A DNA stretch of 64,000 bases from Thraustochytrium aureum (Eukaryota), in assembly GCA_012862495.1 (NCBI GenBank), contig BLSG01000081.1, positions 107,186 to 171,185 of the forward strand, in the 5' to 3' direction. The translations under genes and the position numbers were made by a program. Shown here piece after piece: positions 1 to 64,000 of this stretch. A model generated the notes under the pieces. The model had not been told where the DNA came from. It ran no database searches and was given only the letters and a program-made list of their open reading frames with translations. The first letter of the stretch is position 1; each line of letters opens with the position of its first letter.

Positions 1-964
1 CGCGACACGCGGCACGTGGTGCGCGTCCTCGACGCGTTTGACATCACCACGATTCTCACCTCGGTCAAGCCTCCGCTGATGGGCATCCACTACCGTGACT
101 ACATCGAACTCAACCTGCTCAGCATGCTCGAGCTGATCAAGGCGGCCAAGGCGGCCAAGGTGCCCAACTTTATCTACGTCAGCTCCATCGCGGCCGCGAG
201 CCACTACATCCCGCACTACATGGCCACCGAGGACGACCCCAAGCCCCTCTACACCGACTACGAAGCCCCGTACGACGTATCCAAGAGGATCGCGGAGGAC
301 GCGCTCCTCGAGGCGCACGAAGAGGGCGTCTTTAACGTCGTGTCCGTGCGCACCAGCGGCATCTACGGTGGCGTCGGGGACCCGTACGACTACTTTCGCC
401 TCCCCTTCATCATCAGCTTTGGCTGCCCGGCAGTCATCGACGCCAACTACGCCGCCAACATCGGCGATGCGCTCTACGTGGTGGACCGCAAGCTCAAGAA
501 GGACCCCAGCGTTGGCGGCCAGTTTTACTATTACACCGGCGAGCACAACTCGGAGAACACCATCGCGCTGCACGCCGCCGAGGTGTCGGGCAAGCCTCTG
601 TTCGAGCTTCCGTTCTGGGTCCTCGAGATCGTCATGGAGTGGTGGACGTGGGCGCGCTGGGAGTAAGTTTTTCCGAGTTGCAATTTTTGCTTGCTTGCTG
701 GTACCCTATGCGAGCGAGGCGCGGGCAGCCGCGGCTCCATTGCACCGTTTTTTGCCAGAGCAGCGCGTTTCCGATGCTAACCCCAAACTCTCGATCGCCT
801 GCTCGCGACCCAGCCCGAACGTTTACTCCTATCTTGACATGATTCGGATGGCTGTCGTGCAGCAGACGTTCAACAACTCCAAGTTCGAGCGCACCTTTCC
901 CGAGTTCAAGCCCAAGTACACGATGCTGGATGCAATCACACAGCTGTACGGCCCCAAGCCGTAA
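1..964 (+). CDS. 3-beta-hydroxysteroid dehydrogenase/NSDHL-like extended SDR (NAD-dependent epimerase family), 5' partial, 2 visible exons (<1..662, 814..964)
   Basis: FIYVSS and YDVSK (YxxxK) SDR motifs. Intron 663-813 has GTAAGT donor, GCTAAC branch site and CAG acceptor; splicing gives the in-frame join ...WARWD|PNVYSYLDM... to TAA at 962-964. Confidence 0.8.
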
Positions 965-1152
965 ACTACCTACTTAGCATTGAAATCGAAATCGAAACGA
1001 AAGCGTCGGCTTCTGCGGGCTGCTCTGCCTCCCTCTTGGCTCCCGTGCGCCCCTTGGCGTCGGCAGCGGCTACGCGCACCGTGCCACCTCTACCCTCGCC
1101 CTTGCGCCCTCCGCGCCCCAGCGCGCGCCCTTGCGCCACCCCACTGGACAGC

Positions 1153-2855
1153 TCATGCGAACGGCGAAACCGTCCAGAGCTTGAACGTTCGGTCGTACGA
1201 GCTTGTCAGCACCGTCTCGCCATCTGCGGAGAGGTCGGCGTCCATGACCAGATGGTCGTGGCCCTCCAGCGTGCGCAAGAGGGCGGCGTCCCCCGTCGAC
1301 CAGACCTTCACCGTGCGATCATAAGATGCAGTCACCAGCGTCCCGCCAAGCAGCGGGCAGAACCGCACCTGGCTGATCAAGGAGAGGTGTCCCGGGATCA
1401 CGTGCAGCACGCGCCGCTTCCGCAGGTCCCACACGCGCGCAGTGTGATCCGCTGAACCGGTGGCAACATGGAAACCGCTAACACTAAAGTCTGCGCAAAG
1501 CACGCCCTCGGCATGGCCCAGAAAGTTCTCCACTGCTTTTCCCGAGCGCAGGTCCCACAGCCGCGCGATGCCGCCGAGGTCGCCGCTTAGCGCAAGAGAC
1601 CCGTCGGGGTGGTTTAGCGCCAGCGCGTACACGGGATACTCGTGCCCTTCTTGCAACAAGATCTCCTTCTCGTGCTCCACGTCCCAGAGCCGCCAGGTCT
1701 GGTCGTAGCTCGACGTGGCCGCCAGGTCTCCCATCGGGTGCCACACCGCCTTGGCGAGGCGCATGGCGTGTCCAGCAAGCGTTCCACAGGCCTCGACCCG
1801 CCCTATTGAATCAGACTCCGCGCCGCCTTGATCCACGTTTCCGGCGCCTTCTAGAGCCATTGCCGCGCTCTCCTCCCGTTCAGCGGCGTTGCCGGAGGCG
1901 ACGCTTTCGCCGATGGCCCACACCTTGGCCGTCCCGTCCGCGGACCCGGTCAATAGGCGCGCATTGTCTGTTGGGCAGTACGCAACGCTCTGGCACCTAT
2001 CCTCGTGCCCATCGAGTCGAGCTAGCGCTTCTAGAGTCGCCCGGTTCCATATCTTGACCCCGCCAGAGAACGACCCCGTCGCGAGCGTCACGCCCGCAGG
2101 GCTGAAACCGCAGCAGGACAGAGGCCGCTTGTCGCCGACTTGGCTCGAGCCCACAAACAAACTCCGCATGTTGTCTTGGGCCTGCAGCACGCGGTCTTCA
2201 TTGGCAATAAAAGCCTCTGCGTCATCGTGCAGCTCGCGTTGCTTGGCAATGCGCGACTTGGCGAGTTTCCAGGACCGCTCGGCAATGCTTGCCCGGGCTT
2301 TGACGAGCTCTGGGGCAGGCGGGCAGGTAAAAACGTCTGCTTGCGCTCCGCCTGCCTCTTTGCTTCCTGCGCCGCGGCCTCGTCCCCGTCCTCGGGTGCC
2401 TCGTCTTCTCGTTGGCGCTTGCGTTCGCGCTCGGCGTGTGCCAGCTTCGTTTGGACGAGCGCCCACTCCTCCTTGTCAAGTTGAGCCTTGGCCAAGCGCT
2501 TGCGCAGCCGCTCTCGCCGCTCGCCCTCGCGCTCTCCGAAGAGGCAAATTGGGTGTCCCAGCGCGCGCAGCTGCGTTTTCACGACAGCGTCGTCCGTCGG
2601 GACTGTCACGGTGCGCTCGCGCTTGGACGCGACCAGCTGCTGGATCGTTTCCGCGTGCCGCTCTTGCTCTTCCAAGCTGGACGCCGCGAGAGCCAGCGTC
2701 TCGGCGCTTTCGCCCGAGACGTTGACGTTTCCACTCTGCATCGCCGCGCCGAGCTTCTCCGCGTCCTTCGCACCGCCGTCGGCGACCTCCAGTTCGAGGC
2801 TCCCATAGTGCACTCTTTCGCTCATCTCCGCGGCACTCGCAGCGCCGGCCTCCAC
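1153..2855 (-). CDS. PRPF4: U4/U6 snRNP protein Prp4 (PRP4 motif + WD40 repeats), 1-nt frameshift near 2330
   Basis: N-terminal VPTDDAVVKTQLRALGHPICLFGEREGERRERLR (PRP4 motif) lies in ORF 2088..2855. The WD40 part (QVGDKRPLS, TSSYDQTWRLWD, LLQEGH, TSSYDRTFKLW) lies in ORF 1153..2466. The frames switch at the A5 run at 2329-2333. Confidence 0.9.
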
Positions 2856-3020
2856 GCTGCGGTCCAGCCGCAGCCAGGCCGTCCGGCCGCCCGCGCCGCC
2901 AGCGCCAGCAGCGCCAGCCGCAGGCAGTCAAGCGCTCGAGAGCGAGAGCAAGCGGTCAAAATGGCGCGACAGTGCCAACCAAGCGCAATCCAGCGCCGAC
3001 CTCGAGCACAGGGCAGCGAT

Positions 3021-3060
<40 letters not shown>
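3021..3060. repeat. (CCAG)n microsatellite between the divergent PRP4 and POLD3 genes
   Basis: ccagccagccagcc... about 10 units seen directly. Confidence 0.9.
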
Positions 3061-3399
3061 TAGAGCGCCGCGCAAAAGGTCGCCGTGCGCGGCCGCCGCA
3101 GGACTCCGGGCGCCGCGGCGGCACAGCAGAATCAGACGCTCTTGATCAATCGGGGTCTGCTCAACTCGCGACTCTCGCTAGCTCATGCCAAATAATAGCG
3201 GGTCGGATCCTTCTTTCGTTCTTTCAGGCCCTTGTTCGTTTTGTTCCTCCGGAGGGGTGAGAGGGCGGGCGCTCTTGGAGGAGAAGGAACAAAAAACGTT
3301 TGAAAACGAATCGGTCTATTCTTGGGGCAGCGGAACGGATTTCAAACCTGTGAGGCGCCCGGTTCTAAGGCAGAACTCTTTCTCTTTGAACTCTCTTCG

Positions 3400-3540
3400 T
3401 GTTTTTCGGTTTTTTTTCAAAAATTCGAACTAAATTTGGTTTGTTTTTTGGTTTTTGGTTTGTTTTGGTTTGTTTTTTGGTTTGTTTTTTGGTTGTTTTT
3501 GGTTGTTTTTTGGTTGTTTTTTGGTTGTTTTTTTGGTCTT
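3400..3540. repeat. T/G-rich low-complexity tract (TTTGG/TTGTT-like units)
   Basis: Seen directly; lies just before an assembly gap. Confidence 0.85.
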
Positions 3541-3840
3541 TCTGCGTGGACTGGCAGGCGGCAGCGGCAGAGCTTGAACGGGGCGGGACGTCTGGCAGCA
3601 ACCCCGTGCGTTGGCGAGNNNNNNNNNNNNNNNNNNNNNNNNNNNNNNNNNNNNNNNNNNNNNNNNNNNNNNNNNNNNNNNNNNNNNNNNNNNNNNNNNN
3701 NNNNNNNNNNNNNNNNNNNNNNNNNNNNNNNNNNNNNNNNNNNNNNNNNNNNNNNNNNNNNNNNNNNNNNNNNNNNNNNNNNNNNNNNNNGACAGGCCGA
3801 CAGACAGGCCCGCGGACGGCGGAGTGCTTGCTTGTCTGGG

Positions 3841-5544
3841 ATGAGCGCCGACGACGTTGAACGCGTTCTGGCGGCTGATCAGCAGGGCGTGACGTACAAA
3901 TGGCTCGCGTACGAGCACGGCATGAGCATGGATACGGCCAAACGCGTGCTGGCGAAGGTTGCTGCGAAAGTGAGCGCGGAAAAGGATGCCAAGTATGAGG
4001 TGGTGTACCTGCTTGCGGGCAAAGTGCGCGGCGCTGCGGCCTCGCACAGCGTTCGGCTCGTCCGTGCCGAGGACCTCGAGCGCGCGAAAGCCGAGATGGA
4101 CAAAGTCACCTCGCTGCACGTGTTTGCTGTCCAGCCGCGCGCCATTCCAGATATGAGTGCCGCGCTTTGGAGCAAGACACACAGCAAGCTTGTGCAGCTC
4201 CTCGAAGACGACGGGGAGCCGGCACGAGACATGCTCGAAAATAGACTCGGCGCTTTGGCGAACGCCCAGGTTGGCGTCGTCGGCAAGCGGCGTGTCGTCG
4301 CGCAGCCTCCGGTCGCCGACCAGCCCTCGAAACGGGCCGGCCCGGCAAACGGCATTGACGATGCCTACAAGGGCGTAGGGAGCCAGGGCACGAAGAAAAC
4401 CTCGGCGAAGGACTTTTTCAAAAAGCACGCCACCAAGCCCAAAGCACCCAAAGCCAAGGGCAAGGCCGAGCAAGAGGCGAAAGCGGCAAGCCCAAAGGGC
4501 CAGGTCGCTGAATCGCAACCGTCCCGCATGGCCTCCGCCCCGAACGCGGCGAGTAGCGAGCAAGGTCCGGGCCAAGCAGCCAGTTCCGGGCTGGCGCAGA
4601 GGATTGTGACCGGATCATCCGCAGATGGCGGCGGCAAGCCCGGCGATGAGGCGGCGGACCGCAAGCGCAAGCCACTGGGCGCAGCCCAAGCCGCCCTCCA
4701 GGACTCCAAGAGGGCCAAGGCCGAGTCCCGCGGCGCCGCCCCAGATGGTGCTACAAGCGCGGCGAGGGTGAAAAAAGGGGGCTCGCGACATGTCGTGGTT
4801 GACAGCGACGACGAGGAGCAGGACGCGGTCAACAGCGCAGACGACGAGGGCAAAGGCTCCACAGTGAAAAAGGTCTCGGCGCCCCCTGCAGACGAGGCTC
4901 CCAGCGAGGCCAAGGCCAAAAAGAAGGCAAAACAGCATGTATTGGTCGATAGCGACGACGAAGAAGAGCAGGAGGGAAGCGGCAGTGCCAACAGCGCCTC
5001 CGCCCAAGTCGGCGCTCGCAGCCGCCAAGCACAGACCGCAGAGGTTGTCGACAGCGAGAGCGAAGACGAGGCCGAGCTGGATCCTGAGCTCAAGCTGCAG
5101 CGCGCCAAGGAGGCCGAGGAAGAAGCTGCCGAAAAGGAGCGCAAGCGGCTAGCGAAGCGGGAAGCTGCCAAAAAGGCGCGCCAAGAGAGGAAGAAACTCG
5201 AGGAGGCCGAAGCCAAGGAGCGCGGCAGGGAGCGGCTCGGGATATCTGCCTCGCAGAAGAGCGACTCGGGCGCTGGCCCAAAGACGACGCGCACGGTCAA
5301 GCGCTCCCGCACAATCACCCAGGAGGAGGAGGACGAGGATGGCTTTATGGTTGTCAAGGAGATCGTGCTCGAAGAAGAATTCGAAGAGGAGATCCCCCCG
5401 GAAGAGCTAGCTCGCGCCGAGGCGGCGAAAAGCAAAAAGCAAAAGGGCCCCGCGGCGCCCAGTGAGGTCGCTGCCGCCCAAAAGCCAAAAGCGGCCAAGC
5501 AGGGCAAGCTTTCAATGTTTTTCTCCAAGAAAAAAAGTACCTGA
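3841..5544 (+). CDS. POLD3: DNA polymerase delta subunit 3 (p66/Cdc27)
   Basis: N-terminal VTYKWL...AKRVL winged-helix region, SLHVFAVQ, long charged linker, DEDGFMVVK, and C-terminal PIP box KQGKLSMFFSKK. Confidence 0.88.
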   Translation: MSADDVERVLAADQQGVTYKWLAYEHGMSMDTAKRVLAKVAAKVSAEKDAKYEVVYLLAGKVRGAAASHSVRLVRAEDLERAKAEMDKVTSLHVFAVQPRAIPDMSAALWSKTHSKLVQLLEDDGEPARDMLENRLGALANAQVGVVGKRRVVAQPPVADQPSKRAGPANGIDDAYKGVGSQGTKKTSAKDFFKKHATKPKAPKAKGKAEQEAKAASPKGQVAESQPSRMASAPNAASSEQGPGQAASSGLAQRIVTGSSADGGGKPGDEAADRKRKPLGAAQAALQDSKRAKAESRGAAPDGATSAARVKKGGSRHVVVDSDDEEQDAVNSADDEGKGSTVKKVSAPPADEAPSEAKAKKKAKQHVLVDSDDEEEQEGSGSANSASAQVGARSRQAQTAEVVDSESEDEAELDPELKLQRAKEAEEEAAEKERKRLAKREAAKKARQERKKLEEAEAKERGRERLGISASQKSDSGAGPKTTRTVKRSRTITQEEEDEDGFMVVKEIVLEEEFEEEIPPEELARAEAAKSKKQKGPAAPSEVAAAQKPKAAKQGKLSMFFSKKKST

Positions 5545-5697
5545 GGGCAAGCTCGATTTTGGCCAGTAACAACAGCAAAACAGCAAAAGTCAAACTTCAG
5601 CGCGCGCCTTGGCTTGTCCCCTCTATCGCCCGGCGGGCTGCCCGCTGCGCCGATTCGTCACGCTTGCGCCAGTGTCCGGCAAACGGCATTGCGACGT

Positions 5698-6867
5698 TCA
5701 ACGAAGCAACGGCAAGCTGGCCGACACGATCTGAAGCGGGCGCGCCGGTCCGTCACGGCTCTGCCCGGCCAAGCTGCGCCCTTGCAACGAGCGCGGAAAC
5801 GGTTTGCAGCACCTCGACGGGACGTTGCACGGAAGCAAGCCGGGCCGGTGCTCCAGCTTGATTAGCATGTAGATGTAGAAGCGCTTGGTCAGCGGCGGGT
5901 CACAGTCTGGCCCGTCCACAACCTCAAGTTTCGCGTCTGTCGGCACGTGTCCGTTCTCGTCGCAAACAGCCCGCACGCAGCACGTGCAAGACGCCCACGT
6001 CTCTGGCACGAGGGCCTCGCCAACGTCGCGTCGCTCCTGCCAGTCGTCCACCTCGTGGGGCAAGCTCGAGTCGAGAAAGGGGTGGATCTCCTCCGGGTCG
6101 CGCATGGTGATCAATACCGCGATGCCGCCCGGCACGAGAACGCGGTGGTACTCTGCGAGCACGATGGCCACAAGATTGTCCACGTCGAGGTCTGGATCGT
6201 CGCACCAGAACAAACAGTCCACAAGCGACTTGTCAACGACGAAGCCCATCGACTGGTCCACAAAGTCGGATTGGGTCATGTCGTCGACTTGAAACTCCAG
6301 GCCAGCAATGTCGCTGTACCTGTCGGTCATTATATGCACACACGCTTCGGAGATGTCGGTTCCGATCACGCGCGCCAACCCGAGCCCTTGGGCCAGGCAG
6401 GCCGAGAACGGCGAGTCCCCGCAGCCAGGGACCAGAGCCGGAAGGTGAACTAGATGTGGCGAGTGCCGCACGATCTGCTCTAGGTAGGGCCGGAGGCTCG
6501 TGAAGCTCAAGATGTACTCCGCGTGCGTGCCGTGTCGTTGGTTGTACATGTACAAGTCGTCCCAATAGTCCTGCGACACGGTCTCCCCGCCCCGGCACGT
6601 AGGACAGGCACAAGAGTCCCCTGAGCTGTCCCTGCACAGCACATACCCGAGCAGGTGCTCTTCGTCCTCGTCCACAGACCCTCTGCTCTGGTTGCAGTCG
6701 CCTTCGCCCGCAACCAGGCCGTCTTCGTGCTCGTGGTTGTGGCTCCCGCGGCCAGAGCCGACCGCATCCGCAGACATGCCTTCAGCCCTTGGCGCGCACG
6801 AGGCCTGAGCCGAGCCCGGTGCATCGGCGACGTCGCCCGAGGGCTCGCTGGGCGAGCCTTTCGCGTT
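5698..6867 (-). CDS. Class I SAM-dependent methyltransferase, EEF1AKMT4/METTL13 N-domain-like; 5' end may be in the gap (candidate Met at 6777)
   Basis: QDYWDDLY, LVPGCGDSPFS (motif I), GTDIS, VVDKSLVDCL, HRVLVPGGIAVLIT. Confidence 0.75.
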   Translation of the reverse strand, partial: NAKGSPSEPSGDVADAPGSAQASCAPRAEGMSADAVGSGRGSHNHEHEDGLVAGEGDCNQSRGSVDEDEEHLLGYVLCRDSSGDSCACPTCRGGETVSQDYWDDLYMYNQRHGTHAEYILSFTSLRPYLEQIVRHSPHLVHLPALVPGCGDSPFSACLAQGLGLARVIGTDISEACVHIMTDRYSDIAGLEFQVDDMTQSDFVDQSMGFVVDKSLVDCLFWCDDPDLDVDNLVAIVLAEYHRVLVPGGIAVLITMRDPEEIHPFLDSSLPHEVDDWQERRDVGEALVPETWASCTCCVRAVCDENGHVPTDAKLEVVDGPDCDPPLTKRFYIYMLIKLEHRPGLLPCNVPSRCCKPFPRSLQGRSLAGQSRDGPARPLQIVSASLPLLR

Positions 6868-8051
6868 NNNNNNNNNNNNNNNNNNNNNNNNNNNNNNNNN
6901 NNNNNNNNNNNNNNNNNNNNNNNNNNNNNNNNNNNNNNNNNNNNNNNNNNNNNNNNNNNNNNNNNNNNNNNNNNNNNNNNNNNNNNNNNNNNNNNNNNNN
7001 NNNNNNNNNNNNNNNNNNNNNNNNNNNNNNNNNNNNNNNNNNNNNNNNNNNNNNNNNNNNNNNNNNNNNNNNNNNNNNNNNNNNNNNNNNNNNNNNNNNN
7101 NNNNNNNNNNNNNNNNNNNNNNNNNNNNNNNNNNNNNNNNNNNNNNNNNNNNNNNNNNNNNNNNNNNNNNNNNNNNNNNNNNNNNNNNNNNNNNNNNNNN
7201 NNNNNNNNNNNNNNNNNNNNNNNNNNNNNNNNNNNNNNNNNNNNNNNNNNNNNNNNNNNNNNNNNNNNNNNNNNNNNNNNNNNNNNNNNNNNNNNNNNNN
7301 NNNNNNNNNNNNNNNNNNNNNNNNNNNNNNNNNNNNNNNNNNNNNNNNNNNNNNNNNNNNNNNNNNNNNNNNNNNNNNNNNNNNNNNNNNNNNNNNNNNN
7401 NNNNNNNNNNNNNNNNNNNNNNNNNNNNNNNNNNNNNNNNNNNNNNNNNNNNNNNNNNNNNNNNNNNNNNNNNNNNNNNNNNNNNNNNNNNNNNNNNNNN
7501 NNNNNNNNNNNNNNNNNNNNNNNNNNNNNNNNNNNNNNNNNNNNNNNNNNNNNNNNNNNNNNNNNNNNNNNNNNNNNNNNNNNNNNNNNNNNNNNNNNNN
7601 NNNNNNNNNNNNNNNNNNNNNNNNNNNNNNNNNNNNNNNNNNNNNNNNNNNNNNNNNNNNNNNNNNNNNNNNNNNNNNNNNNNNNNNNNNNNNNNNNNNN
7701 NNNNNNNNNNNNNNNNNNNNNNNNNNNNNNNNNNNNNNNNNNNNNNNNNNNNNNNNNNNNNNNNNNNNNNNNNNNNNNNNNNNNNNNNNNNNNNNNNNNN
7801 NNNNNNNNNNNNNNNNNNNNNNNNNNNNNNNGTTTCGGCCCGCTCCTCCAGCGAGGCCCAAGCCGCAAGGAGCGGTGCGGGCTGTCCACGAGCGCGCCAG
7901 ACCTGCAACATCCCGCACCGTCCCGTTGTATCCTCGCCCGGTCCCAACTCGGCCGGCGGCGCCGCAGACCACCAAGGAAGGGCCTCGAGCAGCTCGCCGC
8001 GGCAGGCCAGAGCGCCGCGGGCGAGCGCTTTGGCGCGCGGAGCTTGCGGGG

Positions 8052-10097
8052 ATGGCGACGGACGCGCAGATCAACGAGCTCGTGGGGTGGTTCGCGCAGG
8101 CCGCGCCATGGGTCACCGTGAACGCCGAAGCGCTCGCCGGCAGACTGCGCGGGTCCAGGCTGAGGTCTCTGGTCTGGCGCGCTGCCGCTGGCGCGCTGCC
8201 GCTGTGCGAGAGCCTCGAGGCGGCCGCGCGCGAGTGGCCCGAGTGCGCGAACGCGCTTCGGAGCGAGTACGCGGCGCTCAAGGTCAAGGTCACCGTGAAC
8301 CCGCACGAGGACGGAGCGGGCGGGGATCCGCTCATGGCTGGCGACCCGCTCGGCGCTAATGGCGGGGACAACGTGTGGGCCGCGTTCCACCGAGATAAGG
8401 AGCTGCTGGAGGAGATCACCAAGGACCTCACGAGGTTGTACCCGAACGGGTGTGGGGACTTTTTCTCGCACAAGCCAGTGGCAGACATTCTCAGGCAAGT
8501 GCTCTTCGTGTGGTGCAAGCTGCATCCCGAGACGTCGTATCGCCAGGGCATGCACGAGCTCTTAGCCCCGGTGTTCTTTTGCATGCATCGCGACGCGGTC
8601 CCTTCGCGGCTGCGCAGGCCGCCGGCGAGCGCGGCGAGCGAGCTAGACCCGCGCGCAGCCGCCAAAGCCGCGCTCGAGGACGTTTTAGACATGGAATTTC
8701 TGGAGCACGACTCGTTCTGGGTGTTTGAGCGCATCATGCGCGACATGGAGCCGCTCTTCCTGGTGGACAAGGAGGCGCGCATGTCGCAGCGCGAGATCAA
8801 GCGCGCAAAGCAAGCGCTCATCAAACGGAGTCGCCAAGGCCAGCTGGGAACGGCATCGCAAGCTGACGCGCCCGCCGCGGAGGAGAAGCTGCAGGGGCCG
8901 CTCTCCCCAGTGCTGCACTTTTCGCGCAAAATACAGAGCGAGCTGCTCCCGAGGTTTGACGGCGCCCTGCACGCGCATCTTGTTGCACTGGAGATCGAGC
9001 CACAGCTCTACGCCCTGCGGTGGCTCCGGCTATTGTTCGGCCGCGAGTTTCCCATGGAGCAAACGATGGTCCTCTGGGACAGCCTTCTAGTGGACGGCTT
9101 TGGGTTAGCTCGCCGAAGCAAGGACGCCTCCCTGGCCCACGGAGCCTGCAGTGGTGCGGCGGTCGCCGCCGCAGCGGCCGCAGCCGCCGTGGACGCCGCG
9201 CCAGCAGACCTGCAAAAGCTGGCTCGGGGCAGCCTCCCTGAGACGGCCTGCTACTTTGCGGTGGCCATGCTCTCATACGTACGCAGCCAGCTCATGCAGG
9301 ATGACTACAGCATGGTGCTCATGGAGCTTATGCGATACCCCGAGGTAGAGGACGCCCATGCCTTTGTGCATCTCGCCTTCAGCATCCGCAACGCCGTGCT
9401 TGGCGACGACGCCAAGACCGTGGTGCCCACGCGGCCAGCAGCGAGTCCTGGAGTTCTGGCAGAGCGCGCTATGCCCTCCTCCACTGTCGCGGCGCGCTCA
9501 GCCGTGCCGCCGTCGAGCTTTGCAAGGAGCGGAACCAAACCAGCAGCAGATGTCCCGGCTGCGGCCACCCTCGGCGGCGCAAGCGGTGCGCATCCGCCGA
9601 AGCCGCCACCACAACGCATCGCTCTTACGAACGACTGCGATCTGCCGGATCGCGATGCGCCCCGCGGTGTCGCGCACAACCCACAGTCGGAGGCGCGAGG
9701 GCAAGACGCGCCCCTTGCTAGCGACGTTGAGACTGCAGCTAGGCCGCGAAGCGGGAGCTCGTCACCGTCACCGATCGAGACGTTCTTCAAGGACCTCGGC
9801 GAGAAGCTTGAAAACATTTTTGACGCGCCCGAGAGCGGGACGCTGCAGAGCCCGCGCCGCGCTGAGGCAGCCGCAACTGCCCTGCAACAAAACAAAATGC
9901 TGCTCAGCATGCAACGCCGGATGGGCGACCGTCTTTCTAGCATCGCGAGTAGGCTCGAGGATGCCCTCGGGGCTCAAGACTCGGCCGAGGGGCAAGGCGT
10001 AGATGTTGCTCTGTCGCTGGTCGCTGAGGTCAAGCAGGTTCGTGACGTGCTGCTCGGCCGCGTGCTCGAAGAAGAGTGCTTCGCCACAGTTGTTTGA
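8052..10097 (+). CDS. TBC1D5: TBC-domain Rab GTPase-activating protein, TBC1D5-like
   Basis: LRSLVWR, DPL motif, ITKDLTRLYP (IxxDxxR arginine finger), YRQGMHELLAP (glutamine finger), LEHDSF, LYALRWLRLLFGREF, LWD. Confidence 0.85.
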   Translation: MATDAQINELVGWFAQAAPWVTVNAEALAGRLRGSRLRSLVWRAAAGALPLCESLEAAAREWPECANALRSEYAALKVKVTVNPHEDGAGGDPLMAGDPLGANGGDNVWAAFHRDKELLEEITKDLTRLYPNGCGDFFSHKPVADILRQVLFVWCKLHPETSYRQGMHELLAPVFFCMHRDAVPSRLRRPPASAASELDPRAAAKAALEDVLDMEFLEHDSFWVFERIMRDMEPLFLVDKEARMSQREIKRAKQALIKRSRQGQLGTASQADAPAAEEKLQGPLSPVLHFSRKIQSELLPRFDGALHAHLVALEIEPQLYALRWLRLLFGREFPMEQTMVLWDSLLVDGFGLARRSKDASLAHGACSGAAVAAAAAAAAVDAAPADLQKLARGSLPETACYFAVAMLSYVRSQLMQDDYSMVLMELMRYPEVEDAHAFVHLAFSIRNAVLGDDAKTVVPTRPAASPGVLAERAMPSSTVAARSAVPPSSFARSGTKPAADVPAAATLGGASGAHPPKPPPQRIALTNDCDLPDRDAPRGVAHNPQSEARGQDAPLASDVETAARPRSGSSSPSPIETFFKDLGEKLENIFDAPESGTLQSPRRAEAAATALQQNKMLLSMQRRMGDRLSSIASRLEDALGAQDSAEGQGVDVALSLVAEVKQVRDVLLGRVLEEECFATVV

Positions 10098-10160
10098 TGC
10101 GTTTTCGGCAGCAGCCACCGCGAAGCGGGCTTGCCGCAGAGATAAGATACCGCAGATCTA

Positions 10161-10400
10161 CTTTTAGAAAAGCGCCGACTCCGCAGGCTTTTGAAACCAC
10201 CGGGGTGGGAGAGGCTGGCTGCCCACGTCCTCTGCAGTCTGGAGTTGCCATCGAGCGCGGTCCGCTCGCTTGGACGGGGTCCACCGCGGCCAGCCCACTG
10301 GCCCCCTTTCACAAGAAACGAACAGCCGCGCAGGATTCTCCCGCGGTTTGTGGCGGGGCTTCTCCCAAAAAGGACATCTAGGCATCGAAGTAGGATGGGT
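10161..10400 (-). ncRNA. Candidate Fanzor omega-RNA scaffold
   Basis: Lies between the putative Fanzor stop (10378-10380) and the putative element end. Short inverted repeats seen: CGAGCG/CGCTCG (10252-10268), TGGAC/GTCCA (10271-10283), GGCCAG/CTGGCC (10288-10303), CCGCG/CGCGG (10326-10346), long-range GGGAGA/TCTCCC (10207-10212/10361-10366), AAAAGC/GCTTTT (10168-10192). The position matches known TnpB/Fanzor omega-RNAs. Confidence 0.45.
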
Positions 10401-12257
10401 GGATGGGTGGGTAACACCGTAATNNNNNNNNNNNNNNNNNNNNNNNNNNNNNNNNNNNNNNNNNNNNNNNNNNNNNNNNNNNNNNNNNNNNNNNNNNNNN
10501 NNNNNNNNNNNNNNNNNNNNNNNNNNNNNNNNNNNNNNNNNNNNNNNNNNNNNNNNNNNNNNNNNNNNNNNNNNNNNNNNNNNNNNNNNNNNNNNNNNNN
10601 NNNNNNNNNNNNNNTTTACCAGGACCAGGTCATAACCAGACTTAATGGCATGACGTTTGATCTTTTTCGTAGGCCCTCCAGGTGAGGTGCCCCTGAACCC
10701 CGTTGTCTTGCTCCCGTCTCCGATACCCAACGCCTTGGACTTGCCGTAGGTCACCCAGTTGAGCATGTCGTCGATAGCCTTTTGCTCTGCCATGCGTGCC
10801 TCCATCTTGAGTTTGAGGAACTGTCGATTGCTGTAGTGAGCATAGAGCGCGTCGTAATGCTCACATCGGACCAGGACCGCCTGACAAACTGCGTCAAGCA
10901 ATGTCGTCTTCAGTGTGTGCCCTGAGAGTGCGTTTTGAAGGTCTTGAATTCCACGGTCTCTCTGAAGAAGACGAACCTTGCGATTGACCTTGTTGCGCTT
11001 CGACTCCCGGTTGTAGCGCCATTTGCTGTAGTTGCGGACCTCGACATCCATGGTCCCATTCAGGCGACGAGCCCCAGTTGGCCGCACAGTGGTGAGTATG
11101 TTGTAGTGCCCGACGTCGGAGGCTACGAAGTTGCGCGGGTCGCGGATATCCAACCCGAGCTTGTTTTCAAACACGCGACGAGGGTCCCAGTCGCTGTTCT
11201 CAATCGTCATCTCAGCCGTGGGCTTTTTTGCACGCTTCGAGACAGGGTGCCTCGTCTTGTTCTTGTCGAAGGAGAAATGAAATTCGAACCCGTTGGTCTT
11301 CAGCGAGAATCCCGGGTCCCAGTCGGGTCCGCGCTTCGGGATGCGAAACCAGTCGCCCAAGTTTTTGTTCTGGTCATTGACCTTATTCCACGCGTGCCAG
11401 GCCCGCTCCTGCTCCGGTGTTTTCCACTTGCCTTTGTCACAAGGCCGTGTTCGGCTCCAGAGCGACTTGAGGCTTGTCTGATCGATCGTCACGAACTTGG
11501 TGCCGGGATGCCGCTCTGGAATGATAGTGAACGATCGCAGAGCCCTCTCGTCGGTGCTGCGACGCTCGATTTCCTGCATCATCGCGTAGCGGTACTCGAT
11601 GTACAGCCCGCTTTGGCGCACTTCCTGGTAAGTGAACCTCTCCAACATGATGATGTCGTGCAGGTCTGACTCGGGGATGTCGAGCGTTTTCGGCGTGCTT
11701 TCGTAGTCCAGGGGGTCATCTTCGTCTTTGACCATGATGCGACCACAGATGAACTTGGCATGACCCTTGTACCGGAGGTCGTATTTGCAGCGGATGTACT
11801 GGACCATGTGCTGGTACAGAGCTTTTTTGTTGTACAGTTCAGCAGCAGTTGCCATCTCAGTCGCCGCGAGCATGGGGATATTTCCATGGTTAGCCGTGTA
11901 GACGAGTCCCTCACGATCACCCCAGAGTTGGTGATAGGCTTCCTCAATGCCCAACTCAGCGCACTTCTTTTTCGTAGGCTGATAGCACCCAGCCATCACT
12001 CGGCAAATGCACAGGTAAAAGAAGTCCTTGTCCAGCTTGGGGGCACGTTGCCCTCGACTAAGCTTCATCGTCACGCATGTAGTGGCCAAGAGATTGCCGT
12101 AGTACGCAGCCTTGTTTGCTTCAGGAACGACCTCCCGAATAAGATCGATCAGTTCCGGGACTTTGCATTTCTCTTTCGACGCTGGCACACAGACAGTGGA
12201 GTCCCTGGTACGCTGGTCCAGAGGAAGGCTCTCGCCTTCCCGCTTCTTCTTCCCCAT
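10378..12257 (-). CDS. Fanzor1 (eukaryotic TnpB-like RNA-guided RuvC endonuclease), about 625 aa; RuvC-II Glu, Zn finger and RuvC-III fall in the gap 10424-10614
   Basis: Starts MGKKKR (NLS-like). Fanzor1-type segments: LIREVVPEANKAAY, FTIIPERHPGTKFVTIDQTSL, FSLKTNGFEFHFSF, RuvC-I FVASDVGHYNILT (Asp codon 11115-11117), LYAHYSNRQFLKLKMEARMAEQKAIDDML, LGIGDGSKTTGFRG..GGPTKKIKR...GYDLVLV up to the gap. After the gap one frame reads LRCYPPIHPSYFDA*, resembling the RPxxF C-terminus. Intronless. Confidence 0.88.
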
Positions 12258-14048
12258 CTGCGTTTGGGGTCTGCCGGAGTCGCGGCATGCCAGCAAGTTG
12301 CCAGCCTGGCAGTTTTTTTCTGGAAGCTTCAGCTTTCCAGTTTTTCTGGAAGCTTTGCGATTTTGAACACGGTACCTTTTTGAAAATGATGTGGTTGGTG
12401 GTGTTACTTCCCTAAAAGACGGGGGGTGCNNNNNNNNNNNNNNNNNNNNNNNNNNNNNNNNNNNNNNNNNNNNNNNNNNNNNNNNNNNNNNNNNNNNNNN
12501 NNNNNNNNNNNNNNNNNNNNNNNNNNNNNNNNNNNNNNNNNNNNNNNNNNNNNNNNNNNNNNNNNNNNNNNNNNNNNNNNNNNNNNNNNNNNNNNNNNNN
12601 NNNNNNNNNNNNNNNNNNNNNNNNNNNNNNNNNNNNNNNNNNNNNNNNNNNNNNNNNNNNNNNNNNNNNNNNNNNNNNNNNNNNNNNNNNNNNNNNNNNN
12701 NNCTTACGTAAAGAGTCCATTTTCTCGTGGATTATTTAGTAAGAAAGTACACACCCCATCGCGTACCATCCAGTTCGCTGTGTTCGAGTGAGGACATGGA
12801 AGGCCAACTCTGAGTACTCACTCTACCAGGTACTCGCTCGGCAGAGAGTGAGTGCCCGGCGGCACCACGCACACTGCCAAGTACCAACGGTATTTGGACC
12901 GCGAAAGACGGCGTAGGCCTAAAATAACAAAAGGTGGGCAGCCACAGCTTGGAGGTGCAAGGCAGCTTCGCGTTGCCGTTCTGCCTGCGCGCGCGGCGAT
13001 CCGCCGAGTTGAACTCAGGCGAGCGAGTTCAGGGCCGTTGAGCGAGCGAGCGAGCGAGCGAGCGGAACTCTCGGCGAGATGTGTCAGCTCGCTCCGTGAC
13101 GCAGTTGCAGACAGCAAGGTGCAGACAGCAAGGTCGACTACGTACGCGTTTGCAGATCGGAAAATCCAAGAAATCAACCCTCCAGCCGGCGTCGGACTGG
13201 TAGAGCCGCAGATGGCGTGTCCTTGCGCTGGCTGGAGCACGCCTTGCCGGGGTGCATGCGCCCGCCCCGTTGTAGCCCCTCTGTAGGCCACAGTAGAGTG
13301 CCACGAGACGAGACGGATGGTGGTTTTGCACGCTGCTTGCGATGCAATGTCTACTGCACGGCGCTCCAGCGAATCGTTGCGGACAAGCCCAAGTCGTTGT
13401 TGTGAACCGACCGAACACACGCTCGCTGGAGCATGTTCGTTTGCGTGCGGCTTGGCAGAGCGAGGGCGGTCTGGACCGCCAGCTGCGGCCGGCTGATGGA
13501 TTCCGACCCGCCGGCGCAAGGCAGTCATGCATGGCGTTTGGGCATGCTCGCGCCCTTGGGATCCGCTTTGGCACAGTGTGTGCAGGACTAGACAGCGCCT
13601 CAGGCTGACCGGGCTCGGCTTTGCACCGCTAACGATTCAGTTGTCGACAGACGCTACCAGCTAGAGATTTTCTGGTCTTTGCGTTCGAGCCATGAGCGAG
13701 GGAGGGTGGTTTTGTCGCGCGCAACCAGTCGTCCCGCACACCTGGGCAAAGTGAGTATTGTGCAAGCTAAAAAGCTTTGCCCGCCAGGCAGCCGGTGCGC
13801 CTCGCGTTTCAGCACCCGAAAAAGAAGAGAGCCTTTTGCAACCTTTTGCATTGGAATGGATTTCGGCCGGTGGCAGCTCGGTAGTTCACCGGTAAGCCAG
13901 TTTTCTCCTCGGTGACCGAAAGTCGCCCGGTGCAACCCCGGCAGTGATAGCAAGCGAGGCATGACTGGCGGCAGACCCAGAGAAGCTTGCTGCAGCAGAC
14001 CAGATTCATTCAACGACGTTCGACCTACAAGACAACTCGAGACTCGTC

Positions 14049-14387
14049 ATGCGCAGCGCCGTCCTACTCGCCCTGGCGCTCAGCCAAGTCATGGGCGCCG
14101 ATGCGTACGATCCGTACGAGTACAGCCAAAGCAACAGTGGCGTTTGCCTGGGAGGGGCCGGCTGCGACTGCATTGGAGGAAATGTGGGTGGCCTGTGCCT
14201 CTTGACGTTTGTCGGCATTGCAGTCATCGTCGTCATCGCGGCGCTCATCGTGTGCTGCTGCTGCTGCGGCATGTGCGGGCCCCGCTGCCAGTGTAACCGC
14301 ACGCAGTTGGCTCACCCGATGATCCTGACCCAAGCCCCTGCGTTGGCGCAGGCTGAAGCGGTTAAGGCTGAGTCAAACAACGTCTAA
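14049..14387 (+). CDS. Small single-pass membrane protein: signal peptide, Cys-rich ectodomain, poly-Cys juxtamembrane stretch
   Basis: MRSAVLLALALSQVMG signal; hydrophobic helix LLTFVGIAVIVVIAALIV followed by CCCCCGMC. Confidence 0.65.
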   Translation: MRSAVLLALALSQVMGADAYDPYEYSQSNSGVCLGGAGCDCIGGNVGGLCLLTFVGIAVIVVIAALIVCCCCCGMCGPRCQCNRTQLAHPMILTQAPALAQAEAVKAESNNV

Positions 14388-14471
14388 CCCGGGCACGTAA
14401 TCCGTCCACGACCTTCGAGGAATGCAATTGTTTCGTTTCATCCCATCGACCATCGAAGAATGCAATTGTTT

Positions 14472-14601
14472 TTGTTTCATCCCAAAAGTCGTTGCCTGCG
14501 CAGATCTCCGTAGAGGCTCGTAGGCTGGCAGTGTTGTTGTTTCATCCCAAAAGTCGTTGCCTGCCCAGATCTCTGAAGAGGCTCGCATGGCGGCAGTGTT
14601 G
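14472..14601. repeat. Two diverged 65-bp tandem copies (TTGTTTCATCCCAAAAGTCGTTGCCTGC...GGCAGTGTTG)
   Basis: Units start at 14472 and 14537. A shorter GAATGCAATTGTTT duplication lies just upstream. Confidence 0.85.
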
Positions 14602-14792
14602 CAATCGTCCCCAGCGACGGTCTGGGTTTGACGGTTCCGCCGCGAAGCGCGAGGTCGAAGGGAAACGGGAACAAGTGCGCGCTGGGCCGCCTTGGAAATC
14701 TCCAAGCACGACAACACAAATAGAACGCATACATCATGATGGCCGACTGAATCTGGTTTGCTGTTAAATGTCTGCGTGCGGCGCGATTCGAC

Positions 14793-16055
14793 TTAGCGAG
14801 AGAAGTGAACCATGGCTAAGGTGCAAAGCACGACCATCGACAAGGCGGAAAAGCCCTCGCCACCCGTGGACGTGCGAAACGCATCGAGCGTTGGGCTGGG
14901 CACAGGCGCGCTTGTCCAGGCTGGCATTCTGGTTGGTTTGAATGTCGGGTTGGTCACCGGGAAAGGCGTCGGGTTGGCCACCGGGAATGGCGTCGGGTTG
15001 GCCACCGGGAAAGGCGTCGGGTTGGCCACTGGGAATGGCGTCGGCCGAGTCACCGGGAAGGGCGTTGGCTGTACCTTTCTGTACGATTGCATGGATATGA
15101 TCACGGGACCTTCAATCGTGACTGTTTGGACAACGTCCGACATCCACAAGCCGATCGAGACAAACTGGTACGAGCGCTTGGGCACGAAAGCAATCGAGTG
15201 GGTGCCGCCCACCGAACTGTAAAAGGATCGGGTACCAGGCCAAGTGAAGCACTCGAGGGGATCGCTACCAGGCAAATCATTCCACTTTGTATCAGCGCGG
15301 TTGTGGTGCTCGATGCACAGGGCAATAGGCGTGTTGGCACTCGAAAAGGAAAATTGGACCTCCACGGTGATGACGGCGCTCGTGCCATCGTTCGCTTGCA
15401 GCGTTAAACCCGAGTTGGGAATCCGGTTATTCACGCTGTTCAGTGCGTCTTGTGTCCAACTTCCGGCTTGCAGCCCCGGCGACCCCTCAAAGAGTTCCCC
15501 ATATTCCGAAGGAGGCGCTGGAGCTATGGTCATTGCAGGCTGAGCACAAACTTGCGTCTTTGCACACTTGCATTGCGGGAAAGTCATCGTCACGATTGAG
15601 TTGGTCTGCGACACCGACCTCGAGCACGCTGCTTGCGCCACTGTGCTGCCCGGGCAGCACAAAGAAGGTAACGAAGAATATGGCCCGTTGCTATATTGGT
15701 ACGACACGCCGATGTCAGACAATACCAAACGGATTGAGGTTGCTGAAAAGGAGCTTTGGGAGCCGTCGTAAAGTGCCGCCCCGGTACACGCAGCTCCAGG
15801 TGGGTAGACGCACACGTCCCTCTTGGTGCTCTTGCAGCACTTGTAGCGTTGTTCCCAAGCTGCGCCGCAGTAGTTCCAGTCCTGAAACCATGCCGACCGA
15901 GTCGTTTCTCCGTTGTGCGATGTCCCAAACGGGCAATTCGCGCTCGTTGCGCAGGGCGTCCATACCTCGTCTTCACATACCGCTTGCGCCGCTGACGCCT
16001 TGAAGCAGGCGGCGAATGCGAGCCAAATCAGGGGAGCGAGGCCGAGCTTCAGCAT
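14793..16055 (-). CDS. Secreted/surface Cys-rich protein with PTPFPV(A/T)N mucin-like stalk and probable GPI-anchor signal
   Basis: MLKLGLAPLIWLAFAACFKASAA signal peptide; Cys-rich N-terminus; five 8-aa repeats (24-nt repeats at about 14945-15070); hydrophobic C-terminus FSALSMVVLCTLAMVHF. Confidence 0.75.
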   Translation of the reverse strand: MLKLGLAPLIWLAFAACFKASAAQAVCEDEVWTPCATSANCPFGTSHNGETTRSAWFQDWNYCGAAWEQRYKCCKSTKRDVCVYPPGAACTGAALYDGSQSSFSATSIRLVLSDIGVSYQYSNGPYSSLPSLCCPGSTVAQAACSRSVSQTNSIVTMTFPQCKCAKTQVCAQPAMTIAPAPPSEYGELFEGSPGLQAGSWTQDALNSVNNRIPNSGLTLQANDGTSAVITVEVQFSFSSANTPIALCIEHHNRADTKWNDLPGSDPLECFTWPGTRSFYSSVGGTHSIAFVPKRSYQFVSIGLWMSDVVQTVTIEGPVIISMQSYRKVQPTPFPVTRPTPFPVANPTPFPVANPTPFPVANPTPFPVTNPTFKPTRMPAWTSAPVPSPTLDAFRTSTGGEGFSALSMVVLCTLAMVHFSR

Positions 16056-17340
16056 GGCTGGAAAGGTTGTGGTTCTTGGGTTTCGGTTCGGGGTTTTGGC
16101 TTGAGGCTGCTTTTGACTTGTGTTCGTTCGATCGGGGTCTGCTAGCAACTCGAAGCGCGCTTCTGCGGCCTCGCCGACGACATGGGCAGAATCAGCAGGA
16201 CTAGGGCGGCCTTAATTCGGCGACCAGATCCCGAGCCGATACCGCCTCCTTTGCAGTTCCATAGATTCTCACTTGTCCGCTGTCTCTCACCGGCACCGCT
16301 TCGGGACCTCCGCGGCGGTCATACTGTCGCGGACGGCGGATGTGCACGGTATCGTGACCTCAAGAGAGTATGTACTTGCTCAGTACTCGCAAGTCGAGTA
16401 CTTTTTCTTTTCTACGCTGGGAGTCTGTCGTTTTCTGTTTGCCAGGAGACTACTCTACGAGTACCGACGACATACCGGTTCCTTCTGCGTTTCGTGCACA
16501 CCGGTCCTGGATTTTGGGTCACCGGTAGCTGCACGAGAGTTTGTGCAAAGCTAGTCAGGTAGCTGCGCCGCCCAAGCGCCGTCATCCGCCGCAACGCGAC
16601 GCATTTGCGTGCCTGTCCGAGAGCACAGCAATTTCAATTTCACCACATTCACTTGGAAGCACTTCAAAACTGCTCGGCGCGCGCGCCGAGCTGCTTGGCT
16701 TGCCCGCAGAGCGCGAGAGAGGCGTCCGCGACGGATAAGAAATCGAGTCCGCCGGCATTCACAAACGGTGCAGAAACGGTGCAACCCTTGTCCCGTTCGT
16801 GGACCGGCAGGCAGCCACTCGGACGACAGCTAGCACCGGTGAGCTACCGGTGTATGGGCGGCGTGGGTCTGCTCCGCGCGCCAGGCCTGGCAGGCGCGGT
16901 GGTTGATGCTGGATCTGGCTTTCTCTCGTCCATGTTGTGCGCTTTGGTTGCTCTTTTGCTGACTCCAAGCTACTACTCTACTTCGTGGTTGTGAACCTTG
17001 ACGCCGCCCCGCGGGTCCTGGACGGACCGGTGATGTGCGGGATCTTGGCGCCAGTAAAGATCGTGTGAAGCTTTGGCACGAGCACCGCCTCGAGTGCGTC
17101 GAGCAAGGCACCGAGAGAGAGCAACCCGAACGACAAGTTGGGCCTCGCTGATGACGTCGCAACACGCTTGAGCACTCCGCGACGCACTCGTGCACGAAGT
17201 GCTCTCGGCGCTCCTCATCGATCCACGACACCTCCTTCACCGGCTTTGCAGTAAACTCGAATGCACGTGATGCCGCGCCCCTGAATGTCGAACGTGGTGT
17301 TGGATTGTGTTCTGAAGACGCGTCGAGCTTTAAAAAAAAA

Positions 17341-20300
17341 TCAAGTCGCTGTCGCTGCTGCAGATGAGGGCGGTGAAGCTTCTTGTCCTGGCTGGCGGCG
17401 CCGATAAAAAAGCACATAAGCTTGCGGTGAGACGACGCTCTCAGGGCTCGCCTCTGTCGTGCGCGAGTCATCCATGAGGAACCACTTGCGCGACTCGACG
17501 TTCTTGACATAGGCCGTGTAGTGGCCGCCGCCCATGCCGCCAATGTGGTTCGACACGCCGTACAAGTCGTAAATGGGCTTGGGCTGGTCTGGTGTCCAGC
17601 CGCGGATGTACGAGCTTAGGTCGAGGTTCGTGCGCGGGAACTCGACGAGGTCTCCGATCTTCTCGCGGTCGACCCACGACCGAACATACTGGTTGCGCTC
17701 GTAGTAAAACCGCTTGAGGTGCACGACGAGGATCTCTGGCGCAGTCCAGAGATCCATCTCCTTGAACGCTCGTACGAGGTCCTTGCACTTGGGGCAAAAC
17801 CACTCGTCGTTCTCCCCGAGCTGCTCGCGCTCGCGAAAGCGGTCAAAGCACATGTAGATGTTGAAGCCGTCATCGCCCCGGCTCGCGTGCGCCTCGAACG
17901 AGGAGTCGTGCTTGACCTCCCCAAGCCCGTAGTCCAGGTCGCGCTCCTCCACAGAGCGCGAGGACCCATAACTGCGCGCGTCGGCCCCAGCGCGGTCGGC
18001 GGGCGAAAGCCTCTCCGCCAAGGCCTCCAGCCCTGTATCTGTAAAGTGAACACCGAGCGTCGACAGAGTCGAGTTCCACTCCGTGTCATCGCACGCCAGC
18101 TCGGTCTTGCCGTACCCGCTGCACAGGACATACGGCGGGAGGTGGCCTGCACGGATGAGGCGCTCCGCTTTGGTTTCCTCGTCCTCGGTGGCGTCGCTCG
18201 CCTTTGACTTTGGGCTGCGCAGCGCCTCGGGCCGGTCTGCGTTCCCGTCCGCGGCTGGTGGCGCCGCGGCGCTCGACTTTAGCGGCTGGCTCTGCGCTGC
18301 CCTCGTCGTCACCTTGTCGAGGAAGCTAATGGGCGGCTCGTAGGACTCGTCAAACATGAAGCGCACGCGGTCCCAGACCCTTTGGTGCAACTCGCGGTGA
18401 GTCACAGGGTGCTCGACCACGAAAAAGTCCGGCAGGCGAAAACACTTGCTTGACTTGTGCGTCTCGAAAAAGCGCACCTCCACGAGGCTCTCTTCCACGA
18501 TAGGCTCCTCCGCCGCTGGGCCGGCGAGGCTATAGCCCGTGGTCATCCCGTTCTGGACAGGGTTGCGCATCTCGAGGAGTGCCTTGTTGGTGCTGCTGCG
18601 CATCGAGGCCGCCGTCGCTCGGCTGTCCGCTGAAGACGAGGACGCTTGCGAGGCGGCAGCGACGGAAGCGCGAGCGAGCGGGCGCGCGAGCTCGTAGGTG
18701 ACGATGTCTACGTCCTCGTCAAAGGTTTTCTCCAGCTTGTCCCTGAACGACCTGTAGGCGGGCCGAGGCGCCTCCTCCTCGACCGGGTTGAAGGCATAGC
18801 TGTGCTGCTTGTTGCCGCTGCCGATCTCGACCAAGAGCAGCTCGCGCGAGGGGATGCCCGTCAGCTCGCTGATCGCCTCGGCGGCGTCCTTGCCCTGCGC
18901 TCCTCGCTTCAGCTTGACCACGTAACGAACGAGGCGCGGCGGGCCCGAACCGCTCGCGTTGGGGTACAGGACCACGTTGTAAGCAACAGGGCGATCGTTG
19001 GGGATCGGGACGCTCCAATTCGAGTAAGGGTCAAACTTGACCGCCTCTGTCTTGCACCGCGGGCACGTCAGGTGCGAGCGCAAGAGGCCCATCATCGTGT
19101 CCACCACAACGCTGTCGTTGCGCTTGCGAAAAACCTGCCAGGACTCCTCGGCGATCTCGTGGTCTGGCCGCCCGTTCGGCTCGACGCCTTCCGTGTATGG
19201 CTTGTTCTTGACCCGGTTCAGGTCTTCGTGGAGGCCGTCGACCAGGAGGGAGAAGAGCTCATGCGAGTCTTGCTGCTGGTAGCCCTGGAACTGCGTGAAT
19301 GCGCGCCCAAGCTGCTGCTTAAAGTCCGTCGGGGAGATCACGGGAATACTTGTCGCTCCAGATGTCGTGGAGGAGGGCAGCGTAGGCCTCGGCCAACTTG
19401 CCACCCGTACCCAGAGGGTTCTTCCGGTTCAGGTCGCCTTCGTAATCGCCGCGCAAAAAGTAGTCGGTCAGCGGCAGCGTGAAGCTGAGACATTGCAGCA
19501 TCGAGTTCATGAAGCACGTGTTGCCGAGGTTGCGCAGCCCAACGACACCGCTCGCGGTTGGCGCCTCTTCGACGCCCTGCGGGCCAAAGCTCGTCTTTGG
19601 CTTGGTTGTGTGGGTGTATCGTTGTGCGATCTCCTCAGAGTCCAAGTCGACCCAGGCCTCTTTGCGCTGCGACATGAATGTACCCGTGCGGATCTCGACA
19701 AGCACGCTCCCGCGCGATGCGTCGCGGCCCTGTTCTGGGCCGTCAAGTGCGTCGGGTCCATTGCGCACTGCAGAGCCGCTCTTGACCTCTGTCCGCATGC
19801 GCTTCGCCTCGCTCTCTTCTTCGGCGTCAACGGCTCCGCCCTCGCGGGGGGTCTGGGGCGCGGAATCAGGGGGCGGAGGCCTGGCCCCGCCCCGGCGAAA
19901 GCGCTTCACTTTGGCGACTAACCAAGTGCCTTTGCCGCTGGTTGCAGAGGCAGATGAGGACGAGTAGGACGAGTATGTGTAGGAGGAGGCGTACGACTTT
20001 GGTGTCGTGGCGCGGCTCACAACGGACCGGTGTACCTCGACCTCTTCCTCCTTTCGCAGCTGCTCGCGCCAGTCTGGGACACGCGTGTAGGGCCCTTGGA
20101 GGCTGTCCTCGTCCGCGACGTCAAAGTCCTCGTCATCCTCTTCTTCAAATGAGAGAAAGTGCACACGAACCCGAACTCCATCGTCGAGCACCTCCACGAC
20201 AACGCCCTCGTGCCACCTCGAGTCCTTGCGCCGCTTGGCGTCGACTCGCTGCCCTACTTGCGGCCCCGCGCGCACAAAGGAGGCGGCTCGTCGCCGCGGC

Positions 20301-20932
20301 GCCGATCCGGGGCCGGGCGGCGCGGGGCTGTCGCGGGGCCAGGATTTGGCCTTGTCGGCTCTGACCTCGACGAGCAGCTTCCACGTCCCGAGGCCCGTGA
20401 GCACGTCGCGCACCTCTTCCTGGTACACGTCGTCTCGGACGAGGTTGAACTCGGACGATCCTCCCTCGCAGACCCAGAACCGCGTCTCTGCGTCAGGTGC
20501 AACCACCGAGCTGATGTGCTTGCGCGCCTTTTCGGCGATGCTCTTCACTTTCCCGGAGCGCGGGATAACCAGCTGTGGGAGCCCGCTGTCGCGGGCCTCG
20601 GCCTGCTCGTGGCTAGGCCCTGCCAAGTAGACGTGAAACCGCACGGGGAACATGTCCACGTAGACCTCGCCCTTGCTGTTTCGCACGGCCAGGCCACCGA
20701 TCTCGTCCGTTGTGTCGTACCACTCTTTGAGGAGCTCCCAGACGCCACTCGGTTTGAGCACATAGTCGCGTCCCTCCATGAGTCCGCGCTCCTTGAGCAC
20801 GCGCTCGCCGCCCTCGTCCTGGTCGGCTTCGGTGATGTCCGAGTTGTCGACGACCTCGGGGTCGGGCCCCTTGCCCTCCGTAAACTCCAGCCACGACCGC
20901 CACCACACCATAGAAACAGCATAGTACCGCAG
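17341..20932 (-). CDS. Ubiquitin-specific protease, USP4/11/15-like (DUSP, UBL-like, Tudor-like, split USP catalytic domain); 5' end in gap; 1-nt frameshift at about 19343
   Basis: DUSP: YYAVSMVWWRSW...VDNSDI...LMEGRDY...WELLKEWY. Cys box GLRNLGNTCFMNSMLQCL; QQDSHEL; LHEDLNRVKNKPY; WFCPKCK; HLKRF; His box YDLYGVSNHIGGMGGGHYTAY. An extra base in GGG 19342-19344 separates the two ORFs. Confidence 0.92.
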
Positions 20933-21712
20933 NNNNNNNNNNNNNNNNNNNNNNNNNNNNNNNNNNNNNNNNNNNNNNNNNNNNNNNNNNNNNNNNNNNN
21001 NNNNNNNNNNNNNNNNNNNNNNNNNNNNNNNNNNNNNNNNNNNNNNNNNNNNNNNNNNNNNNNNNNNNNNNNNNNNNNNNNNNNNNNNNNNNNNNNNNNN
21101 NNNNNNNNNNNNNNNNNNNNNNNNNNNNNNNNNNNNNNNNNNNNNNNNNNNNNNNNNNNNNNNNNNNNNNNNNNNNNNNNNNNNNNNNNNNNNNNNNNNN
21201 NNNNNNNNNNNNNNNNNNNNNNNNNNNNNNNNNNNNNNNNNNNNNNNNNNNNNNNNNNNNNNNNNNNNNNNNNNNNNNNNNNNNNNNNNNNNNNNNNNNN
21301 NNNNNNNNNNNNNNNNNNNNNNNNNNNNNNNNNNNNNNNNNNNNNNNNNNNNNNNNNNNNNNNNNNNNNNNNNNATGGGCGCCCGTTCTGGAAGCACGGT
21401 TGATCGAGCGCGCACGCACCGAGCTCGTTCGCTCGTTCGCAAATGACCGTTCGATGACCCACGACGAGTACATTCGCCGCCTTCGCGTCAACAAACTGGC
21501 AGCCTCGCAAGCGCTTGGGCGCGAGCGCAAGGCACACTATCAGAGAAGAGCAGGTCGGGCGCCGGACGTGAAGGAAAAGGCAGCGGGGCTCGCCAGTTGT
21601 GCCAAAGCCCGCTCCTTCAACGCACGGCGCAGCTCCAAGTCGAACGACGACAAGGACGCCGCCCGAAGAAACATCGGCTGGGCTTGCGATAGCCCGTGCT
21701 GCTGGAGGCAAG

Positions 21713-22414
21713 ATGCGGCAGGACGCGCTCCAGCTGATCCCGCAGAGCTCCACCATGCAGCTCGGCGGGCGCCATCGCGAACTGATGAGCGAGGAGCAGG
21801 CGGCAGAGCTTTGGGCAGTGTTTCAAGTGGCCGCGCACGAGAACGAATTCGCGCAGAAAGGCGAAAGGCAAGCGGTCTCCGTTGATGGCACAAGGCCAGC
21901 TACTGTGAGGAGATCCCAGCTCGGGGACCTGTTGCGGATGCTGGGCTTGGAACCTGACGAAGAAACTGTCGCGGATGCAACTGCAGCAGCTGCAAGCGTG
22001 AGCATCGCTGCTGGGAAAGCCGCCACTGAGCCAGAGATGAATTTCGAAGAGTTTCAGGCTGTCGCTTCCTCTGTGTTCGCCAAGCGCGACTGCATCGAGC
22101 AAGGCCAGCAAGCGTTCGCAGCAATACTTGGTTGTGGTAAAGCTGATAAAGGCGGGTCCACCAAAACCAAACCGGATGACAGCGGCGAGGCGTTCTCGGG
22201 GCAAGGGATTTCAGCAGAGCACCTACACACTTTCTTTAGCACACTGGACGATAGTTCTGTCACCTTGGAAGAGTGCGAGAGGATGGTTTCGCTTGTCGGC
22301 ACTGAAGGTCAGATCCAAGAGTCTGACGTCGTTGCCCACATTCGGCAAGGAATGGGCTTCACGGAGGCACGCGCTGATCAGTCAGGCCGGGGCGCCAGGC
22401 ACCAAGTCAACTGA
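21713..22414 (+). CDS. Calmodulin/centrin-like EF-hand protein with degenerate Ca-binding loops
   Basis: SEEQAAELWAVFQ, LGDLLRMLGLEPDEE, MNFEEF, GISAEHL, VTLEECERMV follow the calmodulin-fold pattern. Start codon uncertain. Confidence 0.6.
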   Translation: MRQDALQLIPQSSTMQLGGRHRELMSEEQAAELWAVFQVAAHENEFAQKGERQAVSVDGTRPATVRRSQLGDLLRMLGLEPDEETVADATAAAASVSIAAGKAATEPEMNFEEFQAVASSVFAKRDCIEQGQQAFAAILGCGKADKGGSTKTKPDDSGEAFSGQGISAEHLHTFFSTLDDSSVTLEECERMVSLVGTEGQIQESDVVAHIRQGMGFTEARADQSGRGARHQVN

Positions 22415-23930
22415 TTGCCGCTTGCCTCGCGGATTGTCACCCTGCAACTCGATCGCCGCCCGGAAAAAAAACATGCAAGCGATCTCGATCCAAGGTGACG
22501 ACGCCCCGCGCCAATCTGCGGGCCGGATGACTTGCAAGCGCGCGCGGTACCTCTAGAGGGAGAGGTAGGCGTGTGAGTCCTCCTACGCATCGTTTTTGGA
22601 CGACCTGTGACTGGGCTGAGACCAAGGTGTTGCGGTGGATTCTGCACATTTTCTGGGTCCTCGAGTCCTGGCTCAAGCGCCGCTCCAGCGCATCGTGCGT
22701 TGCTGCTTTGCGCCGTCTTCGCTACCTGCCTATTTGTCTTGGGCGAAGGGAGGCCTTTTGGCCTGGTCTTGGCAGACCTGAAAGGCGAAGGCAGAATCCT
22801 GCTCGTGGGTTTGAACGCCCCCTGCCCCACGCCGTTCAAGGCAAAGCGAGCGATGAAAAATGCTATTGCCGTCAAGCTCGTGACCATTCCAAAATGGCCT
22901 GCGCTGCCGTGGAAGAGAGGGGTAAAATCCGCTCCTACCCTGTTGTAGAAAAGCGCGTGCAAGACCGCAGAGGTTGCGAAACAGGCAACAGACCAGGTCA
23001 CAGAGCGAGTGATGTCCAGGATTTTGTCGACCAGTTCACGACCACGTGTCGCATCTTCCGATCTGGCAGACAGAAACTTGACGACTTGCGAATTGAACCG
23101 GTGGAACAGAAGGAGCCAGCACCCCATCGAAACGGTGGCGACGAGTGCAGCAACAGAGGATCGCCATACTCGGAGAGATGCGAAGATTGCACCAAACAGC
23201 AGGAGGTTGAACACGAAAACGAGTCTCGTCATGTTGTGCGGGAATAGTAGCGTGTCGAAAGACTTGAACCTGTACAGCGCGCTTCGCCACGTTAAAACGA
23301 GGCTGCTTATTGAAAATAAGCACAAGAACACTGTCGCAGTCAGAGTGGCCTGTTGCGTACAGGACGAGTTGCGCACGAGTTAGTTTCCGAGCAAAGCAAG
23401 AAGATAATTGCTGCGCCACGCACCTTGCCACAAAGGAGACTTACATGGTTTACTTGCAGCAAACCCTCGCTGGCAACAGCGAGCTGGATTACGATTGTCA
23501 ACACGTTCCAGCCAATGGAGAAAAAGTGAGCGCCAAACGAAAGACCAAGCGTCAGCATCGTCGGTTTCGAGCATATTGACCTGTGAGCGAGGTTTTCGGC
23601 AGCGAGACGACAATTCGAAATGAACAGCGCAAGTTGCACGAACAGCACGACCGCTTGCCAAGTCACGTTGATGGTTGAGATATTTGTCGGGATGTCGCAC
23701 TCCGGGCCGACAAAGCCACGGGAGACTTCGCATCTGCATACAGAGACAGTCAAACCTTCAATTACCACGGGCACGCATCGAAGAAATGGCTTGAACCATG
23801 CTGACCCCGTGTCGACGCAGCGCTGGTGGTCCTCGCAGAGTAATAGCTCGTTGTCCCATGGCTCAAAAGCCCTCCCTGCCCAAACAAGCTCGCGTGCTTC
23901 CGCTGTCAGGTTCAACACGCCCGAGGTCAT
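22378..23930 (-). CDS. Multi-pass (about 7 TM) membrane protein with N-terminal Cys-rich EGF-like segment; intron 23350-23423
   Basis: CRCEVSRGFVGPEC EGF-like motif and several hydrophobic helices. The intron GTGCGT...ACTAAC...CAACAG joins LLCGK|ATLTATVFL in frame. 3' end uncertain because it overlaps the convergent EF-hand ORF. Confidence 0.6.
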
Positions 23931-23961
23931 CTTGGCCACGGCGCGGGCAACAGGCGGGCGG

Positions 23962-24031
23962 TCAGACTCGACACCCGCTAGACCACCAACGTGATCAGAC
24001 TCGACACCCGCTTTACCACCAACGTGATCAG
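23962..24031. repeat. Two 33-bp tandem copies (TCAGACTCGACACCCGCTWKACCACCAACGTGA)
   Basis: Units start at 23962 and 23995. Confidence 0.85.
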
Positions 24032-24048
24032 CACCTCGAACCGCGTTG

Positions 24049-24159
24049 CAAGCGTCCTTTCCGATCGCTCCAAGCGTCCTTTCCGATCGCTCCAAGCGTC
24101 CTCTCCGATCGCTCCAGGCGTCCTCTCCGATCGCTCCAAGCGTCCTTTCCGATCGCTCC
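24049..24159. repeat. Minisatellite, 5 x 22 bp (CAAGCGTCCTYTCCGATCGCTC)
   Basis: Units start at 24049, 24071, 24093, 24115 and 24137, with no spacers. Confidence 0.92.
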
Positions 24160-24516
24160 GGCTCTGGCTGTATATAGTGCTGCTGCCGCGCGTCGTGCGC
24201 GTGATTGGCGAGTCGATTCGCCGCAGCGGAGACCTCGGCTCGTTTCAAATCCGTTGCCCAGCTCTTTGGTAGAGTACACTGCACAGCTCGGTCCGTAATC
24301 GCAAGTCCCGCCAGCAAGTGCAGACCCACCACAAGGTGAAAACTCTGGAGGGATTGGCTCCCGGGTCGGCCTCGGCTGCTCAACCAACTCTGCAACTCGC
24401 GGGAAACTTGGCGAAATTGCGGTAGATCCGTTGGATGTGTGGAATGCCTCCCGTTTGTTTTTTATGGATTGTTTGAGCGCTCGGCGCGCGGGTGCAAGCG
24501 CCCGGCACCAACACGA

Positions 24517-27147
24517 CTACGATGAGGTGTCCATCTCAGAGGAAGCGGCACCTGGCTTGGTCTTTTCAAGCAGCACAACACCCTCAAGAACCGAGGTAAG
24601 CGCTTGGTAGTCGTCCCCTGCGATCTCAGCGCGGTCGTGAAAGCCGAGCAGGACGGGCGTCGAGTGCGTCTGGAAGCCAGTGATCGCCTTTGGCTTGCCA
24701 GCCAAGCCCACGGTCTCAACTGCCTGGCCTACCCTCACCTTGACCTGCACAGGCTCCTTCGTGGCAGCGTCGAGCGCGAGCAGCATGCGAGGGCGGATTG
24801 CACAGACCAGCGTGTACATCAAATAGTGGTGCTTGCTGAGCAGGGTGGTCTTGAAGTCGAGCCCGCAGTAGAGCACCGCGAGGATGCCGGCGACGGCGGG
24901 CGCAGACATGAGCGTCCTGTCCGAGTGGTACGGCGCCAGCGTGACGAGTCCCTTGCCAGCATGCAGGAGGCCTTGGGCCAGGCGGACGATGAAAAGCGGG
25001 TTTGGTTCCTTTGCGTAAAAGGAGGCCAGCCCGCGCAGCATCTGCGCGATCCGTGAGTTGTTGGTCCCTGCCCCCAACAGGCCGAGCGAGAAGATCGCCG
25101 ACATGGCGGTGGGCGAATCCGCGTCGTGCGTCAGCTTGCTCAAAAGGTCGATAATAGCAAAGTCTGGGTCGGAGACGTGGCTCATGGCCATCGCAAGCGG
25201 CACTGCGCGGCGCACGGCGAGGTCGCCGTACTGGAGGAGGTGCTGGAACGTGCGTTGCGCCATTTCCCGCCCCACGCTCTCGCCCATTGTAATAAGGGCG
25301 ACGCCGATGACTGCTGCAGACTGGTGCATCGCGTTGAGCGCGGCTTCGTGCTTTTCCTTCTCCTTGTCCTCCTCGCTCATGTCTTCCTCAGCCTTTTGCT
25401 CCTCGGCGGTCTGGGTACCTGGCCCGCCCTCCGTGACCTGCTCGCCGTCCTTGTTGAGGTGTTCGGCACAGAGGTGCATGAGCTTCTGGACCTGCAGTAC
25501 GTTGCCGGACCCAGTGTACGCGCAAGACTGGATGACGACAACTGCAAACTTGGAAAGCTTGTGTTCGACCGTCTTGACGGCCTCGATCGTCGGCTCGGCA
25601 GTGTCTTGGGCGCCGATGAACAAAACGCCCAGGCCGACGCAGAGCATGCGCGCGATCGGCTGGTCGAGCTCCGCCTCCGAGGCCTCCATCAGGCGCTGCA
25701 CGATGGTTGTGCAGACGTCCTCATTCCCGGTGCCCGCAAATACAAGGCCCAAGGCAAGCGCAGCAATCGCAACGACCTCAATGTTGGAAGAAGCCGAGGT
25801 GTCGGCGACGACCGGGATGAGCGCCTCTGCAACCTCCTCCTTGGGGTTGCCGGCATATGCGAGGCCAAGACCGAGCGCGGCAGTCATGCGCACAGTGTCG
25901 GGCTTGTCGTCCTCGAGGTGCTCGGGCAGAAGGCCGAGTGCAGGGTCGACCTCGTCGCGGACGCCGCAGTTGACAATGCCGAGGGCGAGGAGGGCGCCGG
26001 CCTTGATGTACTCGGAGCTGTACAGGTACTTGTCGATCTGGGACATGCCCTCGTTGACGTTCCAGAGCAGGACCATGCCCAGCGAGGCGGCCGCGCTAAT
26101 CATGCCGTGCTCCTTGTTCTTGTAGAGCCACTTGCTCTCGGTCGGTGTCATGAGCGCGTCCTTTTGAAAGCCGACGTTGACAAACCCGTTGACAAAGGTG
26201 GAGGCGAGGTTTTGGCGCGCCGACTCGACGTGCGCGGCCTCGCGCATGAGCGAGCTCGACTCGGAGAGGTGGCTCTTGTACACGTCCTCCGGGGTCTTTG
26301 GCTCTTCCACATTGAGCTCTCGCGCGAGGCTCTGAAAGTGCTCCCAGAGCTCCTCGTTGGAGACGGTGCCGTTCACCTCGGGGTCCTCGTCTGTGTAGCT
26401 GAAGAACCTGCTTGAGCCGAGCATGTGGGCGAGCTGCAGGTGGACCGCGCGGTTCTCGTTCCTCGTGGCGTCCATTACCTTGGTGACGAGGCCGACGTCG
26501 TTGATCCGCATCGCGACGCGGAGCGCGTCCGGGTACCGCTTCTGGGCAAGGTAGACCTTGAAGGCGACGCCCATGACGTTCTCGAGGTCCTCGAGCGCAA
26601 TCAGGTACTCGCCGAACCGAAGAAGGTAGAGGCCCACGCGCTCCACGTTCGAGTCGTCGACCAAGTCGAGCAGTCTGTCCAGCTCGTTCACCTCTAGCAA
26701 GAGGTCCACGGCCTCGGTCTCCGAGTTGTGCTGCATCTGGAACGGGACGATCACGTTCACGAGCTCGATGAGCACCGCCGTGGGCTTGGGCGGGTCTGCG
26801 GTGATGCGCGCGGCGAACTCCTGCGAGATCTCGCCCGACAAGGCGCGCACGTACTCGTGGCCCCACATGCCAAGCTCCGTGCGGTTGCCCTCGAGCTTAA
26901 AGTTGAGGCATTCGCGCTCGCCCTCGGCCCCCATGGTCATGCCCAGAACAGAAAGCACGTCTGCGACAGCGCGCTTGAGCGTGCCGCTTGCCACCCCAGC
27001 GTAAAACTCTTTGAGCCGGTCGTAGTACGGCCGCAAGAACTTGAGCGGTTTCGGCACGCTTGTCATCGACGAGGTTGCCGAGCGAATCTCCTTGGCCAGC
27101 GTGTCGATCGCCGCCTCTCGTACGCTCGTGCTGCTCTTGCGCTCGGT
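24517..27147 (-). CDS. RPN1: 26S proteasome non-ATPase regulatory subunit RPN1/PSMD2; 5' end in gap
   Basis: SSMTSVPKPLKFLRP, WGHEYVR, SARQNLASTFVNGFVN, WLYKNKEHGMISAAASLG, GTNNSRIAQMLR, VRVGQAVETVGLAGKPKAITGFQTHSTPVLL. Confidence 0.97.
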   Translation of the reverse strand, partial: TERKSSTSVREAAIDTLAKEIRSATSSMTSVPKPLKFLRPYYDRLKEFYAGVASGTLKRAVADVLSVLGMTMGAEGERECLNFKLEGNRTELGMWGHEYVRALSGEISQEFAARITADPPKPTAVLIELVNVIVPFQMQHNSETEAVDLLLEVNELDRLLDLVDDSNVERVGLYLLRFGEYLIALEDLENVMGVAFKVYLAQKRYPDALRVAMRINDVGLVTKVMDATRNENRAVHLQLAHMLGSSRFFSYTDEDPEVNGTVSNEELWEHFQSLARELNVEEPKTPEDVYKSHLSESSSLMREAAHVESARQNLASTFVNGFVNVGFQKDALMTPTESKWLYKNKEHGMISAAASLGMVLLWNVNEGMSQIDKYLYSSEYIKAGALLALGIVNCGVRDEVDPALGLLPEHLEDDKPDTVRMTAALGLGLAYAGNPKEEVAEALIPVVADTSASSNIEVVAIAALALGLVFAGTGNEDVCTTIVQRLMEASEAELDQPIARMLCVGLGVLFIGAQDTAEPTIEAVKTVEHKLSKFAVVVIQSCAYTGSGNVLQVQKLMHLCAEHLNKDGEQVTEGGPGTQTAEEQKAEEDMSEEDKEKEKHEAALNAMHQSAAVIGVALITMGESVGREMAQRTFQHLLQYGDLAVRRAVPLAMAMSHVSDPDFAIIDLLSKLTHDADSPTAMSAIFSLGLLGAGTNNSRIAQMLRGLASFYAKEPNPLFIVRLAQGLLHAGKGLVTLAPYHSDRTLMSAPAVAGILAVLYCGLDFKTTLLSKHHYLMYTLVCAIRPRMLLALDAATKEPVQVKVRVGQAVETVGLAGKPKAITGFQTHSTPVLLGFHDRAEIAGDDYQALTSVLEGVVLLEKTKPGAASSEMDTSS

Positions 27148-27806
27148 NNNNNNNNNNNNNNNNNNNNNNNNNNNNNNNNNNNNNNNNNNNNNNNNNNNNN
27201 NNNNNNNNNNNNNNNNNNNNNNNNNNNNNNNNNNNNNNNNNNNNNNNNNNNNNNNNNNNNNNNNNNNNNNNNNNNNNNNNNNNNNNNNNNNNNNNNNNNN
27301 NNNNNNNNNNNNNNNNNNNNNNNNNNNNNNNNNNNNNNNNNNNNNNNNNNNNNNNNNNNNNNNNNNNNNNNNNNNNNNNNNNNNNNNNNNNNNNNNNNNN
27401 NNNNNNNNNNNNNNNNNNNNNNNNNNNNNNNNNNNNNNNNNNNNNNNNNNNNNNNNNNNNNNNNNNNNNNNNNNNNNNNNNNNNNNNNNNNNNNNNNNNN
27501 NNNNNNNNNNNNNNNNNNNNNNNNNNNNNNNNNNNNNNNNNNNNNNNNNNNNNNNNNNNNNNNNNNNNNNNNNNNNNNNNNNNNNNNNNNNNNNNNNNNN
27601 NNNNNNNNNNNNNNNNNNNNNNNNNNNNNNNNNNNNNNNNNNNNNNNNNNNNNNNNNNNNNNNNNNNNNNNNNNNNNNNNNNNNNNNNNNNNNNNNNNNN
27701 NNNNNNNNNNNNNNNNNNNNNNNNNNNNNNNNNNNNNGCGTGTGCTCGGCCGGGTTTCTGCCAGCCGACGCTGTAAAAGCGGTCGTGAATGCACGAGGTT
27801 TGAAAG

Positions 27807-27990
27807 TTGCAGCTTGCAACCGACCTCGCAGGGACGGCGATCGTCATGGTCGTGGCGAGGAGAAGCGGTAGCTCTGCGCTGCGGCGCTGCTGCTCGCCAA
27901 CCGTGCGAAAGGCAACTCGGTGAAGGGCGTTGCAACTTGCGGCTAGCCTCGCAAGGGCGCTGATCATCATGTCGTGGCGAGGAGACTCGC
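27807..27990. repeat. Degenerate direct repeat pair, about 60-bp core (GTTGCARCTTGC...CCTCGCA...CATG(G)TCGTGGCGAGGAGA)
   Basis: Copies start near 27807 and 27929, upstream of RPN1. Confidence 0.6.
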
Positions 27991-28393
27991 TCGCGTTGCG
28001 CTACGGCGCTCCCGCTCGCCAACTGTGCGCACACGCGGCCGCAGCTCTGTCATGCAGACCTTCGGCATGGCTGTCTGGCGCCCAATGAGGCTCAAACGAA
28101 GGAAGGAAAATGGATCCGTTACGTCGGGTTGCGTAAATGCAGCATCGATCAGGTCATTGGTTGGGTTTGGTTTTTGGCGGCGGCGGTGGTGGCGCAGTGG
28201 CGCTGCGGCTGAGCCGCGCTGCCGTGGCGCGGGTTGGAAGCGCGCCGTGTAATCGGGCTGCGTTTGCTGGCGCTGTAGGTTGTCCAAATCGGACTGCTTT
28301 GGTCTGCGGTTCGTGTTCAACGCAGTCTCGCCCGTTCATTTGCTGGCTCGCTCCCCCGGTCGTCGGGGCCTGGGGCCCGGCCCTGCAAGGAGT

Positions 28394-29008
28394 ATGGAAG
28401 GCGTGCCGATCCTCTTGACGGAGCGCAGCGCGACGGTGGCGCGGAAACGGAGACCGAGCACCAGGGGGGCGTCTGTGGCGAGGTCGTCAAATGGGGGAGA
28501 CGACCTTGGTAGGCCGCTTCGGTCGGCGCCGGCCGGCGCGTCGAGAGCGTCACTGCACGGCTCGGCGTCGACCCCATCAATACGCTGCAGCGCGTTCGCG
28601 GAGCGAGCTGAGGCGAAAGCTCTGTCGCGCTCCGAGTCGCAAGCGTTTGTGACTGGGATAAACGCGATGGCAAACCAGTATGCGCGCATGCGTGCATCCC
28701 ACGATCGGTCGCAAAGCGAGGAAGAGCGCCGAGCACTTGCCGCGCGCACCAAGCGGCAAAGGGCGAAGGAGGCTGCTCGAGCTGCTCGAGCTCGTGAAGC
28801 AATAGCGGACCGAAAGCGCATCGCGGTGTTGAAGCAGCAGCGCTGGACCGCGCAAGCGTTCAAGATGCAGGCCTTGAAGAACGGCTTTGACCTGGACTCG
28901 TTCAGCTACGCGCCAAACGCGGCCCTGGCCGAGGCGGCGGATCCGACGCGCGCCGCTCGCGCACTGGCCAGCAGCACCGCGGCCCGCCCGCCAATTGCGA
29001 CTAGCTAG
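28394..29008 (+). CDS. Hypothetical protein with basic coiled-coil region
   Basis: ATG at 28394; helical EEERRALAARTKRQRAKEAARAARAREAIADRKR segment; no recognised domain. Confidence 0.45.
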   Translation: MEGVPILLTERSATVARKRRPSTRGASVARSSNGGDDLGRPLRSAPAGASRASLHGSASTPSIRCSAFAERAEAKALSRSESQAFVTGINAMANQYARMRASHDRSQSEEERRALAARTKRQRAKEAARAARAREAIADRKRIAVLKQQRWTAQAFKMQALKNGFDLDSFSYAPNAALAEAADPTRAARALASSTAARPPIATS

Positions 29009-29702
29009 AGGAAATCGATTTATTATAGGTCACCGAGCTCAGGCGCGCGATGACCGCTGCGATTGCTTCAGCGACGCGGCTCGGCGCTGCGAACGAGTCT
29101 CTCAACACGCGCCACTCTGCAGCCGTTGCGCAGGCTGGACGAGGAAAGCTCGGGCAGCCGAAAAATCCTGCCGCCGCACCGCCCGTACACGCGACTGGGA
29201 GAACGACGGCGCCACGCTGCGAGGCCAATATTGCAGACTCGGCAGCTGCCGCCCCTCCACCAATCAGGATGTGCACCGGCGCGAGCGCTGTGAGGAGCAC
29301 CTTGCGCTCGAACCCGTCTCGACCAGCCACGATAAGACACTGGCCCGGGTGCGCTCGCCGGGGCGCGAGCTGTCCGGTCGCGCCACTCCTGCTCGCGACG
29401 AAGTGGAAAGCGCGGGCGCCGCGCGCTGCGGGCTCGTTGGACGCAAGAGCCGCGCAGACGAGATTGACTGCGCCCGCGCCCAAGCTCGTGACAATAACAA
29501 CTTCAAAACCCTTTATGTTCTTGAGCGCAGCGCCGATCGCGCTGCAGACTTCGTGCTGGGCCCTGTTCGGCGTCTCGCAAGTGCCGAGGCACCCGACAAT
29601 CGCGACCCGCCTTGCCGGGTCGTTCTCTCCCCTCCCTGCGCTTGCAGAGATTATCGCCTGTTTCAGCACCTGCAATTGATGCGCGTCTTGCTCGCCTTCC
29701 AT
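29001..29702 (-). CDS. SLOG-superfamily (LOG/Smf-DprA-like Rossmannoid) domain protein
   Basis: RVAIVG, VIVTSLGAGA, ERKVLL, ILIGGG, GAVVLPVACTGGAA match the SLOG strand/loop pattern. Start may lie upstream (frame open to 29990). Confidence 0.6.
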   Translation of the reverse strand: MEGEQDAHQLQVLKQAIISASAGRGENDPARRVAIVGCLGTCETPNRAQHEVCSAIGAALKNIKGFEVVIVTSLGAGAVNLVCAALASNEPAARGARAFHFVASRSGATGQLAPRRAHPGQCLIVAGRDGFERKVLLTALAPVHILIGGGAAAAESAILASQRGAVVLPVACTGGAAAGFFGCPSFPRPACATAAEWRVLRDSFAAPSRVAEAIAAVIARLSSVTYNKSISSS

Positions 29703-31386
29703 GGCCGTCGCATTGTACGGCCGCGGCGCACCGTCGCCTGCGGCGCCGCTGCCCATGTTCCAGCACATCCGCCCGGTCCTTCGAACGAAGTCTGCGATCT
29801 CGCCACTTGCCTGCTTGTGCTGCCTGTCATCGTGCCAATACCCTGCTCGCTTGTCGCCGATGCGCTGCTCGTCTGGTGCCGCTGCGCTTGCTTCAGTACC
29901 TCGGCTCTTGTGATGGCCACAAGGCGCAGACCGCCATGGGCGCAACCGCAGCCATGGTTGGGTTGGGGGACTGCCGAACCTATCTATCATCTGTCGATCA
30001 TGCCATGGTCGGCATCATCACCAGGCTGCCCTGCTTGCCACTCTCATGAGCGATGATCATGACCAGCGCATGCAGTGCCAGTGGTTGTGAAGTTGTCCAA
30101 CCGCCATGACCACGTGGTGGTCCGTCCACCAGTGAGAACACCGCAGTTGGTGACGCGCAGGCGGCAGCGGGTTGCCCGTCCAAGCGTGTTCTTGGCACAT
30201 GCCGTTATGAGCAACTTACGAGGGTTCATTTTCTCCGCGACAACTCCAGCACCTCCTGTGCCAGCCGGCCAAGGAGGGTCCGACTCGGGCCATCGTCGCG
30301 ACTGCGTGCGCTTCTCCATCCGCGGCCCCGTGGACCAGCAAGTACCGGGAGGCCTGGGTGCAAAAGCCATCGTTCGCTCCTCGCTCTACGACAGGTGCTG
30401 GGCGCGAGGCGCCTCGCGCTCGAGGACCGTTGCCGCCGGCGAGCGAACGCGCGGAACTCCAGTTCCGCTCGACTCTGCCTGGCAGTCCCACGAGCCAGAG
30501 CCGGCGAATCTCCGTGGCGCAAGCCGAGAGGCTCGGGCAAGCCGCGAGATCGGCAATAAAATGGACTCATCCAAGTACTTGGAGCAGGCCTATTGACTAC
30601 TCGAACGCAACATGTCAGTACAACCTCACGAAACGTCGAGTAACCCTCGAGCAGGGAGCACCTCGCGCGTCTCACAACCCGTGCAACGCAGCAAGTCTGA
30701 CAGCCGCACAATCTATTCTACTCTACCGCGCAGCTTGCCGCGGCCTTCCGCGTTCGCTGAGCGGGGCATCATGATTTCTCGGAGCGGCGTCGAGCAAGCC
30801 CGGGGCGCTGTTCTACTACATCCAATGGCGACGGCTGTGGCGAAGGCGAACGAAGTCGCGTCGAAGCTCGAGTTGTCGGCGGCGCGCGTTGCTCGCTCGT
30901 TGCGGTTTGCCCAAGCGCGCGCGCGTCAGGGCCTCTCACTGGCAACGAGCGAGGGCGCCGCTGAGCCATTTTCGACGCGCCTCCTTCGTGACTTTCTCTC
31001 TGACTCGGCGGTGTGGCCAGCTCCAGAAACTCTCGGCGAGTAAGGCGGACGGGCCGTTCGGGGTCGTTGATCCCGCACGAAGTCTGCGCGGGCAGTGGGG
31101 TTTTCAGTCTGTGTGTCTGTGTGTTTTTCTTGTAGTACTCATGAGAGAGGGTAACGACTCTAGAGTACCGTTCGGTTGCGAGGTGTCGCACCGCAGACTT
31201 GGCTTGCTGTAGACCTGAGGACGCACCAGGGCGTCAATCACGATCACCCGCGCTGCCCGAAGCAGACACCGAACGCGGGAGCAAAGAAACACCCGGTTGA
31301 GCACGAAGATCAGGGAATCGAGGCTCAAGGAGGCCAAGGCAGGCAGGCAGGCAGGCAGCGCAAGGCAGGGATTTCTCGAGAGTTAA

Positions 31387-33342
31387 ATGATGGATGACAC
31401 GACGCCGACAACCGCGAGGAATGCGGTAGCCCCTGAGGACGCCAACGCCATGGCGACCGCCACGGCCTCCTTTGCAGGCGTCGGTGCTGCAGGAAGCCTG
31501 AACAGCGGCGATCCTGCCGCGCGCGACCTCGAACAGCCGGCCATTCCCACTGAGCGGCTCGAATCGGCGCTGTCGCGGTCCGACCAGCCCGACATCGAGC
31601 TGGCGGTGGAAGACCTCAACCACTTTGTGCCGATCTCGGGAGGGTTTTGCCGCAAGGGCAAAAAACAAGTTCTGTTCAACGTCTCCGCGCGGTTCCAGTC
31701 GGGCCAGCTCTGCGCGCTAATGGGTCCGTCCGGCGCTGGCAAGACCTCGCTGCTTGGCGTGCTCAGCCGTGGCCACAGCTCGATGAGGCTAAACGGAGAG
31801 GCCCTGCCACGGGCTTTTAGCAACCTTTGTGTGACCATCCCCCAAGCAGACATCCTGTACCCCGCGCTCACGGCTGAGCAGACGCTGCACTACAGCGCTC
31901 TCCTGCGGCTGCCGCAGGAGACGGGCAAGGAGAGGATCGCCAGCTTGGTGGCCTCGCTGCTAGACGACCTTCAGCTGACAAAGTGCAAGGACACACCAGT
32001 CGGCAACGAAAATATTCGCGGTGTGAGTGGCGGCGAGCGCAAGCGCGTGTCGATCGGCGTCGAGCTCGTCACCAACCCGAGCGTCTTGTTCGTCGACGAG
32101 CCCACGAGCGGGCTCGACTCCAAGATGGCGGAGGACACCGTGCAGCTGCTCAAGAACCTCGCGCGCAACGCGGGCCGCCTAGTCATCTGCACGATCCACC
32201 AGCCCAGCTGGGGCATCTTCACCAAATTTGACAAGCTGCTCATGCTGCACCACGGGCGTGTCGTGTACCACGGCGAGGCCAAGGGTGGTCTGCAGCGGTA
32301 CTTTAGCAGCATCGGGTACCACGCCCCCGAGTTTGAGAACCCGCTCGACTACTTTATGCGCGAGCTGCAGCTCCAGGACAAGCAAGACAAGCTCCACTTC
32401 CCCAATCGCTGGAGCAAGCTGGCCGAGTCCGAATGGCGCGAGTACGACGCTGTGGCGAGTGGGGACTTCTCCAAGCCGCTCACCCCGGAGCAGATCAAGC
32501 GCATGCGCGGCATGAACAGCTCCCTGCACCAATTCCTAGTCCTACTGCGCCGCAACGCGCACGACACGATCGTGGACAAGGAAAAGTTTGTGCAGGGTCT
32601 CGGCATGAAGCTTGGCATTGGCTTGCTGCTCGGCATCGTCTTCGTGGGCCAGGGCCGCAAGGACACCGTGGCCTCCATCTTCCCAACGACAAGCCCGCTC
32701 TTCTTCCTGGTCCTCAGCGCCGCGTTCGACACGCTGCTCAAGTCTGTCATGGAGTACCCAACAATCCGCGCACTCGTGGTTCGCGAGTACAAGAACGGCG
32801 CGTTCTCGTTTGCGCCGTACTTCCTCGCCCAGGTGATCAACAACATGTTTTTCGACATCCTCTCGTCGCTCTTCTACAGCCCGGCATACTTTCTCGTGGG
32901 TTTGGGCCCGACGGCATGGCAGTTTTTCATTTTTCTGGCGGGCATCAGTCTTGTCACGATTGCCGGCTCTGCGCTGGGCCTGGCCGTCGGCTCGTTCGCC
33001 AAGGACTTTAAGGACGCGCAGGGGTACATCATGCCGCTGCTCATGCCGCTCCTCATCTTCAGCGGGTTTCTCCTCCCGCTCGCCGAGATCCCAGACGTGT
33101 TTGTCTGGATCTATTGGATCTCCCCGTTCCAGTACTGCCTCTCGAGCCTGCTCATCAACAACTTTCGGACCAAGGAGTTTGTCGACGGCCCGTCCGGTCT
33201 CGTCTACCTCGAACAGCTCGGGCTCAGCGTGGACGACGTGGGGCGCAACTTTGGCATCCTCGCTGGGATCGACGCGGTGCTGCTCATCGTTTGCTTCTTC
33301 GTGGTGCGCCGCAGCATCTTGAAGCAGGCGCGGACCACGTAG
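31387..33342 (+). CDS. ABCG (White-family) half transporter
   Basis: Walker A GPSGAGKT, signature VSGGERKRVSIG, Walker B LFVDEPTSGLDS, ICTIHQP, followed by a C-terminal 6-TM domain. Confidence 0.95.
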   Translation: MMDDTTPTTARNAVAPEDANAMATATASFAGVGAAGSLNSGDPAARDLEQPAIPTERLESALSRSDQPDIELAVEDLNHFVPISGGFCRKGKKQVLFNVSARFQSGQLCALMGPSGAGKTSLLGVLSRGHSSMRLNGEALPRAFSNLCVTIPQADILYPALTAEQTLHYSALLRLPQETGKERIASLVASLLDDLQLTKCKDTPVGNENIRGVSGGERKRVSIGVELVTNPSVLFVDEPTSGLDSKMAEDTVQLLKNLARNAGRLVICTIHQPSWGIFTKFDKLLMLHHGRVVYHGEAKGGLQRYFSSIGYHAPEFENPLDYFMRELQLQDKQDKLHFPNRWSKLAESEWREYDAVASGDFSKPLTPEQIKRMRGMNSSLHQFLVLLRRNAHDTIVDKEKFVQGLGMKLGIGLLLGIVFVGQGRKDTVASIFPTTSPLFFLVLSAAFDTLLKSVMEYPTIRALVVREYKNGAFSFAPYFLAQVINNMFFDILSSLFYSPAYFLVGLGPTAWQFFIFLAGISLVTIAGSALGLAVGSFAKDFKDAQGYIMPLLMPLLIFSGFLLPLAEIPDVFVWIYWISPFQYCLSSLLINNFRTKEFVDGPSGLVYLEQLGLSVDDVGRNFGILAGIDAVLLIVCFFVVRRSILKQARTT

Positions 33343-33752
33343 TCGGACCGGCCCTCCTTTCTTGATCAAAGCGCGAGTCCCGCCTGCGCGCCTGCAGGGG
33401 TGTGGACCGCGCTAACCCTGTTGCGTTGTAAAAGGAAAAGGATTGATCGATGGCCTTGTCTCAAATCGACCTCGATGGCCCCGTGGACCTGCCGGAAGCT
33501 GCCTGGCCTGCCAGCTGCTGCTCGAGGTCTCGCGTGCATCTCTTGATGATGTAATGTACTCCATTTGGTCAAGTCACCTCACCTTCCTGCACATTCGGCA
33601 ACGCGCGACTCACGAGGTCAAGTTCACGATGGACCAAGCAAGTGCCCGTTCGTCTGCAACGCAGTCTCCGAGAAGGAGGGTCGCGCGCTGGCCGCTCTTC
33701 GGGGCCGCGCGACGGCTGGGGGTCGCGCGTTTCGGTCGCGGTCAGCGGGGCA

Positions 33753-35486
33753 ATGGCGCACGCGCGCCGGCGCGGCGCGCTGCTTGCGATAGCCGTCGTG
33801 ATTGCTGCGCTGTTCTTGTGGGGAGTTTGGATCTCGGCCAGCACAACAGCCAGCGCAGACGAACCCTCGACACGAGGCCGGCCGTGCGACAGAGATATCA
33901 GGAGCGCTCGGGATTGGGGCGTGGACATTCGTGCAGAGAAAAATAGTGGAGCCACGGAGGGACTTGGCGGATCGAACGAGGTCGTCAAGCCAGTGCTCCG
34001 CGTTGCTTATTGCATGTTCAACCAAACCCTGCGGCCCGACATGGCGCCGCAAGAGTCGCTCTGGCTTGTGAAAGCTCTCTTGCCTCACTGGGGGAGGCGC
34101 TACAGAGTTGTCCTCCAGACCTGTGCCCCAAACGAGGAGACGCTCAAAAGATCGAATCCGCTCGCGGTGTTCAGCGACACTGAAATCAAGAAGCGCCTCG
34201 GCCTGGAGGCCGACATCCGCGTTTGCGCGTTCGGGTCGAGCAGCATTGTGCAATCAATCAAGCGGCTCAATCCCGGCGCGAAGCTCCATGCAAGAACGCT
34301 TCCCGCGAATTTGACAAACAGATGGACCGCGGACAACTTTGTCTTTTGGCCAAGACAAGTCGCGTATTTTGGCGACGCCGAGGGGCGCAGAGTCGGCCCG
34401 CTGCTCGTGCGGCGCTGTACCGAGCCATGGAAAGAGTGGAGTGATGGCGTGGAAATCCAGCTCGAAACAAAACGAGATGTGTCGGTCCTCCCTCAAAAGT
34501 CGGTGTCAGTGTACCATCCTTGGGCAGTTGCAAGTGTCTCGCTGCGCCACAAGCCCCTTCCCGGTCAGTCTAAATCGCGATGGACCAAGCTGCACGGTTG
34601 TTGCTTGAACAGTGACCCTCGCGAGGGCCTCATTGACGCGGCCACCCGACGCGGGTATTTTGACGCCAGGGCTGAAGCGTCGAAAAAATCTGGTGGGGTC
34701 GCCTCGTTCCTCCAGAGCCATTGCCACGCGACCATGAAAGCGACCGCCGTGCGGCACGCGTTTGTGTACGCGCTCGCGGAGGCGATTCCGTCGGTCTCGC
34801 TGCTCGGCGGGTGTCCATACGGAAATGCCGCCGCGGGGCTGGCAGGGTTGCGGCAGGAGGACCGGGACAGGCTGGAGAGCAAGTACGGGACGGCAACGAG
34901 CATTGCCTCGCACCGGGACTTCAAGTTTAATATCGTGTTTGAGAACAGCCCGCCGGAGGGATACATCACGGAGAAGATAGTTGACTCGTACTTGGCGCGC
35001 TCCGTCCCCATATACATGGGTGGGGGCAACTATTCCATCGGCCAGCTACTCAACAAGCGCGCGTTTGTGCAGTGCCACGTCCCGCACAGCCTCGCCTCAG
35101 AAACGCATGCGGTCGCCACTTACACGAAGATATGCGAGCAAGGCACGAGCGAAGAGATCTGCCGGCACAGGCTCGACTTGGCGCTCCTCAACGAGCTCCG
35201 GCCATACTTTGCGCCGTGCATCGAGCAGGTCCTGTACCTCAAGCACAACAAGACGGCGTACCGCGAGATGATCGGCCAAGACCTTTTGCCGAACGGCGGC
35301 CGGCTCTCGGGTGGGTGGAACATGACCCACCTGGCAGAGTCGATCCTCGTCATCTACGAGTACCTCGTTCTCGGCAAGGGGGACGGCTTGTACGAGGCAT
35401 CGTCTTGGGGCCTGCCCGAGCCGGACCGGGCCATGACCTCCACTTGGGGTCCTTGGCAAATGCCCGAGCGCAAGCCACTTGATTAA
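33753..35486 (+). CDS. Alpha-1,3/1,4-fucosyltransferase-like, glycosyltransferase family 10, type II membrane
   Basis: N-terminal anchor LLAIAVVIAALFLWGVWI; GT10 motif FKFNIVFENSPPEGYITEKIVDSYLARSVPIYMG. Confidence 0.85.
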   Translation: MAHARRRGALLAIAVVIAALFLWGVWISASTTASADEPSTRGRPCDRDIRSARDWGVDIRAEKNSGATEGLGGSNEVVKPVLRVAYCMFNQTLRPDMAPQESLWLVKALLPHWGRRYRVVLQTCAPNEETLKRSNPLAVFSDTEIKKRLGLEADIRVCAFGSSSIVQSIKRLNPGAKLHARTLPANLTNRWTADNFVFWPRQVAYFGDAEGRRVGPLLVRRCTEPWKEWSDGVEIQLETKRDVSVLPQKSVSVYHPWAVASVSLRHKPLPGQSKSRWTKLHGCCLNSDPREGLIDAATRRGYFDARAEASKKSGGVASFLQSHCHATMKATAVRHAFVYALAEAIPSVSLLGGCPYGNAAAGLAGLRQEDRDRLESKYGTATSIASHRDFKFNIVFENSPPEGYITEKIVDSYLARSVPIYMGGGNYSIGQLLNKRAFVQCHVPHSLASETHAVATYTKICEQGTSEEICRHRLDLALLNELRPYFAPCIEQVLYLKHNKTAYREMIGQDLLPNGGRLSGGWNMTHLAESILVIYEYLVLGKGDGLYEASSWGLPEPDRAMTSTWGPWQMPERKPLD

Positions 35487-35539
35487 CTCGGCACCAACCC
35501 AAGTAGCAAGCTTAGAACGTAGAGCGCGAGCTGGCGCTC

Positions 35540-35609
35540 GCGGCGCGCCGGTTGCGGGCGCCCGCGGCGCGCCGGTTGCAGGCGCCCGTGGCGCGCCGGT
35601 TGCAGGCGC
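35540..35609. repeat. About 3 x 24-bp GC-rich tandem repeat (GYGGCGCGCCGGTTGCRGGCGCCC)
   Basis: Seen directly between the FucT stop and the CDC45 start. Confidence 0.85.
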
Positions 35610-35752
35610 ATTTTCAAAAAAGGGCGTGGCTTCGATGTGAGAGCAAGTTTTTGAATTTTTTGCGCGACGGCCAACTCACGGACGGGCAGACACCGAACGC
35701 GAGACCAGCCAGCCGGTCGGCCAGCTCGCTGAGCACGATTGGCAGTCGACGA

Positions 35753-35820
35753 GCAGGCAGCCAGGCAGACAGGCAGGCAAGCAGGCAGCCAGGCAGACAG
35801 GCAGACAGGCAGGCAGGCAG
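35753..35820 (+). repeat. (GGCA/GACA)n microsatellite immediately upstream of CDC45
   Basis: gcaggcagccaggcagacaggcaggcaagcaggcag... seen directly. Confidence 0.85.
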
Positions 35821-35855
35821 GGATCTGAGCGCGCGGCCAGTTTTCTTCCAGCAGG

Positions 35856-38407
35856 ATGCTGTGGCCAGCAGACTACCTGTTTGAGACGTACGGCAACATC
35901 CGGAGGACGGCGCTGGAACAGGGCGGGTGCACGGTGATAATCTACGTCGCCCTGGACTGCGACGCTCTGTGCGCCTGCCGGATACTCACGGTAAGTGGAG
36001 AGAGGGCCGCGGCCAACGGAACGAGGAGGCCAAACGCAAGTGACCGCCTTTGCACGACGAGACGCCGAGCTGACGCACGAGAGGGCCGGCATCCCACCGC
36101 AGGGCTTGCTCAAGTCGGACAACATCGCGTACAAAATCCGTCCCGTCCGGTTCCAGGAAGATGTCGTAGAGGACTTCAAGGTTACCTCAGCGCAGGAAGA
36201 CGTAAGTGCAGCTGCCCGTTGCCGCGCGCGCCCTCCCGCACGCCAGCCAAATCCCCGCTAACGTTCGTCGGGGGGCGGCAGATCAAATCCATCATCATGC
36301 TCAACTGCGGAGGCTCGATGAGCATCGAGGACGAGTTTGCCCTCGATGCGACGACATTTTGCTACGTGATTGATGCCCACCGACCGCTCCACCATAGCAA
36401 CCTGTTGCCCGCGCGCGACCAGACCATCGTGTTCGCCGATGAGTTCATGGACGAGGACGAGCTCAAGGCCGCCGCCGTTCAGATGGCAGACCTCGGCACC
36501 ACGGAGATCGAGCACCTCTTTTCAGCAGCACTCGAGGACGAAGACGAGGACGACGAGGAGCATGACGACGAAGACCTTGGCGAGGAAAACCAAGACGGCG
36601 GCCGCCTCGAGGACTCCGAGTCGGAGCACGAGGCTGAGTTTGAAGCCGGCGACAACAGCCAAAGTGGCGAGCACGAGCAAGCGCCGCAAGCTCCGACGCA
36701 GCCGGCCAATACGGTGGCGGGCACCGAAAACCACAGCGACGCCGCCAACCTGGGCTTTTCCGCCGCGGAGCAAGCAGAAATCGATCAAGAGATCGAGCAA
36801 AACAAGCTGGCCTCCGAGAAGAGGGCGGAAGATGGCCAACGACAAGAGCCAGGGTCTACGACCCGCCGCGCACGACGGGATTCTGGCGACGACGCCAAGA
36901 GCACGAGCACGGACTCTGACGCAGCGGCCACATCGAAGGTGCAGCGCAAGCGCACGCGCTCGCACGCCTCAGGCGACGATGGCGGGGCCCTCTCAAAGCG
37001 CAGCCGCGTCCTCCGGTACTACGGCGGGTCATACTGGGGCGCTCCCGCGGCGCACGTCATGCTGTCCCTCGCGCAGCAGCTGAACAAAGACAGCAAACTG
37101 TACTTATGGCTCGCCATCGTGGGGACCACCTTTCACGACGTGTACCGGCACATGGACGTCGACAACTACCATCAACTTGTTATGCAATACCAAGAGCGCG
37201 TCAAAGACCGCACCGGGCGCGCCGAGCAGGTCCTCTCCGAGGACAGCGTTCTCATCCCTGTCGTCGACCAGGACCGGATCGAGTTCTCGGACGAGTACAG
37301 GCTCATGCTCCACAGGCACTGGTCCCTCAAGGAGTCGTTTCAGTTCAGCGACTACGTAGCCGCCAAGCTCGGAATCTGGCGCACCGACGGGGAGTCCAAG
37401 CTGCACACGCTCTTCGCCAAGATGGGGATCAGCCTCAAGGAGTCGCATCAAAAGTACTCGTTCATGAGCATCAAGCTCAAGAAGGAGCTCCGGTCCAAGA
37501 TCCAGGAGCACACGGAAGAGTTTGACCTCGGCGAGGACTTTGTGTACGGGTCGTTCTTGTACCGGGCCGGCTACAACAGCCAAATGTCCGCTGCCGACGC
37601 GGTGCACTGCGTAAGTGCGCTCCTCGACGGCTACGCCGTTCCCCAAGCACCGTAGAGTTGCGCTCGCGGCCGTCGGCGACTTTGGAGGCTGGGGACAGGG
37701 GCCTCGGCAGCTCCAAATCCAGCAGCGGATGAGAACGACGCGGCAGGTGCCAGCGGGGACGCGGGCAGCGCGACGAGGCGCTCGGCTCGGCGGAGGAGCG
37801 CCGCGAGCGAGCAGCTCGGGAAGCGCTCCTCTGGGAAGAGAGCTTCAACGCGGCCTACGACGTCCTCGACTTTACCGTGAGCGAGAAGAACTCGCACCTC
37901 CTGGACACTGGCCTTGAGCTTGCAAAGGCCCTGCAAAAGGCAATCATCGAGGAGGGCGCTAACGTGATGGCCGACCAGCGCCTGCAGAGCGCAGGGGACT
38001 TTAGGTTTTGCGTCCTCTCTGGGCTGGCGCCCAAGTTGGCGAGCGTTTTCTCCCAGCCCCAGGTCTTGCTGCGCTTTGCGCAGTTCATTATGGACGCCAA
38101 CACGTGCTCAGGGCGCTGGCGCGGACCGGCAGCAAAGCCGCTCGTCATCGGCGTCAAGGGAGGCGTGTCGCAGGTGGCGCACTTTGTCGGGATCCCGCCT
38201 GCCCAGCTTGGTGAGGTGCGCAGGAATGCGTTCGGCAGGCAGTTTCGCGAGGCCGCCAAGATTGTTGGGGCGACATGCAGGCACAGCGGATTCGACAACG
38301 CATCGGTAGAAATCGGCGTGGAGGACACGCAACGGTTTCTATTGGCCTTGCACGAGGTGGTCAGCAACGCGGAGATGGCCTCAGATGCAGCGGCGCTCGT
38401 GGCTTGA
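35856..38407 (+). CDS. CDC45: Cell division control protein 45 (CMG helicase); introns 35991-36102 and 36202-36281; apparent frameshifts at about 37640-37765
   Basis: YVALDCDALCACRILT|GLLKSDNIAY, IIMLNCGG, VIDAHRP, EYRLMLHRHWSL, LFAKMGISL, SAADAVHCVSALL, SFNAAYD, RNAFGRQF, FDNASVEI. Both introns are GTAAGT...(G)CTRAC...CAG. Confidence 0.93.
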
Positions 38408-38653
38408 CGAGGCCTTTTTGCGGTGAAGTGGAAGTAAAGCCAACAGGACTCTCTCCTTTTTACAGNNNNNNNNNNNNNNNNNNNNNNNNNNNNNNNNNNN
38501 NNNNNNNNNNNNNNNNNNNNNNNNNNNNNNNNNNNNNNNNNNNNNNNNNNNNNNNNNNNNNNNNNNNNNNNNNNNNNNNNNNNNNNNNNNNNNNNNNNNN
38601 NNNNNNNNNNNNNNNNNNNNNNNNNNNNNNNNNNNNNNNNNNNNNNNNNNNNN

Positions 38654-39916
38654 TCTACCCTTCGTCCTCTCTGCCAGTGCCGCCGCCGCCCCCAAAGGGG
38701 AGACGGAGCGGTCAAAGTCCGGGTCCGGTTCCTCCGGGTCTAGCGCATTGAGCAGATACCTGTAAAGCGCGGTCCGCAGATGCGGGTTTCCAAAGTAGGT
38801 TGCGTCCCACTGCATCTGCATTGCCACGGTGTTTTTCAGATTGAGGACGCCGTGCTGCGTGTCTTGGGGAATAAACACGATCTCCCCAGCTCGCTGCACA
38901 CAGTGCAGCACCTCGGTCGAGTCCTCGAGCTCCTCGGTGACTTGCTCTGTCGCGATCCAGCGCGCAAAGCTACCGAGATGGTACTCGTCCCGCTCGCGCG
39001 GGGTGCGCGCCGCTGGGACCTGGAACTTTGTGTCGTGGGATGCCGCCCTTGCTTTTAGCGTCTCGATGACTCGCTGTTGCATGCGCTGGGAGAAGCAGAC
39101 GTCCACCTTGGGGTTGCGCGAGCAGTAGAGGTCCTCCTTTCGTGTAGCGCGCGCCTGCTCAGCAGGGAGGCGCTCCATGCGCTCGACCGTGGCGCTCGCC
39201 ACCTTCATGACCCACTCCTTCTCGCCGTCAAAAATGACGTTGATTGCAGCTTGGTGCTTGTGAAAGTCTATCCCGCTGTTCTTGTACCCGATGAGCACGC
39301 CAGAGTGCGTGATCGCGTTCGGCGGTACCGCAACTGTCTCGTCGCCGACAAGAAAAGACGGCACACGCACCTTGGACAGCAGCTCGCACGCCTGGGAGAT
39401 GTTCGGATGGATTGGGATGGAGTTCGGGTGCAAGTAGGCCACCATAGGGACGCAGGCGTCTTTGTGGGCCCACAAGCTCCACGACGTCGGAACTTGGCCG
39501 TATTGGAAAACGCCCGGGACCTCGGCGCCTCCCTCGCGGTGCGCTGCATCGGCAAGTTCGAGGTAGGCCGCTATCGACATGGTCGTTTCTGGGTACGGCC
39601 CTGGTCCAACCCGCAGCGGGACTTGTTCAAAGGCAGTCTTCAGGTTGCCCCAGGTCCACTCTTCCAAAGCAGGCCAGCCCTGCAACGCATGCGTGATCAG
39701 CACGGGGATTGACTTACTCACGAACCGGGCTTGGAACTCCAGAGGACTCAGCGTCCGCGCGTCAACGACAGGAAAGTCGCACCGCGGCGGCTCCTCCTCC
39801 CCTGCCTCGGCCACCTTGGCCCCAAGCACGGCGATGACCCAACCAGCCGCAACGGCGCCGCTCGCCAGTCTTCCGGCCAGCCTCCACGCCGACCAGGACC
39901 TCTGCGGGCCGTCCAT
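38654..39916 (-). CDS. JmjC-domain protein, JMJD8-like, with N-terminal signal/TM segment; 3' end in gap
   Basis: CDFPVVDARTLSPLEFQARFV...PVLI...W...W; SGIDFHKH (HxH), GEKEW, CVQRAGEIVFIPQDTQHGVLNL. Confidence 0.75.
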
Positions 39917-40389
39917 CCCGAGGAGGCGGCGGCCAGCGCGGAGTCCGCGAGGGGCTGCCCGCCAAGCTGGGGCCCGAAAGCAAGCCACCCCGAAAGAGCT
40001 GCGCACTTGAGGACGCAGGCTCGAGCCGAGGATGGAGTGTAGGCTGCCGGACTGCTTGGCTCTGACTCGGAGCCGCAAAGTGCGAGGCCGGGTGTTGCGT
40101 GAGTTGCGTGTTCTGCAGAGCGTTTCGCAGGTGCGGATGGTCTGTTTTTTTTGCTTCACACTTTTCGTTCCACCTGCGCGTCCAAGGCAAGCGGCCCCGC
40201 AGGGCGAGCATCGTCGCGGCGGCGAGGCCCCAGGGAGAGCAGGGCGCAGGGTCGGGCGAAGATCGACAAGCGAAACGGCGGGTCTGGGCGCGGACTGACT
40301 TTTTATTTGCACTGCGCGAGTGGTGGCACTACCTACTCTAGTCTACTTTTGCCGGCGTCCTGGTCTCGGTGGTTTACGGCTGCGACGCT

Positions 40390-40929
40390 TTACTTGTTGC
40401 TGCCCGAGAGCTTCTCCTTGGCCTGCTGCGTCTTCTCGGACATGGTTTCTTTGGCGCCCTCCCACTTGTCCTTGGCGGCCTCCTTGGTCTCCTGCAACTT
40501 GCTCTTGGCCTCTTCCTTCTTTTGGCCAGCCGAGTCTTGCGTGGAGCCGGCCGAGTCCTTGGCCTGCTCCTTCGTGCCCTGCATGCTGTCTTTGGCCTGT
40601 TCCCACTTGTCTTTGGCGCCCTCCTTGGCGTTCTGGAGCTTGTCACCGGCCTTTTCCTTGGTCTGCTGCATCGAGTCTTTGGCTTGCTCCTTTTTCTCGT
40701 GGGCCTTGTCGCTCATCGACGAGTCGTTGTCGCTCTTCCCGCCCATCTTCTCCTTGGCGGACTCCATCGTGTCCTTCATGCTCTCCTTGGCCTCCTTGCC
40801 CTTCTCGCTCGTCTTGTCCGCAGCGTGCGAGACCTTCTCCTTGGTGTTTTCCCATGCTTTCGCGGCGTTGTCCTTGAGGGACTCCAAGGTGCTCTTGTTC
40901 TGCGGACTGGCGGGGTTGTCGTGCACCAT
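40390..40929 (-). CDS. Group 3 LEA-like (late embryogenesis abundant) hydrophilic protein
   Basis: Repeating 11-mer-like amphipathic units (AKEGAKDKWEQ, TKEAAKDKWEG, AKDSMQQTKEK); K/E/A/S-rich, no Cys. Confidence 0.8.
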   Translation of the reverse strand: MVHDNPASPQNKSTLESLKDNAAKAWENTKEKVSHAADKTSEKGKEAKESMKDTMESAKEKMGGKSDNDSSMSDKAHEKKEQAKDSMQQTKEKAGDKLQNAKEGAKDKWEQAKDSMQGTKEQAKDSAGSTQDSAGQKKEEAKSKLQETKEAAKDKWEGAKETMSEKTQQAKEKLSGSNK

Positions 40930-41614
40930 GGTCTTCGGCTGTCTTGCTCTCTGCGCTTGTCGGCTGGGCTCTTGCTCTGTTGCTTTTGGTTGGGATGTTG
41001 ATGGTGAGTTGCTGGCTTGCGTTTGGGGTCTGGCAGGATTTACCACCCGCCCCGCCCCGCTCGACCTGCTCGCCGTTGGCCAGGCCTCCCCATTCATCGT
41101 TCCCCGGCTTGCAGGGAAAGTCCTGGCTCGTCGATCGCTCGGCAATCGCTCGGCCAGAGCTCGGGCGTCCAAGAACGTATCGACGAACAGCGCAAGGAGC
41201 AACGTACATACTTGGCAGAACTCGAGAATACCCTTGGAGGGTAGAGTACCGTCAAGTATGTACTAACTCCTGGTTGACGAGAAAGCCGGCCTGACGAGGC
41301 CTCGGACAGCGGGAGATTTCGCGCGCTGCAGAACGCGTTTTGTCGATGACGTGCTGTTCCCTGCCAGGGTTGCTCTCTGTACTCTTTATCCCTGCAGGTG
41401 CTCGGCAAGGTGCCACATGCGGTTGCGAGCGCCGTGTCTTGCGGCGACAGGAACCTTATCTTTCTGTAGCGTTCGCTGCACGGGCGGAGCAGAGGCCGAC
41501 AACGAGGCGAACTGCTTGATTGCAGAGTAGAGCACTGTATTGTAGAGTACTTAGCTGCGATGGGGCAGCCAAGATGTCACTTGCAAGGGACGCACGTGCT
41601 AGGAAGAACGTCGC

Positions 41615-41952
41615 CCCGTCCTCGAGGGGGGCGTGGAGACAGCCGTGACGAAGCAGCGTTCGAGCCTGACTATGTACATTGGAGCGACAGCTCGAAACAG
41701 GCAAAAGTTTCCACGTTGGCCAGCCCTGAGCACAAACAAGGCGAATGGCGCCGCGCGCCTTTAAAAAAACTCGCTAATTTACGCCCGTCCTCGAGGGGGG
41801 CGTGGAGACAGCCGTGACGAAGCAGCGTTCGAGCCTGACTATGTACATTGGAGCGACAGCTCGAAACAGGCCAACGTTTTCCACGTTGGCCAGCCCTGAG
41901 CACAAACAAGGCGAATGGCGCCGCGCGCCTTTAAAAAACTCGCTAATTTACG
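41615..41952. repeat. Near-perfect tandem duplication, 2 x 169 bp
   Basis: Copies 41615-41783 and 41784-41952 (CCCGTCCTCGAGGGGGGCGTGGAGAC...CTCGCTAATTTACG) differ at only a few positions. Confidence 0.93.
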
Positions 41953-42059
41953 GAAACGGATGGGCCAGTCGAGTCGACTCGACAAGCGCCATGCGCCTAC
42001 AATAGATAGTCAATTGTTGCTCAGCAGAAGCTGCTTGAGCGTCTCCGCACGCGCCGTGG

Positions 42060-43274
42060 TCAACCGACGGAAGACACCGGTTTGCCCTCTTGCAGAAGAA
42101 AAGGCGGCTCGCACCCTGACGCGCGACATTGCTCCCAGTCTACCTGGCTGAGCCAGGCATGGCTGGCGACCTCGCCGAAACCCGCTGCGTAGCCAAGCCG
42201 TGCCTGTCTAGATTTCACGAGCAGTGACTCGAGCAAGACTGCAAACTGCGGGTCAACGACACAGTCTTGAGGAATCGGGACCGGTGCTGTGCAAATGAGC
42301 ACGCACGTTTGCTGCTCGTCCTCATCGAAAAACGGCATCGTCCCGAAGACCATCTCGAAAGCGACGATGCCGAGCGACCACCAGTCGGTCTCTGGCCCGT
42401 GAGGCTCCCGCTTTAGGATCTCAGGAGCGCAGTAGGGGAGTGTCCCCGAGTGCGACACAACCTCGACCCGGCCAGTTTCCTCGTTGCGGTGCTCACTCGG
42501 GCGGAGCAACGTGGACAGGCCAAAATCGCACAGGCGAATGTGCCCATCGCTGCCGATTAGCACGTTCTCGGGCTTGATGTCTCCATGAATCACGCCACAT
42601 CCGTGCATGTGCTCAAGCGCGAGCATGATTTCTGCAATGTAAAACCGTGCTTGCTTCTCGTCAAGCACGACATGCTGCAATAAATTGTAGAGGTCGCCAC
42701 CGCCGGCCCACTCCATGCCAACAATGATTCGACTCGGAGCGTGGTGAATAAAGTCCAGGCCAATCACAAACTTGCCCGGCTTGCAGACTTGGCGCATGAT
42801 GGCCACCTCGTGCCACGCTGCTGCTGCGGCCGCGGGCTTTGGGCTCTCCAAGCCTCCCGATGAGCAGGCAAGTGTCTTGACAGCGATTCGGGCGCTCAAG
42901 TTCCGCACGGTTTTCCCGTTGCAAAGGCTTGTGCTGTCGATGAGAAACCGCTGCGCTCCAGCAAGCTTTAGACTGGCCATGGCTTGTCGAAGCGCCCCAA
43001 GGTCGAAGCGACCGTCCAACGCCGGGCTGAGTGGTACGTCCTGGAGCGCTCGGAACCCGCAGAGTGTGGCGCTGACTACCGAACACTGTCCAGTAATCTG
43101 TTCCTGCATGCCGATGACGCCAGTGCCGTCGGCGGTCGCGATCATGTCGTACTCGATCGCCCACAGACAGGGACCACGAGCGCCACTTGCCTCGGTCGCC
43201 GAGGCAAGTGGCGCGCTCTCCGTCATCCCGTGCTTGCGCGAAAGACGCAAAACGAGGTCACAATCAAGCACCAT
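42060..43274 (-). CDS. AGC-like serine/threonine protein kinase
   Basis: IAVK, WHEVAIM, MEWAGGGDL, IHGDIKPEN, CDFGLS, GTLPYCAPE, DWWSLG, RLG. No glycine-rich loop is evident; 5' end uncertain. Confidence 0.85.
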   Translation of the reverse strand: MVLDCDLVLRLSRKHGMTESAPLASATEASGARGPCLWAIEYDMIATADGTGVIGMQEQITGQCSVVSATLCGFRALQDVPLSPALDGRFDLGALRQAMASLKLAGAQRFLIDSTSLCNGKTVRNLSARIAVKTLACSSGGLESPKPAAAAAAWHEVAIMRQVCKPGKFVIGLDFIHHAPSRIIVGMEWAGGGDLYNLLQHVVLDEKQARFYIAEIMLALEHMHGCGVIHGDIKPENVLIGSDGHIRLCDFGLSTLLRPSEHRNEETGRVEVVSHSGTLPYCAPEILKREPHGPETDWWSLGIVAFEMVFGTMPFFDEDEQQTCVLICTAPVPIPQDCVVDPQFAVLLESLLVKSRQARLGYAAGFGEVASHAWLSQVDWEQCRASGCEPPFLLQEGKPVSSVG

Positions 43275-44710
43275 GCGGTGCAGTCTAAATGACTTGTCGA
43301 GCGCGGCGCTGCTGGGCGATCGGGACGTGGAGCTCGAATGGGGGTCTGGTCAAGGCAGAGCGTTGCAGGAGGTTGGTCGCACACTTGCGTTTCCGTGGAT
43401 CGCTCGCGATTCATGGATACTCAGTACTCTACTGCATAACGTCTTCTGGGGCCTGGAGTCCGGCTCTTGCGATTGGCTGGAGTCTGGCTTTCTCCTCGGA
43501 GTGTCGAGAATGCACGGCGACGCGGAAGTGCGGCCGAGCACCTCCTTGGGCCGAGGACCTTTCGCACGGCTGGCTGTTCAGGGTCGCTGGAAGCGCTCCG
43601 TGGACCAATTCGTTCAGCAAAAGCAAGGAGGATCCTTCAAAGGCAAAGCTCAGTGTTGGCGCGCGGGCCAGTTGCGGCGGTCCGGCGCATGAACCCGCGC
43701 TGTCACGCATCGACGCCGTCTTTATTAAAAATTGCACTTGGCAGGCTCGGGCGTGCCGGGGTGGGAGATTTTGTTCGAGGATTCTCCCTGTCCCGTCTGC
43801 TGCTGGCTGAGAACTGACGCTGAACGCTCGGCCGGTCCCGACGCACCTGATGACAAGAAAGGTTGGTAGAGTCCGTTACAGAAACTCCAGGCTGCAAAGC
43901 AAGCCGATCGATCGGGCGCTGTCAAGCAGTCGGATCCCCTTCGCTGCTTTGCGCCAAGATCATTCATTCTCAACTCGGCGAGCGGCGCCGCGAGCATTGC
44001 GCATGGTTCAAGGGTTCGAGGACGTGCAATGCCTGCGTGGGACAACGTCGAGCAGCCACGTCTTCTCACCGTCAACAAAGCGCGAAGAATCATGCGAGTA
44101 CTGGAGAGAACCCGTAGGCGTGCATCGCAGGGACTCCGTCAAAGCAGAGATTCTGAGGGTGCTGTTGCGCTTGCCCAACACAGTGACGGGCGTGTGTGCT
44201 GCTACGCATGCTGGAGTGCTCTCAAGAGCGGCGCTTTGACGCAAGCTGGCTGGCCAACTTGCAAACAGGCAAGCAAACAGGAGAGCGACTGACTCGGAGC
44301 AATTGGACCACGTGGCTCCTTGATTGCGGTCGCCCGGGCCGAAGCGCCGGTCCGCCTCCAGCGGCAGAGCGGCGCCACGTCAATGGGCAGCGAGCGAGCT
44401 GTGGTGAATACTGAACTGAAGGATGTCGCAGACGCGCCAGCCAGGCCGCTGACAGCCGGCTCGCCAGCCGGCCGCCCAACGTCTTGTTCGCCTGGACCTC
44501 CAACGTCCTGTTCGCCTGGACCTACTACTACCTGTTAGACCTTCGCTGTGGAGCGTGTCCCGGTTTGTATCCACTTCGCTGTTCACAGGACGCGTGTTCC
44601 CGCTGCCGAGCACGGGTGCCGAACGGCGAGCTTGCGAGGGTGGTCGCCTGGCGCGCAGGCCGGGGCCAGCAGGGACTAGCTCGAGCTGGCTTGCTCGAAA
44701 GTGCGGAGGC

Positions 44711-47068
44711 GATGGCCGACGAGACGGCCGCCGCAGTGACTGCAGGCGTGACGGCGGTGGCCTCGACGATCTCCATCCTGGCCAAGCAAACTGCGCTCGC
44801 CTCGTTCGGCGGCGCGACCGTCGTGTCGATCGCGTACCTGGCGCGCCGAAGCCGCCGCGCGCAGGTCCGTACCATGAAGTACAAGCTGTCCAAGTGGAGC
44901 AAGGCGAGCCGCTCGGATTTCGCTCGTGCAACGCTTGGCGAGAGCAAGCGCCCCAAGAGGCTCCAGGTGCAGGTCGACCGCGAGGCAGAGCTTGCAGTGC
45001 TTCGGCACCATGTTCTTGACTCCAAGCCGACCATAGCCTTCCTCACGGGCCCAGAGGGGTCCGGCAAGAGCTGGGTTGCAAGCCAAGCGCTCAATTCCAT
45101 CGACCACGTGCTTCGCGTCGATTTGCACAAGGAGCAAGTATCCGCCGGCAGCGTTGGAGCCACCGAGCTGCTGGAGCACCTGGTGCGCAAGAGCGGTTAT
45201 TTCTATCCAACCAACGTGCTGGTCGACCTCGGCTTGGTGCAGCAGCCGCAGCGGGAACCGAAGGGCCTCATCAACCGCAAAGAGGTCGAGCTCGCGCTCT
45301 ACTACTTGGAGACCGCTCTCGAAGAGCTTGTGGAAGAGACGGGCAAGTACCCGTGCATCTTTATCGGTACGTTGCCGCTGGCCCGCTGGCCCGCCACGGC
45401 CACGTTCTTCCAGAGTGGCACCAGCTAACCTCCCCTCCTTCCCCCCACGCTCTACTCGTGCCACGCTCTACTCGTGGGCTGCGCGCGCCGAGCAGACGAG
45501 GTGCACTCGCTCAAAGAGAGTGCGCTCAAGTCGAATGACTTTACAGTGAGTTGGTTCCGTCCGCGCGCCGCGTAGCGCGCTGCGTGCTGACGGAGAGCTT
45601 GCTCTTGCGCAACCCTACGCGACCCGTTAGAGGCTCCTGCAATGGGCGATGCATGTCACCGACAACGGCTTGTGCAACTTTGTGTGAGTCTTGCGGCTGC
45701 GGCCACCTCTGGCACACCTCTCTTTAGCTACTAGAGAGCTACCAGAGCTCTACTAGAGGAGCTGAAAATGGGCTAACTGGAGGCTAACGTCGCTCCGTGC
45801 CCATGCAGTTTCGTCGGGCGTGACACGTCTTTGCATATCCTCGACCAAGAGCACCAATCGCTCCGGCAGAGGCGCATCCACTTTCCCATCGACTATCCTG
45901 TCGTGACCCCAGACATGGTCAAGATTGCCTTGCGGGACGCCGAGCTCGCCCCAGACCAACGAAGCCAAGATGGCGCTGCGACCGCCGACGACGCGGGTGA
46001 CGCTGCCCAGGACGCCGTGGAGAAAGGCGCGCCCGAGCAGGAAGCCACTAAGCGAGCGAAGAGTGACACCCAGGGCGCAGAGCAGGGCGCAGAGCAAGAC
46101 GACAGCCCGCAGCGCGCATCGGCCTCCGCACCGCAGGACGAGGCAGGTAAGGCAACAGAGCAGAAGGAAAGTCCAAAGACCGCCCAAGGCGGCACCGAAG
46201 GCCCAAGAACCAAAGACCGCAAGAAGAACGCGGAGCAAAAACGGCCCGCAAGGCAAGACTACGAAGGAGGAACACGAGGGCCCTGCTGTGGACGGCTCCG
46301 TCGAAGCCAAGCTGCTCTGCTCCACATTTGGCGGCCAGCTGCGCGACATGGAGAAGGCGATCGATTTTGTAAGTGCGGGGACTCGCGGCGCTTGCAAGGC
46401 GAGGCGAGGAGCCGCCGGGTATGCTGACGGCGAGCCTGATGCAGGCCGACAACGGTGTTTCCATCAAGGCGACCGTTTCACGAATGGTGACAGAGACGAC
46501 ACACTTTATTCAGGCCTTCACCCTGGAGCCCATCCTTGCCGAGATAGCCGAGCTACGTGACAAACAAGCGCTCGCGGAAGCGTACAAGCGGTATTTGCGC
46601 TGCTGGAAGATGATGCAGCTCTTTAGCGAAGGCGGCGAGGGGTCTGTGACGATCGTGCAAGACCGCCTTCTCTACGAGGTGTTCGACGAAAGCGGCCACG
46701 AGATCGACGAGTACGTTGAGAAGGGGATCCTCCGGTACTGCTGGCCGCCACTTGGTTCGAACAAAACGCACGAGATCACCTTGACCCCGCTCTCGCCGCG
46801 GTTCCAGTGCGCCTTCTCGCAACTTGTCAACAAGCCAGGCCTTCAAAAGGTGGCGCTCGACATCAAGCGCGAGCTCGCCAAGCTCGACCTGCAGACCGAG
46901 CAAGACCGTTTCTCAAGCCGCGTCGACGCGATGCTGTCGGTGCAAAAGGTCCTGGGCGAAGGCAACCCGGAGTCGCGCCTTTTGAAGGAGGAGATGGCCG
47001 TGCTCTGGTCCAAGCTCCGGGCGAACTGGGCCGACTACGACTCGCTTCTGGAAGAAAAGTCCAGCTAG
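44711..47068 (+). CDS. Membrane-anchored P-loop ATPase (AAA+/archaeal-ATPase-like); introns 45367-45495, 45546-45630, 45684-45808, 46369-46444; frameshift at about 46200-46270
   Basis: N-terminal hydrophobic anchor, VDREAEL, Walker A GPEGSGKS. Splicing restores Walker B PCIFI|DEVH; FGGQLRDM helix motif. All four introns are GT...AG and splice in frame. Confidence 0.7.
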
Positions 47069-47478
47069 CTTGGGCGGCGCGCGGATCGGGAGTTCAAGTT
47101 GGTCGAGCTTTCTAGCTAGCAGCCGACGAAGGAGCGGAAGTAGACCAGCAACGCTGCTGGCGACGCCGCATCTACTACCACGCTAGAGCTAGCTCTGGCT
47201 AGCGCTAGCTAGCTAGAGAGATCAAGGATGGCGCGATCTGTGGTTTGTTGTTCGTGTAAAGTGGGGCTGGGGTTTCGTTGAAGCGCACAGGGCGGAGCAG
47301 GATCTGGGCAACGTCCGCGCGCACTGAACCTGCTCATTCGCAGCCTGGCTCGATTGGCAGGCAAGTACGTAGTCGGGGGAAAAAAATCACCTCTGTGGAA
47401 ATCGCAAGCGCTCTCGGGCAACAAATCGCATGCGCTCTCGGGCAGCAAGCGCTATTGTGAAACGGCCAGGCGCCTGGC

Positions 47479-49676
47479 TCAGATACCCTGGGTGACCCCG
47501 TTGACGATCTCAAAGGGAAACGGCGGCTTCCAGTCGCAGTCAGGCACCTTCTCGTGCTCCACCGGGTACTCCTCAAAGTTGGAGGTGTCCTCCGGAGAGC
47601 TAACTTTGGGGCGGATGGGAGCCACGATGGTGTGAGCATACAGCCCGTCCCAGTCAAACCCGCTGAACCACCGGTGCTTGACAATCGCTTGGATTCCCTC
47701 CTTGGTGTTGCCGAGGCGCTTTGTCTGGAACGGGTTGAGGAGGCGGCGGATGAGGTCAGAGCACGAGCGCGAAAAGTGCGAAGGGAACTTGAGGTCGCCG
47801 TCAAGGATGAGCTGGTAAACGTCCATGGGGTCGTCAGCGTAGAACGGCACGTACCCCGCTGTCATCTCGTAGGTGAGGATACCGAGCGCCCAATAATCGA
47901 CGGCCTTGTCGTGGCCCTTGGAAAGGATTATCTCCGGAGCGAGGTAGTCGGGGGTACCGCAGAGCGTCCATGTGCGGTCTTTGACAACCTTGGCCAATCC
48001 AAAGTCGACGACCTTGATGTACCCCTCATCGTCGAGCATGAGGTTCTCGGGCTTGAGGTCGCGGTACACGATATGCTTGCTGTGCAGATGATCAAAGGCC
48101 TGCAGCACGGTGCTCGAGTAAAACTTGGAGGCCTTCTCGGTGAAACGGCCCGCCTTGCGCAGTGCTGTAAACAGCTCGCCGCCAAGACAGAGCTCAAGCA
48201 GCAGGTAAACGTACTTTGCGTCCCAGTACGAGTTGTACAGCTTGAGCAGGAACGGGTGGTCGATCATCGTCATCACGCGGCGCTCGTCCACCACGTGGGC
48301 CTCGAGCGAGTTCTCTTCAATCTGCGACTTGTTGAGGCACTTTAGGGCAAACGTCTCGCCCGTCTCGCGGTGCTTGACGATCTGCACCTTGCCAAAGGCG
48401 CCCTGACCAAGGATGATCTCGCGCTCCGTCCCAGGGCGCCCTTTGCGCGCAAACTTGCGCTCCAGGTCCTCAAACTTGATGTCTTTGTGGTACTTGTGAA
48501 ACTTGTCTTCCTCGGAGCCTGCGTCTGCGCTTTCTTTTGCGACGTCGTCTTTGCTTCGCGAGCGCAGGTCTTGCAGAGAGCCGAGCAGCGTGACGAAGTC
48601 ATTGCGCCCCATCGTCAGGCATCCCACCTTGGTCTTGGCCGTGACCGTGGCGGCGCGCTTTTCCTCGGTCAGGAGCGCCTTGTGGCCAAAGTAGTCCCCA
48701 GGCCCGCCCGTGCCCACGACACCGTCGTCCTTCTTGCTGTATTCAACCTCGCCCCACTCGATGATGTAGAATATGTCGCCGATTTCGCCTTCGCGGATGA
48801 TGACGCTGCCCACGTCAAACTCCTCCTCGTCGACGGCGTCAGCGAGGCGCGAGAACTCGTGCGGAGTAAGGTGTTGCAGGTCGGGCACTTTCTGGAGGTA
48901 GCCTTGGAACTGTTCCTTGCGGAGCATCTTGTGGTGCAAGTGGATGTTGCGGTAGTCTTGGCGGTTGATGGCCCACAGCACGCAGTCCGCGGTGGCGCGG
49001 ATCGTCGCCGCGCGCGGCTTGCTGTACATGAGGGCGAGCTCGCCGAAGCTGTCCCCAGGGTTCATCTGGCCATAGTGAGCTGCGGCAGCCCCTTCCGCAA
49101 CTGACACGAGCACGTCGAGGGTTCCGCTTTCGATGACGAAAAACTTGTCGCCCACATCGCCCTGGACGATGGCGTCCTCGCCAGACTTGAGCGAGACCAT
49201 GTAGAATGCGTCGACGCACTCCTCTTTTTCTTCCTCGCGCAGGCCCTTGAACAGCATGTTGGCGTCCACGCTGCGCTTGATGATGCTCTTAACCTCGTCC
49301 GACTTGGGGATGACGATGCGCTCGTAGCTTTCCTCGCGGTGCTCGGAGGCGAGCTGCTTGTTCCAGGCCTCGGCGGAGACTTCTTCGCGACGCGCAGGCT
49401 TGCTCTTGTCGCCGGCGGCGCTGCCCACAGGGTTGTTCAGGTAAGGACGACATGCGGCGCGTGTTCTCCGCGACGATCGACGGCCGCACGGGCCCGGTCC
49501 CTGAAGCTGCGCCAGCGCCGAGCTCTGCTTTGAGCCTGTCGATCTCGGACGACGCGGCCTCGAGCTCTTTGGTCAGCTTGTGGATTTTCTCCGCCTGCTG
49601 CGCCACGAGTGCGGCGTTGCCGCCCCCATGTTCGGCGGGTGACGCCCCCGTTGTGTGCGCTCGCTGCGCCGCCCAT
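47479..49676 (-). CDS. Cyclic-nucleotide-dependent protein kinase with PKG architecture (MG start, coiled coil, 2 CNB domains, AGC kinase); frameshifts at about 49647 and 49443
   Basis: MGGAAS start; AEKIHKLTKELEAASSEIDRLKAEL coil; CNB-A SFGELALMYSKPRAAT; CNB-B YFGHKALLTEEKRAAT; kinase LGQGAFGKV, YRDLKPEN, DFG, RTWTLCGTPDYLAPE. Confidence 0.9.
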
Positions 49677-52344
49677 GTTGCTTTTTCCTGCTCGCAATTC
49701 AAGCTCTTGTTGTCGGACAAGCGACGCTGCTGCCTGCTCGACTGCCTGCCTGCCTGCCTGCCTGCCTGGGCGCGCGTGCCTGCGACCACGACTTCCTGCT
49801 TGGCTGCCCGCCCGCACTCTAGTTGGGGTTCGAGACGGCACGGCTCGACGCCTTGCGAGTCTGTGTGTCTTTTGCGTCCCCCTTGCCAGCCTTGCAGGCA
49901 CGTAGAGATGCAGCAGAGATCCGCTTCGCCGGGCGGCAGTCCTCTACGTANNNNNNNNNNNNNNNNNNNNNNNNNNNNNNNNNNNNNNNNNNNNNNNNNN
50001 NNNNNNNNNNNNNNNNNNNNNNNNNNNNNNNNNNNNNNNNNNNNNNNNNNNNNNNNNNNNGGCACTGAAGGTGCTCACCGTGAAGCTAGTCCGCCGAGCA
50101 TCTCAACCGACACATTGGCCCAAACCGCGCCCGCCGCTCCGAATCGTGTACAGCACAGCGACCAGACGTGCCGCCGTGGCGCGCCCTTTCGCAGCCGCAC
50201 GGCGTGATAACGGAACGCGAGTGCGCGGCATAGGTTGTCCGTTGCATTTCTGCGACCGGTCATCGCTTGCCTCCCAGCGAGAGAATGGCCGAGAGCGATG
50301 GTTTACAACCGGCAAGTCGTTCGTGCAAGCAACGCTTCTCCGCGTCCTGAATCTGCGGCCGACGCCGAGCTCGACGCCGCGCTCGGACTGGCTGCGAAGC
50401 GGCAAATCGGCCTGCTCGAACGCCCTTTGGTCAGAGACCGACGGAGGCCGTAACGGACAAACCCAAGCAAACAGAGGAGCAGGCGCATAACAGCGGAGGA
50501 CTCGGCTGCCGACCCTCTAATACTGCGTTGACCCTCTGTACTCTTTGGCGACGCGAGGCGAGTCGTGAACCATCAGTCAAGTCAGCCAATGGTCTTGATT
50601 GAAATCAGGCTCCGAAATGTCCAATCAACTCTGCTCTTTGTGCAAAGCAGCAAGCAGGTCAGGTGTCTACCCAAAGGCTTCGGTAGGTAAGTAGGTGCAG
50701 TCACGGTAGGTGGAAGGCGGCGGTGGATGCAGCTTCCGCGAAAGAGGGAGCGCGCGGCTCACGAGCAGGTGGGTCGGAGGGAGCGTCCAGGATTCTCGGC
50801 AGCGTTTCAAAGCCGCTCTTTTCCCGTTCGCCCGGCCTCACCAATTCTCCTTGGCCTCACACGCACCGTCTCAGCAAGCCACTGGCAAATGCGATGGACT
50901 CGGACGACAGCTCACCAAATGGACTCGGATGCCTCACTGAATGGAAAATAAAACGCCTGCACTTCAGTTTGAAAGCGAAGGCAGCTAACGCAGCACAACG
51001 CTGGCAGCTGCGATGCGATGCGATGCACCCAGCTGGGTGACGAGCACCGAGCCCATGCAGCGAGGGAAGCGTCGGATGACCCGGATCCTCCTCGCTGCCA
51101 CCAAGGTCGAGCACGCTGCTTATTTCGATACGCATGATCGCTCGTGGGCAGGCGCTCACGGCGGCCGATGCTCGCGCGCTCGCCGGTCCATCGTGATCGC
51201 AGCTGCGAGCCAAGCGTTGCCGCGGCCTGCGAAACGGACAAGTCATCAGGGGGCAGATCCGAAAATTTCGTTCGCGGGTTCGTTTGTTTGTGGCGAGACG
51301 GTGCACTTGGCCCAAGGCTTGCGACGACGAGCCTCCGAAACCCGGCGCCCTCACGGGGCAAACTCACTGCAGGCCAACCAATAACTCACTTCTGTGCTGT
51401 TGGCTCCACCAAGGAGGACCTGCACTCGAGTCGAGCGCTGGTAGTACGAGCAGAATGCAGCTCTGCGCTCGCCCCTCGCCCGCCTCCTCTCGTTCACCCC
51501 GGCGACGAGGCGCAGCGAAACGAGCGAACGGGCGGGCGTCGAAAGGGGGGAGCGAAATGATAAGATCACGAGGACGACGTGAGAGTATGCACAAGTCAAT
51601 TTGGGGAGGAGTGCCAGTGGGCAGAGCTGGTTCGTACGGTACTCTACTGTGTCTGTCTACAGGCAAGCCGCCGATTACGGTAGAGTAGAGTATTGAGTAC
51701 TTACTCTGCTCGACTTCACACGCTCCTTCCTGCGCGGAAAANNNNNNNNNNNNNNNNNNNNNNNNNNNNNNNNNNNNNNNNNNNNNNNNNNNNNNNNNNN
51801 NNNNNNNNNNNNNNNNNNNNNNNNNNNNNNNNNNNNNNNNNNNNNNNNNNNNNNNNNNNNNNNNNNNNNNNNNNNNNNNNNNNNNNNNNNNNNNNNNNNN
51901 NNNNNNNNNNNNNNNNNNNNNNNNNNNNNNNNNNNNNNNNNNNNNNNNNNNNNNNNNNNNNNNNNNNNNNNNNNNNNNNNNNNNNNNNNNNNNNNNNNNN
52001 NNNNNNNNNNNNNNNNNNNNNNNNNNNNNNNNNNNNNNNNNNNNNNNNNNNNNNNNNNNNNNNNNNNNNNNNNNNNNNNNNNCACAGTTTTTTGTCCGCC
52101 GAGCCTGCCTCCTCAATCTCGCCGCGCGAAATCGAGGGAGGTACATCTGCCATTCTGAGTACGCCAGGGGTTTGATTGCACCTGTTTTCGAAGGACAAGC
52201 GGCACGGGCCCCCGCGAAAGAAAGCGTTGGTTTGGATTCCAAGGTTGATCGCAGACCCGCATCACGAAGCACTTTCGCGCCCAGCGTCCCGAGCGAGTAC
52301 CAAGAAGACGCGCTTCGAGTCGTGCAGCGAAGCGCGACGCTGCG

Positions 52345-55300
52345 ATGGCGCCCACATGGCCCGCTGTGCTGCGCGGAGCCGCGCTTGTCGCTCTAGGGCT
52401 GGCGGCACTGGCGCAGGGCGAGACCTTCGTTGCAGTGCTCGACTGCACCTCTGCGCAATTTGACGGCGGCTTCAACCAGATGATGAGTGAAGGGCTCGTA
52501 GAAGCCGTCGATACAGCAAACAGTGGCGGCAAGGCAGTGCAATACAGGTTCGTCTCTACCTGCAAGGCTGAAGGCGGCCTTGCCGCTCTCCTTAGTGACG
52601 CGACTCTGGATGTGCAACACGTCTTCCTGAACGGGTTCAATGTCGTAAGGGAATACGATGACTACATCACAACCTACAAGAATGTCCGCTTCACGGCGAT
52701 CGACGAAGTGCCCAAAACGCTGGCCAGCAACGTGCAAGCTGCCCTCTTCGCTGAGGACGAAGGCTCATTCGTGATCGGCGCGCTTGCTGGGCTCTACGCC
52801 AAGCAAGCCGATCCTAGCGAACTCGCCCCAGTCGTTGGCGCCGTTTTCGGGACGCCGTTTCCTCCGCTCAAGCGCCTCCGCAACGGGTTCCTCCTTGGTG
52901 TCCGCCACAAGTGCCCCAACTGCATTGTCATCTCCGACTACATCTGGTCGTTCAGCAACCCCGCACTCGGCGAGCGCGCAGCAGCCAACCTGACGGAGCT
53001 CGGCGCCAAGATAATCTTTGCCGCTGGCGGGGAGACGGGCGTCGGCGTGCTAAAGTCTAGCAGCAAGCTGTCAGTTCCTGTGCTCGGTGTTGACACGGAC
53101 CAGTACCAGACAGTGTTCAACGGCAACGCAACGGAGGGTAAGTGGATCGTCTCTTCCATGCTTAAAAAGGTCGACGCCACAGTGAAGCGCGTCGTCAAAG
53201 ACCACCTGTCCAACGTTTTCCAAGGCGGCAAAACGATCACGATGGACTACGGCAACGACGGCATTGGCCTCGCCGAATGCCACGAGGCCTGCGCGTTCTA
53301 TGACCGCGAAGAGGTTGGCAAGGTCGTAGAGAACATGGAGGTTGGTCTTGTGAGGTCTGGCGTAGACAGTGCGAGTGGCCAGGTTTTGCAAAGCTCGTTC
53401 TACAACCTCGAGACACTCCCGGACAACAGCTGGACACCAGTTCAGACTTTCGGCGAGCAGCCCGATGCGGTTGTCGACGCTGCCTCGGGAACTGTAGCCA
53501 TGCTTGGCGATACAGTTATGCTCATGTATGGCGGCACGACGGAAAATGCTCCCAAAGGAACAAACACGCTTTGGAGCTTCAACGCGGGCAGCATGTCTTG
53601 GGCTCGCCCGATGCTGGACCTCAGCTCGGAGGAGCCGGGGAACCGGCACTCGGCGACGTTCACGGGTGTGCAGTGCGACAGCAACGACAGCAACTATGCG
53701 ATTCTCATTGGAGGGGTGAATGGGTCAGAAATCGTTGACGATGTCTGGCGCCTCGATCTCCCGGACACGGTATCCTCGCCCTTGTCTAGGTGGACGAAGC
53801 TCGAGCCCGTCCCAGGCAATCAAGGACCAGGCAAGCGCGAGGGCCACTCTGCCGTTGCAGTCAATTGTGGCATCTACGTGTTTGGCGGGCGCGGAGATTC
53901 CGGGGCTCTGCAGAACGACATGTGGTACCTCGACACGAAGACAGGCAAGTGGGATTTGGTCTGCAGCAACTGCGGCCCTCCGAACCGATGGTATTCTACG
54001 CTTGTGTATTTATCGGATCAAAGTGCACTGTATCTGCACGGCGGCCGCGACGGCCAGCGCGCGCTGCTTCGTGATACCTATCGCTTCGATCTGGAAAATA
54101 AGGAGTGGACGCTGAAAGCCGAAGCGCCGGTCTCCCGCGCTCAGCACATCGCGGTCGAGTTCCTGGTCCGTCCACCAGGTGGCGAAAGGCAAAGGGTCAT
54201 GGCGGTGTCGGGGGGCGACGTTGGGGAAGACACCACGCAACGCGAAAGGCGAAGCGTTGCTTACTACCTTCCTGTGGAGGACAAGTGGATCCTCGTTGCG
54301 AGCTATCAGGTTGTCAAGGACTCTGCGTGCCCGAGCTCTACTGCCGCCCCCTCCACGGACGAAGGGAGCGGGTTGCCGGCCGATTTTGTTTCGCGTCGAT
54401 CGCACGTCGCCTTTGCCCTCCCAGACCCCTTTGATTCGCGTAGCGACCGCCTCGCCGTGTTTGGCGGCACAAACACGAACATCGGCGAGTCACTGAGGCG
54501 ATTCGAACTGTTTCATCCCAGCGAGACAAGCGTCATACCCAATCTCAACCAGCTCGGGTCTCTTGTTGGGGCGCTATATTCGATGTTTGCGATATGCGTG
54601 CTCCTCGCCCTTTCGCTCATCGTTTGGGCGCTTAAAAAGAAGGAGCACCAGGTGCTGCGAAGCGCTCAGCTACCCTTTTTGCTCATGATCGCAGTGGGCG
54701 TGATCATCTCCTCGCTGTCGATCGTCACGATTGCGGTGGACGACAGCGGCGATGAAGAGGATCTCGCTTTGAGTGGCGATTACACCGCAGGGAACGCGGC
54801 GTGCATGGCTAGCGTTTGGCTTTTCGCGACAGGTTTCATCTGCTCCTTCGCACCCCTCTTCGGCAAGATGTGGCGAGTTCACAAGATCTTTTCGGACACC
54901 AAGATGAAACGCATCATCATCAGCAACGGCCAGCTCATCAGGATTTGCCTTGGTCTCCTGGTGATTGAATGGGCCATCGTGCTCGCCTGGCAGATCCAGA
55001 GCCCGCTGCGCTACGAGCGCCGCGCGGTGCAGCTCGACGAGTACGAAAATGTTCTCGAGTCGGTGGGTACCTGCCGAAGCGACAACTCGACGCCGTACCT
55101 GTTCACGTTGCTTGCCTTCCACCTGTGCATCCTGTTCTACGGCAACTTTCTCAGCTGGAAGGCTCGCAAAATCGACGTTCGCTTCCAAGAGTCGAGCGGC
55201 ATTTCCATGGCACTCATTGCCAACCTGCAGGTGCTCGCCCTCTCCATACCGGTTCTGATACTCGTCTCTGACAACCCCATGGCGCTTGCCACTGTGCTCA

Positions 55301-55599
55301 GTGGTGTGATTTTCCTCAACAACGTCTCGATCCTCTGCTGCATCTTCATCCCGAAGGTGCTCATGGTTCGTTCCGGCAAGTACAACAACGTCTCGTTTAC
55401 CGATAGCTCCAGAGATGAGACGATCAAGCCGCGCTCGTCCCTGTACGGCAAGTCTTCGCTCAACAACACGTACGATGGATCGCATTTCGCATCGTCGTAC
55501 GTGGGCAAGGAAGTTTCGGACTTTTCTGTTGGGCCGCCGGACTCGCCAGCGCCGTTTCCGCCTGCAGAGCTGGGCAGCTCGCAATACAAGTACGTCTAG
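52345..55599 (+). CDS. Chimeric class C (GABA-B-like) GPCR: signal peptide + BMP/PnrA-type solute-binding domain + Kelch repeats + 7TM
   Basis: BMP motifs DGGFNQ, FAEDEGSFVIGALAG, IIFAAGGETGVG, GVDTDQ, SSMLKKVD. Kelch motifs LMYGG, ILIGG, REGHSAV..IYVFGG..NDMWYLD, LYLHGG. 7tm_3 motifs LFGKMWRVHKIF, FQESSGI, IFIPKV. Confidence 0.88.
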   Translation: MAPTWPAVLRGAALVALGLAALAQGETFVAVLDCTSAQFDGGFNQMMSEGLVEAVDTANSGGKAVQYRFVSTCKAEGGLAALLSDATLDVQHVFLNGFNVVREYDDYITTYKNVRFTAIDEVPKTLASNVQAALFAEDEGSFVIGALAGLYAKQADPSELAPVVGAVFGTPFPPLKRLRNGFLLGVRHKCPNCIVISDYIWSFSNPALGERAAANLTELGAKIIFAAGGETGVGVLKSSSKLSVPVLGVDTDQYQTVFNGNATEGKWIVSSMLKKVDATVKRVVKDHLSNVFQGGKTITMDYGNDGIGLAECHEACAFYDREEVGKVVENMEVGLVRSGVDSASGQVLQSSFYNLETLPDNSWTPVQTFGEQPDAVVDAASGTVAMLGDTVMLMYGGTTENAPKGTNTLWSFNAGSMSWARPMLDLSSEEPGNRHSATFTGVQCDSNDSNYAILIGGVNGSEIVDDVWRLDLPDTVSSPLSRWTKLEPVPGNQGPGKREGHSAVAVNCGIYVFGGRGDSGALQNDMWYLDTKTGKWDLVCSNCGPPNRWYSTLVYLSDQSALYLHGGRDGQRALLRDTYRFDLENKEWTLKAEAPVSRAQHIAVEFLVRPPGGERQRVMAVSGGDVGEDTTQRERRSVAYYLPVEDKWILVASYQVVKDSACPSSTAAPSTDEGSGLPADFVSRRSHVAFALPDPFDSRSDRLAVFGGTNTNIGESLRRFELFHPSETSVIPNLNQLGSLVGALYSMFAICVLLALSLIVWALKKKEHQVLRSAQLPFLLMIAVGVIISSLSIVTIAVDDSGDEEDLALSGDYTAGNAACMASVWLFATGFICSFAPLFGKMWRVHKIFSDTKMKRIIISNGQLIRICLGLLVIEWAIVLAWQIQSPLRYERRAVQLDEYENVLESVGTCRSDNSTPYLFTLLAFHLCILFYGNFLSWKARKIDVRFQESSGISMALIANLQVLALSIPVLILVSDNPMALATVLSGVIFLNNVSILCCIFIPKVLMVRSGKYNNVSFTDSSRDETIKPRSSLYGKSSLNNTYDGSHFASSYVGKEVSDFSVGPPDSPAPFPPAELGSSQYKYV

Positions 55600-56077
55600 A
55601 GTTAGCTAAAGAAACGGGCATTTGCACGCCGTCGACGCTAGCGCAACGAAAGCCCATAATCATCACAATCATGTAAGTACTCCCTACGCCCCTTTTAAAG
55701 CCCAGTGGGCCTTTTCTCGGAGACTTGTCAAAGGTACTCAACAGGCGCGCAGCCATTGACCTGCTGCATGGTTTGCGGCTCAATGAGTGTTGCGAGTCTC
55801 GCGTTTTGCCTCGAGCCGTTGGCGCAAGTCTCAAGAACTCCTGCCGCTTCTTGGTCTGGTCTGGTCTGGTCTGGCCGTCATTTTGATCATAGATCCTTCG
55901 GGTTGCGATCGAGCCACTGCCCACTGCAGGATGGCACAGCCAATAAGGTTCTTGGTCAGCCGTGGGCCGGTTCTTGTTGGCGGCGTGTAACATTTGCCTG
56001 GTTTTGAAGCGACGCAAGCGCGCTACTTTTGCTATGTCTGCACGTTGAGAGAGCGCTTCTGGCTATTAGCTAGAGAG

Positions 56078-56506
56078 TTAGTACGGGATGGACTTGAAGA
56101 CGAAGATCTGGAGCAGGACGCCGAGCTCGACAACTGCAGGAGCCACGCTGAAAGCGCCTGCGATGCGCCAATAAGACCCTGCTGGCCATTCGTTCAGCAC
56201 AAACCAGCACGTGTAGAGCGCGCCTAGAAAATGCAGCACAGACTGGACAAGGTTGACGCTGCGCATAAATATCGAGAGTCCACCAAAAAGCCCCAAAAAG
56301 TCGAAAAAGAAACAGCACACCGACACCGTCCACGCAACCTTGAGAGCGTGCAGTTCGTCCGCGAATTCTGCTCGGGTCGGGTTGCTTCCGAGTCCCGCGC
56401 TCACGTTGGCGTCCATGTGGTAAAACATCACCAGCACCGCCAGCAAATGGCCAACCGTGATGGAAAACCTGCCAGGGATCAAGTACGCTTCAGCCTTGCC
56501 GACCAT
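56078..56506 (-). CDS. TMEM107: Transmembrane protein 107 (ciliary transition zone)
   Basis: LIPGRF...HL, NVSAGL, GLFGGLSIF, HFLGA..TCWFV...W....YW, APAVVE; about 142 aa with 4 TM. Confidence 0.8.
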   Translation of the reverse strand: MVGKAEAYLIPGRFSITVGHLLAVLVMFYHMDANVSAGLGSNPTRAEFADELHALKVAWTVSVCCFFFDFLGLFGGLSIFMRSVNLVQSVLHFLGALYTCWFVLNEWPAGSYWRIAGAFSVAPAVVELGVLLQIFVFKSIPY

Positions 56507-57037
56507 CGTGGCACAGAGCAGCAGCACGAGGCACAGGGGCCTCTTTGCAAGCCCCAGCCCGCCCGCCCCGCCCGCCTCGCCGTCTCTGTCGACGACTGGC
56601 CCCGGCCGTCCGCCCGCCCACCTACCACCGCAGCTGGCAGGTCGTGAAGCTGCACTGGAAGGTGTTGTCGCTCGCGAGGTGGGGGGGTCTTCACCGAAAT
56701 CCACCTCAACAACCGGCGCCCTCGCCTCCCTGCGCTGCCGTCGTTGTCGCCGCCGCCACGGGCTTGCTCGACCGTTTGGGCTCTGGGGCGCTGGTGCATT
56801 GTTTCATGCTCGATCATTTCAGGTGTGGTGGAGGGTGGAAATGCACTGGTGTCCGGTGTTACCGTTTCGAATCGGTCGGCACACACATTGACAACCCAAC
56901 GCCCCCCCCAAACTGATGACACTCACCGTGAGGCACCTCCTGCGCAGCGCCATTCGCTCACTCGGCGTCGCGACCAAGACGAGCGCGCCGTGCGACAGTG
57001 GCTCGGGCTAGCGGTGGCCGATGAGCGCAGAGTCGGT

Positions 57038-58375
57038 ATGGGTGGCGTCGTCGCGAAGGTAGCCGTGGACAAGTGGCGAGCCCTGACGCAAAAGCACCAG
57101 GAAATCCTCGACTGCCTGGATGAGATAAAGAGCAACCCAGCAGATGGCGAGCTGATCAAGAACAAGATCGAGGAGCTCCGCAGGTTGATCCGCTCGCGCG
57201 TGTCGCCTGAAGCCTTCAGAGAGCACCTGCGAGTTTGCGCGACCTGCGACCCTTGCGTCGTGTCGCTGCTCGTGGACGTGATCACAAAGCACACCGACGA
57301 GCTCCTGCTCCGCGAAGCGTGCGCGCTTATCGCCGATCTGGCTGCGGATATTGGCAATGCTGACCGGATGCGCGAGTTCGAGATGTCGCAGCACCTGATC
57401 AAGCTCGCCAAGGCCAACGCGGACGACGAGTTCATTGTAGAAGACATCCGGCGCGCATTTCGTAACGCAAAGAGTTCGCTTACGCGGATGGGAGCGGCCC
57501 TTATCGCTGACGGGGTCCAGGCTGGCTCGATGGGCAAGATTTTTCTCGCGATGCGCAACCAGCCCAAAAGCGTTGCTGTGCAGCGCTCAGCGCTTGTGGC
57601 CCTCGTTGCGATTTGCCAGGACCCGGAAACGTGCAAGCAAGTCCTCGACGTAGACGGAGGCCCGAAGACGCTGCTCGCGACTATGGCCCGGCACCGTGCA
57701 GACGTCGAGGTCCAGGTCCTCTGCTTGCAGTCCCTCAGCTTGCTCGCCAAGTCGTGCGTTGAAGTGAGCTGGCTGCTCGGCAGGGCTGGCGCCTCGGCGG
57801 TGATAGCTGCAAACCTCAACGCAACAAGCGAACTGCAGCGAGAGCATCTGCAGCAGGCCATATGGACGCTCAACGAGCTCGGCAAGCAGCGCAAAAATCT
57901 GGACAGATTCGTTCTCCAGGATCGGATGGGCCTCGCGCTGCGCCGAGCCAAGCGCCTACTACTCGAATCGGAGGGCAAAGGAGAGGAGGCCAAGGACCAG
58001 GACGAAGCTTTGGTCGACCTCGCCACGCTCGACCCCGAGGAGCGCAAGGCTGAGAGGCGGCGGCGCAGGGAACTGGCGCGTCAGCAGGGGCGACTCGTAA
58101 TCCCGCTCAAGCTTCGGCGCCTTATACAGCGCAGCGAGTCAGACGCCGAAGACGAATCGCTGCTCTTTCAAACCGCCGAGCCTGCTTCAAGCGGGGATGA
58201 AGAAGATGGCGGCCATTTTCTCTTGAACGAAGTCGCGCACGTCGAATCTGATGTGGAATTAGAGAACGTGCTTGTCGACGCCTTTAGCAGCATGGAAAGA
58301 AGCGCCATGACACCTGCGATGCTGCAAACGCTCGAAAAGCGGCGCCAGGACAACTTGAGGTTCAAGGCTACGTAG
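57038..58375 (+). CDS. Armadillo-repeat protein
   Basis: Helical repeats such as IFLAMRNQPKSVAVQRSALVALVAIC and LLATMARHRADVEVQVLCLQSLSLLA. Confidence 0.7.
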   Translation: MGGVVAKVAVDKWRALTQKHQEILDCLDEIKSNPADGELIKNKIEELRRLIRSRVSPEAFREHLRVCATCDPCVVSLLVDVITKHTDELLLREACALIADLAADIGNADRMREFEMSQHLIKLAKANADDEFIVEDIRRAFRNAKSSLTRMGAALIADGVQAGSMGKIFLAMRNQPKSVAVQRSALVALVAICQDPETCKQVLDVDGGPKTLLATMARHRADVEVQVLCLQSLSLLAKSCVEVSWLLGRAGASAVIAANLNATSELQREHLQQAIWTLNELGKQRKNLDRFVLQDRMGLALRRAKRLLLESEGKGEEAKDQDEALVDLATLDPEERKAERRRRRELARQQGRLVIPLKLRRLIQRSESDAEDESLLFQTAEPASSGDEEDGGHFLLNEVAHVESDVELENVLVDAFSSMERSAMTPAMLQTLEKRRQDNLRFKAT

Positions 58376-58602
58376 TCAGCATTCTCTCTTATCACAGAGG
58401 GCCGCGACGTGCTGCTTTGGCATCCTTGCATGGCATGGGTCTGTTCCGGCACGGCAAATGCCGCGCGAATGAAATTCACGAGGGCGTTGCTCGAAGCTAA
58501 AACGATGCACACGACGCTGCCACAGGATAGCGCAAGGCTTTTTTATTGTTTCTCTTGAAATCAATTGAAAAACAATTTGAGAAATGATGTAGATTGATTG
58601 GC

Positions 58603-60135
58603 CTAGTCGACGACGCGGCTGAACGGAAGACCGAGGAGCGAGCACGCCTCGAAGAATCGAGGGACCAGCGCCGTCTGCAGAAGAAACTGCGCAGACATCT
58701 CGTTTGGGCTTCGCGGCGAGACTCGGGCGAAGTGCACAATCGGGTAAAACTTGCTCCGAAGCGTTGCCGCCGTCACCCCCGGGCCAAGTTGGATGTCAAA
58801 CCAGTTGTAGGTCTTCCACTCGTTGACAAGGAAGTAGTTTCCGGCCGGATCCACCGCGGCGTCCACCTGTGGGCTGAACAGGGTCTGGCCCGGCTCAGCA
58901 AATCCGCGTGCAGCCTCAAACCAAGCTTCGCTTTGTTCAAGACGCTCCGGATCGCACGTCGCTCGCCGCGCAGCGCGATGAATCGCCATAGCCGTCGGGG
59001 CCAACAGATGGGGACCGGGGGGCTCGGAGTTTGCAAGTCCATCTGCGCTCGGCAGTTCAGGGACCGCGACCGGTTCGAGCGTGATGATCGCGATCGCATT
59101 GCCGTCATAGTTCTGGTCCGGAAATCGCTTAGTGCGGCCCCGCAGGTTGACGACATAGTCCAACTGCCACTTGTGCAGAACGCGGCCCTCCGCCGAGGCA
59201 ATGGCAGAGATCACACAGGCGATCATGAGCTCGTAGGAGGAAAACCACTCGCCAGCAGCGGTGTCCACGTGAGCAGCTACTTCGGCCTTGAGCTTGGCGA
59301 GTTCGCTGTTTGAGACCGCAACCTCGACGACCTCTGATACAGCCGCCTGCGCTGCAAGCTTGCTCGCGAGCGCTGTGCGCTCGTGCGCGTCAAGGGGGCA
59401 CAGCTCGCGTCCTGTCAGGGACCGCCAGTGACGCACAAGGGCCTCCTTACTCTGCGCCACCCCGTCGGGGAGCCTCGCGCAGACCTCCCTGCCAGCGACC
59501 CAAGGCTCGCTTGCCAGCGGCTCGGCAACCGCGCTGGCCGGCCTGCCTTGGCCGAGCATCCGTGCCGAGACGCAGTGGAGGAACGTGCAATAGGTGCTTG
59601 CGTCACCGAGGCCGTGGTTGACGCACAGCCCAAGCACAGACACTTGGAAGGCAGGGAAGATGGTAAGCCTGAACGTCGCAAGCGGCTCAAGCTCGGTGGG
59701 CTTTCGCGCGGCCTCGGCAGGTCGGCTTGGGCACAAGGGCGAGTTAATCCACGCCTCAGTCGTCGCGGAGTCTCGCGGGGGCGCCCCGTCGTCGCACCAA
59801 ACCTGGAGGGCGACGCCGTCGCACCCTTTCAACACGTCCCCATCGTGTAACCGTGCCGCCCACGTTGGATGAGCGTCCAGCGCCTCAGCAATGGCCCTGG
59901 TCAGCTCAGACACGTCTGGCACGCCATCAAATCTCATGCACATGTACGTCCACGCCCCGCTCATCGTGGTGCTGAAGACGGTCAGCGGCACTCCCCCATC
60001 TTCAATACGGTGTCCGCCGGCGGGCTGCACAAGCGCCTCGCTCACGCAGCGTCTGGCCGCTGCCGCCGTCGGCGCCAAAACCTCCGCGTTGGCGGGCGGC
60101 TCGGCCTTGGCGGGCGGCTCAGCCTTGGCGGGCAT
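58603..60135 (-). CDS. CoA-dependent acyltransferase, BAHD/transferase-like
   Basis: ALDAHPTWAARL, catalytic HxxxD in NHGLGDAST, VNLRGR...YDGNA, and a C-terminal WFDIQLG resembling DFGWG. Confidence 0.75.
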   Translation of the reverse strand: MPAKAEPPAKAEPPANAEVLAPTAAAARRCVSEALVQPAGGHRIEDGGVPLTVFSTTMSGAWTYMCMRFDGVPDVSELTRAIAEALDAHPTWAARLHDGDVLKGCDGVALQVWCDDGAPPRDSATTEAWINSPLCPSRPAEAARKPTELEPLATFRLTIFPAFQVSVLGLCVNHGLGDASTYCTFLHCVSARMLGQGRPASAVAEPLASEPWVAGREVCARLPDGVAQSKEALVRHWRSLTGRELCPLDAHERTALASKLAAQAAVSEVVEVAVSNSELAKLKAEVAAHVDTAAGEWFSSYELMIACVISAIASAEGRVLHKWQLDYVVNLRGRTKRFPDQNYDGNAIAIITLEPVAVPELPSADGLANSEPPGPHLLAPTAMAIHRAARRATCDPERLEQSEAWFEAARGFAEPGQTLFSPQVDAAVDPAGNYFLVNEWKTYNWFDIQLGPGVTAATLRSKFYPIVHFARVSPRSPNEMSAQFLLQTALVPRFFEACSLLGLPFSRVVD

Positions 60136-60969
60136 CGTCAGTCAAGGCTTTGCCGCTCGCCTGCGCCGGTTGGGTGGACGGCAAAGACCCGCGCAGCCCG
60201 TCCAATGGGGTCTGCTCGGCGCGGCCAGCATCGAGAGCTCGAGAGAGATCAGATCAGCACGTTTCGCGCATCGTGCCATGAGACTTTTCGGCGTCTCGCA
60301 CACCATGCGTCCGGCCCTGGAGGAACTGCCCTGCCCACAACCTCGGCGGACACAGCGCCCGCCACACCGGCGGCGTCGTCACTGGAGCCCTGTGAGTGTG
60401 CAACACTCGGCTGCGCCCTCCTGCCGCGGCTTCTCTCGGCGATGCCTCGGCGTACCGGCAGTACTCGCTCCCTCCTGTCGCCTCCAGCGTACTATCGCCG
60501 TGTCGGCGCGGGCCGGCCGCGGAGTGCTCCTGCCAACGGCGATGCGTGGAACGGCGGCACGCTGGTGGTGGCATCGCCGGTGCTTGCCGGTGGCAACGCG
60601 CTCGGCCCGTCTCCTCGGCCCCGTCTCCTCGGCCACCACTCGAGGAGTGATGTGATCATGAGTGCGTCGGAGGGCGCTGGCAGGTGTGACGCGCGGGCAA
60701 GTGCCGGCGGTGGTCCACGCAGCAGCAGAGCAGACGAACGAACGCGCTGAACTGCACTCGATCGCCGCAGATGCGTCCCAGCCGCTGCGCCTGACCATCA
60801 GTGAACGTGCAGTGCACTTCCTTCCAGTCAGACGCATTCGCGCGGCGAGCCCGAGTGGGCTGCGAAAGTGGAGTACTTCACGCGTGTGCGTGCATCGGTC
60901 GGTTGGGTCTCTCTCGCTCTCCGTTCCACCCGTCGAGTCCCATGCGCGCAAGCATCCCGCCCGCCCGCG

Positions 60970-61012
60970 CAGTCAGTCAGTCAGTCAATCAATCAATCAC
61001 CAATCAATCAAT
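60970..61012. repeat. (CAGT)n/(CAAT)n microsatellite next to an assembly gap
   Basis: cagtcagtcagtcagtcaatcaatcaatcaccaatcaatcaat seen directly. Confidence 0.85.
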
Positions 61013-61388
61013 CGGGNNNNNNNNNNNNNNNNNNNNNNNNNNNNNNNNNNNNNNNNNNNNNNNNNNNNNNNNNNNNNNNNNNNNNNNNNNNNNNNNNNNN
61101 NNNNNNNNNNNNNNNNNNNNNNGGGCACGCACGCTCGTTGTTTGTTTCCGGCGGGCGTTGGAGCGGGTGGCGTGCGTGTGTGAGAAGCGCGGGAGCGCTC
61201 GAAAAACAAGCGGAAAAAAAGGGCGCCCCAAAGCAAATCCCTTTCGCGGGAAAACGTACCGGCCAGCACGGCGAAGCGAAGCGCGGCGTGGCGAAGCATT
61301 GCAAGGGGTTTGGAAAGCCGCGCGCGTGGGAGAGCTGGGCCTGCTCGAGATACAGGGGCGAGGCCGAGGCCGAGGCCGAGTTGGCAGG

Positions 61389-64000
61389 ATGCTCGCGTCG
61401 CAAGGCAAAACCGACGTCCTCGCGTCGTTCTGCCCGCGCGAGGTGCTCTACCACTTTCGCGAGGCAGAGTCCCCGCGGCTGACTGAGCCGCTCATCATGG
61501 ACCCGCACGAGTGCGTCGTGCTCTGGGTCGACATCTGCAAGTTTACCAGCCTGGCGGAAACCCTCGCGCCGGACCAGCTGGGTCGAGCAGTGTCAGACTT
61601 CTTCGCCCACGCCATCAAGCACATTACTGCGCATGGCGGCGACGTGCTCAAGTTCTGCGGCGACGCGCTCATGTGCTCCTTCCGCGACGCGGAAGGCCTT
61701 TTTTGGCGACGAGCAAGCCGCGCTAGATGCAGCCGTCGTTTCGGCCTGCACAAGCGCCCTCGCCATCCAGTGCGACCCGTTCTACCTCCGTCAAGCTGGC
61801 GCTGCCGATGTCCCCATTCATGTCAAGATTAGCGTCGCGATCGGGACCATGCACGCCATGCTCGTTGGCGGCGCCCGAGACCGCTGGGAGTACCTCGTGG
61901 TCGGCGAGCCGCTGCAGCAAATACGAGTGGCAGACCAGCTCTGCCTTCCTGGCGAGGTCGTCATGTCAGAGCAGGTCGCGGCTAGGCTCGCGCGCATCGA
62001 CCCGTGCGCGAGCATCGAACACGTTGGCACGCGTCTTCCGCGCGCCCCCGGCGCGCAAAAGTGTTCGCACTTGCAGGGGCGACTTGCGCGACGTGCGCAA
62101 TCGGTCGCAATGCAAGCGGCAAAGAAAGGGACCGAACCCGGCCCGCTGCGCAGCACATGCAGCATCCGCCGACCCACCCAAGCTCGGGCTTGTCGAGACC
62201 GGCCGGCGAGCCGAACGGAGCCAACGATGGTCGCGGAGCAGTTCTGAACCGAAGGAGAGGGGCTTCCTTCTCGTCAGAGCCAACGACGCCCAGCCTGGCT
62301 GGGGAAACTGAGAACACGCAGAGCGCAGCCAACGACAACTTTCGTGCGCAAGCGCAACTTGCTGATGCGACCAAGGACGCCGGGTCGGTGCTGAAGCGCC
62401 AGGGCTCGCTCCCCAGCATTGCGGCGGCCATGACCTCGGTATGCAACAGATCTCTGGCCCGCGCCGGGAGCTTTTGCCATGGTGTACGGCGCAATTTTGC
62501 AACTCGATCTAAAACCGATGGCAACCTGCCGCGCTGGAAGCCGCTCAATGACCGCGAGAAGCCACGTGTGCTGGAAAGGCGCCCCAGCGAGCTGAGCGCG
62601 TCGGGCTCGGAGAGCGCGCGGCTGACACTCACAGACTGCTTTCGCCTCGTGGCACTCGGTGCTCCCACCAGTGCGCCCAACCAGCAGCCGCAGCGCCCGC
62701 GCAGACCCGCGCCGACGCTCAAGCCGTGTAGCGGCGACCTGGTCCGCGCTTTCAGCTGGGCGCTGTCGACTGACGGCGGCCATCACCCGCTCGAGTCTCT
62801 CGTTCCGTACCAGGTTCGCAGCCGGCTCGCGGTCCTCGATGCGATGTCGCCGTCGCAGGCGACCCGCGAGAGGTTTTGGGAGGACTCCAAGTTCGCCGAG
62901 ATGCGGCACGTGACAGTGCTCTTCATCAAGATACACTCGATTACAGAGCAGAGCTTTGCGAACGCCTTAAACTCGAGCGATCCCGCAGACCCGAGCGATG
63001 CGGACCCCGGCACCGGGCTTCGCGACCTCGAAGATGGATTCGATGGCCCCAGCGAAAGCGGCGCTGGCGACGAGAGGCGCCAAGGAGCTCGACAAGAGCG
63101 CGGCCGTATGCTTGCAGATGCGATCCACGAGTCGCTCCTGGTTATCGAAGCCAACCTGTACCGGTATGGTGGCATGCTTCGCCAGATGCTCTGCGACGAC
63201 AAGGGCACAGTTGCAATCGGGGTATTCGGCGTGCCGGGCGCAACTGACTCGGACGAGTCCAACCTGCGTGCGGATGACGTGTGCTTCGCACTCCTGTGCG
63301 CCCTGGAAATTCAAAACGGACTTGCCGCGCACGAGTACGAGTTCAAGTCGTGCGTTGGGGTTGCCACAGGGCAGGCGTACTGCGGAATAGTTGGTTCCTC
63401 GACGCGGGCGGAGTACGCCATAGTCGGCGACACGGTCAACACGGCCGCGCGCATCATGGGTCGCACGGATCCCAACAACCTCGAGCGGGCAGTCGCGTGC
63501 GACAAAGAAACCAAGCGCGAGTGCAGCTCAAGCTCGATGGTGGCCTTCCGAAGCACGGTGGACCACTTCAACGTGAAGAACAAGTCCGCCGCGGTCGAAC
63601 TCCACTACCCGTTTTTACCGGAGATGGACGCGCCGGAGGAAGACGTGGCCCCGCTCTTTGGCCAGGATTTGGCAAAGTCCGTCATTGCCGATGTCATCGC
63701 GCCAAAGCCGAATTGCCACGCGGCCAGAACAACAAACCAAGTTGTGCTTTTCCAAGGCGACGCAGGAATGGGCAAGTCCAGAGTGTGGGCTTACGCTTGC
63801 GAGCGAGCGCGTCAGGGGCCACCGACGCAGTACGCGTCTTCGCTCAACCGCGGAAACACGCAGACCGTGTACAAAATCAAGTGCAAACAGCTCGCGGGCG
63901 ACTCGGCTAACCTTGGGGCGGCCCGCAGGTTCTACGAGCAGCTTCTCACCTGCTCCGACGCGGGGTGGGTTGGCCGCGTCGCTTTGCTTTGCAAGCGCCG
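61389..64000 (+). CDS. Soluble adenylate cyclase ADCY10-like (two class III cyclase domains + P-loop/STAND module); 3' partial; frameshift at T6 61699-61704 and probably others in the linker
   Basis: C1: WVDICKFTSLAE, HGGDVLKFCGDAL, VGGARDRWEYLVVGEPL. C2: FAEMRHVTVLF, YGGMLRQMLCDDKGT, VGVATGQAYCGIVGSSTRAEYAIVGDTVNTAARIM. Walker A GDAGMGKS at 63756-63779. Confidence 0.88.

Follow-up and report, generated by a model that had tools for sequence, protein, structure and literature searches.

A Fanzor1 gene in a putative mobile insertion among housekeeping genes of Thraustochytrium aureum

A minus-strand open reading frame that runs into an assembly gap lies among housekeeping genes in a 64,000-nucleotide stretch of the Thraustochytrium aureum genome (contig BLSG01000081.1), referred to throughout as the window. 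What does this frame encode, is its product an intact enzyme, and what kind of element carries it? The explanation that we consider probable is that a Fanzor1 gene lies within an insertion of about 2.35 kb, that it likely encodes an intact nuclease, and that this nuclease is predicted to protect the element by cutting the empty allele.

The open reading frame and its product

The frame runs on the minus strand from Met 12257 to 10617, giving 547 codons up to the gap edge with zero stops. A preliminary description of the locus had reported an intronless, comparatively AT-rich frame of about 547 codons from Met 12257, and this is borne out by the frame itself, by its GC content (54.8%; the window as a whole has 61.4% and the adjoining TBC gene 65.5%) and by a contig from a sequencing run guessed to be RNA, which aligns ungapped over 10615–12135 and leaves no intron in the frame. 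The segments quoted in that description (the KKKR start, FVASDVG, the helix, and GIGDGS...GP.KKI...GYDLVLV) are all present as quoted. A RabGAP-TBC gene ending at 10097 is arranged tail to tail with the frame, and the other neighbours are also eukaryotic housekeeping genes (WD40, Pol delta Cdc27, methyltransferase, USP, RPN1, CDC45 and others); 17 of the 24 further window ORFs scanned have a Pfam match at E≤0.001. There is no second Fanzor copy within the 64-kb window. The features of the gene are as follows.

10617–12257, minus strand: readable part of the Fanzor1 ORF (WED, REC, RuvC-I, helices), ending just before the RuvC-II Glu; from the frame, alignments and structure model.
12240–12257, minus strand: start codon and basic patch MGKKKR, a likely nuclear localisation signal; from the sequence and the basic N-termini of relatives.
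11289–11297, minus strand: TNG at residues 321–323, at the position of the Fanzor1 WED 'TDG' motif; from an alignment of 58 rows, with the motif as defined in the excerpted PMC10711439.
11115–11117, minus strand: RuvC-I catalytic Asp381, with DVG in place of DPG; an invariant alignment column that matches the Asp of the PpFz1 DPG.
10424–10614, minus strand: assembly gap, expected to contain the RuvC-II Glu (codon 549), zinc finger, RuvC-III Asp, stop codon and most of the omega-RNA scaffold; from the SpuFz1 alignment and relatives.
12258–12702, minus strand: 5′ leader with a 15-nt direct repeat (12315–12329, 12341–12355) and a gap of 273 N, which measures about 80–82 nt in other copies.

The identity of the product was established chiefly from its predicted structure. 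An AlphaFold model of the truncated window protein (P0001; pLDDT 74, pTM 0.73) was used for a Foldseek search, as the preliminary description had proposed, and its best matches are Fanzor1 chains: these account for all seven matches at E≤0.001, with E about 1e-10 and TM 0.55–0.60. In VIA comparisons the same model aligns with solved Fanzor1 structures over 409–462 residues (Z 18.5–22.4, rmsd 4.4–5.4), and the next-best TnpB, from ISDra2, scores Z 8.5. The overall fold of residues 15–547 is like that of SpuFz1 (8gkh, 9ceu/y/z), PpFz1 (9cf0/1) and GtFz1 (9cer), the register matches up to the RuvC-II Glu and the sizes are similar, although sequence identity is just 11–16% and these proteins have DPG and TDG where the window protein has DVG and TNG. 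A full-length relative with 80% identity to the window protein (P0002; model pLDDT 82.5) was compared with 48,161 chains, giving Z 21.1 for GtFz1, 11.4 for the best Cas12f, 10.5 for TnpB and 9.6 for the mimivirus Fanzor2 (ApmFz2). Fanzor2 and IS607 TnpB (ApmFz2 9b0l, ISDra2 TnpB 8exa/8h1j) have the RuvC nuclease superfamily and the omega-RNA principle in common with the window protein, but the structural match is far weaker (Z 8.5–10.5) and neither a serine recombinase nor TnpA lies nearby. We rejected membership of the Fanzor2/IS607 group on these scores (9.6 against 21.1 for P0002), on the lack of a recombinase among the scanned ORFs, and because the insertion is too small.

Sequence comparisons point the same way. 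There are 104 relatives at E≤0.001 in a 50% library, and the six close relatives are 606–657 aa long with 35–80% identity; all six contain PF07282 (the TnpB/Cas12f zinc-ribbon), which falls in the part that the gap hides in the window copy. Profiles of close relatives match the Parasitella Fanzor1, PpFz1, at E 2.5e-6 and 9e-9. The truncated protein alone has no match in PDB sequences, NCBIfam or Pfam; a sub-threshold DUF4164 hit, its sole Pfam signal, was discounted, and an Atlas search returning DUF8286/transposase clusters at low recognition was weak and was set aside. The fold, the PpFz1 profile match, the D-E-D triad in relatives and the Pfam matches of the neighbours thus agree with the earlier proposal of a Fanzor1 among housekeeping genes, and we regard it as nearly certain that the ORF encodes Fanzor1.

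A basic N-terminus is present in five of six relatives, and MGKKKR is likely a nuclear localisation signal, by analogy with the function described in the excerpted PMC10530073. One base, 12348, is missing from other copies (a one-base deletion relative to the window), and the stretch of open frame that precedes the Met is therefore unlikely to code for protein.

A census of 3,655 Fanzors (PMC10530073, in excerpt) includes Fanzor50_1834 (family4, Data S1), whose N-terminus is near-identical to that of the window protein and which is collinear with it at about 60% identity, judged by eye over its first 400 characters. The frame upstream of the Met is also alike in the excerpted entry, so 5′ leader DNA is common to both; Fanzor50_1834 belongs to a different subfamily from the window Fanzor. 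From the table rows and excerpted text of PMC10530073 we infer that family4 is a Fanzor1 clade. Motif searches of the supplements of PMC10711439 and PMC10432273, long files that were perhaps incompletely covered, gave no match. The suggestion that this Fanzor is probably uncharacterised therefore stands as regards experiments, none having been found in the literature searched, and needs amending as regards cataloguing. Contig scans found no relatives in viral contigs. A metagenome scan yielded one partial relative (L001) and a GTDB scan one (L002), the latter scan containing one chimeric-looking contig but no intact prokaryotic locus; L001 and L002 did not help in defining the omega-RNA.

Active site and hidden C-terminus

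We counted motifs in 58 aligned rows of 480–900 aa (57 relatives and the window protein), taken from 110 proteins. The RuvC-I Asp is present in 58/58, Glu occupies its RuvC-II column in 56 of the 57 relatives, and a credible RD, hence the whole triad, is found in 53 of 57. The Pro of DPG is 'near exclusively' present in Fanzor1 and is a typical rather than a strict criterion in the excerpted PMC10711439; in the window protein it is Val (Val382). Among the 58 rows the RuvC-I fingerprint is DPG in 43, DVG in 8, DKG in 4, DPN in 2 and DTG in 1, and the WED motif is most commonly TNG (39 rows), followed by TDG (11), SNG (5), SDG (2) and TNA (1). Six DVG proteins including the window protein group together in a FastTree phylogeny (SH 96), and the clade around them has DPG and DPN members as well, so DVG reads as a derived subfamily trait and not as damage to the window copy; DVG needs three changes overall on this tree, and a single DVG clade is not supported. 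The Fanzor1 motif is given in the excerpted PMC3627910 as D-X(125–275)-TS-XX-C4 zinc finger-X(5–50)-RD, and the six closest relatives have the D, TS, four Cys and RD, with a zinc finger that, unlike that of solved Fanzor1, has the form CC...CxxC, its first Cys coming two residues later than in the published motif.

The RuvC-II Glu appears to lie immediately beyond the readable sequence. Residue 547 of the model pairs with residue 539 of SpuFz1, whose catalytic Glu is residue 541 (PMC10432273, in excerpt); this places the expected Glu of the window protein at codon 549, a short way into the gap. In the rearranged RuvC-II of Fanzor1 the canonical Glu is missing and an alternative Glu lies directly ahead of the zinc finger; in the window protein the strand about 40–50 residues upstream (LGIGD) has no Glu, and the alternative Glu would fall in the gap. 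A sister copy in run X1, 92% identical, continues into the gap as DEWGTSK (translated from a loose contig end), and the two window bases at the gap edge are compatible with the Asn codon found directly before the Glu of P0002 and P0003. Of the motifs that were to be sought in paralogous copies, the Glu is seen in the X1 sister copy; the Cys and RD are shown in relatives only. A search for short near-identical C-terminal fragments gave one match, at 52%, among 21 candidates.

How much protein does the gap hide? The nine closest relatives have 89–117 residues (270–354 nt) beyond the point equivalent to residue 547, from which the window protein is expected to be about 636–664 aa long. The room available is nominally 220 nt from the ORF edge to the insertion boundary, or 239 nt (79 codons) to the stop of a frame ending 'HPSYFDA*', which had been offered as the C-terminus of a protein of about 625 aa. 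Neither proposal survives. The frame exists, being one of three after the gap, but an X1 contig joins 10394 to 12745, so that 10378–10394 is kept in the element-free allele, most of 'HPSYFDA*' is host flank and the C-terminus was misread; against the tails of the four closest relatives, 96–164 of 300 shuffles score as well, showing no likeness, and 239 nt is less than the nine closest relatives need. Another post-gap frame scored marginally better than shuffles in 2 of 12 tests, when compared with the tails of two relatives (matched by 5 and 11 of 300 shuffles), and was rejected as it lacks the conserved GGPRP motif.

The nominal gap sizes are themselves open to question. The assembly gives the upstream gap as 273 N, whereas contigs of two runs span it with 80–82 nt. 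This makes it 191–193 nt too long, and the downstream gap may be too short by that much; the true size of the downstream gap is likely greater than 191 nt, and about 380 nt if the total span is right. We infer that a gap of about 380 nt would accommodate a tail of 95 residues together with some 100 nt of 3′ RNA. A contig from run X4, 99.1% identical to the window copy, extends 596 nt past 10615, showing that near-identical copies have a long 3′ part.

An alternative explanation is that the window copy is a dead Fanzor1 whose 3′ catalytic part has been lost or broken within the gap, other copies being live. This would account for the nominal 220 nt of gap plus right end, compared with 270–354 nt for the protein tail alone, and for the behaviour of the X4 contig, which continues for 596 nt beyond 10615 although no X4 sequence matches 10200–10567. 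However, the gap sizes are unreliable, as the other gap shows, and a right end of 29 nt would probably not seed a match, so the missing X4 match says little. The coding sequence also shows selective constraint. Relative to the X4 copy the window ORF has 8 silent and 5 replacement differences (13 of the 14 differences listed; pN/pS 0.19, p 0.003), and relative to the X1 sister copy 8 silent and 1 replacement (9 of 13 listed); pN/pS is still about 0.2 when all unlisted differences are counted as replacements. With 547 codons free of stops and this degree of constraint, we consider a dead copy unlikely. The window copy is probably catalytically complete, judging from its sequence and that of its relatives, with the Glu, zinc finger and last Asp in the gap. 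The earlier term 'apparently intact' remains an expectation, since the catalytic tail lies in the gap. We conclude that the window Fanzor1 belongs to a known family and is likely live.

The insertion and its boundaries

10395–12744, minus strand: the whole mobile insertion, about 2.35 kb and Fanzor-only; from the X1 contig joint, with boundaries that slide by 1 nt.
10395–10423, minus strand: right end, the last 29 nt of the insertion and the predicted 3′ end of the omega-RNA scaffold; missing from the element-free allele.
12703–12744, minus strand: left end with an imperfect 41-nt hairpin (12703–12743), 1 nt from the boundary; X1 and X7 contigs bridge 12429 to 12703.

A single contig of 372 nt and depth 2.7 represents the element-free allele in DNA run X1; its shorter arm at the joint measures 59 nt. 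In run X5, which belongs to a different study, the element-free joint (10352–12824) is weaker, with a shorter arm of 21 nt that lies close to a dispersed repeat. Both runs also contain the Fanzor gene on other contigs. We place the boundaries at 10395 and 12744 with good confidence, although we note that they come from a single contig of depth 2.7 and that the X5 joint gives other boundaries. The contigs carrying P0002–P0004 are 2337–2386 nt long, similar to the size of the insertion. The element is multi-copy, and loose ends and diverged pieces that are 79–92% alike in X3, X4, X5 and X8, among the matches listed, show several further subfamilies. The X1 copy differs from the window after 12732, 12 nt before the inferred left end, so that the outer arm of the hairpin is not common to both.

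No terminal inverted repeats were found, with just 1–4 of 15 terminal bases matching in six registers, so the element lacks the defining mark of TIR DNA transposons (Mariner, hAT, MuDR, Sola). It differs in this from SpuFz1 elements, which have 30-nt inverted repeats (PMC10432273, in excerpt). Two outer inverted repeats were considered as possible termini (10216–10226/12934–12944, 11 nt; 10116–10134/12957–12975, 19 nt, 84%) and rejected, since they are 2 of 52 such pairs and lie outside both element-free joints. No transposase is seen in the insertion, which has space for the Fanzor only, or in the scanned window ORFs. The element is non-autonomous, and is likely moved in trans by an enzyme that does not need terminal inverted repeats.

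Our leading guess for this enzyme, held tentatively, is a Helitron2-type rolling-circle enzyme. Helitron2 hallmarks are present in part: the insertion begins with T after a T-rich motif, and its left end has the 41-nt hairpin, with z −2.3 on the plus strand and −0.9 on the minus strand and an outer arm that the X1 copy lacks. In the excerpted PMC3627910 the non-autonomous Chlamydomonas Fanzor1 Helitron2 elements CRe-1,2,3 are likewise Fanzor-only, without TIRs and with variable 5′ ends, and they appear to share with the window element the 5′ T after a T-rich motif and a hairpin 0–2 nt from the 5′ end. The window element differs from them, as there described, in showing no 3′ asymmetric inverted repeat in its 29 visible bases, where the longest inverted match is 5 nt and the 3′ hairpin has a stem of 4 bp only, in having no RepHel within the window, and in being intronless.

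Could the element instead be a cut-and-paste transposon? This reading takes 10388–10392 and 12745–12749 as a 5-bp target duplication and 10393 as the element end; the X1 allele would be an excision footprint retaining both duplicates and 2 nt, and the guide would start after the duplication. An exact 5-nt direct repeat does flank both junctions, and Fanzor1 elements with target site duplications and without TIRs are described in the excerpted PMC3627910. But a 5-nt direct repeat within 3 nt of both junctions arises by chance in 5.6% of random position pairs, the termini have no TIR, and the filled allele would have the same 5-mer before the target, with a risk of self-cutting. We judge this reading improbable, slightly more so than a dead copy.

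It is also conceivable that the gene lies elsewhere, and that scaffolding placed a contig of collapsed repeats between the two gaps here. The ORF contig (10615–12429) does have gaps on both sides, the family is multi-copy, and the filled allele at the right junction is found in no run. However, 12703–12732 is contiguous with unique flank, two runs link it to the ORF contig, and 10395–10423 together with 12703–12744 constitutes extra sequence relative to the X1 allele, which makes such a misplacement very improbable.

Predicted guide, target and role

The element-free joint defines the host flanks, from which a guide and a TAM can be predicted.

10380–10394, minus strand: predicted 14–15 nt guide in host flank; expected from the joint position and the guide rule of the excerpted PMC10432273.
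12745–12749, minus strand: predicted TAM in host flank, TACTT on the minus strand; expected from the joint position and the excerpted PMC13565253.

In the proposed mechanism, a transcript through the right end (10395) would provide the omega-RNA, with its last 14–15 nt as the guide. The SpuFz1 omega-RNA has a 75-nt scaffold with 14–15 nt of flank as guide (PMC10432273, in excerpt); the omega-RNA of the window element, mostly in the gap and visible as the 29-nt right end, has no Rfam match. The protein would enter the nucleus and read an AT-rich TAM, predicted from the left flank as TACTT or part of it; Fanzor1 TAMs are 4–5 nt and AT-rich in the excerpted PMC13565253. This TAM would abut the target in the empty allele only, where the D-E-D RuvC site would cut, and repair from a filled chromatid or homologue would copy the element back. 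Every step past the fold and first Asp is modelled on studied Fanzors. Homing is reported for bacterial IS200/605 and IS607 TnpB (PMC13565253, in excerpt), and a search of literature listings found no homing experiment with a Fanzor; we give homing slightly better than an even chance of being the role of the window Fanzor.

There are hints that the gene is transcribed. A marine polyA metatranscriptome (X10) has a 262-nt match with one difference, in a library that may contain DNA; together with intron-poor genes, this marine match suggests a unicellular eukaryote as host. The ORF contig reaches depths of 214–897 in three runs guessed to be RNA. Relative to the TBC gene its depth is about 80–100 times greater in X2 (897 against 8.9) and X3 (287 against 3.6), a hint only, as depth cannot rank genes; the two are about equal in DNA runs X1 and X5. 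Purifying selection, this very high contig depth and the altered DVG motif could also suggest a domesticated or non-cutting Fanzor serving the host as an RNA-guided binder or regulator, but alleles with and without the insertion, and the existence of several subfamilies, are what characterises a mobile element, and the catalytic residues are kept across the clade, so that we consider this the least probable alternative of all.

The most far-reaching interpretation, of a currently mobile and very highly transcribed DVG Fanzor1 family in an unclassified TIR-less element that is filled or empty among strains of one microbe, is possible but on balance unlikely. If true, it would allow homing by a Fanzor, acting as a gene drive on empty alleles, to be observed directly in a eukaryote. 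Fanzors are compact programmable nucleases and thousands are catalogued, so one further gene is modest news; the value of the window Fanzor lies in the pair of filled and empty alleles and in its DVG active-site variant. The element-free allele yields a concrete TAM and guide prediction ahead of any screen, and DVG, TNG and CC...CxxC test the strictness of published Fanzor fingerprints. If the family truly has the strong transcription and the polymorphism at which public runs hint, the role of a Fanzor would be testable in its native eukaryotic host.

Relatives beside viral-looking and bacterial genes

Two relatives of the window's Fanzor1 carry the 3' half of the gene next to genes of other kinds, one from the metagenome scan (L001) and one from the GTDB scan (L002).

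L001:1-2183, Fanzor1 3' half, 47% identity; zinc-finger Cys lost, RD (the RuvC-III motif with the last catalytic Asp) kept
L002:1-1519, AT-rich Fanzor1 3' half followed directly by a bacterial gene for an exonuclease (PF00929), which is GC-rich

On L001 the Fanzor1 3' half has two neighbours: a gene for heliorhodopsin (PF18761, E 4e-22) and an ORF of 177 aa whose resemblance to a capsid maturation protease was judged by eye, Pfam giving no support for that assignment. We take the combination of heliorhodopsin and protease-like ORF to be reminiscent of mirusviruses, and the L001 gene may be a virus-borne member of the clade of the window's Fanzor1. L002 comes from a low-coverage MAG contig, and both of its genes seem truncated at the junction near 835; a chimera created during assembly is therefore the likeliest explanation, ahead of a Fanzor1 in a bacterium.

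The 3' part of the gene and the flanks of the insertion

In X1, a public DNA run, the 3' part of the gene (window 10618-10775) occurs as a variant of 92% identity whose depth of 16 is roughly threefold that of the 5' part (5-6), where identity is 99%; this suggests 3' over-representation or mosaic copies. The final bases of the insertion can pair in part with the adjacent flank, and the two fold together (10375-10405, + strand, z -2.8); this fold could sequester the predicted guide, or the true end of the insertion could lie further out.

Just beyond the other end, a hairpin-like segment at 12812-12859 behaves as a dispersed repeat: sequencing run X3 has loose ends on both sides of it, and the element-free joint in X5, a DNA run, falls at 12824. 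The segment is possibly an older small mobile element.

Other coding sequences and a long Fanzor-like protein

Two further genes of the window have unusual or divided frames.

52249-55596, single frame of 1116 codons: Bmp/PnrA-type substrate-binding domain, Kelch repeats and class C GPCR 7TM domain
17344-20932, minus strand, DUSP-UCH deubiquitinase in two overlapping frames (19322-20932 and 17344-19428)

The architecture of the first is unusual for a receptor; the split of the second reflects an intron, a frameshift or an assembly error.

Among the protein relatives, P0094 is very long (1740 aa), with its Fanzor-like RuvC region towards the C-terminus (residues 1474-1618), and is possibly a transposase or helicase fusion. 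If so, it could hint at the partner enzyme of the element.
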